Positions 1 through 64,000 of a stretch of 64,000 nt of DNA are shown here, one piece after another (position 1 is the stretch's first letter; every line of letters begins with the position of its first letter). The stretch is taken from IMG/VR virus record IMGVR_UViG_3300045988_115142. The stretch is one strand, 5' to 3'. The notes beneath the pieces are model-generated. The model did no database searches and was not told where the DNA came from. It worked only from the letters and a program-made list of their open reading frames with translations. This DNA comes from a virus. The position numbers were made by a program, and so were the translations under genes.

Positions 1-3000
1 TCATTATATCTATCTTTCAATTCAAATACTTTTGGAGAAAGATTGATAATCTCCATACCGAATCTAGTTTTAATATCCATAGTAAGTTTCTTTAGATAGT
101 TAGTTACATCAATCAATTGATGTTTAGCTATCTTCTTACCATTGATAAAGATCATTGTATTCTCTTTAGTGATATTTCTATCAATCTTATCCATATCTAG
201 ATATAAGAATCCAGAGCTAGGAAGATAATTAATAGTACCGTTTTCATCAGAACCAGTATGGAATAATACTACAGAGAATTGACGTTGATTTTCACCATAT
301 CTAGGAATATCTGTAAGTGTAATTACACGATTATCGGAATCGATATAATATCTATTCTTATCAAGATATACTCCATCGTAGAATAACATCATGTAATCAT
401 TATAATCTACTTCAGATTTAAATAACTCTGGTAGATGGATAGTAGTTTCACCTTCAGATATACGGTTAGTGTATTCATGTTTATTTACATAAGCACCATT
501 ACCATTATATACGAAGATAAATCTTACATGTTGTCCAGGAATAAGTTTTTCATCTAATCCATCTTCAAATACAATAGCACTTCTATCCATAGTGATAGTA
601 TAATTATCAGATGGAATGAAGATACCACGCATATGAATAATGAATGGGATTTCTTTATTATTCTCTGGATATGGAATAGTGAATCTACGTTGACCTTTTT
701 GTTCAATCTTAACTTTAGCTTCATCCATAACGAATTTATTCTTATCGATAGAAGTAGATAAACTATAAGGAGTATAGTATCTATTTAAAGTTTCATAAGC
801 AAAGTATACAGTAATCTTAGTACCAGCAGGCATACCAGAATCGAAGTTAATAGAATTTCTATCTACTGTATATTTAGAAGGTTCTACATATTCACCATTA
901 GCGAATAAAACCATAGTATTCGGATTCATATCAATAGGAGAGAACCCAGGTAAGTCAACAAAGTCAGCATAAGGCATAGTTAAACTAATAGGGTAGAAGT
1001 TTATAGAGAGTACTTTATTAGAAAGATTTTCTGCATAGATAAATTCAATCTTATCACCAGTTCTATTAAAGTCTTCTCTATGCATGATTACTAACTTATC
1101 TCTAGTAATACCATAATCATTAGGATCCATTAATTTACCATTGAAGAATACCATATAAGAATCAGGTATATTTGCTTTAGGTAAAGTAATAGGATTTTCT
1201 GCTTTAGATGTAATAGTATAAGTATAATGAGAAATCTTGATATTGTTAGATTCAAGTTTCTTTTTGTCGGTACAAACTACAGCAGTTACATCAGTACCAG
1301 CTTTAACTGTATCTGTAAATATAATATGAGAACCTTCAATAGTATAAGCATTAGACTTTTGAATTTGAGAATTCTTGAATACTAATACTGAACGGTTATC
1401 GATCATATTTAAATCACCGAAGTCTACATCTGTAGTATCAGCAGCTACATTTACAGTCTTAGGTAAGTATTGGGTGGAGTTATTATCCGTAGGAATAGAA
1501 TACATATAAGGTTTAGTTGAGTAGTATGGGAATAAGAAGGTTACTTCTTCACCAATAATACACTCATCATCTTGGTCTAGGAATGTAATATACCATTTAT
1601 CCCCATCTTTATAAGTATAATAAGTTTCAGGAGATTTAAACAAACCATGTTTAAATACAGCTACAGCACCTTGAGCAGATGCATCGTAGTCTTTAAATGG
1701 TAATGGAATTTCAAAAGTAGTTTGCATATCACTAGTAGCATATGACATAATACTCTTGATAACCAAGTTATTAGTATATGATTCCAAACCCTTACCAGTA
1801 TTCATACCTAAATAGAATACTTCTACTCTATCTGTAGGTTTAACTGTCTTCATAGTATAAATAACTTTGAAGTTGATCTTAGGTTCAGATAAAGTAGGAA
1901 CTAGAGTCTTATAATAAATGCTATTCAATAAACGACCATTGATAAACAATAAGAACTTATCTTGATTATAAGCACTATTGAAATATAGTGGTAAAGAAAT
2001 AGCATTTGTTTCTTTTTTGATGTTTATCTTAGCGTATCTAAATTGGTTTACAGAACCTACATAGAGGTCTGTATTTATATATTCATCCTTAGGTAGTTTA
2101 ACCTTACCTGTCTCATAATCATATTTGATATTAAGAGGACACAAAGCATGATCACCTAGTTTATTAGTATATACTAATAACTCTTCTGGTGGAATATAAT
2201 AATCAGATACGTTTAGATATGTTTCATCTGTCTTATGTTCTTGGTCTATAGGTAATACTTCATTACGTATATTTTTAATATACACGATCTCAATGAAGTC
2301 ATTTACGCCAAGATTAGTAGGTTTGAATTTGAATGTATCGTGTTCATACACAATATCTTTATAGTACTCTGGAAGTTCATTGTTATGGAAGATCATTACA
2401 TAAGTTTCATTATGGAAGTTAGACTTACCATAAATATCTCTACTCATTGTAACCCAACCATCAGCATCCATTCGTTTTACTATATCGGTATAAGTGTATT
2501 CACAACAATGCATCGTACTATTCTTATCGAAGATAGGATCAAACTTATTCTTATCGTAGTCAAAGATATATTGAATAGAATTATTAATATTCTCTTCATA
2601 TGATAATGATGGAAGATGTTTAAAGTCGAATTCTTTTTGCATCAACTTCCTATCTATAGTATCAATCCCTGGTACATCGGTGATAGTTTCTTCAGCAGCA
2701 ATACGTCTAGCTAATACATTATTAGGGAAACGATTGATATAATCTTCTGAATCAATACCTTCATCGAAGTAAGTGACTACTGCAGATACAGGATGAGTTC
2801 TGAAGAATGGATCATCTATAGTCAATAAGTTCCCAGCATAAGTTACTACACGGTAGTATGTACTGAATTTACCATCAGGAGTAAATACAGCTACAGAACT
2901 ACGAGGTATCTTCTTCTTAGTATTAATATCCAACTTGAATTTTCTAAATTCTTGATTACGATATACTAATACTTTAGCTTTAGGATGCAATGTACCGACT

Positions 3001-3575
3001 ACGATATTACCAGTTGGGTCAAATAGACCTCGCTCATTAAATCTGAATTGAATCTTAGTACCATCTTTAGCATAACTATCTTCAGAATATGATACCTTTG
3101 TAGGAAGCATCAATATAGATACATCTTTTGGTTCATAATCGTAGTCATAACCATCAATAATAGCAGTAAGGTGTTTATTAGACTTAACCAACTTCAATTT
3201 AGACCATGGGATAAATACATCATCTACAAATAATAAGAATGGTGTGATGTATTCCTTTTCTACTGCATCTAGCATTAGACTTTCAAAGAAGTCCGGAGAA
3301 GTTCTAGAATAAACATAGTTATTCTTGATATCATATAAGTGAAGGAATAAGTTCTTACGTCTATGAAGAGTTCTATACTTACCATCTTTGAAGTGAAGTT
3401 TATCTGTACTAAAGCCAGGCTTAACAAGATAAGGAACTAAACCAACTTGTACGTTGTCTATAGCTTCTGCAGCTTGGGTACGCTTATATTCGGTGAGAGA
3501 TACTATATCGGAATAACGAGAGATCTCTTCTTCGGTATCTTTCCATTCATCTGGATTATGAACGTAGTTATCCAA
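1..3575 (-). CDS. Large repeat-built virion fibre/baseplate-like protein, C-terminus beyond window edge (>1190 aa)
   Basis: Missing from the ORF track because it runs off the window. The minus-strand frame is open from TTG at 3575 (AGGAGA 9 nt upstream; in-frame TAA at 3584-3582) down to position 3. I hand-translated it and re-checked segments near 3500, 2030, 650 and 80 without finding stops. There is no other ORF >=60 aa on this strand in 3.5 kb. At least 9 copies occur of a module like hhhF-x-[ND]-G-x(8-12)-Y-x(5-10)-I-x-F (VLVFKNSQIQKSNAYTIEGSHIIF; MVFFNGKLMDPNDYGITRDKLVIM; MVLFANGEYVEPSKYTVDRNSINF; MMLFYDGVYLDKNRYYIDSDNRVITL). Function is inferred only from repeat architecture and size. 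Confidence 0.6.
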   Translation of the reverse strand, partial: MDNYVHNPDEWKDTEEEISRYSDIVSLTEYKRTQAAEAIDNVQVGLVPYLVKPGFSTDKLHFKDGKYRTLHRRKNLFLHLYDIKNNYVYSRTSPDFFESLMLDAVEKEYITPFLLFVDDVFIPWSKLKLVKSNKHLTAIIDGYDYDYEPKDVSILMLPTKVSYSEDSYAKDGTKIQFRFNERGLFDPTGNIVVGTLHPKAKVLVYRNQEFRKFKLDINTKKKIPRSSVAVFTPDGKFSTYYRVVTYAGNLLTIDDPFFRTHPVSAVVTYFDEGIDSEDYINRFPNNVLARRIAAEETITDVPGIDTIDRKLMQKEFDFKHLPSLSYEENINNSIQYIFDYDKNKFDPIFDKNSTMHCCEYTYTDIVKRMDADGWVTMSRDIYGKSNFHNETYVMIFHNNELPEYYKDIVYEHDTFKFKPTNLGVNDFIEIVYIKNIRNEVLPIDQEHKTDETYLNVSDYYIPPEELLVYTNKLGDHALCPLNIKYDYETGKVKLPKDEYINTDLYVGSVNQFRYAKINIKKETNAISLPLYFNSAYNQDKFLLFINGRLLNSIYYKTLVPTLSEPKINFKVIYTMKTVKPTDRVEVFYLGMNTGKGLESYTNNLVIKSIMSYATSDMQTTFEIPLPFKDYDASAQGAVAVFKHGLFKSPETYYTYKDGDKWYITFLDQDDECIIGEEVTFLFPYYSTKPYMYSIPTDNNSTQYLPKTVNVAADTTDVDFGDLNMIDNRSVLVFKNSQIQKSNAYTIEGSHIIFTDTVKAGTDVTAVVCTDKKKLESNNIKISHYTYTITSKAENPITLPKANIPDSYMVFFNGKLMDPNDYGITRDKLVIMHREDFNRTGDKIEFIYAENLSNKVLSINFYPISLTMPYADFVDLPGFSPIDMNPNTMVLFANGEYVEPSKYTVDRNSINFDSGMPAGTKITVYFAYETLNRYYTPYSLSTSIDKNKFVMDEAKVKIEQKGQRRFTIPYPENNKEIPFIIHMRGIFIPSDNYTITMDRSAIVFEDGLDEKLIPGQHVRFIFVYNGNGAYVNKHEYTNRISEGETTIHLPELFKSEVDYNDYMMLFYDGVYLDKNRYYIDSDNRVITLTDIPRYGENQRQFSVVLFHTGSDENGTINYLPSSGFLYLDMDKIDRNITKENTMIFINGKKIAKHQLIDVTNYLKKLTMDIKTRFGMEIINLSPKVFELKDRYN

Positions 3576-3612
3576 TTTCTGTTATCTCCTTTCATAAAAT
3601 AAAGCAAAGAAA

Positions 3613-3638
3613 GATGTAGGGTAATTATACCCTACATC
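3613..3638 (-). terminator. Intrinsic terminator of the minus-strand gene 3647..4576
   Basis: GATGTAGGGTA-ATTA-TACCCTACATC. On the minus strand it is followed by TTTCTTTGCTTT. Confidence 0.75.
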
Positions 3639-3646
3639 ACCTTTAG

Positions 3647-4576
3647 CTAAGCAATTTCAGTATAAATAATATATTTACCGTAAGAAACTAGACTAGTACC
3701 AAGTACTTTTTCAATTGTCTTTTGATTGTTTAAGTATACACCACAGAAAGCATCTGTAATCATAGTAATCAAAGCAGGAACGTATTCAGCACCAAAGATA
3801 GTAGCAGGTCCATATAAATACATCCATTTTTCAATGAATAAAGTTGTAGTTAAACGATCAAGTTTGAATGTTTCTTTAATAAACTCAATGAATGTAGGAA
3901 GATCTTTATAATCTTCTTCATTAGCTACGATAGAAAGAGTCTTAGCTTCAATAGGTCGAACACCAGCAGCTTTAGCAGCTAGTTCAATAACCTTATCTTC
4001 ATTTACATCTAATTCTGCTACTGATTGAATGAAGTAACGAGCAGCATGATACATCATCTTATCTTTTTGACCAGGAATATTAGAAATATTACCTACGAAG
4101 TCAATAATATGAGTAAATAGACGAGCATAGATGTAAGTTAAATCGATAAAGTTCTTACTTGTATTTACATAAGTCTTAGGGATTTTATTATAAACCATAT
4201 TTACTTTAGCAGATACAAGATAAGCAATCAACGTTTCAATATTAGCATTGAAACGATTGTTCTTATTTGTTTTAACCAATCCAGTTACATCGATATAGAT
4301 TTTCTTATTTCTTTTATCTCTACCATCGCCAGAGTAAATTACTTTAAATGGACGAGGGAAAGGTTTCTTTGGTACAAGAAGTACACAGTTTTCAGAAGTA
4401 AGAATCTTCATCAAATAAGCTGGAGCATTACTACGTTTTACTGGGCTAGCAATGTCTTCGATAAATTCCGTTGTGTTTTTATCTATTCTGGAACCATGCA
4501 TAATTTCTTTAAGCATGTCTTGTTCATTTAGCTTATAGCTTTGAAAAATAAAGCCATCTGTAATAGATTTAGCCAC
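3647..4576 (-). CDS. Hypothetical protein (possibly virion-associated by context)
   Basis: 309-aa track ORF directly upstream of the fibre-like gene on the same strand. Terminator hairpin 3613-3638 follows its stop. No motif recognised. Confidence 0.75.
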   Translation of the reverse strand: MAKSITDGFIFQSYKLNEQDMLKEIMHGSRIDKNTTEFIEDIASPVKRSNAPAYLMKILTSENCVLLVPKKPFPRPFKVIYSGDGRDKRNKKIYIDVTGLVKTNKNNRFNANIETLIAYLVSAKVNMVYNKIPKTYVNTSKNFIDLTYIYARLFTHIIDFVGNISNIPGQKDKMMYHAARYFIQSVAELDVNEDKVIELAAKAAGVRPIEAKTLSIVANEEDYKDLPTFIEFIKETFKLDRLTTTLFIEKWMYLYGPATIFGAEYVPALITMITDAFCGVYLNNQKTIEKVLGTSLVSYGKYIIYTEIA

Positions 4577-4706
4577 TATATATCATCCTTTCATTAAACG
4601 AAACGGGGGTATTTTAGTAATTTTACTACTATGTTTTTGTAATCTATTTGTACCGGCACATCATTATAAAATGCGAAAGTTTATAATTTTTAATAGGAGA
4701 ATAAAA

Positions 4707-5048
4707 ATGGCTAATTTATTAAAAGAGACTCTAGAAGTATTAGATAATTTAGGGATAAAAGAAGAAGAAGTAATATACGTTGTTAATAGAGAGAAACCTA
4801 AAGATTGTAAGTTTATGACTTGGGAAATGTTTAAGGATATAGCTAGATATAAAACATACGATGAAGGTCTTGGTACTGTTGAGGTTAATACCGATATTAT
4901 CATCTATACTGTCGACTATATTCTATACCGTCATGAATATGATGGGGCAGAAAGATGGGAAGAAATCCCAACACCAGAACACATGCACGAATTATTATCC
5001 GGTAAATCACCAGAAATATTCTCTATTGATGGTCATGATTTTTACTAA
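4707..5048 (+). CDS. Hypothetical protein
   Basis: Track ORF 4671..5048. The ATG at 4707 has TAGGAGA upstream at good spacing, so the MANLLKETLE... form is preferred. No motif recognised. Confidence 0.7.
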   Translation: MANLLKETLEVLDNLGIKEEEVIYVVNREKPKDCKFMTWEMFKDIARYKTYDEGLGTVEVNTDIIIYTVDYILYRHEYDGAERWEEIPTPEHMHELLSGKSPEIFSIDGHDFY

Positions 5049-5105
5049 ACTGGTTATCTTTTACAATAATTGTATATTATAATAATGGGAGGAATAAGTC
5101 GAACA

Positions 5106-5870
5106 ATGGTCTTAAATAGTGATTTAACAAAATCTTATATCAAAATTATTGAAGATATTGTATTACAAGATAAAGATTTTAAAAGTAGTTACGAATGTAA
5201 CGGTATCAAAGTCCCAAGAGTAACATCAGTTCTTGGGAGAACTATCCATGATGATTTTTTGATGTATTGGGCTAATAGTTTAGGATTTAAACGTCAAAGT
5301 TATAGAAAAGTATTAAACCATGCAGCGAATATTGGTACAGAAGTACACAATTACCTTGCTAAACTTATAACTAATTCACCAAATCTAGAACCAGGTCATG
5401 ATTTGATGCAGGAATCGGTTAATTGTATTGAATCGTTTGAAACTTGGTGGAGAATGCTTAATGACAAGCACAAAGTAACGGTATTAGGTTCTGAAAAGAC
5501 TCTAACTTGTCCATACTTTGGTGGTACTTATGATTTACTACTATCAGTAGATGACAGAATCTTCTTAATGGACTTTAAGACTTCTAATCAAGTATCTTTT
5601 AAGTACTTCTTACAATTAGCAGCTTATAGATATCTTTTATGGTATTGTGAAGGTATTGAAGTTGATGGATTTACTATACTTCGAATGGATAAACGTGATA
5701 GTGTATTTGAAGTAGTTCATTGTGATATGAATATACCAGAACAAGCTGAATTTATGGAATATTGTCATCAGATGTTCTTTAGTCTATTGACTTCCTATAA
5801 CTATATCCTAAATATGGAGAATAAGTTCAAAGATATTTACAAGGAGCTAAAATGGTCGAACGCATTTTAA
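5106..5870 (+). CDS. PD-(D/E)xK nuclease, RecB/Cas4-like exonuclease family
   Basis: Ordered motifs typical of this family: RVTSVL near the N-terminus, GTEVH, GGTYDLL (motif II Asp), MDFKTS (D/E-x-K) and QLAAYRYL (QxxxY). Start 5106 (GGGAGGA upstream) is preferred over track start 5070. Confidence 0.65.
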   Translation: MVLNSDLTKSYIKIIEDIVLQDKDFKSSYECNGIKVPRVTSVLGRTIHDDFLMYWANSLGFKRQSYRKVLNHAANIGTEVHNYLAKLITNSPNLEPGHDLMQESVNCIESFETWWRMLNDKHKVTVLGSEKTLTCPYFGGTYDLLLSVDDRIFLMDFKTSNQVSFKYFLQLAAYRYLLWYCEGIEVDGFTILRMDKRDSVFEVVHCDMNIPEQAEFMEYCHQMFFSLLTSYNYILNMENKFKDIYKELKWSNAF

Positions 5871-6379
5871 TAAGATATATAGTCGGTTATTCTATGACTA
5901 TACAAAAACTAAGATGGTTTGCTCCTATTCTTTACTCTATAGTATTATGGTTCTATACTCTTAGCTTCAAATCCACTATAAAGCGATTATTTAAGAGAAA
6001 TAATCTCTATTGGGCAGCATTATGGACTTTTGAGTTAAGTAAAAATAATACTAAGACACATAGCCTATATCTAAATAAACCTATTGGTAGTAAGCTTAAG
6101 TATAATATGATTAGGTTTGTAGGACCAAGTTATAAAGTAACTAAAGATGATATGTACTTTATCGATATCGGTATATTTAGAAACCGTTTGATGAGATATA
6201 AGGTCTGTCCTTATGATGATGATAGAGTTTCTTGGTCATTATATGAATTAAAACCGAATAGGTATATAGATTCAGGTAATTATAGATTACCTCAATTAGA
6301 ATCTGAAATAACCAATGAGTTAGTAGAAATATGTGTACAACTATTCTTAGAACAAGCTAATGAAATTTATAATAAGTAA
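5852..6379 (+). CDS. Hypothetical protein with N-terminal hydrophobic segment
   Basis: Track ORF with AAGGAG 6 nt upstream of the ATG. Overlaps the upstream gene by 19 nt. Hydrophobic stretch LRWFAPILYSIVLWFYTLSF. Followed by a strong terminator. Confidence 0.7.
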   Translation: MVERILIRYIVGYSMTIQKLRWFAPILYSIVLWFYTLSFKSTIKRLFKRNNLYWAALWTFELSKNNTKTHSLYLNKPIGSKLKYNMIRFVGPSYKVTKDDMYFIDIGIFRNRLMRYKVCPYDDDRVSWSLYELKPNRYIDSGNYRLPQLESEITNELVEICVQLFLEQANEIYNK

Positions 6380-6395
6380 TTTTGCGAAAAAGCCT

Positions 6396-6419
6396 CCGTT
6401 ACCAGATATCTGGTAACGG
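6396..6419 (+). terminator. Intrinsic terminator (perfect 24-nt palindrome CCGTTACCAGAT/ATCTGGTAACGG plus T-run)
   Basis: Perfect inverted repeat read directly, followed by GACTTTTATC. Lies 17 nt after the stop of 5852..6379. Confidence 0.8.
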
Positions 6420-6442
6420 GACTTTTATCATAAAATTCTCTT

Positions 6443-6460
6443 CCGGTTTTTCTAAACCGG
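6443..6460 (+). other. Second small hairpin CCGGTTT-TTCT-AAACCGG
   Basis: 7-bp stem with a 4-nt loop, read directly. No clear T-run, so the role is unclear. Confidence 0.5.
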
Positions 6461-6516
6461 CAAAATAAACCAAGAACCAAGAATTGACTTATAAAGTTTG
6501 TAGTTAATTCTATAGA

Positions 6517-6546
6517 TTGAGATAATCTACAGTGTGTATTTATAAT
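6517..6546 (+). promoter_or_regulatory. Candidate sigma-70/SigA-type promoter (TTGAGA - 18 nt - TATAAT) pointing into the ORF-free region
   Basis: -35 TTGAGA at 6517-6522 (5/6 to TTGACA) and consensus TATAAT at 6541-6546 with an 18-nt spacer. It lies downstream of the terminator. Such matches can occur by chance in an AT-rich genome. Confidence 0.4.
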
Positions 6547-6862
6547 GTATTTAGCTTTTTTCTGATTTGTCTTATATATGATTTTGATAAGTTTACAGTT
6601 TATCTAAAATAAATAAGAAATGTGGTTAAGTCTAATTCTATTACATCATCTTATTCCATATCAAAAATATAAAAGGTAATGTGATGTTTTGCGAATATGA
6701 ATAAAATGAAGGGTTCTTGGTTATGAATTATTAGAAGTATAACAGGGTAATCGTTTAGATTGTTGTTTGACGTATTATAAATGAAAGATGGTCTAAATCG
6801 TTACCACAATTATATTCTAATTATTTATATGTAAATTGATGTAATAAAAAATAAAGTAGGGT

Positions 6863-6886
6863 GGTCTACTCCATATGGAGTAGACC
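6863..6886. other. Perfect 24-nt palindrome GGTCTACTCCAT/ATGGAGTAGACC inside the ORF-free region
   Basis: Read directly. Not followed by a T-run on the + strand. Confidence 0.6.
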
Positions 6887-6901
6887 GAGTACACACATCA
6901 T

Positions 6902-7021
6902 TAGTTTGGAGCAGCAATGTACGCTTAAGGAAGAAGATACTAGTTTGGCATTAAACGTACAGTATTAAGAGTCATGTTAAGTAGTGTAAGACAGAAAGGT
7001 CCACAAGGAGCTTTAGTTTGG
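6902..7021 (+). repeat. Three direct copies of TAGTTTGG (6902, 6941, 7014)
   Basis: Exact 8-mers within 120 nt. An inverted partial copy CAAACTAAAG at 7030-7039 pairs with the third copy. Confidence 0.6.
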
Positions 7022-7339
7022 CCATCAAACAAACTAAAGTATTATATTATCTATAAGGAAAGTTACTATAAACGAACAACAGTAGTTATTTAAGCATAGG
7101 AGTTTTTATAGACCTGATTTTAAATATGTTAATCAACTAAAAACCATATTTAAAACCAACACGAACGGTCTATATCATGTCAAGTATCTTTTTAGTCAGC
7201 AGGCTAAAAACGAATATAAACTAATCACCAAATTTATATTCTTGTAAGTTCACATTTGTTATGGCTGTGTAAAACAAAATGTGACTGATTAAGGTATATA
7301 TTTTATAAGAGGAAACAAAACTAGTATCTTTCTTCCTTA
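6926..7339 (+). ncRNA. Candidate structured RNA domain (~410 nt): 21-bp closing helix around five local hairpins; class unknown
   Basis: 6926-6946 (TAAGGAAGAAGATACTAGTTT) pairs with 7318-7339 (AAACTAGTATCTTTCTTCCTTA), with one bulged T. Enclosed hairpins: 7011-7020/7030-7039 (10 bp); 7107-7114/7167-7174 (8 bp) containing 7118-7128/7145-7155 (11 bp); 7189-7195/7204-7210 (7 bp); 7213-7220/7233-7240 (8 bp); 7250-7257/7277-7284 (8 bp). There are stops in all frames. Strand is assumed from flanking genes and the upstream promoter. Confidence 0.4.
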
Positions 7340-7420
7340 CAATATAGTTCTCAAATTAAAATGTAAAGTTGCTCTAACACGACCATAAGAGACACTTTAA
7401 GACAATTTTAGGGGGATAAT

Positions 7421-8545
7421 ATGCAAGATTTTTTCGTTGAAGCCCATATATCGGATATACATTTTGGAGCTATGGATCCAAAAGAGCAATATAAACTGTT
7501 AAAAGACCAATTCATAGATCGGCTTATGACCCTACCGATTCTAGATATAGTATCGGTTAATGGTGATATTTTTCATCATAAATTTATGGCTAACTCTGAG
7601 TCTGTTTCGTTAGCTTGTTATTTTATTTCTGATTTGATCAAAGTATGTGCAATCAAAAATGCTACATTGTTAATTATTGCCGGTACTTACTCCCATGATG
7701 CGGATCAAATAAAATTATTCTACCCTATGGCTGAACAAGCTATAGCAAATGGGACAGACGTTCGGATTATCGAAGAAGTTAAATTCGAAACAGTCAAAGG
7801 TAAAAGAATTCTATGTATTCCAGAATTATATGGAAAAGGTTCTGAATACTATGAGCAATTCTTATACCAATCTGGATTCTATGATGCATGTTATATGCAT
7901 GGTACATTCGTAGGTGCTATCTTTGGTAAAGATATACCTAATTTGAATTCAGATAGAGAACCAGTATTCTATATGGATCATTTCAGACACTGTGCTGGTC
8001 CAATTATATCTGGTCATGTGCATACACCTGGGTGTTATGCAAAACATTTCTACTATTGTGGTTCTCCATATAGATGGCAATTTGGTGAGGAAGAAGAAAA
8101 AGGATTCATCATCATGATGCAAGATATGAGAACTCGACAATATGCCGTTCATTATGAACCAATCATATCTGATAAGTATATTACTATCAATATGGATTCC
8201 ATGATTAATGGAGACCCTAAAGATATGATAGCATATATTGCTCAAACTATGAAAGAAGAAGATATTAAATATCTTCGAGTTCGATTTACTGAGAGCAATC
8301 CAGAGAATTTAGAGATTATTCAGACATTTTATCGGAATAATCCTAACGTAAAAATCGAAACTAAAATTCATAATGACAATATAGTACAGAATCTTCAAGA
8401 GATTCAAAACGAGTACGAAAATTATGATTATCTATTCGATAAGAATATTACGCCGGAGAATAAATTGGTTCGATATATTAATCAATCCGAGGGAAGCGTA
8501 TTTTTGACTTACGAAGATTTAATCGGAATCTTACAAAATATTTAA
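7421..8545 (+). CDS. Mre11/SbcD-like metallophosphoesterase nuclease (T4 gp47-like)
   Basis: Calcineurin-like phosphoesterase motifs in canonical order: ISDIHFG (DxH), VNGDIFH (GD), IIAGTYSHD (GNHD variant), MHGTF and ISGHVHTPG (GHxH). SD GGGGGA upstream. Confidence 0.7.
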   Translation: MQDFFVEAHISDIHFGAMDPKEQYKLLKDQFIDRLMTLPILDIVSVNGDIFHHKFMANSESVSLACYFISDLIKVCAIKNATLLIIAGTYSHDADQIKLFYPMAEQAIANGTDVRIIEEVKFETVKGKRILCIPELYGKGSEYYEQFLYQSGFYDACYMHGTFVGAIFGKDIPNLNSDREPVFYMDHFRHCAGPIISGHVHTPGCYAKHFYYCGSPYRWQFGEEEEKGFIIMMQDMRTRQYAVHYEPIISDKYITINMDSMINGDPKDMIAYIAQTMKEEDIKYLRVRFTESNPENLEIIQTFYRNNPNVKIETKIHNDNIVQNLQEIQNEYENYDYLFDKNITPENKLVRYINQSEGSVFLTYEDLIGILQNI

Positions 8546-8575
8546 TTTTAATTCTTGGGAAGGAATTGTGGTACG

Positions 8576-10426
8576 ATGGCAGAAACTATCCGTGAAAGAC
8601 AGCGTCGTAGAACCAGTAAGTATGGTACAAAAAGAAACCAAACAGTACGTTTGAATGTAAATTACAACATCCAAATGTTTACTAAGTTCTGTGAATACGC
8701 GTTGAGCGAAAATCAAATGATTGGAGTTACTGGTCTTGAAAACTTATTGAAAGTATTAAAGGCTAGTGAAGTAAAACACTTCAGCGAAAACGAATCTATG
8801 ATGCTCAGATATCTATTTGCTATAGATGCTATTGAGCTTAGATTAAGATACGGGTCTACAATTGGTCGTGATTTATTATTAACCACAATTTGTGGATTGG
8901 TTGGTAATAAATATGAAAATTTAGATATTCCATCTTTCCAAGAACTTTCTGATGGTGAAGTTAAATGGGTAGAAGATGTTGTTACAAATATCTTAGATAC
9001 TCAAACTGTAAATAAAACTATCGAAAGTTTGAATCTATCCATCGCGGATTATATAAACGGAAGTCCTGAAAATTATTTCGAAAATGCAATGCGTATTAAA
9101 GAAATAATTAATGGTGCATCTACTCAATTCAATGAAAACTATATTGATACAAATACAGATGAAACAGACTTCTTGTTATCTAATCCAAGAGGACCATTAG
9201 ATTTAATCATCAATCGTAAGAAACAACCTTCTTACAAATTGAAAACTGGTATGCATCGGTTTAATGACATTCTTTCTGGCGGTTTCGAAGGTTCTCGTGT
9301 TTATTGTTTATTTGGTTTACCAGGTGAAGGTAAAACGACAACCTTACTTAATATCTTCTATCAAATTAAGAAGTATAATACAAACTTCAAATGCAAAGAT
9401 AAAACTAAGAAACCTCTCTTGTTATTCTTCACAATGGAAAATACAATGAGAGAAGCCGTTGATTCTTTATATACTATCTCTTGCGGTACAGACAAAGATA
9501 TGGCTGAGTTCACAACAGACCAAGTATTAGAACAACTAGCTGAAGAAGGAATGGTAGTTAATGAATCCTCTCCAATTAATATGGCGATTCGTTATAAACC
9601 AATCAATTCTGTTGACGTAAGTTATTTACATCAAATGACAGAAGATTTTGCTAATAGAGGATATGAAGTCATTGGGGTATTATTCGACTATATTAAACGT
9701 ATTAAACCAATTGATAATTATCAAATGGAAGAACGTTTTAAATTAGGTGCAGTAATCAATGACTTGAAAAACTTTGCGAATAGATTTGATATTCCAGTAA
9801 TCACCGCATCACAAATTAACCGTGAGGGTGCTAAAACTGTAGATGAAATTCGTAATAATTCTAAGAAAGATGTTACCGATGGTATCGGTCGTGCTAATAT
9901 CGGTGAGTCTAGTCTTATCGATGAAAACGTAGATGCTACTATCTTTATCGTTCCACAATGGGTCGGTGAAGAAAAGTATATGGGTTTCAAAGTAACTAAG
10001 ACTCGTTATAAATGCACAGCAACTGATAGGACTTTCTTCCAACCATTTGACAAAACTAATACTATTAAATTAGTAGAAGATTCTAGACTTGCTTCACCAT
10101 TGAGTGTACTTAACCTTAGTGGTAGTAAGAAAGATATTATGAACGGAGCTCCATCAGAAATGTATCGCTTTGATGGTAGTGTAAAATTACCAGAAAGAGA
10201 AAATAAATTACTGACAGAGCCAAGTCCGTTTATGGGTTTAGATAGTGAAGATGAATTAGATATTATACCACAACCTACAGTAGTTCGTAATGAACCAAAA
10301 GAGGAAATAGTGGTTGATGAATCTGAATTATTACACCCATTCAGTATGATAGAAGAGCCATTGTATGTAATGGATGATATGGATATGAGTAATGGTGAGA
10401 TTAAAGTAATCTCATTCCTTGCTTAA
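8576..10426 (+). CDS. DnaB-like replicative DNA helicase
   Basis: C-terminal RecA-type core with Walker A GLPGEGKTTTLLN, Walker B VLFDYIKR and DnaB-type motif ASQINREG. The start is uncertain: ATG 8576 versus TTG 8555 in the track. Confidence 0.7.
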   Translation: MAETIRERQRRRTSKYGTKRNQTVRLNVNYNIQMFTKFCEYALSENQMIGVTGLENLLKVLKASEVKHFSENESMMLRYLFAIDAIELRLRYGSTIGRDLLLTTICGLVGNKYENLDIPSFQELSDGEVKWVEDVVTNILDTQTVNKTIESLNLSIADYINGSPENYFENAMRIKEIINGASTQFNENYIDTNTDETDFLLSNPRGPLDLIINRKKQPSYKLKTGMHRFNDILSGGFEGSRVYCLFGLPGEGKTTTLLNIFYQIKKYNTNFKCKDKTKKPLLLFFTMENTMREAVDSLYTISCGTDKDMAEFTTDQVLEQLAEEGMVVNESSPINMAIRYKPINSVDVSYLHQMTEDFANRGYEVIGVLFDYIKRIKPIDNYQMEERFKLGAVINDLKNFANRFDIPVITASQINREGAKTVDEIRNNSKKDVTDGIGRANIGESSLIDENVDATIFIVPQWVGEEKYMGFKVTKTRYKCTATDRTFFQPFDKTNTIKLVEDSRLASPLSVLNLSGSKKDIMNGAPSEMYRFDGSVKLPERENKLLTEPSPFMGLDSEDELDIIPQPTVVRNEPKEEIVVDESELLHPFSMIEEPLYVMDDMDMSNGEIKVISFLA

Positions 10427-10462
10427 TATAAATTATATTTTTAAAAATCAGGAGGATTACCC

Positions 10463-10783
10463 ATGATTACAGCACAAGATGCATTTAACATCATCACAGA
10501 ATTCAAAAACTATTCTGATACAGCAACAGCTTTCATTCAAGCTATGAATGAAGAGATTGTATCATTGATTGAAAATGCTAAGACTCAAAAAGAGCAAATA
10601 TTTGAGTACAGCAAATTAGCTGTACTCAAAAAGAAAGACCTAGAAGATATTATTGGCTATTACGAATTACTTGGTTATGAAGTTGTAGTTAAAGGTTCTG
10701 GGACTAATCTATACGGTGATAGAGTAGACGTTAGATTTATCGTTAAATGGGATAAGAATGAATCTACAGATGTGAATGCTTAG
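10463..10783 (+). CDS. Hypothetical protein
   Basis: Track ORF with AGGAGG upstream. No motif recognised. Confidence 0.7.
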   Translation: MITAQDAFNIITEFKNYSDTATAFIQAMNEEIVSLIENAKTQKEQIFEYSKLAVLKKKDLEDIIGYYELLGYEVVVKGSGTNLYGDRVDVRFIVKWDKNESTDVNA

Positions 10784-11213
10784 CATTATACTTCTCTAGA
10801 TTAATTCTTTCAGATGTATTGATCTTAGAAATCATATCCATTAGAGTACTTCTACGAAGTAATCTAATTTTATGAATATCTCTAAACTCTCTGACATCAA
10901 TCATGTCATTAAGCATCAAGATAATGAAGTATAAATCTGTACTTCCATAAATATCTAGTGCTAGGTGTTTAGGATTATATCTATATTTTAACTGCTCCTC
11001 AAGGCTTAGAGTACATTCGATTGTTTCTTCCTTGAGTTCTTCTATATAATCCCTCAAAATATTTCGTACCACGAAATTAATACTTCCCAATTTCTCCATA
11101 TAGCAGAAATCAACATACCGATTTTCGGCATGGGTTTTACCAGCAGTAACAAATTCGGATAACGTATGGGCATTTTCGGGAGCAGTTAAATTAGAGTAAT
11201 CATAATACGACAT
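10764..11213 (-). CDS. Hypothetical protein
   Basis: Track ORF. Its ATG overlaps the stop of the upstream minus-strand gene (TAATG), indicating translational coupling. Confidence 0.7.
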   Translation of the reverse strand: MSYYDYSNLTAPENAHTLSEFVTAGKTHAENRYVDFCYMEKLGSINFVVRNILRDYIEELKEETIECTLSLEEQLKYRYNPKHLALDIYGSTDLYFIILMLNDMIDVREFRDIHKIRLLRRSTLMDMISKINTSERINLEKYNAKHSHL

Positions 11214-11548
11214 TAGTAGTCACCTCCAACGATGATAGGATTCTTGATATCACCAGAAGAGAACGATACTAAGAAACGAGTCCCTGGTGGGATAAATTTA
11301 ACAGGAAATCTTCTTGAGATTTCATAAGGTACATCAATTGTGATTACAGCTGATGTATTGGCACTGCCTAAAGGTAGATGGTCGGTTTCTTTATTCAAAA
11401 GATTACCACCTTGGTTTTCAGTCTTCTCTATTTGATTAGAGTTTTCTTTGAGACCAACTAAGCTTTGAATACGAAAAGTTTGTTTTCCTGGAGTGTATTT
11501 ATCACAGGTTGTTAGTAATACAGCAATATATGTATCATTATAAGCCAT
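11213..11548 (-). CDS. Small protein, possible OB-fold hub/spike-like domain
   Basis: The C-terminus PPGTRFLVSFSSGDIKNPIIVGGDY resembles the GD-x3-P-x-I-x-G element of gp5/gpV/VgrG-type N-terminal OB domains. This is a weak, motif-only call. GGAGG upstream. Confidence 0.35.
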   Translation of the reverse strand: MAYNDTYIAVLLTTCDKYTPGKQTFRIQSLVGLKENSNQIEKTENQGGNLLNKETDHLPLGSANTSAVITIDVPYEISRRFPVKFIPPGTRFLVSFSSGDIKNPIIVGGDY

Positions 11549-11653
11549 CTAAATTTACCTCCTTAGATAAAATAGAACTTGGGTATATAATATAAATATG
11601 AATAAGTAATTTCTTATTATATTTATGTGAATGATTTAAAGAAGGAGTTCCAA

Positions 11654-12286
11654 ATGCCTCGTATAACCAAGAAAGAGTTAGCTAAACAGCAACGATATTA
11701 TGAGACTATGAATCATAATGCTGAGTTATTCTCAGATCGTATGATTCAACGATTGGGTCTTATCCCATTTATTAATGATAATCTCCTATGTTCCGAGGAG
11801 TCTTTAGAGAATAATGAGTTATTATACTTCACATATGATGGTAATAAATACATCGACTATGGAATGTATAATAGACTAAAGGAACAAGCTGTTATGGCTA
11901 CTGGAGATCCAGAAGCTGTACCAGAATTGCCATTAGGGATTAAACTATTTGATCCATATAATGATATTAAACTTTGTATCAACTGTGTTTGTTGGTTCCT
12001 TGAAGTAAACCTTAACAAAGACACAGATAGAATCTTATTCCTGAATGTAACAAATGCTAAGATGAATGATCTTGGTCATGCTACGATCAAATTCGATAAT
12101 ATGTATGAATTATCTGGTAATGAATATCATCGTGATTGTATCAAATATCTAGATTTGATTTATAAGATCGATGATGCTAATGTCTTTGAATATAGAGACT
12201 TATCTAAATTGGATATTGGTACTTATGAAGAATTTGAACAACCAGAAAACCCAGATGGGTTGATTACTGTATTCAGAAAAATTTAA
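11654..12286 (+). CDS. Hypothetical protein
   Basis: Track ORF 11627..12286. The ATG at 11654 has GAAGGAG upstream. No motif recognised. Confidence 0.7.
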   Translation: MPRITKKELAKQQRYYETMNHNAELFSDRMIQRLGLIPFINDNLLCSEESLENNELLYFTYDGNKYIDYGMYNRLKEQAVMATGDPEAVPELPLGIKLFDPYNDIKLCINCVCWFLEVNLNKDTDRILFLNVTNAKMNDLGHATIKFDNMYELSGNEYHRDCIKYLDLIYKIDDANVFEYRDLSKLDIGTYEEFEQPENPDGLITVFRKI

Positions 12287-12299
12287 TTTGGAGATAATT

Positions 12300-13484
12300 A
12301 TGATAGAATTAAGTCAAGAACAAGAAAGAGTTGTTCAAGCCGCCGTTGATTTTTATCATAATTCATCAGAACAAGTATTTCAATATTCTGGCAAAGCCGG
12401 AACAGGTAAATCTGTTGTTATGATGGAGATAATTCGACGTCTAGGCTTAATGCCAGAAGAGGTTGCACCTATGGCATATATAGGTGCCGCCGCTATCGTT
12501 CTTAGAACTAAAGGGTTAATGAATGCTAAGACAATTCATTCATGGCTCTTTGAACCTAAGTGGGAATATGATTATGATAATATAGACCCATATTTCAATA
12601 GACCAAAAAGAAGATTGGTATTTGTACCAACTCCTCTTATTGGTAAGAAGTTGATATGTATAGATGAAGCAGGTTCTGTTCCATATTCTCTTAAGAAAGA
12701 AATAGAATCTCGTGGAATTAAGATTATTGCCGCAGGAGATTTAAACCAATTACCTCCTGTAGCAGATAGACCAGCATACTTATATGATGGTAAGGTTCAT
12801 GTGCTCAATACTATTATGAGACAAGCTCAAAGTTCAGCGATTGTGTATCTTGCAGACCGTATTTTAAATAATCAACCAATCCATCGTGGATTGTATGGTG
12901 ATGTAAACGTAATCTATGAAGATGAATTACATCCAGATATGTTTAAAGTAGCAGATATTGTAATCTGTGGTCGTAATAAAACAAGAGAACGTTATAATCG
13001 TTTTATGAGAGAGCTCTGTGGTATAGATCCTATGCTTAAGATACCAGCTTATGGTGAACAATTGATTTGTCGTAAGAATAACTGGTTAAGATCTGAGCAT
13101 GGTATCAGTCTAGCTAATGGTTTAACCGGTAGAGTAATCAATGAACCGTCTGTGTTGGGAGTATCTTCTGATAGTTTCCATATAGACTTTATGCCAAATC
13201 TATTCCCATCTGTATTTAGAGACTTGAAATGTGATTTCAAATACTTTAACGCCGCTTATGAAGATAAAGACATGTTTAAGAGTGGTCATTATCGTCCAGC
13301 TGGTGAATTATTTGAATTAGGTTATGCTATCACTACTCATATCTCCCAAGGTTCTCAGTTCATGAACGGTATTTATATTTCTGAATACATGAATAAGAAT
13401 ATCAATAGAAACTTAGATTATGTAGGTATTACTCGATTCAGTAATACTTGCATCTATGTATTAAAATCGAAGAAGTTCTATTAG
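12300..13484 (+). CDS. SF1B DNA helicase (RecD/Dda/Pif1-like)
   Basis: Walker A GKAGTGKSV, Walker B ICIDEAGSV, AAGDLNQLPPV and C-terminal YAITTHISQGSQF, the typical motif set of RecD/Dda-type helicases. Confidence 0.75.
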   Translation: MIELSQEQERVVQAAVDFYHNSSEQVFQYSGKAGTGKSVVMMEIIRRLGLMPEEVAPMAYIGAAAIVLRTKGLMNAKTIHSWLFEPKWEYDYDNIDPYFNRPKRRLVFVPTPLIGKKLICIDEAGSVPYSLKKEIESRGIKIIAAGDLNQLPPVADRPAYLYDGKVHVLNTIMRQAQSSAIVYLADRILNNQPIHRGLYGDVNVIYEDELHPDMFKVADIVICGRNKTRERYNRFMRELCGIDPMLKIPAYGEQLICRKNNWLRSEHGISLANGLTGRVINEPSVLGVSSDSFHIDFMPNLFPSVFRDLKCDFKYFNAAYEDKDMFKSGHYRPAGELFELGYAITTHISQGSQFMNGIYISEYMNKNINRNLDYVGITRFSNTCIYVLKSKKFY

Positions 13485-13496
13485 GGAGTGAAATAA

Positions 13497-13808
13497 GTGG
13501 AGCAGGAGAGATGTCCTAAATTTAGGAATGTTAAGAAACATAATCGTCTTAGATTTGTTCCTGAAAATGGTTGTACTGGTTGTAGGCATTACAATCAGTA
13601 CTATAATGAGTGTAAATTTCCTTTCAAGGAATTGACTATAGCTAATATAGATTTCAAAAGGAATAAATCAATTCCTCCAAGAGAGACAACTGATATAAAT
13701 AGCAAAAAAGAATTTATTATAAATAATCGAGTATTATTAATCGGTGTATTTATAACCTCTTTTGTTTTAACTTATATCTGGGCATTGTTTGTATACTGGA
13801 GGGACTGA
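13497..13808 (+). CDS. Cys-rich protein with C-terminal transmembrane anchor
   Basis: GTG start with AGGGAG 8 nt upstream. N-terminal CPKF...CTGCRHY...C cluster and C-terminal hydrophobic helix VLLIGVFITSFVLTYIWALFVYW. Confidence 0.65.
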   Translation: MEQERCPKFRNVKKHNRLRFVPENGCTGCRHYNQYYNECKFPFKELTIANIDFKRNKSIPPRETTDINSKKEFIINNRVLLIGVFITSFVLTYIWALFVYWRD

Positions 13809-13809
13809 T

Positions 13810-13896
13810 ATGTTTAAGGACGATGCTAAAGTCTTTGCCCTTAGCATAATTATATTAGGTATAATTATGGCTTTTATGATAGATATTATATGGTAG
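13810..13896 (+). CDS. 28-aa hydrophobic microprotein (MFKDDAKVFALSIIILGIIMAFMIDIIW)
   Basis: Below the track size cutoff. Its ATG lies 2 nt after the upstream TGA (CTGATATG). It encodes a single predicted TM helix and ends 10 nt before the next gene. No independent SD, which suggests coupling. Confidence 0.45.
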   Translation: MFKDDAKVFALSIIILGIIMAFMIDIIW

Positions 13897-13906
13897 GAGG
13901 AAGTTA

Positions 13907-14350
13907 ATGGGTCGTAAAGTAAAACAAAGACGCCATAGGAAGTTAGATTTAACTAAAACTAATTACAAAGCAACTTCCTGTGAAGATACTACAGTCGATG
14001 TAAGTACATTGACTGAGGTCAAAGAAGCTAATAAAGAGATTATGGAAAAGAAATCCAAGAAATCTCGTAAATATGATAATAATAAAGATCTACCAGCTAT
14101 TCTCGAAAGAGATGTGTGCTTCGGCTTTGTCGAGCACTCTGGTAGACCATTAGCACAGCACTTCAATTCCCAAGGAATGTGCTATTGTTGTATGTTCTAT
14201 GATATCAAAAACGGTGGCGGCTGTACATATCATCATGTAGAATTAGACGACAATGGTATTTCTGGTAAGAAAGTATTGAAATACGTAGTTATGATTCAAT
14301 CTATCATTATAGCTGCTCTAGTTATATTCTGTATATTGGCAGTACTATGA
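13907..14350 (+). CDS. Basic/Cys-rich protein with C-terminal transmembrane anchor
   Basis: AGGAGG upstream. Lys/Arg-rich N-terminus, Cys cluster (CFGF...CYCCMFY...GGGCTYHH), and a C-terminal helix VVMIQSIIIAALVIFCILAVL at the very end. Confidence 0.7.
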   Translation: MGRKVKQRRHRKLDLTKTNYKATSCEDTTVDVSTLTEVKEANKEIMEKKSKKSRKYDNNKDLPAILERDVCFGFVEHSGRPLAQHFNSQGMCYCCMFYDIKNGGGCTYHHVELDDNGISGKKVLKYVVMIQSIIIAALVIFCILAVL

Positions 14351-14472
14351 AAAAGACCACATTTGTATTATTCTGGCTTTTAGTGTTTATCCTGTCCAGT
14401 GTATTCTGGACATGGATATTCAAATCCGGATATAATAAAATTCTATACGATTATATAATATCTATATGGTAG
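14347..14472 (+). CDS. 41-aa hydrophobic microprotein (MKKTTFVLFWLLVFILSSVFWTWIFKSGYNKILYDYIISIW)
   Basis: Below the track cutoff. ATGA start/stop overlap with the upstream gene. One TM helix. Ends in I-S-I-W, like the I-I-W end of the 13810 microprotein. A terminator overlaps its stop. Confidence 0.5.
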   Translation: MKKTTFVLFWLLVFILSSVFWTWIFKSGYNKILYDYIISIW

Positions 14473-14490
14473 GGTAATATTAACTCTACC
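14468..14490 (+). terminator. Intrinsic terminator
   Basis: GGTAGGGT / ACTCTACC stem (one G-U pair) with an AATATTA loop, then TAAAATTATATTTTTT. Confidence 0.6.
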
Positions 14491-14530
14491 TAAAATTATA
14501 TTTTTTAATAAAGAAAGGAGTAAAACACCT

Positions 14531-15070
14531 ATGCAAAAATTAACAAGAACTGACTTTATCCAACCGTTTATATTCTTGGATGAAGAAAACAAACCTATCG
14601 TTCCTTCTGAGATCAAGAAGTATCTATTACTAATTGAATTTAGTGAATCTTCTGATACTCCAGTGGAACAAGAAAGAACCTATGCAGTAATCGAAGGTCG
14701 TGGTAATGCGGCTAAAGAGATTATTAAGAATCTACCAGATCTTTATGGTGAAGATTCTATCAATTGGTTCAAATCTATGATCATCTCTGATTCTCAAAAG
14801 ATCAGTGATGGTATTTCGTTCTATTCCTTTATCAGAATGCTTTTAGAAAATAATATGCTAGCCGAATCCGACTGGAATAATATTATCTTCAATGGTTCTG
14901 ATGAAGGTTTTGATTTATCTGTATGGAATGAATTCATTCTAGATAAAGCAGAGCAAATCATTGAATTAGATCCAATCGATCCTGAATTTGGTGAAGATAC
15001 ATATGAAGCTCGCATCGAAGCATTCTATCGTTGGGATTTGTATGGTGATGAGGAGGAAAATAATGGCTAA
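14531..15070 (+). CDS. Acidic hypothetical protein
   Basis: Track ORF with AAAGGAG upstream. Asp/Glu-rich, ending in GDEEENNG. Confidence 0.75.
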   Translation: MQKLTRTDFIQPFIFLDEENKPIVPSEIKKYLLLIEFSESSDTPVEQERTYAVIEGRGNAAKEIIKNLPDLYGEDSINWFKSMIISDSQKISDGISFYSFIRMLLENNMLAESDWNNIIFNGSDEGFDLSVWNEFILDKAEQIIELDPIDPEFGEDTYEARIEAFYRWDLYGDEEENNG

Positions 15071-15503
15071 ACCTAATAAGAAGAATAATTATGGTTCTGC
15101 ATTCTTCGACCCTTTGATTAAATCCAAAGGTGATACCTTTATGGTAATGGAACGTCCTGAACGTTTAATGAAGAAAGTACCATTATTACTTAAGGACTTA
15201 GCATATGGAAATATTACTGAAAAGTATAATAAGTATTTCACATATGACTTCGTAACTCACATCGTAATCCCAGCATTACAAACTTTGCATTTGAATGCTT
15301 TGATTCATTATAATGCAACCAAAGAATTCTATGAGAAATATGGTGCTCAAGATATCTTTACTGTAATGCAAACAGATGGAGAACTTCTAGCTGTTTACGA
15401 TATTGCATTATCCGGCTTCAACGATATGGTAGCTTCTAATGGTAATTTAGGATACTTGATTAGTATGGGTGTAAAATTAAAGCAGTATAAATTTATAATT
15501 TAA
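15063..15503 (+). CDS. Hypothetical protein
   Basis: Track ORF 14988..15503. The ATG at 15063 is preceded by GAGGAGGAAAATA and overlaps the upstream stop by 8 nt. Confidence 0.7.
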   Translation: MAKPNKKNNYGSAFFDPLIKSKGDTFMVMERPERLMKKVPLLLKDLAYGNITEKYNKYFTYDFVTHIVIPALQTLHLNALIHYNATKEFYEKYGAQDIFTVMQTDGELLAVYDIALSGFNDMVASNGNLGYLISMGVKLKQYKFII

Positions 15504-15583
15504 TTTTTAATATCCGGCTAACAATATTGTAAGAATACTCTTATATGAGTATGATGCTATTTTTATCGCATGGAGGTGAAATA

Positions 15584-16117
15584 ATGGAAAAAGCACAAGT
15601 TATCGCTCTACGAGATGCTTTCATGAGCGTCTTGAGATATAGTGAATCTCTCAAAAAGAACATTGCTGAACCACTCTGTATTCGTTTAGATAATGATGTA
15701 ATCTTAAGTGGAGCTCACAAGCATTTCATTTGGGATGATGATAACGACATTCTATTCTATTATTCTACAAATGAAAAAGGAACAGGATTCGAACCTGCTG
15801 GTACTGGACGTAAAGTCTATGCTGGTATGTTATCCGCATCTAACTATGACAATATTCAAGAGATGTGGACTCAATTGACCGAAGAATCCTTTGGTCAATC
15901 ATTAGCAGTATTGAAAGCTAAATTCCCATCTGCTCATGGTGTTGGTGATGGTGCTAAAGTAATTCCAATCGATGACAATATCGGTGGTCTTATTAAAGCC
16001 GCTATCTTCGATCCATTGGATGTGAATAAACACTCTGCTTATCGTAACAACTATGCCAAGACTAAAAAACCATCTGAATTACCACTTGGTATGGTAAGCG
16101 AAGAGCTTAAAAAATAA
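15584..16117 (+). CDS. Hypothetical protein
   Basis: Track ORF 15545..16117. The ATG at 15584 is preceded by GGAGGTGAAATA. Confidence 0.7.
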   Translation: MEKAQVIALRDAFMSVLRYSESLKKNIAEPLCIRLDNDVILSGAHKHFIWDDDNDILFYYSTNEKGTGFEPAGTGRKVYAGMLSASNYDNIQEMWTQLTEESFGQSLAVLKAKFPSAHGVGDGAKVIPIDDNIGGLIKAAIFDPLDVNKHSAYRNNYAKTKKPSELPLGMVSEELKK

Positions 16118-16224
16118 TATAGTTAAAATGAATTATAACTATATAATATCGTTATGAAATAAGAAAATCTTATTTTAAAAAATATTTTTATATTACACAC
16201 ATTTTTAGTCAGGAGGATAAAACA

Positions 16225-17205
16225 ATGACTAACAATTACAACAACTTCAATCAACAACCTCAACAACCAATGATGGGTGGTTATGGCTATGGTATGGGTA
16301 TGCAACCACAATGGCCACAACCTATGGCAGCTCAAATGGCACCTCAAAACACGAATATGCCTATGAACAGCACATTGACTCAAGACGAAATCAACGCTCT
16401 TCGTAACCGTAATACTCGTGATATGGAAGCTTTCTTCCAACCACCAAAAGACTCTACAGAAATCGCACGTTACAAATGTAACCACCGTGATCACAATGGT
16501 CAATCTACATTAAGTGCGAATGCAGACGGCTCTTGCACATGTGGTATCTGCCATGAAACGTTTAATTATATTGAACCATCCAACGAAAATCGTAAAGAAT
16601 TGTCCAACAACGTTCGCCACGTAGTTTCCCAATTCAACGATATCTGGAATACAATGAAAGCTAACTGGGGCCCAATCTCTCCAGAATTGGCTGACAAATT
16701 GTATGTATTTGGCACGGTTATCGACCAATTGCCAAAAATGTGGGATAAATCCGCTGAATACATTTTGAACTACTATGGTTCCATGAATGTAGCTCAAGGT
16801 GGTTATGGTTACGCTAACGATTACAACACATTGAATCGTTTGTCTGCAATCACAACTGGTGCTCCTATGTATGGTTATGGATACCCTGGTATGCAACAAC
16901 AACAATGGGCTCCTCAACCAGCTCCTCAAATGAATGGTGCATTCTGGAATGGTGGTTACCAACAACAACCTCAACCAGTAGCAGGTATGCAAATGCAACA
17001 ACCTCAAGCTGGTGGCTGGGGTGCTCCTCAAAGCTACCAAGCTCCTGTAGCTCCAGCACAAGCTGCTCCTCAACAACCTGTAGCTAACCCTGCTGAAGGC
17101 ATGGCTAATCCTATTGGTCAACAAGCTCCTGTAGCAGCTCCACAAGCTCAACCTGCTACAACAACAGCATCTGCGGCAGCGGCTATCCCTGGTTTTGAAA
17201 ACTAG
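16225..17205 (+). CDS. Protein with Q/P/M/G-rich low-complexity arms, central Cys/His domain and C-terminal IPGFEN tip
   Basis: AGGAGG upstream. N-terminus NNYNNFNQQPQQPMMGGYGYGMGMQPQWPQP. Central CNHRDH...CTCGICH. C-terminal ~110 aa is almost only Q, P, A, G and M, ending AAAAIPGFEN. Visibly more G+C-rich than its neighbours. Confidence 0.8.
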   Translation: MTNNYNNFNQQPQQPMMGGYGYGMGMQPQWPQPMAAQMAPQNTNMPMNSTLTQDEINALRNRNTRDMEAFFQPPKDSTEIARYKCNHRDHNGQSTLSANADGSCTCGICHETFNYIEPSNENRKELSNNVRHVVSQFNDIWNTMKANWGPISPELADKLYVFGTVIDQLPKMWDKSAEYILNYYGSMNVAQGGYGYANDYNTLNRLSAITTGAPMYGYGYPGMQQQQWAPQPAPQMNGAFWNGGYQQQPQPVAGMQMQQPQAGGWGAPQSYQAPVAPAQAAPQQPVANPAEGMANPIGQQAPVAAPQAQPATTTASAAAAIPGFEN

Positions 17206-17228
17206 TAGATGAAGTTAAGATAACATTT

Positions 17229-17254
17229 GGAAGTAGAGATTATTCTCTACTTCC
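17229..17254 (+). terminator. Intrinsic terminator
   Basis: GGAAGTAGAGA-TTAT-TCTCTACTTCC (11-bp stem) followed by TTTTTT. Confidence 0.85.
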
Positions 17255-17298
17255 TTTTTTATCTTTATTTTTATCTTATTTGAAAGGGTAATAAATAG

Positions 17299-19698
17299 AT
17301 GACCTCGATTGAGAAATTTAAAAAGAATATCAATTCTTACGGCAAATCTATTCGAACCATGGGTTCTTTTACAGAGGCTGTAAGAAAAACTCCAGGTCAA
17401 TATATAGGTTACGTTGGAGATAAAGGTTTTATTAATATGATCCGTGAAGTATTTCAGAACTCCATGGATGAATTGATGAAAGATAAATCTCCGTGTACTG
17501 AAATTTGGACTGAATATTATGAAGATACAAATACTTTCGTAAGTATGGATAATGGTCGTGGTATTCCATTTGACAATATCGAACGTATCTTCACAAAACC
17601 AAATACATCATCTAACTTTGATAAAGAAAAAGGTACAGGTGAATTCTCCTCTGGTCGTCATGGTGTTGGTGCTAAAGTTACCAATGCTTTGTCTAGTCGC
17701 TTTATTGTAGATAGCTACTTATGTAAAGAAGTTTCTCCAAGTGGTAAAGCTGAACATCGACATATGGAATTCATCGAAGGCTTCCCATGGAGTAAAGGTG
17801 AAGTTAGCCAACCTAATAAAGAAAATCGTCAAGGTTCTAGAATTGAATTCTCACCTTGTTATGATATTATGGGTGAAATCACTACAACATGTGATGACGT
17901 ACTTAATCTTATCAGTACTTTAGTACCATTGATGAAGATTGGTGCTATCGTAAACTTCAAAGGTGTAACTAAACGTGGTCAAGTAATTGAGAAACGTTTA
18001 GTAAATGAAAAAGGTATCCTTACGTTCTTAGATACAATGACTAAGAAACGTGTATGTGATCCTATCTATATCTCTGGTATGAATCCAGAGAAAACAATGC
18101 GTGCAGAAATTGCATTCACTTGGGGTGCTGATGATATCGACAGTTCTGAAGAAGTAGTCTCCTTCGGTAATATGTGTCCTACCATCAGCCAATCTATTCA
18201 TGTATCTGCTTTAGTTGATGCGGTAGCAACTTACTTCCGTAATTATTTGAATAAATTTGTATTCAATAATTCTAGTAAGATATCTGTTATTAATAATGAT
18301 ATCAAATCTGGTTTCAAGGGTGTAATCTCTGCATTCCATATTGAACCGATGTTCTCTGGTCAAGCTAAAGAAATTCTTTCCAATGCTGACTTAGAACCAT
18401 TTATCAAAGACCTAGTTAAACTAGCATTAGATGAATGGTGTAAAAAGAACGCTGATGGTGTGTCTAGAATTTCTAACCATGCTAAAGCTGCCGCTACCTT
18501 ACGTTTGAACGTAACCAAAGAGAAGATTGATACATTAAAGAAATCTCAAGTATCAGTATTCACAGGTCTTCCTTCCAAGTATGGTAAACCAACTGGTAAG
18601 AAGAATCTTGAATTCATATTGGTAGAAGGGGATTCTGCATTGAATCCATGTCGTACTGCAATCGACCATAGCTGTCAAGGTATTTTCCCACTTCGTGGTA
18701 AAGTAAAGAATGCTATGACATGTAGTCGTAAAGACTTCTTCGATAATGAAGAAAACAAAGCTATCTATACTATCTTAGGTTGCGGTGCTGGTAAAGCATG
18801 CGATCCAGACAAATGTAAATTTGATAAGATTATATTCTTAGCCGATGCCGATACTGATGGACTTCATATTCGTTCTTTGTTGTTAAAAATGTTCTTGATA
18901 TACTACCGTCCATTGGTAGAGCAAGGTCGTGTATACGCTGCTATTCCACCATTGTATGGTATTAAGAAAAAGAACAAACGTATGGTTACTAAGGATGATT
19001 ACCTTAGCAACATGCAATACTTTACAGATAAATCTGATTATATCGAATATATCTATAAACTATTTGCTAAGAATCATGTAATCACACAATGGGATGGTAC
19101 TCCATTCCATGGCAAAGAAATTGAACGTCTATTGAATAAGAATTTCAATTACCTTCAAAACATGGATATCTTGTGCCAAGACTATGCAACAGATCCAGAG
19201 TTAATGGAAACGTTGTATAAACTTATTACAAGAAAAACCCCATTGAATGGTATTAAGAAAGCTATTCATAAAGAATATCCATATCTCTCTGTAAGAGAAG
19301 AGAATGGATGTCTTGTAGTAGATGGTCTAGCTAAAGATAGAGTTCAAACTCTTATCTTTACATCTAATATGCTAAAGGATTGCTATCGTTTAATCGGAGA
19401 TAGCATTAATGAAAACTATAAAGATGAAGGTTACCAAATTGATGGTAAACGAGTTAGTCTTTATACATTAATGAAAACTCTAGATGATTCCAAACCAGAT
19501 ACAATCCAACGCTATAAAGGTTTAGGCGAAATGAATCCAGTAGAATTAATGATTTCTACAATCCATCCAGCTTATAACCGAACTCTAATTCAGTTCACCG
19601 CTGAAGATATGCAACGTGAAATCAACGAAATTCGTCGATTAGATACAGATAAACATAATCTATTAGATGACGTTGACGTTGCTGGATATGATATTTAA
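17299..19698 (+). CDS. Type II DNA topoisomerase, ATPase/TOPRIM subunit (GyrB/ParE-like; T4 gp39-like)
   Basis: GHKL motifs EVFQNSMDE, DNGRGIP and GRHGVGAKV; TOPRIM ILVEGDSA and ADADTDGLHI; C-terminal YKGLGEM. Confidence 0.9.
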   Translation: MTSIEKFKKNINSYGKSIRTMGSFTEAVRKTPGQYIGYVGDKGFINMIREVFQNSMDELMKDKSPCTEIWTEYYEDTNTFVSMDNGRGIPFDNIERIFTKPNTSSNFDKEKGTGEFSSGRHGVGAKVTNALSSRFIVDSYLCKEVSPSGKAEHRHMEFIEGFPWSKGEVSQPNKENRQGSRIEFSPCYDIMGEITTTCDDVLNLISTLVPLMKIGAIVNFKGVTKRGQVIEKRLVNEKGILTFLDTMTKKRVCDPIYISGMNPEKTMRAEIAFTWGADDIDSSEEVVSFGNMCPTISQSIHVSALVDAVATYFRNYLNKFVFNNSSKISVINNDIKSGFKGVISAFHIEPMFSGQAKEILSNADLEPFIKDLVKLALDEWCKKNADGVSRISNHAKAAATLRLNVTKEKIDTLKKSQVSVFTGLPSKYGKPTGKKNLEFILVEGDSALNPCRTAIDHSCQGIFPLRGKVKNAMTCSRKDFFDNEENKAIYTILGCGAGKACDPDKCKFDKIIFLADADTDGLHIRSLLLKMFLIYYRPLVEQGRVYAAIPPLYGIKKKNKRMVTKDDYLSNMQYFTDKSDYIEYIYKLFAKNHVITQWDGTPFHGKEIERLLNKNFNYLQNMDILCQDYATDPELMETLYKLITRKTPLNGIKKAIHKEYPYLSVREENGCLVVDGLAKDRVQTLIFTSNMLKDCYRLIGDSINENYKDEGYQIDGKRVSLYTLMKTLDDSKPDTIQRYKGLGEMNPVELMISTIHPAYNRTLIQFTAEDMQREINEIRRLDTDKHNLLDDVDVAGYDI

Positions 19699-19710
19699 AA
19701 ATAAATGAGA

Positions 19711-19736
19711 GGTGGTACCGAATATTCGGTACCACC
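19711..19736 (+). terminator. Intrinsic terminator, perfect 26-nt palindrome with AATATT centre
   Basis: GGTGGTACCGAATATTCGGTACCACC, located 13 nt after the topoisomerase stop. Confidence 0.75.
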
Positions 19737-19764
19737 CTTAATTTCGCAAAAGGAGGAATTTGTT

Positions 19765-20163
19765 ATGGGATTAGATGCATATATTGAAGTGAGAGCGTAT
19801 GATAAGAAAACTCATACAAAGATGTTAGAAATGGAAATTTCATACTTCAGAAAATATAGACACCTTCAAGCATTTATGGAAGACTTGTATTACAATAAAT
19901 ACAACGGTAATGAAGTATTTAATACTGTTCCTTTGGAGTTAGAAAAAGTTGATATTCTAGACTTAGAAGATTCTTGTAGAAGAAATATGGAAGAATATTC
20001 CGATGCTTCTGGATTCTTCTGGGGTCAAAGAGACTTTGATGGTGAATTTGGTGAGAAAGAAAAGATTCTTAAAACCATTAAATGGTGTAAAATATTCTTA
20101 GAAGCTAATGAAGATCCAGATGAGGAATTAGAATATGTGCTTGTCTATAATTGCTGGTGGTAA
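19765..20163 (+). CDS. Hypothetical protein
   Basis: Track ORF 19705..20163 would start inside the terminator. The ATG at 19765 is preceded by AAAGGAGG. Confidence 0.7.
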   Translation: MGLDAYIEVRAYDKKTHTKMLEMEISYFRKYRHLQAFMEDLYYNKYNGNEVFNTVPLELEKVDILDLEDSCRRNMEEYSDASGFFWGQRDFDGEFGEKEKILKTIKWCKIFLEANEDPDEELEYVLVYNCWW

Positions 20164-20284
20164 TGAATGGTAAATGTTCTTTACTATAAAAATTATTTTA
20201 TCGAGTATAATTAACCTTATGGGTGAATTATAAAGATAGATAAAGAATGTCAATCAAAGACAGGTTTCATATTCAAACGATAAT

Positions 20285-20306
20285 GGAGAGTCTGAGAAGA
20301 CTCTCC
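20285..20306 (+). terminator. Orphan terminator-like hairpin in a 290-nt intergenic region
   Basis: GGAGAGTC-TGAGAA-GACTCTCC followed by TTATCAACTTTTCATTTTTT. It lies about 120 nt after the nearest upstream stop. Confidence 0.6.
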
Positions 20307-20454
20307 TTATCAACTTTTCATTTTTTATCTATTTTTATACAATCCAGTAAGCGTTAACGTTCCACGGGCGATTAAGAAAGCTCTGGAAACAGCATATTTG
20401 CCTGAGTTATAAGGCTATATAATTTTCATAAGAAGAGGTAGGAGTGATTAGAAA

Positions 20455-21528
20455 ATGCTAAACAAACAATTTAGTACTATGTCGGAAGTAGGAGACCATC
20501 TACAAAAAGTATCTGAGATACTTACATCTTATTTTACTAGTGATGAAGTAAAAGGTAAAGAAGTTATTATTCTTCACCATACAGATATGGATGGTATTTC
20601 CGCTAGAGAGATACTTAGATCTTTCCTTAATCAGTATACTGAATATAAGGATATCAAGACAATAGCATATAATTATGAAAAAGATTATGATTTTGCATCC
20701 TTCAATCCAGATGGATTAGATGTAATTTCGGTAGACCTTTCCTTAAAGGTAAATGATATTGAATTAATATCTCAGGTTAGTCATAGATTTATTATGACAG
20801 ACCATCACGCTACATCCATTAGGCAGTTTGGTAGTACCAGCGACCGATTATTACGTATAGTCAAACCTAATGAAGAAAGTTCTGATAATGAGTTCAAGAC
20901 TCTTGTGTTATTAGATACTAATAGATGTGGTGCTAAAATCGTTTATGATGTGCTTAAGAAAACAAAATGTCCAGATAATGGTGACTATGCAATGAAATTG
21001 CTACGTCATTTTGGAAATACTTTTGATCATATTAATCCAGTTACAGTGAACCTAATTGACCAATACGATAGATGGGTATATACCGATAATGATCCTGTCT
21101 ACTTGAATGAATATTTTTATGCTAGTAATAGAGTAAGAATGCCAGATAATGAATTCTATTTCCTAGGGATCCTTACAGAATTAGACGTTAGTGGATTCTT
21201 GAAGATTGGTAGGGATATCTTTAATGCTAAGAGAATAATTAGTGATATTCAAGCAGATAATTTCACTCAACCAACTAATATCACTATTGGTGGTAGAACA
21301 TACTCAGTTTGTCGAGCATTTGGTTTTACTAACTCTTTATCCTTCGGTGATAAAATGAAAGAATATGATATCTGCGAAAGTATCAGATATTATGATCAAA
21401 AGACTGGACGATATACAGTTTCTCTTTATACGTCAAACCCCGATATAGATGTAAGCAGAATTGCAGAACTATTTGGTGGTGGAGGACATCCTGGTGCCGC
21501 TGGGTTCTGCTCAACAGAATATATCTAG
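20455..21528 (+). CDS. DHH/DHHA1-family phosphoesterase (RecJ/NrnA-like)
   Basis: HHTDMDGISA (DxD), MTDHHATS (DHH) and C-terminal GGGGHPGAAGF (DHHA1 GGGH). Confidence 0.75.
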   Translation: MLNKQFSTMSEVGDHLQKVSEILTSYFTSDEVKGKEVIILHHTDMDGISAREILRSFLNQYTEYKDIKTIAYNYEKDYDFASFNPDGLDVISVDLSLKVNDIELISQVSHRFIMTDHHATSIRQFGSTSDRLLRIVKPNEESSDNEFKTLVLLDTNRCGAKIVYDVLKKTKCPDNGDYAMKLLRHFGNTFDHINPVTVNLIDQYDRWVYTDNDPVYLNEYFYASNRVRMPDNEFYFLGILTELDVSGFLKIGRDIFNAKRIISDIQADNFTQPTNITIGGRTYSVCRAFGFTNSLSFGDKMKEYDICESIRYYDQKTGRYTVSLYTSNPDIDVSRIAELFGGGGHPGAAGFCSTEYI

Positions 21529-21546
21529 ACAAAAGAGGTTTTATTA

Positions 21547-24240
21547 ATGATTAAACATATTGAAAAACGTGACGGGAGTATTGTTGAATTTGACCGTACT
21601 AAAATTTTAAATGCAATTCTTAATGCTATGAATTCTGTGGGTGCTGTAGATGAAGAAGCAGCCAACAATACAACCACAGCTGTAGTTCGTAATTTAAATA
21701 AATTAGATTCCGATACAGCTGCTGTAGAAGATGTACAAGATTTAGTTGAAGTTCAATTAATGAAGAAATATCCAGACGTTGCTCGTGAATATATCACATA
21801 CCGTAAACGTCGTAATGATATTCGTACAGCTAAAACAGAAACAATGAAAGAAGTTATGAGTATTCTTAAATGCGAAGACGTCAAAAACTCTAATGCTAAC
21901 GTTGATGAATACTCCTTTGGTGGTCGTAAGAAAGAAGCATCTGATGTAATTCAAAAAGAAATTGCATTGAATACTCTTATCGACCCAGACATTGCTGAAG
22001 CTCACCGCAAAGGTATTCTTTACATTCATGACTTATCTGAATATGCAGTAGGTCTTCATAACTGTTTGAATGCCGATATTGCTTATTGCTTAGCTCATGG
22101 TTTCGAAGCTCGTAACGGTGGTGTCCGTCCAGCTAATTCCTTTGCAACAGCATGTCAATTAATTGCAGTTATTTTCCAAATTCAATCCCAATGTCAATTC
22201 GGTGGTATTGCAACTACTAAGATTGACTTTGACTTAGCTCCATATGTACGTATTTCCTTCTTGAAACATTTCAAACGTGGTTTACGTTACTTTGGTACAG
22301 GTGTTGGTAACGATTATGATACATTCGTATCTAAATATGGTAAAGATGTAGTCAATACAGCATCCATCGAAGCTGATTGGAATATCTTCAAAGACTTCTG
22401 TACTCCAGCATACATTTATGCTTTAGAAGAACTCGAACGCGAGGGTAAACAAGGTGCTCAAGCACTTTATCACAACTTAAATACTTTAGAATCTCGTGCT
22501 GGTTCTCAAGTACCATTCACTTCCATTAACTTTGGTTTAGATACTTCTTGGGAAGGTCGTAAAGCTACACAATGGATGATGAATGCATCTCTTGATGGTA
22601 TTGGTATTAACCATACTACTTCCATCTTCCCTATTTCCATCTTTGTTTATAAGAAAGATGTAAATGACCGTCCTGGTACAGACAACTATGATTTGAAGAA
22701 ACTTGCTATCAAATCTTTAACTAAACGTATTTATCCTAACTTCGTAAATGCTGATTGGCAATCCAATGTTCCAGATGTACACCCAATTCGTATTGTAAAT
22801 AAAACAGTATTCCATCCAATTGAATCTGAAGTAACTTTACGTATTGACCATCATGTTGGCGAAACTAAAGTATTTGATCCATTGAACTTCAAGAAAACTT
22901 TAGTAAGCGATTATGACAAACTTACTTTGAAACGATTGATTAATTCTATTCCTGAAGAATATGTATCTGCTCCAGATGAAGATGGTATCCAAGTAATAGA
23001 TCTTCGCTTCACTGATAGACGTTATTTGATTAAAGATTCAACTTCTAAATTCAATAAATACAATACTGATCGTAATGATCATTATACTAAATTGAATTGG
23101 TTAGCTGTAGATACAGAAACTAATGAAGTAGCAATCACCACAGAATCTTTCAATTACGATATCGAATGTACTGAAGAAGAAGGTCCTTACAAAGCTAAAG
23201 TACTTCGTACAATGCAACTCCCTAAACCTGAATACAATAACGATACAGAAATGTCTACCATGGGTTGCAGAACGCTAGTTGGTTATGACTTACATGGTAT
23301 GGGTTATCAAAAGACTGGTCGTGGTAACTGTACACCTGTAACTATTAACTTAGCTCGTATTGGTATTCGTCATGGTATTTGCTTAGGTGAACGTAAAGAA
23401 GCTGATATTGATGGTTTCTTCAAAGAACTTGACGAAATCTTGGAAATGTGTGAACGTGAACTTCTTAAACGTTTCGAACACATCTGTTCTCAAGATATTC
23501 GTTCTGGTTTCTTCACTTACCATAACCATGTAGCTGCTGATACCGAAGCTGCTCTTGAGAAGGGTTCCATTTATGAAACAATGAGACACTTCTCTCAAGC
23601 ATTAGGTTACATTGGTGTGGCTAATATGTGCTATGCTATGTTTGGTAAATACCATAACCAAGATAAAGACGTATTGAAATTCGCTGTATCTGTAGTTAAA
23701 CATATTGCAGACTATGCTGATGAATGCAAGAAACGTCATAACTTGAACTTCGCAGCATATGCTACTCCTGCAGAATCAACTTGTTTAACTTTAGCTTCCA
23801 AACTTCAAAAAGAATTTGGTAAGATTAAAGGTGTATGTGATCGTGAGTACTTAACTAACTCCCATCATGTTCCAGTATATGAAAACATTTCCGTTCGTGA
23901 TAAAATTGATACAGAAGCTGAATTCTCCATCTATCCAACAGCTGGTTGTATAATGTACGCTGAAATGTCCTCTGGTGTAATTGGTAATCCTAGAGCAGTA
24001 GAAAAGATTATTGATTATGCTATGGCTGACACTCGTGTTCCATACTTCGCTATCAACTTCCCAATCGATAGCTGTGATGATTGTGGATACACTGGTGAAA
24101 TCAATACAGATACTTGCCCAGTTTGTGGTTCTACTAATATCAACCGTTTACGTCGTGTAACTGGTTATATTACTACAGACTATCGCAAATTCAACAAAGG
24201 TAAATTCTGTGAAGTTAATGACCGAGTAAAACACATTTAA
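21547..24240 (+). CDS. nrdD: Anaerobic (class III) ribonucleoside-triphosphate reductase
   Basis: N-terminal ATP-cone (IEKRDGSIVEFDRTKILNAI), active-site MGCR, C-terminal Zn ribbon CDDCGY...CPVCGS and glycyl-radical motif RRVTGY. Confidence 0.9.
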   Translation: MIKHIEKRDGSIVEFDRTKILNAILNAMNSVGAVDEEAANNTTTAVVRNLNKLDSDTAAVEDVQDLVEVQLMKKYPDVAREYITYRKRRNDIRTAKTETMKEVMSILKCEDVKNSNANVDEYSFGGRKKEASDVIQKEIALNTLIDPDIAEAHRKGILYIHDLSEYAVGLHNCLNADIAYCLAHGFEARNGGVRPANSFATACQLIAVIFQIQSQCQFGGIATTKIDFDLAPYVRISFLKHFKRGLRYFGTGVGNDYDTFVSKYGKDVVNTASIEADWNIFKDFCTPAYIYALEELEREGKQGAQALYHNLNTLESRAGSQVPFTSINFGLDTSWEGRKATQWMMNASLDGIGINHTTSIFPISIFVYKKDVNDRPGTDNYDLKKLAIKSLTKRIYPNFVNADWQSNVPDVHPIRIVNKTVFHPIESEVTLRIDHHVGETKVFDPLNFKKTLVSDYDKLTLKRLINSIPEEYVSAPDEDGIQVIDLRFTDRRYLIKDSTSKFNKYNTDRNDHYTKLNWLAVDTETNEVAITTESFNYDIECTEEEGPYKAKVLRTMQLPKPEYNNDTEMSTMGCRTLVGYDLHGMGYQKTGRGNCTPVTINLARIGIRHGICLGERKEADIDGFFKELDEILEMCERELLKRFEHICSQDIRSGFFTYHNHVAADTEAALEKGSIYETMRHFSQALGYIGVANMCYAMFGKYHNQDKDVLKFAVSVVKHIADYADECKKRHNLNFAAYATPAESTCLTLASKLQKEFGKIKGVCDREYLTNSHHVPVYENISVRDKIDTEAEFSIYPTAGCIMYAEMSSGVIGNPRAVEKIIDYAMADTRVPYFAINFPIDSCDDCGYTGEINTDTCPVCGSTNINRLRRVTGYITTDYRKFNKGKFCEVNDRVKHI

Positions 24241-24264
24241 ATTATATAATATAGAAATGAAGAG

Positions 24265-24288
24265 CCTCTAGTCATTATTGACTAGGGG
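24265..24288 (+). terminator. Hairpin after nrdD
   Basis: CCTCTAGTCA-TTAT-TGACTAGGGG (10 bp with one G-U pair), followed by TGCTTCCTTTCC, a weak T-run. Confidence 0.55.
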
Positions 24289-24335
24289 TGCTTCCTTTCC
24301 ATTTAATTATATTTTAAACAAAAGGAGAATTACTT

Positions 24336-24494
24336 ATGGAAGCGAACACAGAAAGAACAATTAAAGTCAATACTCTTAATCTTAAAGAACGTAAAGAGGA
24401 CTTAATTACTATCGACATTAGCGGTTACGATGTAGTATCTGAAAATAAAAATACTATCGTATTACTTCGCTCTGAAATGGTCGATAAAAAATAA
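24336..24494 (+). CDS. 52-aa hypothetical protein between nrdD and nrdG
   Basis: Below the track cutoff. AAAGGAGA lies 7 nt upstream of the ATG. Encodes MEANTERTIKVNTLNLKERKEDLITIDISGYDVVSENKNTIVLLRSEMVDKK. Flanked by hairpins on both sides. Confidence 0.55.
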   Translation: MEANTERTIKVNTLNLKERKEDLITIDISGYDVVSENKNTIVLLRSEMVDKK

Positions 24495-24500
24495 TTATTT

Positions 24501-24521
24501 AGGGGAGGTAATTCCTCCCCT
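24501..24521 (+). terminator. Hairpin AGGGGAGG-TAATT-CCTCCCCT
   Basis: 8-bp G/C-rich stem, extendable by 3 A-T pairs, followed by AAACCTTTATTTTT. Confidence 0.6.
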
Positions 24522-24584
24522 AAAAACCTTTATTTTTAACTAGCTATAATCTATAGCTAAGAAAACTAATAGAAAGGAAACAAT

Positions 24585-25130
24585 ATGGGATATATTAAAC
24601 ATCCTGAATTGACTACTAATGTAGCAGCAATCAACCCAGAATCTATAGTAGATGGACCTGGTGTTAGATTGACTCTATACTTGTCAGGTTGTAAGCATAA
24701 TTGCTACAACTGCCATAACAAAGAAGAACAAGATTTCAACTTTGGTACTAAATACACTTTACAAGAACTATTCGATCAAGTGACACAAATGATTGATAGT
24801 AATCCTATTGTAGATGGTATTACATTAAGTGGTGGAGACCCACTATATCAACCAGAAATAGTACAAGAATTAACCTATGCTCTTAAGAAGTATTATGGTA
24901 CTGAATTTAGTATTTGGCTATACACTGGATTTGTTTTAGATAAAGACTTCGAAGATACAGAAGCTTTATATGCTACTATTAAAAATATCGATGTTATTGT
25001 AGATGGATTATATATCGAAGATTTAAAAGACTATTCTCAAGCTTTTAGAGGCTCTACGAACCAACGCTTTATAGATGTACACACCCTTGTTAAAGAGGGG
25101 CAAATTGTAGAATTAAATTATCTAATTTGA
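24585..25130 (+). CDS. nrdG: Anaerobic RNR activating enzyme (radical SAM)
   Basis: CxxxCxxC cluster in GCKHNCYNCHN, SAM-binding LSGGDPL, and the size and position next to nrdD. Confidence 0.85.
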   Translation: MGYIKHPELTTNVAAINPESIVDGPGVRLTLYLSGCKHNCYNCHNKEEQDFNFGTKYTLQELFDQVTQMIDSNPIVDGITLSGGDPLYQPEIVQELTYALKKYYGTEFSIWLYTGFVLDKDFEDTEALYATIKNIDVIVDGLYIEDLKDYSQAFRGSTNQRFIDVHTLVKEGQIVELNYLI

Positions 25131-25182
25131 TACGTTTGTGTACATTTAAGTAGGTAATTTTACGTAGATAAGGAGCAATACT

Positions 25183-25689
25183 ATGAAATTTGAAAAAGTC
25201 TCTTTAAAAACTTTCATACAAGAAGTACGAGAATCGTACTTATGGAAATACAGAGAGTATACTGATGAAGAATTAGAAATCTTCTATAATCGAATTCAAC
25301 TTCCTGAAAGATCTACAGCTGGTTCTGCAGGATATGATTTCGTAAATCCATTCAATACAATTGAACTAAATACGACTAATGTAGAAATTCCTACTGGTAT
25401 TAAAGTACAACTAGATCCAGATAAGATCTTGATGTTAGCACCACGATCTTCATCCGCAAGAAATGGTTATATGTTCTCTAATACTTTAGGTATCATCGAT
25501 AGTGATTACTACAACAATCCAACTAACGAAGGTTGTATTAGAGTATCTCTTAAAGCTATGGGCACTAGTCATCCTATATTCGACTATGGTGATAAAATTG
25601 CTCAAGGTGTTATTTTACAATACTTTACAACTGAAGATGATAAAGCTACTGGTAAACGTACTGGTGGTCATGGTTCTACTGGTAAATAA
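25183..25689 (+). CDS. dut: dUTP pyrophosphatase (trimeric dUTPase)
   Basis: Motifs AGSAGYD, APRSS, GIIDSDY and C-terminal RTGGHGSTGK. Confidence 0.85.
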   Translation: MKFEKVSLKTFIQEVRESYLWKYREYTDEELEIFYNRIQLPERSTAGSAGYDFVNPFNTIELNTTNVEIPTGIKVQLDPDKILMLAPRSSSARNGYMFSNTLGIIDSDYYNNPTNEGCIRVSLKAMGTSHPIFDYGDKIAQGVILQYFTTEDDKATGKRTGGHGSTGK

Positions 25690-25702
25690 AGGATAGGAAA
25701 CA

Positions 25703-28105
25703 ATGGCTGAAAAAATTATCCAAGCTAATATCTTGGAACAATCTAAACGTGACTTGACTACTTATGCAATATATGTAGCTCGTCGTCGTGCATTACCAAA
25801 TCCTTTCGATGGATTAAAACCAGTTCATCGGAAGATTCTATATTCTCTATTTTATGATTTTGGTAAACAAACTCGTCGTAGAGAAACAATTAAAACTCAA
25901 GCAGTTGTAGGTAACGTATTACAGAAGTATCATCCACATGGTGATTCATCTGTAAATGCTTCTATCAAACCTATGACTAACTGGTTTGAATCTTATATCC
26001 CAACTATTGACCATCAAGGTTCATTCGGTAATATGTCTGGAGATGGTGCAGCAGCTCCTCGTTATACAGAAGTAATGATTTCCGATTATGGTCTTGAATG
26101 TGTAGTTGGTGATCTTGCACAATCTCCAAACTCTACTGATTGGCAAGAAACTTATAATGGTTCTGAAAGAGAACCAATCTACTTCCCAGCAGTTGTACCA
26201 AACTTGTTAGTTAATGGTGCATTTGGTATTGCTGTAGGTTTAAGAACTTCTGTACCTAAGCATAACATTTCTGAAGTAATTGCAGCAACTATTAATTTAA
26301 TTCAAAACCCTAGTGCTGATGTAGTATTATTGCCAGATGACTGTTGTGGTTGTGATATTGTAGAAGCAGACTTCAAAAAGATTTCCGAAACAGGTAAAGG
26401 TACTTTTAAAGTACGTGCTCAAACAGAAATTTGCGAGTTCAATAAGAAACCTGCAATTAAAATCACTTCTTTACCACCTATGGTATATCTATCTAATATT
26501 CAAAGTAAGATTGAAAAATTAGTAGAAGGTAATGTATTACCACAAATCGAAGAAGTACTCGATGATTCTCAAGTAGATGAAAAGAATGTAGCATTCGATA
26601 AATTCACAGCTTATATTATGCTTAAGAAAGGCTGTGATCCTAACTACGTTAGAGATTGTTTATATTCTCTTACAGATTTAGAGAAAACTATTTCTGTAAA
26701 TATGGAAGTAGTTTATAATGAAGCACCAGCTTTATTGAACTATAAACAATATTTGGAAATCTTCATTAACTTCCGTCGTGAACGTAAGTATCGTGCTTTC
26801 TCCAATATCTTATCCGAAGCTAAAACAAAATTCCATAGAATGGAAGCATTTGTTAACTTATTAGAAACAGGTAAGATTGATGCTGTAATCACTAAGATTC
26901 GTTCTAAGAATCTTAAAGAAGCTGAGTTACAAGAATTCTTGATGAAAGATATTAAGATGAAGAACCCATTGACACCTTTGCAATGTAGTTACATCTTATC
27001 TGCTCAACTTAAAGCACTTTCTAAAGAACGTTTGGGGTATTACAAAGACCAAATGGCTGAAGCAGCTAAAGTAATCGATCAATGCTTCCACACAATTACA
27101 CATCCAGAAGAAATTGATCGTATTATTATCGAAGAACTCAAAGCAGCTGATAAGAAGTTTGGTTGTCCTCGTCGTAGTAAGTTCATTTCTGCTTCTGAAG
27201 CAGCTGGTATCCCAGAAGGTACTTTCAAAGTAGTACTTACAGAAAAAGGTATTATTAAGAAATGCGACCAATCTGAAAATATCCGTGAATTGAAAGATGA
27301 CCGCATCAAGTTGAACTTGGTTGTTGATAATAAAGACAATCTACTTCTATTCAGTCGTCTTGGTAAGGTATTTAAAGTACCAGTAAACAAAGTTCCATTC
27401 GGTAAAGGTGCTTCTGGTGGTGTAGATCTTCGTGTTCTTATGAAGAAATATACTGGTGAAGGTATTTGTACTATTATTCCAGAATCTGTAGTTGAACAAA
27501 TCATCGAAAATAGTAAAAAGAACAAAGAACGTGTTCTTGTTTATGTGATGACAAAGAATGGTATCTTTAAGTCTATGGATATTGCTGAATTACTTGGAGT
27601 TCCATTAAGTGGGTTAATCTATACTAAGTTATCTGACAATGATATGGTAGCTGATATCATTTTCATGGGTCAGTATAACGAAATGATTATTTACTCTAAT
27701 AATAAAATCCTTAGAGTTCCTGGAACTGAAGCTCCTATGCTTACACGTTCAGCTAAAGGTGTTATTGGTATGAAATCTAAGAATAAAGTCGATGGTTTCA
27801 TCTGTTTAACTCCTAATTCTACTGACGTTGTAATCATTACAGCTTCTGGTAGAGTAAATCGTATTCCATTAGCTATTGTACCATTGTCTAAACGTGGTAT
27901 GGCAGGTATGACTGGTATTAAATTGAATAAAACTGATTCTATCGTTTCTATTCATGTATGTAATGCTCATGATACTCTTAATGTAGTATCTATGAAAGAA
28001 AAATACCAAATTCCTGTAGCTAGTATTCCAGAAGGTTCTAGTGTTAGTACTGGTGCTAAACTTATTGATGCTTCTGGTATCATTCATACTTCTATTTCTC
28101 GATAA
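25703..28105 (+). CDS. Type II DNA topoisomerase, DNA breakage-reunion subunit (GyrA/ParC-like; T4 gp52-like)
   Basis: GLKPVHRKILY, KYHPHGDSS, and the catalytic Tyr context AAAPRYTE. The long C-terminal region has repeated G-rich beta-strand segments. Confidence 0.9.
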   Translation: MAEKIIQANILEQSKRDLTTYAIYVARRRALPNPFDGLKPVHRKILYSLFYDFGKQTRRRETIKTQAVVGNVLQKYHPHGDSSVNASIKPMTNWFESYIPTIDHQGSFGNMSGDGAAAPRYTEVMISDYGLECVVGDLAQSPNSTDWQETYNGSEREPIYFPAVVPNLLVNGAFGIAVGLRTSVPKHNISEVIAATINLIQNPSADVVLLPDDCCGCDIVEADFKKISETGKGTFKVRAQTEICEFNKKPAIKITSLPPMVYLSNIQSKIEKLVEGNVLPQIEEVLDDSQVDEKNVAFDKFTAYIMLKKGCDPNYVRDCLYSLTDLEKTISVNMEVVYNEAPALLNYKQYLEIFINFRRERKYRAFSNILSEAKTKFHRMEAFVNLLETGKIDAVITKIRSKNLKEAELQEFLMKDIKMKNPLTPLQCSYILSAQLKALSKERLGYYKDQMAEAAKVIDQCFHTITHPEEIDRIIIEELKAADKKFGCPRRSKFISASEAAGIPEGTFKVVLTEKGIIKKCDQSENIRELKDDRIKLNLVVDNKDNLLLFSRLGKVFKVPVNKVPFGKGASGGVDLRVLMKKYTGEGICTIIPESVVEQIIENSKKNKERVLVYVMTKNGIFKSMDIAELLGVPLSGLIYTKLSDNDMVADIIFMGQYNEMIIYSNNKILRVPGTEAPMLTRSAKGVIGMKSKNKVDGFICLTPNSTDVVIITASGRVNRIPLAIVPLSKRGMAGMTGIKLNKTDSIVSIHVCNAHDTLNVVSMKEKYQIPVASIPEGSSVSTGAKLIDASGIIHTSISR

Positions 28106-28116
28106 AGATAATAAAT

Positions 28117-28142
28117 CCCATAACCTAATATTAGGTTATGGG
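28117..28142 (+). terminator. Intrinsic terminator, perfect 26-nt palindrome
   Basis: CCCATAACCTAATATTAGGTTATGGG followed by TTATCTTTTATT. Confidence 0.8.
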
Positions 28143-28164
28143 TTATCTTTTATTGGAGGTTAAA

Positions 28165-28815
28165 ATGTCACATACAGTTGCACTAATCTTCACTATTATA
28201 ACCATAGCAGTTCTAGGATTGATGGTTATTAACTTACTTTGGATTAGTGGTATTTATATCGATACATTTGGCATGGCTTATCCTGCTAAACTGGATATAT
28301 ATCGAAAGTTTAAGAAATTAATTACCGAAAGAACACCAGAAAATGTTAAAGAAATGCTATTCTTATTTGGGTTAAGTGAATTCGAATACCCAAGCGGTAC
28401 AGCATTCAGTATATCTATGCCAAATAAGATAGATTTGCAACCAATGAAAGGTGTTCTTATTAGAATCGGTAGTGTTGTCGATTTGATTACACACAAACCA
28501 CTGTTTGTAAGACTTCTCGGTAAGAAGAAAGCAAATACTTTTATTGAAATATATAATGGTGCTGCCGAAGGTAAAGCTATTATTGCTTACACTAGAATAA
28601 ATGCTGACGATGGTACCCCATTTTCAACATTTTCGGTATTCTTATACTCAAACTCGGATTTTGAAACTCTTAAGATAGATATACATAATCCGAATTCATT
28701 ATTTGCTTGTGCATATATAGCAGATTTCTCTATAGTATATAAACGTTATCTTACTTTAGGAGAATCTAAATTCATGCATGACTATATGATGGAAAAAGAA
28801 AATAAAGAAGCTTAG
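28165..28815 (+). CDS. Hypothetical membrane protein
   Basis: The ATG at 28165 is preceded by TGGAGGT. N-terminal TM helix VALIFTIITIAVLGLMVINLLWI. The track start 28138 lies inside the terminator. Confidence 0.7.
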   Translation: MSHTVALIFTIITIAVLGLMVINLLWISGIYIDTFGMAYPAKLDIYRKFKKLITERTPENVKEMLFLFGLSEFEYPSGTAFSISMPNKIDLQPMKGVLIRIGSVVDLITHKPLFVRLLGKKKANTFIEIYNGAAEGKAIIAYTRINADDGTPFSTFSVFLYSNSDFETLKIDIHNPNSLFACAYIADFSIVYKRYLTLGESKFMHDYMMEKENKEA

Positions 28816-28823
28816 CCTTCTTT
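28804..28823 (+). terminator. Weak A/U-rich terminator hairpin
   Basis: AAAGAAG-CTTAGC-CTTCTTT followed by ATTTTTTG. Overlaps the stop of 28165..28815. Confidence 0.4.
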
Positions 28824-28862
28824 ATTTTTTGTTTACTTTTGATTAAAGGAGGTAATTTAATA

Positions 28863-29198
28863 ATGAATATTAAAACTGGAGATATTATTAAATTCGTGAA
28901 TAAGAATAAACGTTCACTTAATAAAGATTTCACTGTTCATATTCAACATGATCACAAAGGTTGTAAACCTTCAGTAGTTACTAAATTTACTGAAGCATCT
29001 TCTGAAGACTTAACACCAATGAGTAATACTGTAGTAGAAAAAGCTACTCAATACACTAAGTTCTTAAAAGGTTTTGATCCTGAAACAGTAGTACTCAATA
29101 AATGTAACACTTGTGGTAAAATCTTCTATGCTGATTCTCTTGATATCGGTGAGAATGGTGAATTGGTTATTAGTGGTAAAGAAACTAAAGAAGACTAA
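28863..29198 (+). CDS. Hypothetical protein
   Basis: AAAGGAGG upstream of the ATG at 28863. One CxxC (CNTCGK) near the C-terminus. Confidence 0.7.
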   Translation: MNIKTGDIIKFVNKNKRSLNKDFTVHIQHDHKGCKPSVVTKFTEASSEDLTPMSNTVVEKATQYTKFLKGFDPETVVLNKCNTCGKIFYADSLDIGENGELVISGKETKED

Positions 29199-29203
29199 GA
29201 TGT

Positions 29204-30385
29204 ATGAAGAATAATACTAGCGTAATCAAGAAACTTGTATATCCTATAGTACAAGAAGCTATGGATAAACGAGGTAAACGTGAATTTGCTAAGATATTCA
29301 AAGAATTTATTGATGCTAGAGCTGAATATGTATTCTCTACTTTACCTTTAAAACGAATTCCATACACTAAAGCAGATTCAGATAAACTATTTGCTGGTAT
29401 TGGTATAGATATCAATCTAGTTAAAGATGCTATCGCTAATACTTATTATGGTGATGACAAACGGTATAACTTCGTAGCACCACAAGACCCAACATCTGTA
29501 CTATGTCTCTGTATCGTAAAATACTTTATGGATAAACATGATACAAAGATGCTAGAATTAGCATCGGTGTATATGGGATTCACTGGTAAATTCTATCCTT
29601 CATTACACTATCGCTCTTTCCCTATTGAACCAGTAGATTATGTAATGGAATGGGTAGTAAATAATGCGATGTCTCAGAAGTTCGATATCGTAAGTAAAGG
29701 TAATATCTTTGGTGCTATTCGCTCTAAATGTCAAGTATGGTATAGTACGTATAAGACTAAGTTCAGAGACTTCGATGACGATGATGTAGTATACATAATC
29801 TTACAGTTACGGAACCGTTTGGGAGACTTTATTAAAAATATTGCTAAAGAATACTATAAAGCATATGAAAATAAAGACTACATGGTATACAATTCCGATA
29901 ATGAAGATTCTGAAAACCCATCAGAGTATAGAATTGCTAAATCAGACTCTTTCTTAGCCGAAAAGAATATCGATAAAACTATGGCGTTCATAACTGCTGG
30001 TGGTGTATCATATAGAAACTGTAAACTTGCTTCTAATACAGCAGTTAAAACAGATGAACTCAAATCTATTATCGAATCCATTACCAATACACCGAATGCT
30101 ACTCGTAAGATTCGTGAAGTTATATCTATCATGATATATACTTACTTTGAACAATCTAAAGATAAAGATGTTTTGAATATGGATTTCATTGTATTTACCA
30201 CAAACCCAAAACCAAATTCAAAAGATCCTCATATTGCTCGAATGAAACAAATTATAGAAGATTGGTTAGAAACAGGTTCTATTGCATACCGTAGACGTAA
30301 ACAACGTCTAGCTACTAGAAACTTATATTTCAAATCAATCCTCATGTATTTTGCTATGAGTATCTATGAAGCAAATAAACGATAA
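29204..30385 (+). CDS. Hypothetical protein
   Basis: 393-aa track ORF, tightly following the upstream stop. No motif recognised with confidence. Confidence 0.75.
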   Translation: MKNNTSVIKKLVYPIVQEAMDKRGKREFAKIFKEFIDARAEYVFSTLPLKRIPYTKADSDKLFAGIGIDINLVKDAIANTYYGDDKRYNFVAPQDPTSVLCLCIVKYFMDKHDTKMLELASVYMGFTGKFYPSLHYRSFPIEPVDYVMEWVVNNAMSQKFDIVSKGNIFGAIRSKCQVWYSTYKTKFRDFDDDDVVYIILQLRNRLGDFIKNIAKEYYKAYENKDYMVYNSDNEDSENPSEYRIAKSDSFLAEKNIDKTMAFITAGGVSYRNCKLASNTAVKTDELKSIIESITNTPNATRKIREVISIMIYTYFEQSKDKDVLNMDFIVFTTNPKPNSKDPHIARMKQIIEDWLETGSIAYRRRKQRLATRNLYFKSILMYFAMSIYEANKR

Positions 30386-30391
30386 AAAGGT

Positions 30392-30415
30392 CCACTACCC
30401 AATATTGGGTAGTGG
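30392..30415. terminator. Bidirectional terminator between convergent genes
   Basis: CCACTACCCAATATTGGGTAGTGG, a perfect palindrome with A-run upstream and T-run downstream. Sits between 29204..30385 (+) and 30428..31531 (-). Confidence 0.8.
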
Positions 30416-30427
30416 TATTCTTTTCGC

Positions 30428-31531
30428 TTATTTATCAAGGTAATAGTCAACACCACGAACTTGGTTGTTATTGGTATCAGAACGTTGTTTATCAAAACTT
30501 TTCTTGATATCGGATTTAGCACGTTGTACAATATAGTTATCATCGTCATCTTTGAGATATTGTTCGATAGTCTTTTCGATCTTTTTGATATCCTCTTGGA
30601 TTTTCTTCTTATCGGAAGGTTTAAGAGTTTTATTGTGCTTCAATTCATATTCAAGATATGTAATTACATCAGCAGCACGTTCACCGAAGTCTGGATGCGT
30701 TTTTACATCAGATAAAGTATTGATGAAAATTCTTAGTTCGAATAAAGCTTTATCAAAGAAGTTCAAATCTTCAATACGAGATGTTGTTTGTCCAGAACGG
30801 AAATCATTTAATCTATCTTCAGTAATTTTAAGAACTTGAGGAATGAAAGAACCATAACCAAACATAGAAGCAAATTGGTCAGCAAAAGTTTCTTTCTTCC
30901 ATACACGGTCTTTCAAACCTACATATACTTTACCAAATATATTGTAAAGCACATTACTGGTCAAAAGTAAACGCTTTCTTTCAGCACCAAGTAAATTGAA
31001 ACGAGAAAGAGTTTGATAAATACTTTCTACAGTTTCTTCACGATGCATAACCATACGGAATTGTTTTTCAAATGTATGACCAATCTCATGTAAGATTGTA
31101 GCCATACCTAACTTAGCATCTTTACATTTACGAAGGAAGTTAGTATTTAAATAAATATCAACCCATGGTTGATATTTATCATTGAATTTAAAGGTACCTT
31201 TATTCATATCAATACTGACTACTTTACGGACGCTAGCTAGGTTATCTTGTGCAAAGAAACCAGTAGGCATTGTCCATCGAATAGATGCTGGTCCGCATTC
31301 GGAACTCAATACTATATCGGATTTATAATAGAATCCAAATTGGTCACATAGAGAGTTGCACATAATTTCTAATTTATCTCTAAAGAAATCCATGTTTTTG
31401 TCTGTAATAGACTCTTTAAGTAATCTATCGATAATATCTTGTAAAGCTTTTTCTGCTTTAAAGATAGGCTTAGGAATATTCGAAAAATACGCTTCAAGAT
31501 AATATTCTTGCTCAAAATCTTTATAATCCAT
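30428..31531 (-). CDS. Zn-metallopeptidase-like protein (HExxH)
   Basis: ATILHEIGHTFE contains the canonical HExxH motif. AGGAGG upstream on the minus strand. Family not determined. Confidence 0.6.
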   Translation of the reverse strand: MDYKDFEQEYYLEAYFSNIPKPIFKAEKALQDIIDRLLKESITDKNMDFFRDKLEIMCNSLCDQFGFYYKSDIVLSSECGPASIRWTMPTGFFAQDNLASVRKVVSIDMNKGTFKFNDKYQPWVDIYLNTNFLRKCKDAKLGMATILHEIGHTFEKQFRMVMHREETVESIYQTLSRFNLLGAERKRLLLTSNVLYNIFGKVYVGLKDRVWKKETFADQFASMFGYGSFIPQVLKITEDRLNDFRSGQTTSRIEDLNFFDKALFELRIFINTLSDVKTHPDFGERAADVITYLEYELKHNKTLKPSDKKKIQEDIKKIEKTIEQYLKDDDDNYIVQRAKSDIKKSFDKQRSDTNNNQVRGVDYYLDK

Positions 31532-31599
31532 TATAATGAAAATCCTCCTTTTCTTTTTGAACTTAATATCATTACTTAACTGTTTTAAGCGGAAGATTA

Positions 31600-31623
31600 C
31601 CCATAGCCAATATTGACTATGGG
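31600..31623. repeat. Copy of the CCCATAGCCAATATTG... palindrome located in a divergent promoter region
   Basis: CCCATAGCCAATATTGACTATGGG (one mismatch). The first 16 nt are identical to 63915-63930. No T-run on either side. Confidence 0.6.
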
Positions 31624-31784
31624 TTAATCCGGAAGGTTAGAATTAAAGATAGAAATCGTCGCATTAACAGGGATTAGCTATTGATCTCTACTAATATGTT
31701 TCCTCTAGTGTAAAAACCAATCTATGCTGAACATTTGTATAATCCTACCCTACCTAAATTAATTAAAGGAGGTACTTACGCTAA

Positions 31785-32525
31785 ATGGCTATAACTAAGA
31801 AACAACGTCATGATGTAGAGATGTTGATATACAAAGTTATGGATACTTTAGACCCAACAGAACAGAACTCTGCTTGGTATAAAGAGAAATTCCGTAATAT
31901 GAATGACGATCAGTTCTATAAATTCTTCCAACAAGAATTCCCTATTAAATTCCAAATGAAAGTATTCGAAATCGAACCTAATTTGGAACAAATGTATGCG
32001 GTAATGGATAATATCCTCCATGTACCAGTAATGGAGAATGTTAATCTACCATTCTTATATAGAAATAAAGACGGTAAACCTGTAGGAACTAACTACAAAG
32101 CAACCGTAGTTTATGTCCCAATGAAAAAGATGAAACAGTTCTTGGCTAAAAAGAACTCCATGTCTATCAATATCGACGAACGTAATATGAAAACAGGACG
32201 TTTATTAGGTGCAGATAAGAACGGTAACACTTCTGACCGTGAATTTGAATGTATGGCTGTAATGGGTTTAGAGAAAACTATGAAAGAGTTCTCTACTTAT
32301 AGAGCTGATACTGTAAATGCTAAAAACGAGTTCTACAATACAATAGCGACTAAAGGTATGGTATCATTAGATGATGTCGATGTATCTGTAGACGACTCTA
32401 TTTCTCGTAATACGTTAAATGCATATCTTATTGGTGCTGGTATTAATACAAACCTTATCAATATTGGTAATTACTTACCAGGTACTGTAAAAGGTAAAGA
32501 AGCTGTCAAAATTAAGCGTCAATAA
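31785..32525 (+). CDS. Hypothetical protein
   Basis: Track ORF with AAAGGAGG upstream. No confident motif. Confidence 0.75.
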   Translation: MAITKKQRHDVEMLIYKVMDTLDPTEQNSAWYKEKFRNMNDDQFYKFFQQEFPIKFQMKVFEIEPNLEQMYAVMDNILHVPVMENVNLPFLYRNKDGKPVGTNYKATVVYVPMKKMKQFLAKKNSMSINIDERNMKTGRLLGADKNGNTSDREFECMAVMGLEKTMKEFSTYRADTVNAKNEFYNTIATKGMVSLDDVDVSVDDSISRNTLNAYLIGAGINTNLINIGNYLPGTVKGKEAVKIKRQ

Positions 32526-32600
32526 TAGTGAATTTAACTGTATATTATATTCTTGATAAGTCTATTGAAAATTTAAATATAGAAAAGGAGGTGTAGACTT

Positions 32601-32729
32601 ATGTCCGAAGATAAAAATCAAGTAGGTGTTATCCATGAAGTGGGTGACTTTGGTTTAATTGGTGAATTGTCCCAAGAGGATCAAAAAGCCTTTAAAGAAA
32701 AAGACAAAAAAGAAAATAAGGCTGAATAA
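32601..32729 (+). CDS. 42-aa hypothetical protein
   Basis: Below the track cutoff. AAAGGAGG lies 9 nt upstream. Encodes MSEDKNQVGVIHEVGDFGLIGELSQEDQKAFKEKDKKENKAE. Followed by a terminator. Confidence 0.55.
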   Translation: MSEDKNQVGVIHEVGDFGLIGELSQEDQKAFKEKDKKENKAE

Positions 32730-32739
32730 TTTTAAAGTT

Positions 32740-32768
32740 AGGTGCTCTACTATATTGGTAGAGCACCT
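32740..32768 (+). terminator. Intrinsic terminator
   Basis: AGGTGCTCTAC...GTAGAGCACCT (11-12 bp) followed by TTTATTATCC. Confidence 0.8.
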
Positions 32769-32855
32769 TTTATTATCCTTTATTACAAAATATTTATCGA
32801 AAGGTGGCTGAGTTATTAAAAGTACGATAAAGGATTGTCTAAAGGAGGAAATACG

Positions 32856-33593
32856 ATGTATAAATTTTTAGAAAAACACAAAGGATTTATGACTAGATTT
32901 CTTTGTATTATAATAGCCGCATTATTGGTATCTAACGTATTCATGTTAGAACGTGCCAGTGCACTTGAAATGAAAATACAAAGTGCTCAAGAACAGATTG
33001 AACAACATGACGAATATATTAGCAAGCATGTTGAAGAAATAAAAGAAGTTACTAAAGCACAACAAACTGTAAAAAATCATATCGATGCAATGACAAAACA
33101 TGAAGATGCTATCAATGCCATTAAAGGTGGTTATGGATACGATTCAGACTTATCAAACAACAACCCATCTTCTCTATTAACAGCTGATGATATGAATAAG
33201 ATCATCAATTACTGGATAGAACGGAGAGGTGTATCTAAAGAGTTTGCTGGTAAAGGACAAGCTTTTATCAATGCTTCTATTCAAACAGGAATGAACCCTA
33301 TCTATATTCTAGCTCATGCAGCTGCAGAATCTGGTTGGGGTAGTTCTCATTTGGCTAGGACTCGTCACAATTATTTCGGTATCAATGCAGTAGACCAAGA
33401 TCCTGGTAGAGCTTCTACAATGGGTGGAAGTTTAGAAGAAGGTATTACTGCTGGTGCTGATTGGATTAAGCGTCATTTCTATAACAATGGTTATACTTCG
33501 CTTAGATCTATGAAACATGGTAATTATGCTACCGATCCTAAATGGGCTGGTAATATTTTACATATAATGAATGAAAGTGTTTCAGTATTGTAG
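32856..33593 (+). CDS. Membrane-anchored GH73 N-acetylglucosaminidase (peptidoglycan hydrolase)
   Basis: The C-terminal domain carries the GH73 signature AHAAAESGWGSS...HNYFGINA. N-terminal TM/signal-anchor FLCIIIAALLVSNVFML is followed by a coiled-coil-like segment. AAAGGAGG upstream of the ATG at 32856. Confidence 0.75.
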   Translation: MYKFLEKHKGFMTRFLCIIIAALLVSNVFMLERASALEMKIQSAQEQIEQHDEYISKHVEEIKEVTKAQQTVKNHIDAMTKHEDAINAIKGGYGYDSDLSNNNPSSLLTADDMNKIINYWIERRGVSKEFAGKGQAFINASIQTGMNPIYILAHAAAESGWGSSHLARTRHNYFGINAVDQDPGRASTMGGSLEEGITAGADWIKRHFYNNGYTSLRSMKHGNYATDPKWAGNILHIMNESVSVL

Positions 33594-33607
33594 AAAGGAA
33601 TTTGAAA

Positions 33608-34759
33608 ATGCTATTAAATGCAAAAGTAATTGGCATTGGTGCAGCTGGTAACAAAGCTACTATTGCCTTATTTAAGAAATATCCTGAGATTGCTAAGGAT
33701 ATGGTTTTAATCAACTCTACGTTAAAAGATATTCCAGAAGAATATCATGACCGTGCTATTGAATTAGATGGTGAATATCGTGGTTGTGCTAAAGAACGTA
33801 CAATTGCTAATCAAATGATGGTAGATACTCTTAAGAGTGGTCATTTCGAATATGAAAAAGACCCTAAAGATTGTATGACTATCATTGTTACATCTTCTGA
33901 AGGTGGTACTGGTTCTGGTGCATCTGTACTTCTAGCAAACTACTTGCACAAAGTACATGGTACACATATCCACTTCTTCGTATTCACTGGTTTTGAAGAC
34001 GACGTTCGTGGATTAAAAAATACAGTAGATCTATTCAAAGAAATGGATGATAGCTTTACAGTAGAAGCTTTATCTAACAAATCTTTCTTAGAAGCTGCTG
34101 GTAATAATCGTTTACGTGCAGAACAATTAGCAAATGAAAAGTTTGCTGATAACGTAAACATCTTATTAGGTGGTACTATTAATAAATCTTCTCAAAATAT
34201 TGATGAATCCGATTTGTTAAAAACTGTACGTACACCTGGTTTTATGTATATTGACCGTGTCAATATGACTAAAATCAAAAACTCTGATGATTTCAACCGT
34301 CGTATTACTGAAGTAATTGATGATATGAAATCTTTAGAAACCCAACCATCTGCAAAGCGTATCGCTACAGTTCTTGATGTAAAAGAACGTGCATTAGAAT
34401 TCATTGACTTTGGTTATGAAGTTATTAAGAAACGTTTTGGTATGCCTTTCGAAGCATTCTCTCATGTGCAAGACTTACATGAACCTGAATACTTAGATAT
34501 TATTGTATCTGGTTTGAAAATGCCTATCAATGAAATCGAAAAGACATACGAAGATTTCAAAGAACGTTCTAAGTTTGTAGATACTACAGCTGATGACTTC
34601 TTCAACAAAGAATATGCTACTAATGCAGATATCTTTGATACACTTCAAGCAGATGCAACACCGGCAGATGTAGACGCTGCCAAAGATGACTTCTTTAAAT
34701 CTCTTGGTAAAGATAAAAAAGAAGAATCTAAGAAAATTAAAGTTGTACAAGACTTTTAG
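33608..34759 (+). CDS. Tubulin/FtsZ-superfamily GTPase (PhuZ/TubZ-like phage tubulin)
   Basis: T1-loop VIGIGAAGNK, tubulin signature T4-loop SSEGGTGSGAS (GGGTGSG), T7-like NIDESDL, and a charged C-terminal tail (...AAKDDFFKSLGKDKKEESKKIKVVQDF). ATG 33608 is preferred over TTG 33602. Confidence 0.8.
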   Translation: MLLNAKVIGIGAAGNKATIALFKKYPEIAKDMVLINSTLKDIPEEYHDRAIELDGEYRGCAKERTIANQMMVDTLKSGHFEYEKDPKDCMTIIVTSSEGGTGSGASVLLANYLHKVHGTHIHFFVFTGFEDDVRGLKNTVDLFKEMDDSFTVEALSNKSFLEAAGNNRLRAEQLANEKFADNVNILLGGTINKSSQNIDESDLLKTVRTPGFMYIDRVNMTKIKNSDDFNRRITEVIDDMKSLETQPSAKRIATVLDVKERALEFIDFGYEVIKKRFGMPFEAFSHVQDLHEPEYLDIIVSGLKMPINEIEKTYEDFKERSKFVDTTADDFFNKEYATNADIFDTLQADATPADVDAAKDDFFKSLGKDKKEESKKIKVVQDF

Positions 34760-34783
34760 AGTCAAACTAAAGGAAGAACATTT

Positions 34784-34807
34784 CCCATACCCAATATTGG
34801 GTATGGG
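34784..34807 (+). terminator. Intrinsic terminator, perfect palindrome
   Basis: CCCATACCCAATATTGGGTATGGG, extendable by an outer helix (AGGAAGAAC/GTTCTTTC), followed by a T-rich tract. Confidence 0.8.
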
Positions 34808-34840
34808 AGTTCTTTCGCAAAATCTATAAGGGGGTAAAGT

Positions 34841-35491
34841 ATGATATATAGTAAACTTAATACTACACGAGATGGTAGAAAACCAAAAGATGTATTGTTT
34901 AGTGATACGTATACCGATGGAACTGAGAAAGATGTATTATTACGGTTCTTGAATAAATATGATGATAGGGATGAAATAGATATAGACGATATATCTAAAT
35001 TAATAGCTATATCAGCACTAAACGTTAAGTATAAGCTTAGAGGTAAGGGTATAAAGCATTATCTTAGTCCTCGTACTATTGATGGTAAATTACGTAGAAC
35101 AATCAACAGAGCTTCTATTGCTCAAATTAAAGAAATAGTACATGATAGAACTATCAATAAAGAATTCCGAGGGGAATTATTAGAATTCTTAGATGATAGA
35201 GTAAATCCATCTAGCCCAAATTATGGTATTCCATTTAATCTTAACGATAACTGTACTTGGGATGATTACGATTTTAAAGAGGAATTCTCTGATTGTAAAA
35301 TCAAAGACTTATTTAAACTTGGTCTGACTAGAGGAATTATTAGAGTTCCTACTAAAGAGGAATATCTGAATAATTTACTACGTTCCCATAATTTACCATA
35401 CAGGGTAAGTTGCACTGGTAAAGGCAATAAACCAATATTCAAGGTTTATGAAGTCAAACCAGAACTTATGGTTATTAAAATTTATAGATAG
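34841..35491 (+). CDS. HTH-containing protein, paralog A of a tandem triplet
   Basis: Shares two blocks with the next two genes: DEIDIDDISKLIAISALNVKYKL (excisionase/MerR-like HTH pattern) and CKIKDLFKLGLTRGIIRVP...LPYRV. Confidence 0.65.
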   Translation: MIYSKLNTTRDGRKPKDVLFSDTYTDGTEKDVLLRFLNKYDDRDEIDIDDISKLIAISALNVKYKLRGKGIKHYLSPRTIDGKLRRTINRASIAQIKEIVHDRTINKEFRGELLEFLDDRVNPSSPNYGIPFNLNDNCTWDDYDFKEEFSDCKIKDLFKLGLTRGIIRVPTKEEYLNNLLRSHNLPYRVSCTGKGNKPIFKVYEVKPELMVIKIYR

Positions 35492-35502
35492 GAGAAATTA
35501 CT

Positions 35503-36231
35503 ATGGATGCAAAGGAAATCAAACTAAGAGAAGAATTAGATTCCATTGACGAAACTATGGCTTTAAAAAGAAGAGAAATAGAAGATCTTAAAAAGAAAAA
35601 AGAAAAGCTAAAAGTAGAACTCGATGATCATATGTATACCAATATGAATACATTGATTTACAACTCCTTAAAATCCGATGACCCGGCTATTGAGTTATTA
35701 AATATGGCTAATGATAAAGACGAATTATCTTTAGATGATGCTGCATTTATTCTTGGTATCACTCCAAATACACTCAGAGCTAGAGTAGATTCTGATCATA
35801 TAAAGAAATATCGTAGATATGATGCTCATAATACAATAATGAGTAGACTTGAAGTTGGATATATCAAATCCCTTCTCGATATGAAGAAGTCCGATCCAAA
35901 GATTCGTGAATGTGTAAAATACATTCTAGAATTTTATAATATTACCGGATTTCCTCTTTCTATATCGACACCATTGAAAGAGTTAGAGGCTCCTATTAAG
36001 CAGTTTAGAAGTTATAGAGACATGACAGTTTGCGATCTGATAGCTAAAGGATTTGGTCGTGGTCTCATTACATATCCTCAACACAATACAGTAGAACGTA
36101 TGCTTTATTCGTATAATATTGGTTATAGATTGGGATGGTTGAGATCCAGTTTAAGGGGTCGTACCGTATATAAAAGCATTAAAGATGATACAGTAAGACC
36201 AATTAGTGTTTATATTAATAAGGAGAAATAA
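35503..36231 (+). CDS. Coiled-coil plus HTH protein, paralog B
   Basis: N-terminal heptad-like KLREELDSIDETMALKRREIEDLKKKKEKLKVELDD. HTH block DELSLDDAAFILGITPNTLRARV. Second block MTVCDLIAKGFGRGLITYP...IGYRL. Confidence 0.7.
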   Translation: MDAKEIKLREELDSIDETMALKRREIEDLKKKKEKLKVELDDHMYTNMNTLIYNSLKSDDPAIELLNMANDKDELSLDDAAFILGITPNTLRARVDSDHIKKYRRYDAHNTIMSRLEVGYIKSLLDMKKSDPKIRECVKYILEFYNITGFPLSISTPLKELEAPIKQFRSYRDMTVCDLIAKGFGRGLITYPQHNTVERMLYSYNIGYRLGWLRSSLRGRTVYKSIKDDTVRPISVYINKEK

Positions 36232-36232
36232 G

Positions 36233-36940
36233 ATGGACTTCAACTCAAGAGAAGATTTACAAAAAGAATTGAAAAAGGTAGACGATGATATAGCGAAAGC
36301 AGAAATAAATCTTACTACTTTACGTCTATATAGACAAACTATAGCTGACCGATTAAGTCAAGTAATGGAAAGTAAATGTAAGATTGTCAACGTTGGAGAT
36401 TTCGACGGCTCTATAGATCCTATCAAAGCTTGTTTAAATTCTTTAAATGATTCTGATGAAATTAGAATCGAAGATGTGTCTTACATGTTTGGTATCTCTG
36501 TGGCTGTATTATTGACTAAGATCGATACTAAAGAATTGAGAGTATTCAAATACTCCAATAAAAGAAATAGCCGTACTGGTAAAGTATTGACAGTAAAATA
36601 CATAAAGAAACTCTTAGAAGAACATAATAGCGATGATATCAAAAAGCGTAAATATGTAGAATATATATTTAAAGAGTATCATGAAAATGCTATGTCTTTA
36701 AATATTAAGAGTAGAGTAAAAGACCTACTATATAAACCTTATGATAATCCTGAGTATGAAAATTTGACTCTAAAACAACTAATCATTGGTGGTTTTAATC
36801 GTGGGTTTATTAAGTTTACTCACTATAATACTATGATTAAGATGCTTGATTCTTTCAACTGTGAGTATACTCTAGATTATTCTTCTTACAGAGTTATGGA
36901 AAAATCTACAAATAAACTAATTAGGGTATATTCTAAATAA
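36233..36940 (+). CDS. Coiled-coil plus HTH protein, paralog C
   Basis: The ATG at 36233 is preceded by AAGGAG. N-terminal REDLQKELKKVDDDIAKAEINLTTLRLYRQ. HTH block DEIRIEDVSYMFGISVAVLLTKI. Second block LTLKQLIIGGFNRGFIKFT...CEYTL. Confidence 0.7.
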   Translation: MDFNSREDLQKELKKVDDDIAKAEINLTTLRLYRQTIADRLSQVMESKCKIVNVGDFDGSIDPIKACLNSLNDSDEIRIEDVSYMFGISVAVLLTKIDTKELRVFKYSNKRNSRTGKVLTVKYIKKLLEEHNSDDIKKRKYVEYIFKEYHENAMSLNIKSRVKDLLYKPYDNPEYENLTLKQLIIGGFNRGFIKFTHYNTMIKMLDSFNCEYTLDYSSYRVMEKSTNKLIRVYSK

Positions 36941-36945
36941 TATAT

Positions 36946-36969
36946 TGGGAGCTGAATATTCAGCTCCCA
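36946..36969 (+). terminator. Intrinsic terminator, perfect palindrome
   Basis: TGGGAGCTGAATATTCAGCTCCCA followed by TATTTTTATTTTTTATTTTTT. Confidence 0.85.
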
Positions 36970-36992
36970 TATTTTTATTTTTTATTTTTTAA

Positions 36993-37020
36993 TTGACAAT
37001 TTTATAAATATCCATATTTT
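36993..37020 (+). promoter_or_regulatory. Candidate sigma-70/SigA-type promoter
   Basis: Consensus TTGACA at 36993-36998 preceded by a long T/A-rich UP-like tract. TATTTT follows at 16-nt spacing. Lies about 30 nt upstream of the 37050 gene. Confidence 0.4.
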
Positions 37021-37049
37021 ATATTTAAATCTAATAAGGAGAATACATT

Positions 37050-37889
37050 ATGAACGGACAATTCGCCACAACAGGGCGATATACATTTGAACAATTACTA
37101 GTCATGATGGCTGATATAGATACTATGTCTTATCATGAACTTTATCGTATCTTGGAAAACTATTATCATGTCATTCTAGAACATTTAGAAGATAGACATT
37201 CTAAGAAGTTAATACCTCTTTATGGTTCACCTAAATTCTTATTCACTCTTCTTCAAGTATTGAATAATACAGAAAGAAGTTCTGAAAGATGTAGATTGGT
37301 AAACACATTCCTTAGAAGTACTTTATTCTCTGAGAATGGACCATATATCCGAGATATTGCTTACTTGATTGCTAAGTTCTATAATTATGACACAGTAGCA
37401 AGATTAGAAGCATTAGGTACATTAGATGAAGAATTATGTATCTATCTCTCTATTATTTCTAAAGCATCTATTAGAGATTATGTGAATATCAACCGCATCA
37501 ATTACACTATCTGCTCCTTTACTAATAGAGATTTAACTCCTATGGAGATAATTCAAATCTATAACGTTCTTTACCCTAGAAACTTTACTGATGTATTCAT
37601 CAACTCTATGGCAAATGATATAGTGGATACAGAGACAACTGATCCATCTATACTTCCAAGAGCTTTACTTATCGAAGAGTCTCTCAAACAAGCCGTATGT
37701 ATGATTTTAGAAACATTCGATACTGGTATTATCTCTCAAATACTTATTTCTTATAATGAGTATTGTATGTTTAATGGGAAGAAATCTCCATCTATTCTCA
37801 AGTACTGTTCTGATAAACTAGGGTATCCTTTCCTCAAAGTTCCTATCATCGTTAGAGAACTAGAAAAGCAAGATATCTTTATCGGATAG
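37050..37889 (+). CDS. Hypothetical protein
   Basis: Track ORF with TAAGGAGA upstream. No motif recognised. Confidence 0.75.
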   Translation: MNGQFATTGRYTFEQLLVMMADIDTMSYHELYRILENYYHVILEHLEDRHSKKLIPLYGSPKFLFTLLQVLNNTERSSERCRLVNTFLRSTLFSENGPYIRDIAYLIAKFYNYDTVARLEALGTLDEELCIYLSIISKASIRDYVNINRINYTICSFTNRDLTPMEIIQIYNVLYPRNFTDVFINSMANDIVDTETTDPSILPRALLIEESLKQAVCMILETFDTGIISQILISYNEYCMFNGKKSPSILKYCSDKLGYPFLKVPIIVRELEKQDIFIG

Positions 37890-37972
37890 AAAATCGTTTT
37901 TAATGTAGAGATGTACTCTATAATACATATAATAAAACACTTATTTTTTATTTAAAATAAAGGAGTAAATCC

Positions 37973-39244
37973 ATGGCAAAAGAAGTTACTGTATACAACA
38001 ACGATGTAGATTATCAATCATCTTTAGCATACGAATTCAGAAATGTAGTATCTAAAGATAAAGATCTTCGTATGTCTTCTGAAGCTAAAATTGATATTGG
38101 ATATCCAACTGGTTTCTTGGGCTTTGACTTCATGAATGGTTACAAAGTTCATAATAATGGCGAAACTAAATACAACCTAGGTATCTCTGATGGTAGTATG
38201 GTAATGGTAATTGGTCGTTCTGGTTGTGGTAAATCTACATTCTGTACACAAATGGCGGCTAACATTGTACGTCCATTCAAAACTTCTACAATCTTCGAAG
38301 ATTCTATCGAAGGTGGTATGGTTAAAGAACGCCGTATGCAGTTAAGTGGTTTCAATACAGAAGCTGAATATAAGAAACGTTTTGTAATTCGTAATACTGG
38401 TATTACAGCAGAAACTTTCTTAGCTCGTATTAAATTCATTCATGATTTGAAATTAGCAGATCCTGAAAGATATAAATACGATACTGGTTATGTAGATGAA
38501 GAAGGAAACCCAATCAAATTATTTGAACCAACGGTTTATATCTTAGACTCCATTGCTTTGATTATGCCAGATGATTTGGTAGAAGAAGGCGAAGTATCTA
38601 CCAACATGTCTGTTACTCGTACAGCTAAAGTTGTAACTGATATTATTCGTCGAGTAGTACCTATGCTTAAAATGGCTAATATCATTTTAATCGTAGTAAA
38701 CCATATCCTTTCTGATGTATCTATTCGTCCTAAGAAAGCTGACTTAATGTATTTGAAACAAGGTGAATCTTTACCTCGTGGTAAAACTGTAATCTATCTT
38801 TCTAATACAGTAATTCGGTTAGATGATACTAAACTTAAAGCAGACGAAAAGTTCAAAGTAGCTGGTTCTTTAGTAGATGTAACTAATACTAAGTCTCGTT
38901 CAGCTGGTGCTGGTCAAACTTCTACAATGGTATTTACTTATGACCACGGTTTTGACCCAGAACTTTCTTTATTTATGCTATTACAAAACAATGGTCGTGT
39001 AAACGGTGCTGGTATTGGTTACTACTTTGATGACCATACTGACTTCAAATTCTCTTTGAAAGGTTTCAAAGAAAAACTTCGTAAAGATCCAGAGTTCTAT
39101 AAGCTCTTTATGGAAGTAGCTAAAAGTGAATTAGAAAAATTGCCTTCTAACGCAAACGATATAGTTGATGTAGATGAACAAGATCAAAACGAAAGTAATA
39201 ATGTTACTTCTGATATTCTTGGTACAATTGGCATCAAATATTAA
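37973..39244 (+). CDS. RecA-superfamily recombinase (UvsX/RecA-like)
   Basis: Walker A VIGRSGCGKSTF, Walker B VYILDSIALIMP, and a hydrophobic strand ending IVVNHI, as in RecA/UvsX cores. The subfamily assignment is tentative. Confidence 0.55.
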   Translation: MAKEVTVYNNDVDYQSSLAYEFRNVVSKDKDLRMSSEAKIDIGYPTGFLGFDFMNGYKVHNNGETKYNLGISDGSMVMVIGRSGCGKSTFCTQMAANIVRPFKTSTIFEDSIEGGMVKERRMQLSGFNTEAEYKKRFVIRNTGITAETFLARIKFIHDLKLADPERYKYDTGYVDEEGNPIKLFEPTVYILDSIALIMPDDLVEEGEVSTNMSVTRTAKVVTDIIRRVVPMLKMANIILIVVNHILSDVSIRPKKADLMYLKQGESLPRGKTVIYLSNTVIRLDDTKLKADEKFKVAGSLVDVTNTKSRSAGAGQTSTMVFTYDHGFDPELSLFMLLQNNGRVNGAGIGYYFDDHTDFKFSLKGFKEKLRKDPEFYKLFMEVAKSELEKLPSNANDIVDVDEQDQNESNNVTSDILGTIGIKY

Positions 39245-39312
39245 TATATCTTTTAATCATATAATATCAATATGAAGTGATATTAGTGCTTAAAAGAAAG
39301 GAAGGTTAGAGA

Positions 39313-41763
39313 ATGGCAACATCACTTAATTTAATTCAAGCCGCAATGGAAAAACAAAATGCTTATCCAAGTGCGGAATATGTAATTGGCAAATCGTTAC
39401 AACAGCCAGCTACTAATACAAACTCTGGTCCTCGTAAACTCATGTATGGTTTACAGGCAGAACAAACTATTCAGATCTCGAAGCCAGAAACGCCTTTAAT
39501 GGCTACTGGCTTTGAAGGTCAATTTGCTGAGTATTCCAGCAACTATATTATTGCCGAAGACGACTATGAAGTCATTGACAAAGTATATAAAAACAAAATG
39601 ATGTATTGGATGTTCGTTAGAAATACTAAAACAGGGAAAGTCGACGTATTCGCTAGAACAACTTATGAATACATCACAGAAATGTATGGCTATGAAATGA
39701 ATACAGAATATATTGATGCGTTAACTCCAGGTGATATAATCCCTAAGAACTCACCAATTATTCTACCAGATTCATTTGATAGTGCATTAAATGCAGGTAC
39801 TGGTGTAAACTTAACTTGTGTTTACATGGCATTAGCAGAAACTACAGAAGACCCAGTGGTCTTATCTGAATCTGCAGCTCGTAAACTTACTGCACCTACC
39901 TACAAAAACGTAGAAGTCATGGTCAATGATAATGATATTCTACTAAACCTTTATGGAGATGAAACAGGCAACTATAAATCTTTCCCAGATATTGGTGAAG
40001 AGGTTAAACATCGTACACTCTGTGCTCTTCGTAAAGAAAAGAAAGAGGATGAAGCACTCTATACACAATCGGTACAGATGCTTAAAGAAAGGCTACAATC
40101 CGATACTGCTTTCCTCGCAAATGGTACTGTTATAGATATCGATGTATATTGTAACAATACAGAATATGATAATCCACAAATCGAGAAATACTATAATAAA
40201 ACTTTAGAATATTCTCAAAAGATTGTGGATATTCTAGAAAAGGAAAAACGAAAAGGTTATACACTTACTAGTGAAGCTGACAGATTGCTTTATAACTCCA
40301 AGTCTATTCTTGAAGGCAAGCCTTATATGACTAAAGACAAAGTATTTACTAACTTAGTAATCAACTTTGTAGTCAAAGAAGAAAAGCCTATGGAGCAAGG
40401 TGATAAATGTACAGACCGTTATGCTGGTAAAGGTGTAGTATCTTACATATGGCCGGACGAAGAAATGCCAATGTATGAACGTAATGGTGAATTATTCCCA
40501 GTGGATATCATCTATAACTCTTCTACAATGGTTAACCGTCAAAATCCAGGACAAACATTCGAAACTGAAATCAACTATGTATCAGATCGCATAGTAGAAA
40601 GAATGCGTAAGATGTATTATGGAGCTTCTGAACTAAATAGATCAGATATGGTTCCAGAATGCGAAAATATGATTCTTAAGTTTATGAATGTAGTAAATCC
40701 TGAAGAAGCATTCTTCTATAATGAACAAATTATGGAATATGGATTACAAGAACGTGAGTTCTTCTTACAATCTGTAATGGCAGACAATGCTTTATTCTTA
40801 GTTTGTAAGCCAATATCTGGTAATATCAACTTAACTACTTTGTATAATTTATATACTGAGTTTCCTTGGGTTGAATTAGATAAACTTTGGGTAAAACAAA
40901 AATGTTCTGATGGTTCTTATAGACGTATTCAAACTAATCGTGGTGTTATCACTGGAAAAAAGTATATCTATAGATTGAAACAAATTGCAGAAGAAAAATT
41001 CTCTGCTGTATCTTTAGCGTCTACTAACTTACGTGGTGAAAATACTAAGACTAGAGCTCATAAACAACACAGAAGTGTACATTCTGACACTCCTGTAAGA
41101 TTAGGTGCAATGGAATCATCTAACTTATTAGATGCTGCCGATGTATCAATGAGATTAGCTATTGTATTTATGCTACTTTCATCTTCATTCAAATACAGAC
41201 GTCAAGCTTATCAATTATTGGTAGGTGATCCATTTAAACCATATATCAAACTTGATGCAGAAGCAAACGTATTGGCAACATCACGTTCAGCTGAGATTGC
41301 TAAAGTATTGATGAAAGCTATTGGTCTTAAGATCAACTTCAATAAGACAAAGAAGATGTATAAAGCACCAGTACTTCTTAATGTATTTGAACAACTTCCA
41401 GATATCAATAATCCATATTATAGATATGGGTGTTATGATCAAGACATTGTTCAATCTCCAATTATTCGTATGCCATTCTTTGTTAAGAATGAAGATATGG
41501 ATAGATTGGTTAAGTTGTATAAGAAACACCATAAAGATGAATTGCTTATGAGTCCAATTAACTTCAATGGTGTTGATAATATTATCGATGCAGATATTAT
41601 CAATAAAGTAATGACATTGATTAGTACTTGTGAAAATATGGATGAAGCTGAAGCAGCAGTTAAAGCTAAGACTCCAGAACCATTAGCAATTCCAATGCAT
41701 GTAATGCCTGTTATTAGAACCGGAGGCGAAAGATATGAACCAACGTCTAATAACAATTCTTGA
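39313..41763 (+). CDS. Phage multisubunit RNA polymerase, beta subunit C-terminal half
   Basis: PRKLMYGLQAEQTIQISKPETPLMATGFE aligns with bacterial beta NRALMGANMQRQAVP..PLVGTGME. GDKCTDRYAGKGVVSYIWPDEEMP...PVDIIYN aligns with GDKMAGRHGNKGVIS...DMP...VDIVLNP. NRQNPGQTFE aligns with SRMNIGQILE. Confidence 0.8.
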   Translation: MATSLNLIQAAMEKQNAYPSAEYVIGKSLQQPATNTNSGPRKLMYGLQAEQTIQISKPETPLMATGFEGQFAEYSSNYIIAEDDYEVIDKVYKNKMMYWMFVRNTKTGKVDVFARTTYEYITEMYGYEMNTEYIDALTPGDIIPKNSPIILPDSFDSALNAGTGVNLTCVYMALAETTEDPVVLSESAARKLTAPTYKNVEVMVNDNDILLNLYGDETGNYKSFPDIGEEVKHRTLCALRKEKKEDEALYTQSVQMLKERLQSDTAFLANGTVIDIDVYCNNTEYDNPQIEKYYNKTLEYSQKIVDILEKEKRKGYTLTSEADRLLYNSKSILEGKPYMTKDKVFTNLVINFVVKEEKPMEQGDKCTDRYAGKGVVSYIWPDEEMPMYERNGELFPVDIIYNSSTMVNRQNPGQTFETEINYVSDRIVERMRKMYYGASELNRSDMVPECENMILKFMNVVNPEEAFFYNEQIMEYGLQEREFFLQSVMADNALFLVCKPISGNINLTTLYNLYTEFPWVELDKLWVKQKCSDGSYRRIQTNRGVITGKKYIYRLKQIAEEKFSAVSLASTNLRGENTKTRAHKQHRSVHSDTPVRLGAMESSNLLDAADVSMRLAIVFMLLSSSFKYRRQAYQLLVGDPFKPYIKLDAEANVLATSRSAEIAKVLMKAIGLKINFNKTKKMYKAPVLLNVFEQLPDINNPYYRYGCYDQDIVQSPIIRMPFFVKNEDMDRLVKLYKKHHKDELLMSPINFNGVDNIIDADIINKVMTLISTCENMDEAEAAVKAKTPEPLAIPMHVMPVIRTGGERYEPTSNNNS

Positions 41764-44062
41764 TGCTTTACGAAATGGTAAAGATATCATTACTCCAGAA
41801 GATGTAACTGATATCAATAATATTTCTGTAAATTATATTCAAGGTCAAGGTAAAGTAGAACCAAGAGATATTAGAAATATATTGGAGATATCCAATATCT
41901 TATACAATAATACTCAAAGAGCTATATTACCTTTGGATGATGCCATCTATGATTCAGTTGTAGTTAAGTTCAAGAATCAAGGGTTTGAACCACCAGTTGG
42001 TGCAGTTGGTATTACTATAGACAGTAAAGATAACGTTGGTTCTTTATTAGAAGATCAATCTCTTCTTGAAGTGTTTAAAACTATCCCAGAAGAGAAAGCT
42101 AAGGAAATGCTTTATGATAAAGATCTTATGAGATTTGAAATGCCTATTAAAGAGGATTTCTATAATCCAAATAGCGTAGGTAATTATACAGAACTCTCTA
42201 AGATTAAGCATAGTGCTGAGCATAATTATCCTGAGCTTGTTGGTACTCTTTACAAATGTAAGTATACCACAATGAATGAAGCTGTAGCAGCTGGAGTAGA
42301 ACCAGATGATATCACAACTATGGTATTTGAAAGAGATTTCTTGAGTAAATACTATAATGCAGTTTTCCCATATACAATGGATGGTAAAGCTGGATTGATA
42401 GCTGAGCTTAAATACGATGGTGTATCTATAGAAGCTACAGTTGATGGTGATACTATCATTGCAGCTTATAGTCGTGGTGATACAGCTAATGGAATAGCTT
42501 CTGACTACACTCCAATCTTTGGTGGTAAAGTATTCCATCGTGCTAAAGGTATCATTCCAAAAGGAACTGTCTTTGGTATTAAATTCGAAGCAATAGTTAC
42601 GGATAGAAATCTTGAAATTCTCAAATATAAATTCGGGAAAGAATATAAGAATTCTCGGGTAGCTATTATTGGCTTGCTTGGTAGTTCTGATGTAAACAAA
42701 TATAGAGATTTGATTACACTGGTACCAATCAGAACCAGTGGATTACAATTCGATGATATGGTTCAAGAAGTAGAATTCTTGAATAAGTATTATTCCTCTG
42801 GTGTAGAGATGAAGTATACTTATATGAGAGGGAATTATAATGAACTCTTATTCCAAACTTATCGATTCGTTCAAGATGCTTCTGCTCTAAGAGGTATCAT
42901 GGGATTCATGTATGATGGTGTAGTAATCTCATTCGCTGATTATAATATCCATAAGATTCTTGGTAGAAATAACTTTACTGATAATTGGGCTATGGCTATT
43001 AAATTCAATGCTATGAGTGCTGATACTATCTTCAATGGGTATACATACACAGTAGGTCAAAATGGTCTAATCACACCAATGGCTCACTTCAAACCTGTCC
43101 AATTCCTTGGTTCTACGCATGACAAAACGACTGCTCATAGCTATAAGAGATTCAAAGAATTGGCTTTAAAGGTTGGGGATCCAGTTAGGATTACATATGT
43201 GAATGATGTTATCTGTTATATAGATAAACCATTTAAAGATGTAGACAATCCTAATCCAGTTATCCCATTCCCTACACATTGTCCAGCTTGTGGCAGTCCT
43301 ATTACTTTATCTATGTCTGGTGATAGTGCTTATTGTCTAAATCCTCTTTGTCCAGAACGTAATGCTACTCGTATTACGAACATGGTTAAGAAGTTAGGAT
43401 TCAAAGACTTCTCCAGAGCATACATCTCCAAGCTAGATATAAAATCATTTAGAGATTTGATTGAATTAGATAAGATATATTCAGCAGAACTAATTGGTGA
43501 TGCTTTAACTAATAAACTATTCGACCAAATCAATAAGATTAAATCTGAACCATTACCAGATTATAAAGTGGTAGGTGCTCTTGGCTTCAGTTCTATTAGT
43601 GCTGAACGCTGGAGAATTATTCTAAATAATGTATCTTTAAATGCTATCATTCATAATGATGACGATAGTGTTAGACGTTTGATTAGTATGGTTAAAGGTA
43701 TTGGTAAAGTAATTGCTGATACTATAGCTAAAGAACGCCATGTCTTCATGGATGATTTGTTATTGATAGAATCTATGCCTAATTTACAAATAACCTTCAG
43801 AGGTGAAGGAGCTTCTGTACAAGATAGAAAGACAGTTCGGTTTACTGGATTTAGATCTGCTGTATTAGAAGAAGAATTTAATAAATTAGGATTCGATGCA
43901 GATGGTAACAAATCTGTAACTAAGAAGACCGATATCTTAGTTATTCCTTATCCAGGATTTGTATCTTCTAAGTTAAGCAAGATAAGTCCTAATTGTTTAG
44001 TACTTTCTGAGAAAGATGCTTATGACTACATAATGTATCTTCAAAGTCAAAATAATTTATAA
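41735..44062 (+). CDS. ligA: NAD-dependent DNA ligase
   Basis: Adenylation motif ELKYDGVSIE (KxDG), Zn finger CPACGS...CLNPLCPE, HhH-like region, and a C-terminal BRCT-like TVRFTGFRS...SVTKKTDILVI. The start overlaps the RNAP gene by 29 nt. Confidence 0.85.
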   Translation: MNQRLITILDALRNGKDIITPEDVTDINNISVNYIQGQGKVEPRDIRNILEISNILYNNTQRAILPLDDAIYDSVVVKFKNQGFEPPVGAVGITIDSKDNVGSLLEDQSLLEVFKTIPEEKAKEMLYDKDLMRFEMPIKEDFYNPNSVGNYTELSKIKHSAEHNYPELVGTLYKCKYTTMNEAVAAGVEPDDITTMVFERDFLSKYYNAVFPYTMDGKAGLIAELKYDGVSIEATVDGDTIIAAYSRGDTANGIASDYTPIFGGKVFHRAKGIIPKGTVFGIKFEAIVTDRNLEILKYKFGKEYKNSRVAIIGLLGSSDVNKYRDLITLVPIRTSGLQFDDMVQEVEFLNKYYSSGVEMKYTYMRGNYNELLFQTYRFVQDASALRGIMGFMYDGVVISFADYNIHKILGRNNFTDNWAMAIKFNAMSADTIFNGYTYTVGQNGLITPMAHFKPVQFLGSTHDKTTAHSYKRFKELALKVGDPVRITYVNDVICYIDKPFKDVDNPNPVIPFPTHCPACGSPITLSMSGDSAYCLNPLCPERNATRITNMVKKLGFKDFSRAYISKLDIKSFRDLIELDKIYSAELIGDALTNKLFDQINKIKSEPLPDYKVVGALGFSSISAERWRIILNNVSLNAIIHNDDDSVRRLISMVKGIGKVIADTIAKERHVFMDDLLLIESMPNLQITFRGEGASVQDRKTVRFTGFRSAVLEEEFNKLGFDADGNKSVTKKTDILVIPYPGFVSSKLSKISPNCLVLSEKDAYDYIMYLQSQNNL

Positions 44063-44152
44063 AAGTATATTATAGATGTGGTAAGGGTGGTGTATTTTCC
44101 ACATCACCCATACACAATTTTAATATTTTTATATTTCAAGGAGGACAAACCT

Positions 44153-44749
44153 ATGAAAGACTATCAAGCTAGTTATAGCGAAAAGTTTAAAGAAGCATTA
44201 AGAAAGTTTAATGACTCTGCAACAGCATTGTACTTCGTAGTACAAACATCTACAAGTCATGACTACGAAGATCCATTCACAACAGTAACTGTGTACAACA
44301 AGAAGAAAAATACAGATTGGGAAGCTACACTCTTATCCGAGTTCTGCTCCGATCCTAATAAAGATCTTATTGCTACATATCAAAAAGTTTCACTCACCAC
44401 CAAACCTGGTAAGGAATCTATAAATATTACTGTAATTAAAAACGTCATTGGTTTTGGTATTGCTACAAGCTTAGAACAAGTAAACGAAATCATCACTTAT
44501 ATGGAAGCAGATAATCGCGATCTTCGTAAAATCTATTTCTATGATTATGATTTGGTCATTCAAGAACTTGTACCACCTAAAGCTTCTGATTTAATTGCAA
44601 CTAAACCAAACTTTAGTCAACCAATTAATGGTGCTTATGGTACAATCACCACCTTCAATTCAGGAACAGCAGATACTGACAGTGTTGTTGATAAAACCGA
44701 GAAAGTACCGCTTCAACAAGTCGGTTCTATCCCTGGTTTTGAAGGGTAA
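44153..44749 (+). CDS. Hypothetical protein: folded domain, disordered tail, C-terminal IPGFEG tip
   Basis: The ATG at 44153 is preceded by AAGGAGG (the track start 44078 has no SD). The last ~45 aa are low in hydrophobics and end QQVGSIPGFEG. Confidence 0.75.
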   Translation: MKDYQASYSEKFKEALRKFNDSATALYFVVQTSTSHDYEDPFTTVTVYNKKKNTDWEATLLSEFCSDPNKDLIATYQKVSLTTKPGKESINITVIKNVIGFGIATSLEQVNEIITYMEADNRDLRKIYFYDYDLVIQELVPPKASDLIATKPNFSQPINGAYGTITTFNSGTADTDSVVDKTEKVPLQQVGSIPGFEG

Positions 44750-44765
44750 TTAATTTTGGTTTAAA

Positions 44766-44794
44766 CTGACAATAGCAGTTTGAATATATAATAT
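44766..44794 (+). promoter_or_regulatory. Candidate promoter (CTGACA - 17 nt - TAATAT, within TATATAATAT)
   Basis: 5/6 match at -35 and 4/6 at -10, about 30 nt upstream of the 44825 gene. Weak. Confidence 0.3.
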
Positions 44795-44824
44795 TTTATT
44801 AATCCACTTAGGAGGAAACAATCA

Positions 44825-45415
44825 ATGAAATTCGCAGAATCCGCAGTAGCAAATGCAGTACAATCCAACTTATTACAAGAAAAAATCGCTTGGTCTGCAA
44901 GCTTTACAGAAATCTTTATTAAAGCAGCTGTAGAAGGTATCACTACTTACCTTGGTCAAGTTAAAAACGAAGGTCCTAAAACTGTAGTAGTTAAAAATGG
45001 TGATAATACAGTAGTCTTTTCCGCATCTATCGAAAAACATGAATCCGATGATGGCGAAGGCTTCAGTGTAAACATGTTGGTTAACCCAACTGAAGATGAA
45101 TTAGTTGGTGATAAAGTAACATTCGACGATGTAGTATTATCTGCTATCTTCGAAAAAGTTGCTTCCAAATATCGTTTCAATATTGCACCAATCAATGGTC
45201 AAGAATACACTTCTAAATTGATTGCTGTAATGATCAAATCCATTAAGGAATACTTCCGTACAAATATCGATGTAGATCCTGTATTGGAAATTCCTAACTT
45301 CGTAATCTTCGAAGGTTATGTAGAAGATGACAAAGTTAAAGTTAAAGTAGTACTTGATGCAGCTATCAAACAAATCGTAAAAGATGATGCTGTATTAGAA
45401 GAAGAAGCAAAATAA
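44825..45415 (+). CDS. Acidic hypothetical protein, likely abundant
   Basis: AGGAGG upstream. Codon choice resembles that of the capsid-like gene (GGT/GCT/CGT/GTA-rich). No motif recognised. Confidence 0.75.
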   Translation: MKFAESAVANAVQSNLLQEKIAWSASFTEIFIKAAVEGITTYLGQVKNEGPKTVVVKNGDNTVVFSASIEKHESDDGEGFSVNMLVNPTEDELVGDKVTFDDVVLSAIFEKVASKYRFNIAPINGQEYTSKLIAVMIKSIKEYFRTNIDVDPVLEIPNFVIFEGYVEDDKVKVKVVLDAAIKQIVKDDAVLEEEAK

Positions 45416-45429
45416 TTGCTGGGGTAACA

Positions 45430-46083
45430 ATGGACATCAAAAAAGCAGTATTACAAAATAAGACTTTAGACGTAGTTTCTATGTCTGAATTTGGTCGCTT
45501 AATTGATAATAATGCTCCATTCTTACGAGATGTCTGTGTAGAGATCGGAGACTATGTATATCCATACAAAGAGTCTCCGAAATCTAAACGTGATGTCTGT
45601 ATTACTAATTTTGGTCCTCTTATTACTTGGCAAGAACCAACTACAGAAGAGGATAAAGAAGCATACTCTGCTAATAACATCGTTGACTTATCTCCAAAGA
45701 ATACAAAAAGTTTGGTAGATAATATTCGAGCAGCTGATAAGATTAAAAGTCTTGAAAGTACTCGTTTAGCTAAAATCAGTAATGTACTTACCTTACCTAT
45801 CAATGAAGAAGATTCCGAAGAATTAGTTGCTATCAAGCAAGCTATTAACGCTAAAGGAATCGACTCAGATTCATATAAGGCTAAGTTCCCATCTGAATCT
45901 GATTTTAACAACGATATGCGTGCTCTTAAATCCGCAGCTAATAATAACATTAGTTTCTTTAAAGCTAAGCGTGTATTAAATGCATTTGATATTGATATGG
46001 AACTCATTATCAAAGACAAACCAGATGCAGTTAATCCAATTGGTGAAGAAATCCGTGTATCATTAACTGGTGAAAAAGATTAG
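45430..46083 (+). CDS. Hypothetical protein
   Basis: Track ORF. No motif recognised. Confidence 0.7.
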   Translation: MDIKKAVLQNKTLDVVSMSEFGRLIDNNAPFLRDVCVEIGDYVYPYKESPKSKRDVCITNFGPLITWQEPTTEEDKEAYSANNIVDLSPKNTKSLVDNIRAADKIKSLESTRLAKISNVLTLPINEEDSEELVAIKQAINAKGIDSDSYKAKFPSESDFNNDMRALKSAANNNISFFKAKRVLNAFDIDMELIIKDKPDAVNPIGEEIRVSLTGEKD

Positions 46084-46149
46084 TAATTACTGTAGTTATA
46101 TTATGCAAAAATTTTACAATAGATTACTAATTGAAGGAGCAATACAATA

Positions 46150-47862
46150 ATGATCACTCAAAGAGAATTCATTAAACGATTTACCGAGAAAACAACTATT
46201 CCATTCAACGGTGATTTATTTGTGCGTTCTGATGATGATATTGTAGAGCATTTGAAAAAGATAATCCTTTCATGTCAAACATCGAATGGTATCTTTGCAG
46301 TCAAAGTTAAGGGCTTTGAACTTATCGAAGGATATACAAACGTCCAAGAAACTTTGAAAGAGTATTATTCTAAAAATAATAATCGGAATCGTAAGAAAGG
46401 TGCTGCTGATGAAAATCAGTATAACTATATCAATCTAAAAGATTCGATTATCAAGATTTTAGTCGTAGATTATCATCTAATGGCTAAGGGTCAGGAAGAG
46501 AACCTTCGGGTTCTCATCATGATCCCTGAAGTTGTTAAAAAGTTTTATTTTTATCTTAATGGGAATTATTACCTCCCTATGTATCAAATCGTAGATAGAA
46601 GTACTTACAATTCAACTTCAGCTAAGAATGAGAAGGATTATATCACACAGAAGACCAACTTCCAACCGATAAATATCTATCGACATGTGTATGAACTTAA
46701 TACTTCTGATGGTGAAACAGTTCCAGCGACTGAGTTCGATTGTAATATCTTCAAAAAGACATTCCCAGCATCATTATTCCTATTCGCTAGATATGGTTTA
46801 ACTGGTGCATTACGTGAACTTGGTTTAGATAAGATATTTGTATTCACATCAGACGATAAGTTCAAAGATGATCCTGAAATACTCACATTTATTCCAAATA
46901 CTAATACGAATATACACATCAACGTACCAAAAAGTATTTATAAAAATAATCAACTCGTTCAGCATATAGTCTATACACTCTGTATGCGAACTGATAAGCA
47001 TCTCAGTCTAAATGGTCTATTCGATACTGAGTATTGGGTAGGTAAGTTAGGTGAGACATTTAGTGTAGCTAATAAGCTCATTAAAGGTCACAGTATTCTA
47101 CGTTCCTTTGAGTCTATCTTAGACTTCAATATCCAAGAGCAACTTCGTTTACCTTGGACAGCTAAGAAAGATATGTTCTGTGTTCTTATGTGGATGCTTA
47201 AAGAATATTCTTCCTTAAGAGAACGTGATACATTGGATGTAACTAAGAAGAAATTGCGTTATGGTGAATATATCGCAGCTACTTATGCTAAGACTTTAAA
47301 TTCTAAGATTTATCGTCTAAGCAATAACGGTAACCGTGTAGATATTGATTATATTCGCAAAAACTTAGATATCCAACCGGACTATTTAATAAAAGAGCTT
47401 ACTCGCAGTCAATTGATTGCGTTTAGAAATGCTGTAACGAGTGTTGACTCTATTACAGCATTGAAATTTACTTACAAAGGCATCTCTGGTATTGGTGAAA
47501 ACAAAGCCAATAGCGTATCAGATTCTTTCCGTCTATTAGATATCTCTAATATGGGTATCCTAGATCCAGATGCATCTTCCGCATCAGATCCTGGTATTTC
47601 TGGTTCTGTAGTTCCTATGCTTAAACCAGCTGCTCATGGATATCTTTCAGATGAACCTGAACCGATGTTCTGGCAAGATGATTTCAATGCACTTTATGAA
47701 GAGTATAAAAAGATTAAAGGGCTACAAGAACTCATCGAATTCAAAGCTGACGTTTTGGGTGACGAAGAAGCTGCTAAGAATGTGGCTATGGCTCGCATTG
47801 CTACAGAGATGGCTACTAATGTTAACTCTACTTTAGCAAGAATCGTTGAGGAAAATGAATAA
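46150..47862 (+). CDS. Phage multisubunit RNA polymerase, beta subunit N-terminal half
   Basis: SQLIAFRNAVTSVDSITALKFTYKGISGIG...FRLLDISNMGILDPDASSASDPGISGSVVPML aligns with the bacterial beta Rif-region/fork segment QLSQFMDQ..SEITHKRRISALGPGGL...[25 protein letters not shown]. Confidence 0.7.
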   Translation: MITQREFIKRFTEKTTIPFNGDLFVRSDDDIVEHLKKIILSCQTSNGIFAVKVKGFELIEGYTNVQETLKEYYSKNNNRNRKKGAADENQYNYINLKDSIIKILVVDYHLMAKGQEENLRVLIMIPEVVKKFYFYLNGNYYLPMYQIVDRSTYNSTSAKNEKDYITQKTNFQPINIYRHVYELNTSDGETVPATEFDCNIFKKTFPASLFLFARYGLTGALRELGLDKIFVFTSDDKFKDDPEILTFIPNTNTNIHINVPKSIYKNNQLVQHIVYTLCMRTDKHLSLNGLFDTEYWVGKLGETFSVANKLIKGHSILRSFESILDFNIQEQLRLPWTAKKDMFCVLMWMLKEYSSLRERDTLDVTKKKLRYGEYIAATYAKTLNSKIYRLSNNGNRVDIDYIRKNLDIQPDYLIKELTRSQLIAFRNAVTSVDSITALKFTYKGISGIGENKANSVSDSFRLLDISNMGILDPDASSASDPGISGSVVPMLKPAAHGYLSDEPEPMFWQDDFNALYEEYKKIKGLQELIEFKADVLGDEEAAKNVAMARIATEMATNVNSTLARIVEENE

Positions 47863-48107
47863 TGGCTACTATGTATACTCGTTACTTTGTTTTCTCTTCT
47901 AAACAAGTAGAAGAGATGAACAAAATTGCTGATCAACGCGGAGCTTCCAGACCTAAGCTCGGCACAGTTGTTGTAAATGGAATTCCAAAAGAATTTACAG
48001 CAATTTTAACAAACATCGACCATATGAAATATGCCGATAGTAAGGTACTCATCTCTGGTGATATCAGAACTATCAAGCATAATATGGGAGACCTTAATTT
48101 ACTATAA
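47862..48107 (+). CDS. Hypothetical protein (translationally coupled to RNAP beta-N)
   Basis: TAATG start/stop overlap with 46150..47862. Confidence 0.65.
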   Translation: MATMYTRYFVFSSKQVEEMNKIADQRGASRPKLGTVVVNGIPKEFTAILTNIDHMKYADSKVLISGDIRTIKHNMGDLNLL

Positions 48108-48397
48108 TGGAAAATGACGGTCTACTTCATGTAATCAAAAGGCTCCCTATGGGAATCTGCCCAGTATGTGGGAAACCACTAATGCTACTTAGGTCTGAAT
48201 ATACTGCGTATATTTTAGCAGAGTCTGGTTACATTAGAAGCAAAGTGGATGAAAAATCCGAAATGAAAATGATTTGTCCTAAATGTGGATATACTGAAAA
48301 TGCTAGAGTTGGTGATGATGGTATCATCCCAGAACGTCTAGATGATTTAGTACCATCTACTGGAGAAATCAAGAACAACCCTATTGGGTCGAAATAA
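48107..48397 (+). CDS. Zinc-ribbon protein
   Basis: CPVCGK...CPKCGY, two CxxC pairs about 45 aa apart. TAATG overlap with the upstream gene. Confidence 0.65.
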   Translation: MENDGLLHVIKRLPMGICPVCGKPLMLLRSEYTAYILAESGYIRSKVDEKSEMKMICPKCGYTENARVGDDGIIPERLDDLVPSTGEIKNNPIGSK

Positions 48398-48408
48398 GAA
48401 GTTGTTAT

Positions 48409-48434
48409 CCCATTACCCAATATTGGGTAATGGG
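48409..48434 (+). terminator. Intrinsic terminator, perfect palindrome
   Basis: CCCATTACCCAATATTGGGTAATGGG followed by GTTTCTTTCAAAAAAA. Confidence 0.8.
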
Positions 48435-48500
48435 GTTTCTTTCAAAAAAATATTAAGCGAGTAATATAAATTACTTGATATAAATTAGGAGGAATTACTC

Positions 48501-50033
48501 ATGGAAAAAATCAAATTAACAGAAGAACTTGAAAGATTAATTAGTCGTGGTCAATACAATGGTCAAGATGACAAATTAAAAGATGTCATTACAAATGAAG
48601 GTGTTTGTAGAAATATCTTTGCAGATGACGATTCTTTTGATGCGGTAAGTGAATTTACTGTAGATATGCTAGCATTATTATTAGGATACATGGCTGTAAG
48701 ATTAGGTGAGTTTAACGATCCTAATGAATACATTCATACTATTTCTAAATTCGCTGCATTGTTCGATATCGATTCAGCTTCTTATTATGATGAAGAGAAA
48801 AAAGATTTTGATTTAGAACGATTAGTGTATGATATCGCTACTAAAAATTATGAATCCTATTGGAATTATGATGAAATTTCCAAACACCCAGAAGAATTAG
48901 AATTATTCACTAAGGTATACAATAACGATATCCAAACTTTATTGGCTGCTGTAGCTGCTGGTGATAGAAGTATTGCTATGCAAATACTTAATCCAAAAAC
49001 AATGCTATTCTATAGCAGCAAACTAATAGCTAAGAAACCTGAAAATGAAGAAGAAGAAATGAAGATGGTTGCTAAATTAGAAACAATGAATGATCTTTCT
49101 GTTATTTTAGCAAAAGCTATTGGTCTTTATGGTGAAGGTGATAAAGATAAATTATTCCTTGATTCTATTAAGGATAATCCAATTAATAATGTTATGGATC
49201 CTGATAGTATTCTTAAATTATCTAAGACTCTAATGTCTATTTTCAATGGATATTTAGATTCTCAAGCTGAAGAAGATGGTCCATTCCCAGTATTTAATTT
49301 ACTAAGTCAAGAAGGTCATACCTTCCCATTGACTTTCACACCTAAAGTTGTTGATGACTTCAAATTCTTAGTATCTGTATTGACAATCAAATTATTCTAT
49401 GATAAGAAAAAATTCAATGCAGATACCTTTGATTCTATCTTCCGTCCTAAGGATAAAGAATTAGCTGAAAAGGTATTGGCTAAACTTGTTGAAAGCCCAC
49501 TATTTAAAGAAACCATAGTTAAGGATATCGATATCTTTAATGAAAGTGGTGACTTTGATTTATTCGAAGCTCTTCAAGAACTTACAAGTGTAACTAACCC
49601 TTGTAATCTATTCTTAAAACGTTATGCATTTTATGCAGGATTTGAAGAACTTAGAGAGACTTATGAAACTATAAGATCTATTTTTACTGAAACTAAGGAA
49701 CAAAAGATCGTCTTCGATGCCTTTGAATCTAGACTTCTATTCAACTTATTATATCCTGCATTCATGGCATTCCTAGTAGTCTCTGAAGATCAAGAAATCT
49801 ATACAGAATTCTTGAAAAAGACAAGAGAAATTCTTCATGATAATATTGGAGAAGAAAAGCGGAATGTTTCTCTACTAGCAGCTTCCTATAATATAGTAGC
49901 AGACGATGAATTCTTCGAAATCTGTACTCTAGCTCAAAAGATTGATGAATTATCTGCCAGAGCTGTTGAAGATTGTGAGATCGATGAATTACCTGATAAC
50001 GTTGTCAAATTCGATAGAAGCAAATTAAGCTAA
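48501..50033 (+). CDS. Hypothetical protein
   Basis: 510-aa track ORF with AGGAGG upstream. Appears largely helical and acidic. No motif recognised. Confidence 0.8.
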   Translation: MEKIKLTEELERLISRGQYNGQDDKLKDVITNEGVCRNIFADDDSFDAVSEFTVDMLALLLGYMAVRLGEFNDPNEYIHTISKFAALFDIDSASYYDEEKKDFDLERLVYDIATKNYESYWNYDEISKHPEELELFTKVYNNDIQTLLAAVAAGDRSIAMQILNPKTMLFYSSKLIAKKPENEEEEMKMVAKLETMNDLSVILAKAIGLYGEGDKDKLFLDSIKDNPINNVMDPDSILKLSKTLMSIFNGYLDSQAEEDGPFPVFNLLSQEGHTFPLTFTPKVVDDFKFLVSVLTIKLFYDKKKFNADTFDSIFRPKDKELAEKVLAKLVESPLFKETIVKDIDIFNESGDFDLFEALQELTSVTNPCNLFLKRYAFYAGFEELRETYETIRSIFTETKEQKIVFDAFESRLLFNLLYPAFMAFLVVSEDQEIYTEFLKKTREILHDNIGEEKRNVSLLAASYNIVADDEFFEICTLAQKIDELSARAVEDCEIDELPDNVVKFDRSKLS

Positions 50034-50048
50034 TCGTAAACTCCCAGT

Positions 50049-50070
50049 AATGGGCACTTATGTGCCCATT
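50049..50070 (+). terminator. Intrinsic terminator
   Basis: AATGGGCAC-TTAT-GTGCCCATT followed by ATTTTTTG. Confidence 0.85.
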
Positions 50071-50138
50071 ATTTTTTGTCTTATATGAACTTTATAATAA
50101 TTGAAATGGATTTTAGATTAAAAAATTAGGGAGGACAA

Positions 50139-52388
50139 ATGAGACCGTATCCATTGATGAAAAATTACAAACGCACCGACCATTCAAATCTCATCGATGC
50201 TCTCCGGGAATGGAAATCATTCTCTGACAATGTTGAAAACAACTTTGAACAAGCTACTTTTATTTTTTCTCAAGCCCTTAAAGGAATTGATGAATTAGAA
50301 GCTAGTAATGAATTTAGAGGAAAGAACGATTATATTTTCTCCCTAATTCACACTGCGTCGAGGTTCTATAATATAGCATTAGATGAGTATATCAAACTTT
50401 CCGGTAAGTTTAAACCAACTAAGTATTTAGAACTACTTCATTTATATCTTAAAGATTCTAAATCAGGTGAAGGTTATATCAAAAAAGAGTATGAATTATA
50501 TACTATGGGTTTAGCTGCTAAACGTGTCGAAGAAAACCATAATATTATTCAAAAACGTTTTGATATCAAATCTATTATCGTCAAATTACTTGGTATCGAT
50601 GAAGAAGGTTCTGATATTTATTATAAATATAGATATATCGTTCCAATCCTTGGGGTTCATCTTGCTTCTTTGATTGATACTTATAGAATGGATCCTGTTC
50701 AAAAAGCTGTCTTGACTATTGAAGAACTTCACTACGTTATCAAATATATTGAAAGAAATTCCAAAGAAGAATGTTTCTCTACTATATTCGATAATATCTT
50801 AGGACCTGCATTCTATTATATCAATGCATATAAAGATACAGATAATGAAGTTACTTTAGAAGATATTGTAGATGAATTATTAAAGGCTAATTGGATTCCT
50901 TTCGATGGTAAACAATATCTAAAGAATAGTTTTAGTGAATTTGAAGATCGTATTAAAGAATACAAAGGTTTAGTTCCTGTATGGGCTAATGGTATAACTG
51001 CAAATGTAGTTTGTTATATCTTAAAAACTTATGCAGAAGATAATACTATTGGTAGACCTAAGTCTTTCTTCAACTTTATCAACGAAGAAGATTACCCTAT
51101 GGAAATCAAAGGTATTGAAGTAGATTATACTGATAAAATTTTCCTTTATACTATCCTAACTATCTTACCTATTCTTTATACAGATAAAACAGCAGAGGGT
51201 ACTCATATTGATGATCCTATAGCTATAGAAGTATTCGTTAAAAAACGAATCAAAGAATCTAAATCTACTAAACTTGTATGTGATGCTATCAGATTCTCTT
51301 CATATATCATTGGTCTAGTATGTGGCAATGAAAAATTAGGTAATTTCTTAAGAAGTATTGCCGATGAATATATGATTGCAGAAGAAAAGAAAGAAGAAAA
51401 AATGGACGCAATTGATCATGCTCTAATGAGACCTTCATACATTAAATGTGCTGAAATGGCAGAAGAAGCCGCTGAGATTATTTCTCTATCTGAAGAGTAT
51501 TCCTCTGCTCCTAAATTTAATATTTGTCAAGATACAATTATTAAATTCCCAGAAGCAATTCCATTCTTTGAATACTATGCTCGTACTTATCCAGAACACC
51601 TCGACAGAGATATTCTATTAAATAGAGCAGAATTGGTAATTAAAGAAAATGCTATCTCTAGTAAGATGGATATGGATCTTGCTGCTAATATCTCTAAAGT
51701 AAATACATATCGTAATCGTCTAGTAGAAACTGTTAAAGTAGATGATCCTGTAGAATACTTCCGAAACTTCACAGAAGCTACTCAATTAATGGAAGATATC
51801 ATGGCTTTCATTGAATCATATGACTCTGATTTTGATGATGACTACGATGATGACGATGACGAAAAAGAAGAATTAACTCCTAAGCAAAAACAAGAACAAA
51901 AGAAAAAAGTTGAAGCAACTAAGAAAAGTCTTCTTAGTAGAATGGCTGATGTTCTAGCTAAAGCTGGTGGTGCTGTTGAAAAGGTAAAACCTAAGCTTAA
52001 ATCTGTCAGTAGTAAAATTATCGATGTTTTAGCCAATATTACTACTATGGGTGATGAAGAAAAGATCGCTCAATTAAAGACAAAGATCTTACCTAACCTT
52101 AGAAATATCTTGATGGTAATCGTAACAGCTGGTTTAGCTATTACAACACCATATCTTTTGGTATTGGTATTAGTAATTAACGCTATTAGCACAACAAATA
52201 CTTCCGTTGAAACTAAGAAGATCGTTAAAGATGAACTTGATGTAGAATTGGGTATTGTTGAAAAGAAACTCAATACAGCTGACCTTACTGAAAGTGATGA
52301 AAAGAAACTTCTTATGCTTAAGAGTAAAATCAATCGTCAAATTGAACGTATTGATAAAGAAATTGAAAAGGCTAAATCCAAGAAATAG
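50139..52388 (+). CDS. Large hypothetical protein with poly-Asp run and C-proximal hydrophobic segment
   Basis: 749-aa track ORF with GGGAGG upstream. Contains DSDFDDDYDDDDDEKEE, the hydrophobic stretch ILMVIVTAGLAITTPYLLVLVLVINAI, and a coiled-coil-like tail. Confidence 0.8.
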   Translation: MRPYPLMKNYKRTDHSNLIDALREWKSFSDNVENNFEQATFIFSQALKGIDELEASNEFRGKNDYIFSLIHTASRFYNIALDEYIKLSGKFKPTKYLELLHLYLKDSKSGEGYIKKEYELYTMGLAAKRVEENHNIIQKRFDIKSIIVKLLGIDEEGSDIYYKYRYIVPILGVHLASLIDTYRMDPVQKAVLTIEELHYVIKYIERNSKEECFSTIFDNILGPAFYYINAYKDTDNEVTLEDIVDELLKANWIPFDGKQYLKNSFSEFEDRIKEYKGLVPVWANGITANVVCYILKTYAEDNTIGRPKSFFNFINEEDYPMEIKGIEVDYTDKIFLYTILTILPILYTDKTAEGTHIDDPIAIEVFVKKRIKESKSTKLVCDAIRFSSYIIGLVCGNEKLGNFLRSIADEYMIAEEKKEEKMDAIDHALMRPSYIKCAEMAEEAAEIISLSEEYSSAPKFNICQDTIIKFPEAIPFFEYYARTYPEHLDRDILLNRAELVIKENAISSKMDMDLAANISKVNTYRNRLVETVKVDDPVEYFRNFTEATQLMEDIMAFIESYDSDFDDDYDDDDDEKEELTPKQKQEQKKKVEATKKSLLSRMADVLAKAGGAVEKVKPKLKSVSSKIIDVLANITTMGDEEKIAQLKTKILPNLRNILMVIVTAGLAITTPYLLVLVLVINAISTTNTSVETKKIVKDELDVELGIVEKKLNTADLTESDEKKLLMLKSKINRQIERIDKEIEKAKSKK

Positions 52389-52396
52389 GAGGTCAT

Positions 52397-53335
52397 ATGT
52401 TTGCATTTGATGATGAATTTGGTTTATTTGATGAAGATGTGATCTTCGATAACGAAGATATACTTCATGAAGCACCAAATGATGATAATAAAAAAGAAAA
52501 TAAAGGACAAAATGGTAGTGGAGATAATACCGACTCAACAGAAGATGATGCTCCTACTGACTATACTGATGGTAGTGAAAGCCCTAACACCCCCGTAGAC
52601 GATGAGGGCAATCCAGATTATACAGAAGAAGAGGAACCGGATTATGATGAAGAATCCGGTAATGATCCAGAAAATGATCAAACTAATACTGATTCTGAAT
52701 CTGATGATACTAACACAGAAGTAAAGTCAGATGAAGGAGATGGTGAAATACCAGATTCTGATAACGCTGACGGTAATATCGATACTGATACTGAAGGAAC
52801 TGATGATGATTCTGATTCACCAGATTATACTTCAGAAGAAGATCCTTCTGCAGCTGAAGGAGAACCAGGGGATGACACCGATGGTGCTGGTGACGAAGAA
52901 GCTGGAGATGGTGACGCTACTGGAGATGATATGGGTGGAGAAGATACCACTGATGATACTTCAGGTGATACTACCGAAGGTGGAGATGGTGAAATCTCTC
53001 AACTTCAAAATGACTTGTTCTCTAACCTTTCTGATGAGCAAATGAAGCTTAGGATTAATAGTATTAAAGACTCCTTTATTGAGTTATACTCAAACGTTGA
53101 TAATACGTCTAAGCAGATCCTGCTAGTTAATCGATCTTCTGATAATATCGTAGCTATCAATTATATTAATGAAACTTTAGGTGCCCTAAAAGATATGATT
53201 AGGGATGCCCTTACAGTTTCTTTTGGTACTCGTTCTATAGCAGAAAATCAGATTGTGTTACAAAAGCTTGTTGCTATCTATTCTTTGGTTTATAAAATCG
53301 TAGAAAAGATTGGCAACAGGAAAGAAGAAAAATAG
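52397..53335 (+). CDS. Polyacidic protein (possible scaffold/internal head protein or DNA mimic)
   Basis: About 200 aa consist almost exclusively of D, E, G, T, S, N and P, followed by a ~110-aa helical-looking C-terminal domain. Located directly upstream of the capsid-like gene. Confidence 0.5.
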   Translation: MFAFDDEFGLFDEDVIFDNEDILHEAPNDDNKKENKGQNGSGDNTDSTEDDAPTDYTDGSESPNTPVDDEGNPDYTEEEEPDYDEESGNDPENDQTNTDSESDDTNTEVKSDEGDGEIPDSDNADGNIDTDTEGTDDDSDSPDYTSEEDPSAAEGEPGDDTDGAGDEEAGDGDATGDDMGGEDTTDDTSGDTTEGGDGEISQLQNDLFSNLSDEQMKLRINSIKDSFIELYSNVDNTSKQILLVNRSSDNIVAINYINETLGALKDMIRDALTVSFGTRSIAENQIVLQKLVAIYSLVYKIVEKIGNRKEEK

Positions 53336-53458
53336 AAATTATTTGGGATAAGAACCCAACCACTTATAAATAGATTCTACTGATGATAGTAGAGATGTGT
53401 GTGACAGATAGACACTGTGATGAAATTTAATATTCTCATATAAGGAGGAATATTCCTA

Positions 53459-55405
53459 ATGGCAATCGTAGGCTCTACAGATAATGCTAATAAAGAGATT
53501 CTTCGTGGTTACGAACAAGACTCCATGCATGAAACTGCTGCTCGCTTTGTTGAATTAGCACGTGCAGCTAAACAAGAATCCGGCTTGGATATCTTCAATA
53601 ACCCAACAGAATTCTTAACTAATAACCTTGGTAAAGAAGATCTTAAATCTTTCTTCGTAAACGAATCTTACGACGCAGAAGATCCTCGTTTCAAAGGCAA
53701 CTCCGCTGCTCTTCGTTCTCACTTAGAAAACATGGAAATGTTGTTCGAAAACGACGTACAAGCAGCTGTTACTGAATCCACTAACTTGGGTGCATTGTCC
53801 CCAGTAATCGGTATGGTAACACCAATCCATAAAAATATCTTGATGAACGCTGTTTATGATCAAGTAATGCCAAAAGACGTTTCCCGTAGCCCTAAATTCA
53901 CTTTGACTATGGAAACTCGTAACTTGGTTGATACTAAAGGCAACAAAATCGATATGTATGCTGAACAAAACTTGATCAAGAAAGCTATCGATGAATCCGT
54001 TCCTACATTCGACAAAGTTATCACTACTTTGCCTGAACAAGAAGCTACTGACTTCGTTGCTGAAGCAGTTGCAGCTAATGTAATTGACGCTTCCGTTCAA
54101 TCCATTGCTAACCTTTCCATGCGTACAGAAGTTTTTGGCGTTGTAGTTAAAAACGTATACGTAGAAAAAGGCGAAATGGTTTGGGATGCTACTCAACAAA
54201 AAGAAGTTCCTGCTACAGCAGCTGGTGCTAACTCCGTATTGTTCAAATTACATGCATTCTTCACTCCTGGTTATGGCGACCATGTTCGTCAAATGCATCG
54301 TGCATTCATGATTTCCTTCAAGAAAAATGCTACTGATACAGTAACTGCTTCTGGTACAATCATGGGTTACTTGAATGAAAAGAACCGTATGTTGCTTCAA
54401 TGTGGTCCATTGAAAGTTAAAGACGGTGCTACTGAAGCATTCGATACTACTACTTTCTTGGTAGAAGCACTTGTTGTTCGTGCTGTATTTGATGTATCTT
54501 CCGCTGCATTCCCAACTGTTAAAGTTGAATGGTCCAGTACTACAGATATCTTCCAAATTCCAGAAGCTCCACATGTAACTGTACCTATCACTCCAGAAGA
54601 AGTTAAAGACGTTCAAGCTCTTTATGACGTAAACCAAGTTACAAAACTTATGTCCATGATCCGCCTTGCTCTTCTTCATTGGAAAGATGATTCCATCCGT
54701 GATGATCTTGATGCTTCTTACTTGGCTATGCCTGAATCCAAACAATACAAAGCAGCATTTGACTTCACACCTCCAATTAACTTCACTGGTCTTCCAGTAG
54801 TATGGCGTAATGGTCAATTCATGGATCGTTTGGAAACTATGGTTACTGAAATGCTCCAAGAATTGAATGATGAAAACATGACTATCGCTATCTTCGGTCG
54901 TCCTGACTTGATCCGTCGTATTGCTCCTCAACAATACACTTATCAAACAGCTTCCAACATCGGTCCTGTTGAATTAGACTTCACTCGCACTGTTGTTACT
55001 TCCGAACATCGTGTATACAACTTCATCTCCACTAACAAAATGCGTAACAACAATAACTTCGTAGTATTGTTGATTCCTCGTAACTCCATGCGTATTACTT
55101 ACAAAGTGGTAGATTACCAAATGTACTTAAGCAACGAAATTCGTGATGCTCGTCAAACTGCATTGCCAGCTATGACTGCATTCGAACGTTGGTTATTCTT
55201 ACAATATCAACCTGTTCAAGGACGTATGCATATTATGAATCCTACTGGCTTACGCAACAACCCTGAAGACGACGTTAAAGACTTCATCGGTGCTAATGCT
55301 ATGAACGATTACACTGCTAACCGTGCAGATTATGCTAACGAAGTTAACGGTGTAGTTGATCCAGCTACAGGTCACTTCCAAATTCCACCTATCAAAACTA
55401 ACTAA
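53459..55405 (+). CDS. Abundant virion structural protein, probably major capsid protein
   Basis: 648 aa with a strong SD. Codon usage is markedly shifted towards CGT/GCT/GGT/GTT/TTC/AAC compared with its neighbours. Preceded by the polyacidic scaffold-like gene and followed by a strong terminator. Identity is by context only; tail sheath or another abundant protein is not excluded. Confidence 0.4.
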   Translation: MAIVGSTDNANKEILRGYEQDSMHETAARFVELARAAKQESGLDIFNNPTEFLTNNLGKEDLKSFFVNESYDAEDPRFKGNSAALRSHLENMEMLFENDVQAAVTESTNLGALSPVIGMVTPIHKNILMNAVYDQVMPKDVSRSPKFTLTMETRNLVDTKGNKIDMYAEQNLIKKAIDESVPTFDKVITTLPEQEATDFVAEAVAANVIDASVQSIANLSMRTEVFGVVVKNVYVEKGEMVWDATQQKEVPATAAGANSVLFKLHAFFTPGYGDHVRQMHRAFMISFKKNATDTVTASGTIMGYLNEKNRMLLQCGPLKVKDGATEAFDTTTFLVEALVVRAVFDVSSAAFPTVKVEWSSTTDIFQIPEAPHVTVPITPEEVKDVQALYDVNQVTKLMSMIRLALLHWKDDSIRDDLDASYLAMPESKQYKAAFDFTPPINFTGLPVVWRNGQFMDRLETMVTEMLQELNDENMTIAIFGRPDLIRRIAPQQYTYQTASNIGPVELDFTRTVVTSEHRVYNFISTNKMRNNNNFVVLLIPRNSMRITYKVVDYQMYLSNEIRDARQTALPAMTAFERWLFLQYQPVQGRMHIMNPTGLRNNPEDDVKDFIGANAMNDYTANRADYANEVNGVVDPATGHFQIPPIKTN

Positions 55406-55426
55406 TTTCTAAGTGACTAATAATCG

Positions 55427-55452
55427 GGACTAGAGGATAATTCCTCTAGTCC
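55427..55452 (+). terminator. Intrinsic terminator
   Basis: GGACTAGAGGA-TAAT-TCCTCTAGTCC followed by TCTTTTATTT. Confidence 0.85.
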
Positions 55453-55481
55453 TCTTTTATTTCCTTAGAGGAGGGTGCGAA

Positions 55482-56594
55482 ATGCAAAAAGACGATACTG
55501 CCTTGTTCGAAAGCATTGGTGAGTTACGATACGAACTGATGCAATTAAAGGTTGATCCTGATAATTCTGCGTTACTATCTTCCATTAAGAGAATACTTAA
55601 CGATATTTTCGATGACTCGAAATGTGAAGACGTTATCTTTACTAATAATACAGATAAAATCTTCTTTGGTCTAACGGTAATGCCCGTGTTTAATGACTCT
55701 CAACAGGTCGTCGATATAGTTTTAAACAGTACTAACTTTGCTATATCCAAATATCGTGTTGAGATCGATTCTAAGCTTCTTGATAATTACACAGGATTGA
55801 ATATTGATGAAATTACTTCTATCTTATTACACGAAGTAGCTTCTCTGGTATACAATGACACTCCTGCTCGTAAAGCTCGCTACTTAATCGATTTGTGTTT
55901 AACTCAAAATAATACAAATATCAAGATCTCCAGCTATATCTCCTATGTGGAGTTATTAGCTTATGGTCTTAAAGAAGCGATCCGTAAATCAGCTTCCATT
56001 TTCTACGTTAAAGATAATGGTGCTATTCAAGAATTTGATGACGCATTAGAATTGACTCGATTCTTAGAAAGTGCTATTGCTAAATTAGATGCTCTTGGTT
56101 ATCTATATGATAAAGGTACCAATGCAGCTGAAGTAGTTATTAAATGGACTTTACGTCTATATAAGGATATCCTTACATACCGTATTCCAGCTTTACATAC
56201 TATCAATAAATCTTGTTTAGTAACAGCATCTGAATTGGAACAAGATGAGTTGAAGAATGTTGCTCGTCATTTAACTCGTATTGATGATTCTTTCTTGATT
56301 CAAGAGTCTGGTATTCTTGCCGATACTCCTGATAAGAAAGATATTGTTGCTAAGTTAAATGAACGCAAATCTATTAAGAGTTTCTTTGATACATTTGCAG
56401 AAACAGTTGCTCTTGGCAAAACTGCAAAGACTATTACTGAAGCTCAAGATTTATTCTTTAAATCTAACAGCGAGATGAGTCAAATCAAATATTATCTAGA
56501 AAATAATGAGCTTGATGCAAAGACAGCTAAGGATTTGGACAGATTGTATTGTCGATATGATATCATCAGGACTTCCTTACATACTAAGATCTAA
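55482..56594 (+). CDS. Hypothetical protein with degenerate HExxH-like site (LLHEVASL)
   Basis: GAGGAGGG upstream. DEITSILLHEVASLVYN resembles the metalloprotease helix of 30428..31531 but lacks the second His. Confidence 0.7.
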   Translation: MQKDDTALFESIGELRYELMQLKVDPDNSALLSSIKRILNDIFDDSKCEDVIFTNNTDKIFFGLTVMPVFNDSQQVVDIVLNSTNFAISKYRVEIDSKLLDNYTGLNIDEITSILLHEVASLVYNDTPARKARYLIDLCLTQNNTNIKISSYISYVELLAYGLKEAIRKSASIFYVKDNGAIQEFDDALELTRFLESAIAKLDALGYLYDKGTNAAEVVIKWTLRLYKDILTYRIPALHTINKSCLVTASELEQDELKNVARHLTRIDDSFLIQESGILADTPDKKDIVAKLNERKSIKSFFDTFAETVALGKTAKTITEAQDLFFKSNSEMSQIKYYLENNELDAKTAKDLDRLYCRYDIIRTSLHTKI

Positions 56595-56608
56595 TCTTAA
56601 TATATAAT

Positions 56609-56634
56609 GAGAGTACCCAATATTGGGTACTCTC
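56609..56634 (+). terminator. Intrinsic terminator, perfect 26-nt palindrome
   Basis: GAGAGTACCCAATATTGGGTACTCTC followed by TTTCTTTTCG. Confidence 0.85.
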
Positions 56635-56751
56635 TTTCTTTTCGTAGATTGTTAATTTTAATATTTAATATAACAAACTAGTAAAAGTAATTATAAGCAT
56701 TAGCTTATTATTGTATTTAGTTAAATTATATTTTTTTAGGAGGCTATTATC

Positions 56752-57462
56752 ATGGCACTAGGAGACAACAACAATCGCGAATTAAGACCTACAGTATACT
56801 CTGGTTATACTTTCTACAACACACGTTCTGAGAAAGCTAAATCTCGTATGAACTTCTCTATGTGGAAGAATACTATTAAACTTTCTATCGAACGTATGGT
56901 AAAAGAATCTAACGACGGTTATGGTGCAGAATTCGATACAGAAAATCCAGCATTATTATACTTAACTGCTTCTAAAGCATTAGTATTGGCTGATCTTCTT
57001 AAAGCTTACTTACGTGACCCAGAACAATACTCTGGTTTCGGTGTAGAATCTGCACGTGCATTGATTACTATCACTCGTGAAGGTGATGACGATGTTCTTA
57101 CTGTATCTACTAAGAACGGTTCTGAAATCGGTGATGGTTTATCTTATGTATTAAATCATTCTTTCCCTGTAGTTGAAAAAGTTAAAGAAGATGGTAGTAT
57201 TTCTTACAATAATTCTTTTGCTTCTTCTACAGATATCAAACAATTGATTTTCCAATTGGATGACTATGTACATGCAATGAATAATACTATTGCTTTCTCT
57301 GTTATTGATAACTTGGCTAGAAACACTCAATCTAAATATAGCTTCTTGAAAGAAGCATTAAGTGGTGGTTCTTCCTATGGTAACAATAATGGTGGTAGCC
57401 GTTATGGCAAAGGTTCTGCAAGCCAAAACAACGAAGTTGACGACTTAGACGACTTCATGTAA
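56752..57462 (+). CDS. Putative single-stranded DNA-binding protein
   Basis: Architecture only: a ~190-aa folded region, a G/S/N/Y-rich linker (GGSSYGNNNGGSRYGKGSASQNN), and an acidic tip ending in aromatic/hydrophobic residues (EVDDLDDFM). This is the pattern of bacterial SSB and T7 gp2.5 tails. Codon usage suggests high expression. Confidence 0.45.
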   Translation: MALGDNNNRELRPTVYSGYTFYNTRSEKAKSRMNFSMWKNTIKLSIERMVKESNDGYGAEFDTENPALLYLTASKALVLADLLKAYLRDPEQYSGFGVESARALITITREGDDDVLTVSTKNGSEIGDGLSYVLNHSFPVVEKVKEDGSISYNNSFASSTDIKQLIFQLDDYVHAMNNTIAFSVIDNLARNTQSKYSFLKEALSGGSSYGNNNGGSRYGKGSASQNNEVDDLDDFM

Positions 57463-57492
57463 TAGACAAAATATACTAAAGAAGATACAATG

Positions 57493-57519
57493 GAGAGTAT
57501 ACGATATCCGTATACTCTC
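57493..57519 (+). terminator. Intrinsic terminator
   Basis: GAGAGTATACG-ATATC-CGTATACTCTC followed by TATACTTCGTTT, a weak T-run. Confidence 0.65.
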
Positions 57520-57544
57520 TATACTTCGTTTCAGGTAGGTTTAT

Positions 57545-58231
57545 ATGGATACTACTATTAAATACGTAACTAAGAACTTTATTGAATTTGAAGTATTATT
57601 TGATTTAGATTTGGCTATAGCTCAGTATATCTTATTGAATACTAAGAATACTAATTTCATTGATAAATCTATTAGGGAATCCAAGGTAGAGATCACTAAT
57701 AATTATCTTAAGAATAAGCTACTATATAGAAAGTATGATAATCCATTATCTGCAGTATTGGATAATAAATACAAAGATAGCTTTGACGACATATTGGAAT
57801 CTATCATGAAAGATCACGCTGATGATGTATATGAAAGAATTATTCCTACAGATCTATTACAAGCTATCAATGCTATGGGTGTAGCTGATGATATTATCAA
57901 ATCTAGAATCAAATGTAATAACGAAAAACAAGTCAATATAGTTGAGAAATATTCTGAGGTATTGGAGACAGTTAGAACCAATGAATTATTCGAAGATTCT
58001 ACTTCTCTATTTATCAAATACCTTAATAATATTCAAGATTATGCTCCTATTGGTGGTAAATACATTTATATCGTTAAAGGTAATTACAATCTAGGTCCAA
58101 ATTTTCTCCCAAGTCCAGTTGTAACTATATTGGGAGAACAAAATGTAATACGGATGGTTGATATCTATTCCAATATCACTATTCCAGAAGTAAACTTGGA
58201 GGATTATATTAATGAACACAGCAAGAATTAA
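57545..58231 (+). CDS. Hypothetical protein
   Basis: Track ORF. Overlaps the chaperonin start by 20 nt. Confidence 0.7.
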   Translation: MDTTIKYVTKNFIEFEVLFDLDLAIAQYILLNTKNTNFIDKSIRESKVEITNNYLKNKLLYRKYDNPLSAVLDNKYKDSFDDILESIMKDHADDVYERIIPTDLLQAINAMGVADDIIKSRIKCNNEKQVNIVEKYSEVLETVRTNELFEDSTSLFIKYLNNIQDYAPIGGKYIYIVKGNYNLGPNFLPSPVVTILGEQNVIRMVDIYSNITIPEVNLEDYINEHSKN

Positions 58232-60014
58232 AGCGGTTTCTAATATTGTACCTAAAAACGTTCTTCGTGAAGTCCAATTAGAAACTATTGAACGTATAGC
58301 TAATGCTTTGGCTAACTCTTATGGTCCATCTGGTTCCACTACACTCATTCGTAAAGGTGATGATGTAAAAGGTTCTGGTGTGACTGCTTATACTAAAGAT
58401 GGTCATAGTATTTTAGGAGCTATTAAGTTCAATAAACCTATCGAAATGAGTATTCTCGATGATCTTAAAGATATTACTCGCAATACTGTTAAAACAGTTG
58501 GTGATGGTACAACATCTGCTGTAATCCTCTCCTATGAAATCTTCCGTGCATTGAACGAAATCATTAGCGACCACGCCAATTTCACCGAAAAGGCTGTAGT
58601 CGCTGAACTACAGAAAGTAGTTAAAGATATTACTACTATTATTGAAAATAGTAAGCAAAAACCTACTATTGATAAAATCTACCAAATTGCTTTGACATCT
58701 ACTGATGGTAATGAAGAAGTAGCTAGCTCTATTCGTGAAATCTACGAACAATTTGGTCTTGGTGTATATATCGACGTAGGTATTTCTAATACTACTAACC
58801 ACATGGTGAAAACTTATGAAGGTTTGACTATTGATGGTGGTTATTTCAATCCATGCTTCATAAACCGTGCCAAAGACGCTGTTTCTGAACTTCAAAATCC
58901 TAATATTTACATTTTTGAAGACCCTATTGATAATAACTACACGCTTAATCTTTGCTACAAGATTGTAGAGCAAAATTTAATTGCTCCTTTAACTAAATAC
59001 AATACTTTGGTTCAACAAGGTAACCAAGCTGAAGCAGATGCTGTAATTACTAATGAACTTAAGGCAACTGCAATCATTACTCCTACATTTGGTCGTGATA
59101 TTCGTTCCCAAATGGATAGTATCATCGATATGATGAGTAGTTCTAAAATTGAACAACGTGCTCCATTGACTATTATCACTGGTATGACTGATGTAGATCG
59201 TCTTGCTGACTTAGCTACTATGACTGGTGCTAAGACTATCAAGAAATATGTAGATCCTGAAGTTCAAAAATCTGATGTAGAAAAAGGTATTGCTCCTACA
59301 TTGGATAATGTGGCTACTGAATTCGGTGGTAAAGCTGAATTATTAGTTGCTGATACTAAAACTACTAAAGTTATTAACCCAGAATTAATGTTTGATATTG
59401 ATGAAGAAGGTAAACGAGTATTCAGCAGTGAATATAGCAATCTTCTTGCTTCTTTAGAAGCTCAATTAGCTCAATTGGATACAGTAAAAGAATCTGCTAC
59501 TGAAGTAAATGTACTTCGTCGCCGTATTCAATCTTTGAAATGTAATATGGTAGATTACTTAATCGGTGGCGTATCTTATACTGACCGTGATGCATTAAAA
59601 GATGCTGTAGAAGATGCTGTTCTTAACTGTCGTTCTGCTGCTAAAGAAGGTATTGGTTATGCTGCTAACTTCGAAGGTCTTCGTGCTGCTCATGAAGTTG
59701 CTGAAGTTACTTCTAACCTAAGCCCAATTAGAGAGGCTGTAAGCAATGCTGTATATAAAGCATATGCTAATACAGTTGCTCGTATCTATGTAGACTATAT
59801 GGCGGTTGAAGATATTGAGCAAGATGATTTGATTAAAACTCTTATTGAACGTAATAAACCTATTGATGTAACTGGTAATGATCGTGAAGTATTATCTTCT
59901 ATCAAAACAGACCCAACTACATTACAAGCTATTGTAGATATCGTAGGTTTGATGTTCAAAACAAATCAATTCTTGTGCCCAATTCCAGATATGAATACAT
60001 ATACTGCTGAATAG
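58212..60014 (+). CDS. GroEL-like (group I-type) chaperonin
   Basis: The N-terminal ~110 aa align position by position with the GroEL equatorial domain (LANSYGPSGSTTLI.. versus VTLGPKGRNVVL; TKDGHSILGAIKF versus TKDGVSVAREIEL). This includes the nucleotide-binding GDGTT motif (VGDGTTSAVILSYEIF). The 600-aa length fits. Confidence 0.8.
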   Translation: MNTARIKAVSNIVPKNVLREVQLETIERIANALANSYGPSGSTTLIRKGDDVKGSGVTAYTKDGHSILGAIKFNKPIEMSILDDLKDITRNTVKTVGDGTTSAVILSYEIFRALNEIISDHANFTEKAVVAELQKVVKDITTIIENSKQKPTIDKIYQIALTSTDGNEEVASSIREIYEQFGLGVYIDVGISNTTNHMVKTYEGLTIDGGYFNPCFINRAKDAVSELQNPNIYIFEDPIDNNYTLNLCYKIVEQNLIAPLTKYNTLVQQGNQAEADAVITNELKATAIITPTFGRDIRSQMDSIIDMMSSSKIEQRAPLTIITGMTDVDRLADLATMTGAKTIKKYVDPEVQKSDVEKGIAPTLDNVATEFGGKAELLVADTKTTKVINPELMFDIDEEGKRVFSSEYSNLLASLEAQLAQLDTVKESATEVNVLRRRIQSLKCNMVDYLIGGVSYTDRDALKDAVEDAVLNCRSAAKEGIGYAANFEGLRAAHEVAEVTSNLSPIREAVSNAVYKAYANTVARIYVDYMAVEDIEQDDLIKTLIERNKPIDVTGNDREVLSSIKTDPTTLQAIVDIVGLMFKTNQFLCPIPDMNTYTAE

Positions 60015-60044
60015 TAAAATAAATTATGTAAGGGAGGGATATGA

Positions 60045-60818
60045 TTGTCCGTCGAAACTACATTTGCTAATTATATACGACGACCTGGTATTGTCGGGAG
60101 TACTACACCACAAATTAAACTAATTGAAATGGATGCTCGTCAAAGATATGAACGTATCTTGATGCGGGAAGGTGGTAGTTTAAAGTTTTATCAATTCAAA
60201 GACGATAAAAACGATACCTATTATATTCATATCAAAGTCCCATCAGAAGTATTAGATAAATTCTATTACGATGTGATTATAAAGTTCTGTGGTCATACAG
60301 GTACAGAATCTTATCCTACCCTTACTAACTATAATATTCAAGTCTTCTCTAATGACCCCGCTTTCTGTTATACATATGCCTATGTATTTAATAAAGAAGG
60401 GATGTTAATTAAAGACTTTGCTGATAAGATTGGTCCAGACTTCTTAAAGAGTAAGCCTAGAGAACGAAATCCTAAAGAAACTTTTGGATTTGTTAAATCT
60501 CTATACTTTGCTTACTTCTTTATGGAGCAAAAGAAGTTATTTGAAAAACGTTGGTGGGATAAAGCTAAGCCTTATAAAGCTGATGCTATATCCCGCAACA
60601 TTATGAAGGCTGATTCTAAGATTGTTAAGCGTCAAAGAGAAGCAGAACAGCTTAGAAAAACTGAGAAGGCTACTAAACAAACCCCTCAACCTCCTAGAAA
60701 TACTTTCACTGGAAGTGATCATGTCAAGCCAGCTAGAGTTGCTAGCGGTGTACGTAAAACAGGGACTGTTAAAACTACCAAGACAGTACGTACAACTAAG
60801 GCGATTCGAAAAAGATAA
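60045..60818 (+). CDS. Hypothetical protein with basic C-terminal tail
   Basis: TTG start with GGGAGGG 7 nt upstream. The C-terminal ~70 aa are Lys/Arg/Thr-rich (KTGTVKTTKTVRTTKAIRKR). Confidence 0.65.
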   Translation: MSVETTFANYIRRPGIVGSTTPQIKLIEMDARQRYERILMREGGSLKFYQFKDDKNDTYYIHIKVPSEVLDKFYYDVIIKFCGHTGTESYPTLTNYNIQVFSNDPAFCYTYAYVFNKEGMLIKDFADKIGPDFLKSKPRERNPKETFGFVKSLYFAYFFMEQKKLFEKRWWDKAKPYKADAISRNIMKADSKIVKRQREAEQLRKTEKATKQTPQPPRNTFTGSDHVKPARVASGVRKTGTVKTTKTVRTTKAIRKR

Positions 60819-60895
60819 TATAGCTGTATATTATAGAAATGAAGAAGGTTATTTGATCTTTATAAATAACCTAAAATCCATTTAGGAGGGTTAAA

Positions 60896-62482
60896 ATGGT
60901 AGAAGAATTAAAGAACGTTTTTATTGATCTCGGAGAAGCTCAGCCATTTGTCTATGTAGATGACTGGGTTCCTCAACCTGAAGACTTTATTTTTACAACC
61001 TCAAAAGGTTTAATTGAATTGAATGATATCGCTAGGATCTATGGCTTAGAAGATCATCATCCAATTGCTTTCTATTCGATGGCTAGTAAGAAATGCTACA
61101 ATGGTGCAACTGTAGTAAAACCAAATGGCGATGTATCCATTGGTTTCCGTGACCATTGTATTCATTATCTTAACTATTTCGAAAAGTTTTATGATACTGA
61201 ACATACTGTAGTTAATATTTTAGCTCAGTTGAAGTATCTAATTGAATATCTTGAAGGGTATAATGAAGATAAGTTGGTATCGGATATCCAACGTTACTTC
61301 ATTTCTAAGGATAGTAATCCTGTACTCCATTATGATATCCATAGATTTGTAAGGGATAATTATAATATACATTTAACGTATAAGAATAAGAATAATCCAT
61401 GTCTAGAATATAGAGATTATCATGCTTGTATTTTGTTTGAAATTTCTATTCTTCAAAATATGATTATTCCTACTCTTATTCATTTCTCTTATCTACATCA
61501 ATACACAAACCAAGATATCCAAAGACTCTTATTGAGAGTATTTGATAATATCTTATTTGAAGTAGATAATAAATACAATGTCGATATGGCTTCTAAGTTA
61601 TTTGAAACTATCTTGACAAATGTAAATAAAAATAAGAAGGGTAATCCAGTGTTATGGGATATGCAAGAAATCCGAGCTCGTAATCCTATTTCACATGCAA
61701 TGGAAACCCAACAAAATATTTTGGTACAAATCATTCCAAAATATTCATTCAAAGAAAATATCATCTCGTTTAACTTCTTCTCTATTCAAAATGATTTGAA
61801 TAATAAAGTTCTACGAGCTAAGTATGAGTATGCTTTAGCATCAGTATCTTCTTCCAATGTGGATGAAGATAATAATTCTGAAGCAGATAAGTTCGAAGCT
61901 CACTTAGCTAAGATGAATGAATCAGCAGTTATTCAATCTACATTAAACTGTAATCAAACAATTCAACGTATTGAAGCTTTATATGGTCCATTCTCTGAAG
62001 ATGAAATTAATTTCTATATGAAAGAGCTTGGTAAAGAAGGTAAGAATATCAAAAACCAATTCCAATTCAATTTGGTTTCTTATCTATTCTTAAAAGAGTT
62101 TAAAGATATCCAAGCAGTTAAGTTAGTTACATTTAGACAATATGTGATTATGCTATTAGCTGCTAAGAAGTATCTTATCTCAGCTGGTCAATCTCTATTA
62201 CCATATATCATTGGTGGTAGAGTAGAAAAGATTGTTAGTCGTAAGACTGTAAATAAGAAGATTCTTCAAAAGATTCAATTCTCCGAAAACTATCCTAAAA
62301 TAGTTGCTAAATACAATAATAAGAAAATCCAAGAAGAAATCATCTTTAAAACAATCTCCCAAATCTTAGCCTCTGATTTCAGAAATATTGACTTCTATAA
62401 TCAAGAGCTTAATGGAATCAAAATCCAATGTATTCCAGAAAAGATTTCTGAAGAGTTGCTTCAATATATTCTGTTAATTTAA
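60896..62482 (+). CDS. Hypothetical protein
   Basis: 528-aa track ORF with AGGAGGG upstream. No motif recognised. Confidence 0.8.
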   Translation: MVEELKNVFIDLGEAQPFVYVDDWVPQPEDFIFTTSKGLIELNDIARIYGLEDHHPIAFYSMASKKCYNGATVVKPNGDVSIGFRDHCIHYLNYFEKFYDTEHTVVNILAQLKYLIEYLEGYNEDKLVSDIQRYFISKDSNPVLHYDIHRFVRDNYNIHLTYKNKNNPCLEYRDYHACILFEISILQNMIIPTLIHFSYLHQYTNQDIQRLLLRVFDNILFEVDNKYNVDMASKLFETILTNVNKNKKGNPVLWDMQEIRARNPISHAMETQQNILVQIIPKYSFKENIISFNFFSIQNDLNNKVLRAKYEYALASVSSSNVDEDNNSEADKFEAHLAKMNESAVIQSTLNCNQTIQRIEALYGPFSEDEINFYMKELGKEGKNIKNQFQFNLVSYLFLKEFKDIQAVKLVTFRQYVIMLLAAKKYLISAGQSLLPYIIGGRVEKIVSRKTVNKKILQKIQFSENYPKIVAKYNNKKIQEEIIFKTISQILASDFRNIDFYNQELNGIKIQCIPEKISEELLQYILLI

Positions 62483-62492
62483 GACAATTAAT

Positions 62493-62518
62493 TCCAGAGA
62501 CTAATATTAGTCTCTGGA
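62493..62518 (+). terminator. Intrinsic terminator, perfect 26-nt palindrome
   Basis: TCCAGAGACTAATATTAGTCTCTGGA followed by GTTTTATTTG. Confidence 0.85.
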
Positions 62519-62546
62519 GTTTTATTTGCTAAAAGGAGGTGAGATT

Positions 62547-63590
62547 ATGGATATACAAGAAGAATTAAAATACTATCTAATGGAAACATTTCCAGATGCT
62601 AAATCCGCATCAAATGGAAGAGAAGTAGTTATTAGATGCCGCTTCTGTGGTGATAGTAAGAATAAAGACTCTAGACACTTATACTTATCATTAGGAGATT
62701 CTGTTAAAGGAATACCTCCATTGTATCATTGCTTTAAGTGTAATGAGAGTGGTGTATTGTCTAAAGATGTTATCAGAGAACTTATGGGTTATGCTGATAC
62801 ATCTGAAGTATTATATAAACTGGATAAATCGAATAAAGAGATATTTAAGAATTCTAAATATCGACCATTAAATAACAATTACTATTTGAATCAAAATTAC
62901 CCATATACCGATAATACTTATAACACAAAGAAAATTGAATATATATCTAATCGTCTTGGAATAGATTTTTCTTATGGTGAAATAATCTCTAACAAAATAA
63001 TACTTGACGTAAAAGAATTATTAAGTTATAATAAGATTAACGTTGAGAATCGATTTCGTGATCTAATCGATTATGCTTCGCTGAATTGTATTGGCTTTCT
63101 AAGTATGAATAATAGTTTTGTCACATTTAGAAATCTCCGTAAGAATCCACCAAGACAGTTTAACTTTAGATACATGCAATACAACATTTTCAATTCATTT
63201 GAATCAGGGAATAAGTATTATTGTATTCCGACCATAATAAACACGATGTCGAATGAACCTATACATATTCGAATAGCGGAGGGGGCTTTCGATATATTAT
63301 CCGTTAAGTATAATTTATGTGGAGGTAACACTGAACAACAGATGTACATATCTGCTAATGGTAAAGGTTTTAGTAGTGTAATTAAACATGTTTTAACTAC
63401 ATATCCTATACCTAATTTAATTTTAGACCTGTATTTAGACAACGATTATGGTAATGATTACGCCATATGGAATTGTAAAAAAGCTCTTGAATTAAATATA
63501 CCAGTATACTTACACAGGAACAGGTTTGAAGGTGAGAAAGACTTTGGAGTTCCCGCTAATAAAATTTGTGAACAGGTTTTGAAAGTTTAA
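62547..63590 (+). CDS. DNA primase (zinc-finger plus TOPRIM, DnaG/T7 gp4-like)
   Basis: N-terminal Zn-binding CRFCGD...H...CFKCNESG. TOPRIM-like IRIAEGAFDILSV (Glu) and LYLDNDYGNDYA (DxD). AAAGGAGG upstream of the ATG at 62547. Confidence 0.7.
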   Translation: MDIQEELKYYLMETFPDAKSASNGREVVIRCRFCGDSKNKDSRHLYLSLGDSVKGIPPLYHCFKCNESGVLSKDVIRELMGYADTSEVLYKLDKSNKEIFKNSKYRPLNNNYYLNQNYPYTDNTYNTKKIEYISNRLGIDFSYGEIISNKIILDVKELLSYNKINVENRFRDLIDYASLNCIGFLSMNNSFVTFRNLRKNPPRQFNFRYMQYNIFNSFESGNKYYCIPTIINTMSNEPIHIRIAEGAFDILSVKYNLCGGNTEQQMYISANGKGFSSVIKHVLTTYPIPNLILDLYLDNDYGNDYAIWNCKKALELNIPVYLHRNRFEGEKDFGVPANKICEQVLKV

Positions 63591-63624
63591 GTAAACTTTG
63601 TTTATGAGAAGGGAAGTGTTATTT

Positions 63625-63906
63625 ATGAAATCTCCAAAAGAGCTTTTACGGGGAGTGTCTGATTGGATGATGTTTATTGAGGAACTTAAATTGACTAAAT
63701 ACGAAGTATTTATCATTTTCCTCTCCTATACTATTTTCCTCATGGCACTCTTCTTCTCTATTCTTGCTTTCATATCTCTTTATTGTAGTGGAAATCTTTC
63801 AATGATATGCCCAGTTATATTACTGGGTATAGTCGTTGATATTTTTCTCTTCATCAAGTCGTTTAAACTATATGAAGAGATAGTTGCTAGTAAGAAATTC
63901 AAATAG
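63625..63906 (+). CDS. Small membrane protein (two predicted TM helices)
   Basis: The ATG at 63625 has GAAGGGAAG upstream. Hydrophobic stretches IIFLSYTIFLMALFFSILAFISLY and ICPVILLGIVVDIFLFI. Confidence 0.65.
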   Translation: MKSPKELLRGVSDWMMFIEELKLTKYEVFIIFLSYTIFLMALFFSILAFISLYCSGNLSMICPVILLGIVVDIFLFIKSFKLYEEIVASKKFK

Positions 63907-63914
63907 ATCACTTG

Positions 63915-63938
63915 CCCATAGCCAATATTGGCTATGGG
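63915..63938 (+). terminator. Intrinsic terminator, perfect palindrome
   Basis: CCCATAGCCAATATTGGCTATGGG followed by AATTTTATTTTC. Confidence 0.85.
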
Positions 63939-63968
63939 AATTTTATTTTCTCAGGAAGGAATAATGAA

Positions 63969-64000
63969 ATGAAAACATGCGTAACACTTTATGAAACACA
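63969..64000 (+). CDS. 5' end of a CDS running off the window (MKTCVTLYET...)
   Basis: AGGAAGGA lies 8 nt upstream of the ATG at 63969. Only 10 codons are visible. Confidence 0.4.
   Translation, partial: MKTCVTLYET

What the first reader, a model, noticed from the sequence alone, without database searches (positions are those of the whole stretch)
44153..44749. Two otherwise unrelated proteins end in the same IPGFE tip, encoded by 17 identical nucleotides
The 16225 protein ends ...AAAAIPGFEN and the 44153 protein ends ...QQVGSIPGFEG. The DNA CTATCCCTGGTTTTGAA is identical at 17183-17199 and 44727-44743, although the rest of the two genes shows no similarity I can see. Both tips follow long disordered linkers, giving a domain-linker-tip architecture. 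Established precedents exist for C-terminal short linear motifs after a flexible linker. One is the SSB tip (DDDIPF), which recruits many genome-maintenance proteins. Others are the T7 gp2.5 acidic tail, and the T4 polymerase, gp33 and gp55 tails that insert into the sliding clamp. The inference is that IPGFE[NG] is a docking peptide for a common phage or host partner, such as a clamp, helicase, RNAP or chaperonin. Nucleotide-level identity suggests recent gene conversion or very strong constraint.
Basis: partly seen in the sequence, partly recalled or inferred. Interest (0 to 1): 0.65.

Follow-up and report, generated by a model that had tools for sequence, protein, structure and literature searches.

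The report
Shared C-terminal docking tip, jumbo phage
Two unrelated proteins of an uncultured ~255-kb phage end in the same strictly conserved four-residue tip (IPGF plus two variable residues) on a floppy linker, most likely a peptide that plugs both into one still-unknown partner, as three phage T4 proteins do with the sliding clamp.

Summary
CTATCCCTGGTTTTGAA occurs only at 17183-17199 and 44727-44743, in frame, encoding …AIPGFEN* (protein A, 326 aa) and …SIPGFEG* (protein B, 198 aa). The proteins are otherwise unrelated.

The DNA identity itself is weak evidence. The window has two other exact repeats of 17 nt or more. Identical codons are a ~1-4% event given codon usage. Orthologs carry synonymous changes in the tip. 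The protein-level signal is strong. IPGF is invariant in 121 B orthologs (preceding 32 residues ~70% conserved, with indels) and in six listed A-family proteins or clusters. A shared C-terminal pentapeptide among 51 window proteins is expected in ~0.2% of trials.

Distant A homologs (25-34% identity, same replication-module synteny) keep the domain-linker-tip layout but end in [VQ][FY]NV. In one such phage an unrelated 172-aa protein also ends …AIFNV, so the tip co-varies within genomes.

A is a zinc ribbon plus helical hairpin between Q/P/G/A-rich disordered arms, and probably abundant. B is clade-specific with no known fold.

The best reading is a shared docking motif, closest in architecture to T4 gp43/gp55/gp33 binding gp45. 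The tip fails the sequence tests for SSB-Ct, β-clamp motif, FtsZ peptide and T7 tails. The partner is unknown. Gene conversion or nucleotide constraint is not supported.

The parts
16225..17205 (+). Gene A: 326-aa protein ending in the tip. It is conserved in the replication module, directly upstream of the GyrB-like topoisomerase II gene.
   Evidence: ORF with an AGGAGG RBS. Orthologs are 78-100% identical and distant homologs 25-34%. Synteny with the DnaB-like and Dda/PIF1-like helicases and topoisomerase II holds in L027, L039, L050 and L153. No Pfam or PHROG hit.
16225..16365 (+). A N-terminal disordered arm (aa 1-47), M/Q/N/P/G/Y-rich with no charged residues.
   Evidence: pLDDT about 30-38. 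Composition.
16366..16821 (+). A folded core (aa 48-199). It has a probable zinc ribbon with invariant C85, H87, C106 and C109 (nt 16477-16551), followed by a long helical hairpin (aa 123-184).
   Evidence: Invariant columns in alignments A2 and A3. AlphaFold pLDDT 60-78 and secondary structure. No PDB fold match; the only BFVD matches are two uncharacterised homologs from uncultured myoviruses. PDB profile search gives only marginal zinc-finger hits.
16822..17184 (+). A C-terminal disordered linker (aa 200-320), A/Q/P/G-rich with 2% charged residues. It contains a second conserved short motif, NP[IML][GA]… (aa 295-302, nt 17107-17130).
   Evidence: pLDDT about 30. Composition. Length varies among orthologs; P0126 lacks about 32 aa. 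Composition resembles the E. coli SSB linker, cosine 0.82. The NP[IML][GA] motif is conserved in distant homologs.
17185..17202 (+). Tip of A: I-P-G-F-E-N, followed by a TAG stop at 17203-17205.
   Evidence: Invariant in the six listed close A-family proteins or clusters and in all A loci fetched from IMG/VR.
17229..17254 (+). Intrinsic-terminator-like hairpin (11-bp stem plus a T run) 24 nt after the A stop codon. A therefore looks like a self-contained transcription unit.
44153..44749 (+). Gene B: 198-aa clade-specific protein ending in the tip. It lies between the NAD-dependent DNA ligase gene and, after two small ORFs, the DNA polymerase gene.
   Evidence: ORF with an AAGGAGGA RBS. There are 207 homologs, of which the 120 listed are 76-97% identical, all on relatives of this phage. 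An exhaustive profile search of 1.8 billion representatives finds only one full-length cluster. No Pfam, PHROG, PDB or fold match.
44153..44557 (+). B globular part (aa 1-135), predicted alpha/beta, 96% column conservation.
   Evidence: The AlphaFold model is of low confidence (pLDDT 45-60).
44558..44728 (+). B linker (aa 136-192). It is variable in sequence and length, apart from an embedded conserved motif PNFSQPING (aa 152-160, nt 44606-44632; 98% conserved).
   Evidence: aa 161-192 are 70% conserved, with indels. pLDDT 23-30.
44729..44746 (+). Tip of B: I-P-G-F-E-G, followed by a TAA stop at 44747-44749. Orthologs have IPGFEG or IPGFNN.
   Evidence: IPGF is invariant in 121 of 121 sequences.
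17183..17199 (+). First copy of the identical 17-nt stretch CTATCCCTGGTTTTGAA.
44727..44743 (+). Second copy of the identical 17-nt stretch.

Best explanation
IPGF-[E/N]-x-COOH is a C-terminal short linear motif. Each of two unrelated proteins of an uncultured ~255-kb jumbo myovirus presents it at the end of a flexible, fast-evolving linker. It most likely docks both proteins into the same pocket of one partner. They would then either be recruited to the same machine or compete for it.

Protein A is the ancestral carrier of the tip. It is probably abundant, and it has a zinc-ribbon plus helical-hairpin core between two uncharged Q/P/G/A-rich disordered arms. Its gene is fixed in the replication module, between the helicases and topoisomerase II. 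Protein B is a clade-specific small protein encoded between the ligase and polymerase genes. It appears to have acquired the same tip.

The receptor is probably a component of the phage or host DNA replication and repair machinery, or A's own core. It would read an aromatic residue held exactly three positions from the free C-terminus.

Shown: the tip exists, it is under strong protein-level purifying selection in both families, it sits on disordered and variable linkers, and the tip sequence differs between phage lineages but is shared between unrelated proteins within a genome (two genomes).

Inferred: that the tip binds anything, that the two proteins bind the same site, and what the partner is.
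For: 1. The tip core is invariant while the linker drifts. IPGF is 100% conserved in 121 B sequences, against 70% for the preceding 32 residues, which also carry indels. IPGFEN is kept in six A-family proteins or clusters whose linkers differ by indels of up to about 32 aa.
2. Selection acts on the peptide, not the DNA. Tip codons show synonymous changes in orthologs.
3. A shared C-terminal pentapeptide among window proteins is expected in only about 0.1-0.2% of trials.
4. The architecture is conserved across 25-34%-identity A homologs, which end in a different but conserved tip: …QQQ[QK]V[FY]NV or …QFNV. The aromatic residue is always at position -3 and N or E at -2.
5. Within-genome sharing recurs. 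In distant phage locus L027 the A homolog ends KVYNV. An unrelated 172-aa protein (folded N-terminal part, then an acidic linker) ends AIFNV, using different codons. The pattern [VI][FY]N[VI]-COOH was found in 0 of 585 background ORFs.
6. Both linkers are predicted disordered.
7. Context is DNA metabolism. A is syntenic with the DnaB-like and Dda/PIF1-like helicases and with topoisomerase II in four lineages. B lies between ligase and polymerase.
8. A ranks 2nd of 51 genes in preferred-codon use, just behind the major capsid protein. This fits an abundant hub or scaffold.
9. There is a direct precedent with the same anatomy. T4 gp43, gp55 and gp33 share [ST]LDFL[FYL] tips behind divergent linkers, and the tips are interchangeable.
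Against: - No partner was identified, and no binding was tested or modelled.
- No clamp or SSB is recognisable among the window's proteins.
- The putative DNA polymerase (46150-47862) does not carry the tip. That is unexpected if a clamp were the receptor.
- Only two proteins per genome carry the strict tip in three complete relatives, so this is not a broad hub motif.
- Within-genome sharing in a distant lineage rests on a single genome (L027). Three other distant loci (L039, L050, L153) showed no second tip-bearing gene within the 8-20 kb available.
- One distant A homolog (P0130) ends …DEPKK without the tip.
- AlphaFold did not dock either tip onto its own core (tip pLDDT about 30).
Confidence: 0.6

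Rival explanations
1. The tip is a self-association 'sticker'. Its receptor would be the folded core of A itself. A, being abundant with two low-complexity arms, would form a multivalent network or condensate (a replication factory), and B would be a client recruited by the same sticker. This is a special case of the docking model in which no third protein is needed.
For: - A is the only family that always carries the tip. The tip changes together with the A core between lineages.
- A's arms are uncharged and Q/P/G/A/Y/M-rich. The C-terminal arm has a composition like the E. coli SSB linker, cosine 0.82.
- In E. coli SSB the tip binds its own OB domain (PMC10164576), and SSB is reported to form condensates (abstract of bioRxiv 10.1101/797431, listed).
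- A is probably abundant.
Against: - AlphaFold placed the tip nowhere with confidence (pLDDT about 30).
- There is no evidence that A oligomerises or binds DNA.
- The similarity to the SSB linker is compositional, not homologous.
Confidence: 0.12
2. The tip is a C-terminal degradation or processing signal rather than a docking motif for a functional partner. It would be a degron for a host or phage AAA+ protease, or a site for the prohead protease, and would give both proteins the same timed turnover.
For: - The fixed distance of the aromatic residue from the free C-terminus suggests that the terminus itself is read, as it is for C-terminal degrons (general knowledge).
- G-F-E followed by G or N resembles the S/A/G-x-E cleavage preference reported for phiKZ-type prohead proteases (from memory, not checked here).
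- Both genes look like early or middle genes that might need clearing later in infection.
Against: - Glu is not conserved. B variants have IPGFNN, and distant tips are FNV or YNV, which argues against an x-E cleavage site.
- Cleavage would remove only one residue.
- The tip does not resemble known C-terminal degrons such as the LAA type (general knowledge).
- An abundant, codon-optimised protein is an odd target for constitutive degradation.
Confidence: 0.1
3. The tip mimics a host C-terminal peptide and so hijacks or blocks that peptide's binding partners. Candidates are the SSB tip D-I-P-F, the FtsZ C-terminal peptide D-I-P-x-F-L-R, and a beta-clamp-binding motif Q-phi-x-L-F.
For: - I-P-(G)-F echoes the I-P-F of the SSB tip and the I-P-x-F of the FtsZ peptide (from memory for the FtsZ sequence; A376, F377 and K380 lie in the FtsZ peptide).
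- A's linker has an SSB-like composition.
- Distant A tips (QQQVF, QTAVF) fit Q-x-x-[LV]-F, and the L027 172-aa protein (EFAIF) fits x-phi-x-phi-F.
- Phages are known to use host clamps (PMC12867686, title and significance statement).
Against: - SSB-tip recognition needs the Phe to be the last residue, with its carboxylate anchored, plus an acidic run. Here Phe is at -3, and the preceding residues are AAAA or GS.
- For the clamp motif, positions 1, 4 and 5 matter most. In the window tips only position 5 fits ([AS]-I-P-G-F).
- The FtsZ peptide continues with hydrophobic and basic residues that are absent here.
- A strict scan of 185,579 species' genomes found no recurrent cellular protein family ending in IPGFE-x. 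There were 90 hits, about the chance level, and only 9 ended ORFs of 60 aa or more.
- The host is unknown.
Confidence: 0.1
4. Coincidence or a DNA-level feature. The shared 17 nt would be a chance repeat, a recombination scar from recent gene conversion, or part of a nucleic-acid signal, with no function for the peptide.
For: - The window contains two other exact repeats of 17-19 nt.
- Identical codons are only a ~1-4% event given the amino acids, a weak hint of common descent of the two tips.
- The two loci also share a 14-mer in their 5' leaders.
Against: - The peptide is conserved through synonymous changes.
- It is invariant in 121 B sequences, and the IPGFEN tip is kept in the six close A-family proteins or clusters, next to drifting linkers.
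- The distant lineage shares its tip through different codons.
- There is no similarity past the stop codons.
- The upstream 14-mer is an ordinary AT-rich leader element and is not conserved in all orthologs.
Confidence: 0.05

Closest known systems
Phage T4 sliding-clamp-binding C-terminal epitopes of gp43 (DNA polymerase), gp55 (late sigma factor) and gp33 (co-activator), which bind gp45
   Same: - Unrelated proteins of one phage end in the same short peptide.
[quoted passage not shown]
- 0-4 variable residues follow the core.
- The tips bind one receptor and are interchangeable (PMC2988020; the termini …SLDFLFG, …SLDFLYEAND and …TLDFLL were read from NC_000866).
   Different: - The sequence is unrelated: IPGF[EN]x or [VI][FY]NV, against [ST]LDFL[FYL].
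- The tip here is not acidic.
- No gp45-like clamp or clamp loader is recognisable in the 64-kb window.
- The putative polymerase lacks the tip.
- Only two carriers were found per genome.
Bacterial SSB: OB domain, disordered G/Q/P-rich linker, then the SSB-Ct tip (…DFDDDIPF)
   Same: - Domain-linker-tip layout.
- The linker is poorly conserved and of variable length.
- A's C-terminal arm has a very similar composition (cosine 0.82, including a GGWG.PQ stretch).
- The tip contains I-P-(x)-F.
- The carrier is probably abundant and encoded among replication genes.
   Different: - SSB-Ct needs a C-terminal-most Phe whose carboxylate is clamped by a basic lip, plus Asp residues on a basic ridge. 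Here Phe is at -3, followed by E/N and G/N, and no acidic run precedes it.
- A's core is predicted as a zinc ribbon plus helical hairpin, not an OB fold.
- ssDNA binding by A is untested.
Phage T7 acidic C-terminal tails of gp2.5 (SSB) and gp4 (helicase-primase), which bind the basic patch of gp5 DNA polymerase
   Same: Two unrelated replication proteins of one phage carry similar C-terminal tails with a critical aromatic residue and bind the same site on a third protein (PMC12339929: the gp4 tail peptide DTDF in PDB 6P7E was used as the template for the gp2.5 tail).
   Different: - The T7 tails are strongly acidic and end in Phe.
- Here the linkers are uncharged (A) or mixed to basic (B), and Phe is not terminal.
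Bacterial beta-clamp-binding motif Q-phi-x-L-F (or Q-phi-x-L-x-L)
   Same: - A short hydrophobic peptide, often at the extreme C-terminus of replication and repair proteins.
- It is shared by many unrelated clients of one pocket.
- Distant A tips (QQQVF, QTAVF) and the L027 172-aa protein (EFAIF) approach the pattern.
   Different: The window tips [AS]-I-P-G-F lack Q at position 1 and L at position 4. Those are two of the three positions most important for binding.
FtsZ: globular domain, disordered C-terminal linker, then a conserved C-terminal peptide
   Same: - Same three-part layout.
- The peptide is a hub for several partners (PMC12607630).
- I-P-x-F is part of the peptide (from memory).
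   Different: - The FtsZ peptide is about 14 residues long and continues after Phe with hydrophobic and basic residues.
- A and B are not tubulins.
- The phage's own tubulin (33602-34759) ends …KVVQDF, without the tip.

Membership tests
T4-type clamp-binding C-terminal epitope | The same short C-terminal peptide is present on unrelated proteins of one phage. | tested here: met
   A and B are unrelated and share IPGFE. In L027 two unrelated proteins share [VI][FY]NV.
T4-type clamp-binding C-terminal epitope | The linker before the epitope is divergent in sequence and variable in length. | tested here: met
   Defined in PMC2988020.
T4-type clamp-binding C-terminal epitope | Epitope sequence is hydrophobic and acidic, [ST]LDFL[FYL]. 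| tested here: not met
   The T4 termini read differ from IPGF[EN]x.
T4-type clamp-binding C-terminal epitope | The phage encodes a gp45-type sliding clamp and loader, and its polymerase carries the epitope. | tested here: inconclusive
   No clamp or loader was recognised among the window proteins. The putative polymerase ends …RIVEENE. About 190 kb of the genome lies outside the window and was not available.
Bacterial SSB-Ct tip | Phe is the C-terminal-most residue, with a free alpha-carboxylate. | tested here: not met
   Phe is at -3 in all 121 B and all A sequences. Defined in PMC10164576.
Bacterial SSB-Ct tip | An acidic run (Asp residues) lies immediately before the hydrophobic tip. | tested here: not met
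   The preceding residues are AAAA (A) and Q-V-G-S or H-P-T-G-S (B).
Bacterial SSB-Ct tip | An OB-fold ssDNA-binding core. | tested here: not met
   The A core is predicted as a zinc ribbon plus helical hairpin at pLDDT 60-78. No OB-fold hits. The B model is too poor to judge.
Bacterial SSB-Ct tip | A poorly conserved G/Q/P-rich disordered linker. | tested here: met
   A 200-320 against E. coli SSB 113-178: composition cosine 0.82.
Beta-clamp-binding motif (Q-phi-x-L-F) | Q at position 1, and L and F at positions 4 and 5 (the most important positions). | tested here: not met
   [AS]-I-P-G-F has only F5, plus an aliphatic residue at position 2. Consensus from bioRxiv 10.64898/2026.05.27.728225. 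Distant A tips QQQVF partly fit.
FtsZ conserved C-terminal peptide | A conserved peptide of about 14 residues (D-I-P-x-F-L-R-type) on a tubulin-fold GTPase. | tested here: not met
   Only I-P-x-F matches, and the sequence ends two residues after Phe. A and B have no tubulin domain. Layout defined in PMC12607630.
T7-type acidic C-terminal tail | A strongly acidic tail ending in Phe. | tested here: not met
   A 200-320 has 2% charged residues. The B linker is mixed, with K-runs in most orthologs. Phe is not terminal. Defined.
PGF-CTERM / sortase-type sorting signals | The signature motif is followed by a transmembrane helix and a basic tail. | tested here: not met
   Only two residues follow PGF. 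The family definition is from general knowledge.
Generic C-terminal short linear docking motif | A short conserved peptide in a disordered region, conserved more strongly than its flanks, with convergent presence in unrelated proteins. | tested here: met
Generic C-terminal short linear docking motif | Demonstrated binding to a defined partner domain. | not testable with these tools
   No multimer prediction or experiment was available.

The most novel reading that the evidence does not exclude
Uncultured jumbo myoviruses may carry a previously unrecognised interaction system built around the A family. A would be an abundant zinc-ribbon plus helical-hairpin protein with SSB-like low-complexity arms, acting as the organising hub or condensate scaffold of the phage replication compartment. 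Its lineage-specific C-terminal tip has an aromatic residue at -3 and N or E at -2, a recognition code distinct from SSB-Ct, clamp-binding, FtsZ and T7 tails. Lineage-specific client proteins (B here, the 172-aa protein in L027) would copy that tip to gain entry to the same site.
Probability: 0.2. Interest if true: 0.7.

Novelty: new variant of a known kind. Interest (0 to 1): 0.5.

Why it matters
Unrelated phage proteins that share a C-terminal peptide on flexible linkers are how T4 and T7 wire their replisomes and late transcription. Finding the same anatomy with an unrelated peptide, in a widespread but uncultured group of ~255-kb phages, gives a concrete handle on two proteins of otherwise unknown function. 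A six-residue peptide can be used directly as bait in pull-downs or in AlphaFold-Multimer screens. The A family is also of interest in itself. It is probably abundant, has low-complexity arms, and is fixed in the replication module of several jumbo-phage lineages with no known fold or annotation. The lineage-specific switch of the tip, copied by a second protein in the same genome, is a natural co-evolution experiment that could point to the receptor.

Tried and rejected
**Searches for relatives and function**
- GenBank phages: megablast and tblastn with A, B and their neighbourhoods found nothing.
- Distant B homologs: the exhaustive profile search found only B's own cluster plus fragments or chimeras. 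Tip co-variation therefore could not be tested with B orthologs.
- The last large homology search, using A's central domain, returned a single truncated protein.
- Fold searches: A's core matched nothing in the PDB. In BFVD it matched only two uncharacterised homologs. B matched nothing.
- PDB sequence-profile searches gave only marginal zinc-finger hits for A and nothing for B.
- Literature: 'IPGFE' returns nothing relevant, and no paper describing this tip was found.

**Tests of tip sharing in other lineages**
The second gave one locus, with no second tip-bearing gene.
- Search for relatives of the L027 172-aa protein in IMG/VR: none found.
- Homology of that protein to B: not significant (hhalign P = 0.25).
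- Census of QQxVFNV-stop in IMG/VR: only A homologs, plus junk antisense frames.
- P0129 lineage: no second tip-bearing gene in its 8-kb contig.

**Host and mimicry**
- Host mimicry or host assignment via the tip pattern in 185,579 genomes: chance-level hits only.

**Extending the scan for more carriers**
- Extension past the window edges: the right-edge protein was not on record. About 6 kb gained on the left has no tip-bearing gene.
- A relaxed whole-genome scan for tip variants (for example x-P-G-F-x-x-stop) was not possible. The collection search needs at least 14 specified bases, and such patterns would give thousands of chance hits.

**Ideas considered and dropped**
- The shared upstream 14-mer as a dedicated promoter: rejected.
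- The 'KYNI' C-terminus of the 133-137-aa proteins in distant loci as a third tip carrier: rejected. It is the conserved end of a globular family whose window ortholog ends …KFII.
- The 236-aa protein ending …DDLDDFM as the phage SSB: no support.
Full report
**1. Observation**

The 17-mer CTATCCCTGGTTTTGAA occurs exactly twice in the window, at 17183-17199 and 44727-44743. No further copy appears even with two mismatches. Both copies lie in frame at the 3' ends of genes with strong ribosome-binding sites:
- Gene A (16225-17205, 326 aa) ends …AAAAIPGFEN*.
- Gene B (44153-44749, 198 aa) ends …QQVGSIPGFEG*.

A six-frame scan finds no other IPGF or PGF[ED] C-terminus in the window. A and B share nothing else. 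The best BLASTP segment is the tip itself. The only other DNA match between the two loci is a 14-mer in the 5' leaders.

**2. How much is chance**

The DNA identity alone is not remarkable.
- The window contains three pairs of exact direct repeats of 17 nt or more.
- Given the amino acids, the window's codon usage makes five identical codons a 4% event, or about 1% including the preceding xCT.
- B orthologs carry synonymous variants within the tip: CCG, TTC, GAG, and ATC CCG GGT TTC AAT AAT for IPGFNN. Nucleotide-level constraint is therefore excluded, and gene conversion is unnecessary as an explanation.

What is unlikely is the protein-level coincidence. A shared pentapeptide at the same offset from the C-terminus among 51 window proteins is expected 0.001 times, and appeared in 0.19% of resampling trials.

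**3. The genome**

The window is 33% G+C and has no relative among GenBank phages. Metagenomes hold many relatives on contigs of about 250-260 kb. The window encodes:
- split multisubunit RNA polymerase pieces;
- both topoisomerase II subunits;
- DnaB-like and Dda/PIF1-like helicases, and a primase;
- a UvsX-like recombinase;
- an NAD-dependent ligase and a polymerase;
- NrdD/NrdG and a dUTPase;
- a GroEL-like chaperonin;
- a PhuZ-like tubulin;
- a T4 gp53-like baseplate protein;
- a major capsid protein related to those of jumbo phages phiR1-37 and LPJP1.

It is an uncultured jumbo myovirus. The host is unknown. There are no tRNAs in the window, and the phage is absent from 185,579 representative bacterial and archaeal genomes as judged by the tip pattern.

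**4. Conservation of the tip**

*B family.* All 120 listed B homologs (76-97% identity) end IPGFEG or IPGFNN. In a 121-sequence alignment:

| B residues | Segment | Conservation |
|---|---|---|
| 193-196 | IPGF | 100% |
| 197-198 | last two residues | 80% |
| 161-192 | preceding linker | 70%, with indels |
| 1-135 | globular part | 96% |

*A family.* All six listed close A-family proteins or clusters (one stands for 247 sequences) end IPGFEN, although their linkers differ by substitutions and a deletion of about 32 residues.

**5. Architecture**

*Protein A.* AlphaFold with a diverse alignment gives a core at pLDDT 60-78. The core is a short three-stranded zinc ribbon carrying the invariant C85, H87, C106 and C109, followed by a long helical hairpin (aa 123-184). 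Residues 1-59 and 185-326 have pLDDT of about 30. The arms are uncharged and Q/P/G/A/M/Y-rich. The C-terminal arm resembles the E. coli SSB linker in composition (cosine 0.82), but this is compositional similarity, not homology. The core has no match in the PDB. In BFVD it matches only two uncharacterised proteins of uncultured myoviruses.

*Protein B.* The model is poor (pLDDT 42). It shows an alpha/beta N-terminal part and a disordered tail from about residue 136. Neither sequence nor fold searches give any hit. An exhaustive profile search finds no family member beyond this phage clade.

*Abundance.* A ranks 2nd of 51 genes for preferred C-ending codons, just behind the major capsid protein. 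It is followed by a strong terminator, so it is probably a very abundant, separately transcribed product.

**6. Evidence from distant relatives**

A has homologs at 25-34% identity in other large phage contigs. They sit in the same place, after the DnaB-like helicase, gp53-like protein and Dda/PIF1-like helicase, and directly before the GyrB-like topoisomerase gene. They keep the layout of disordered arm, zinc-ribbon and hairpin core, disordered arm, then tip. Their tip is different and is itself conserved: …QQQKVYNV, …QQQQVFNV, …QQTAVFNV, …QQKQFNV, …GKVFNK. Across both tip types the aromatic residue is always three positions from the C-terminus and is followed by N or E. One homolog (P0130) lacks a tip.

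In locus L027, whose A homolog ends KVYNV, a 172-aa protein encoded between the two topoisomerase genes ends …REFAIFNV. It has a folded N-terminal part and an acidic linker. It is unrelated to A, not detectably related to B, and uses different codons. The pattern [VI][FY]N[VI]-COOH occurs in 0 of 585 background ORFs. Among 151 phage-locus ORFs it occurs only in A homologs and in this protein.

So in two lineages an unrelated, lineage-specific small protein carries the tip of that lineage's A protein. Three other distant loci showed no second carrier within the 8-20 kb available. In this window's lineage, however, the two carriers are 27 kb apart, so those negatives are weak.

**7. Interpretation**

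The simplest account is a C-terminal short linear motif that docks A and B onto the same site. The fixed spacing to the free C-terminus suggests that the terminal carboxylate is part of what is recognised.

The genomic context is DNA replication and repair for both genes and for the L027 protein. This points to a replisome or repair component as receptor, but nothing here identifies it. No clamp or SSB is recognisable in the window, and the putative polymerase lacks the tip.

A special case deserves mention. The receptor may be A's own core, with A acting as a multivalent scaffold and B as its client. This would explain why the tip changes together with A between lineages. It parallels SSB, whose tip also binds its own OB domain.

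Three rivals are not excluded:
- A degron or processing signal. Loss of Glu in the IPGFNN and FNV variants weakens this.
- Mimicry of a host peptide. This fails the defining features of the SSB tip, the clamp-binding motif and the FtsZ peptide, and no cellular protein family ending in IPGFE-x was found.
- Chance or a DNA-level feature. The conservation pattern argues against this.

**8. Comparison with known systems**

The closest match in anatomy is the T4 set gp43, gp55 and gp33. These unrelated proteins end in …SLDFLFG, …SLDFLYEAND and …TLDFLL behind divergent linkers of variable length. All three bind gp45, and their tips are interchangeable. The T7 gp2.5 and gp4 tails binding gp5 are a second precedent.

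The present tip is not a member of any of these sequence classes. It should be filed as a new sequence variant of a known kind of device, carried by two protein families of unknown function.

**9. Limits**

- Only the strict pattern IPGFE plus one residue plus a stop codon could be scanned across complete relatives. It hit only A and B in three ~254-kb genomes.
- Relaxed variants outside the window remain unchecked.
- No complex prediction or experiment was possible.
- The partner and the consequence of binding are inferred, not shown.

Noticed in passing
window 33602-34759 (+): The 385-aa protein is a divergent PhuZ-like tubulin (PHROG 4733 'tubulin PhuZ', E = 1.8e-6; faint Pfam Tubulin hit on its ortholog). 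No chimallin-like shell protein was recognised in the window, so it is open whether this phage builds a nucleus-like compartment.
   Followed up: partly
window 34783-34808 and 48409-48434: Two perfect 26-nt palindromes (TCCCATACCCAAT/ATTGGGTATGGGA and CCCATTACCCAAT/ATTGGGTAATGGG) share a 16-nt core, TACCCAATATTGGGTA. Each lies just downstream of a gene end and is followed by G(T)TTCTTTC. They could be terminators without a T run, or protein-binding sites.
   Followed up: partly
window 16181-16194 and 44122-44135: The exact 14-mer AATATTTTTATATT occurs only twice in the window, 31 and 18 nt upstream of the start codons of A and B. It lies in the upper tail of upstream-region similarity (5 of 325 pairs share 13 nt or more). 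It is not conserved in all orthologs, so it is probably an ordinary AT-rich leader or promoter element.
   Followed up: yes
window, many intergenic regions (e.g. upstream of 11627, 16225, 20455, 37973, 39313, 44153, 44825, 60896): TATATAATA or TATATTATA-like elements recur 40-90 nt upstream of many genes. They are a candidate promoter consensus for the phage's own multisubunit RNA polymerase.
   Followed up: no
window 56752-57462 (+): A 236-aa protein of unknown function ends in an acidic tail with an aromatic residue (…EVDDLDDFM). It has the third-highest preferred-codon score in the window. No Pfam, PHROG or PDB hit. It lies just downstream of the capsid gene cluster.
   Followed up: partly
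window 53459-55405 (+): This unannotated 648-aa protein is the major capsid protein (PDB 7x30, E = 2e-10; tblastn hits to the capsid proteins of Yersinia phage phiR1-37 and Listeria phage LPJP1). It has the strongest codon bias in the window.
   Followed up: yes
window 17107-17130 (A aa 295-302) and 44606-44632 (B aa 152-160): Each disordered tail holds a second conserved short motif. In the A family it is NP[IML][GA]x, conserved down to 25-34% identity, and distant homologs also have PG[VM][MI]PGA. In B it is PNFSQPING (98% conserved). The tails may therefore be multi-motif.
   Followed up: partly
window 43858-43876 and 45388-45406; 19220-19237 and 44867-44884: There are two other exact direct repeats of 18-19 nt between unrelated genes. 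One is TGCTGTATTAGAAGAAGAA (encoding AVLEEE), found inside the ligase gene and near the 3' end of the 196-aa gene next to B. This shows that repeats of this length occur by chance or by codon bias in this genome.
   Followed up: partly
L027 13322-14305 and 20248-20930; L050 12637-13686: In distant relatives the GyrB-like topoisomerase gene is split by an inserted homing-endonuclease-like ORF (weak NUMOD4 hit). The GyrA-like gene carries an intein (weak Intein_splicing hit). In the window both genes are intact.
   Followed up: no
L019 (IMGVR_UViG_3300006462_000045, 12,630 bp); IMGVR_UViG_3300006832_000004 (L030, L032): Some public contigs carry the B gene or the A gene twice in opposite orientation. 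These are probably inverted-duplication assembly artefacts, so copy numbers taken from such contigs should not be trusted.
   Followed up: no
protein P0134: A 176-aa database protein joins a TsaB/YeaZ-like bacterial N-terminus to the B linker (…DYDLVIQELMPPK…PNFSQPINGAY…). It is probably a chimeric assembly or gene call.
   Followed up: no
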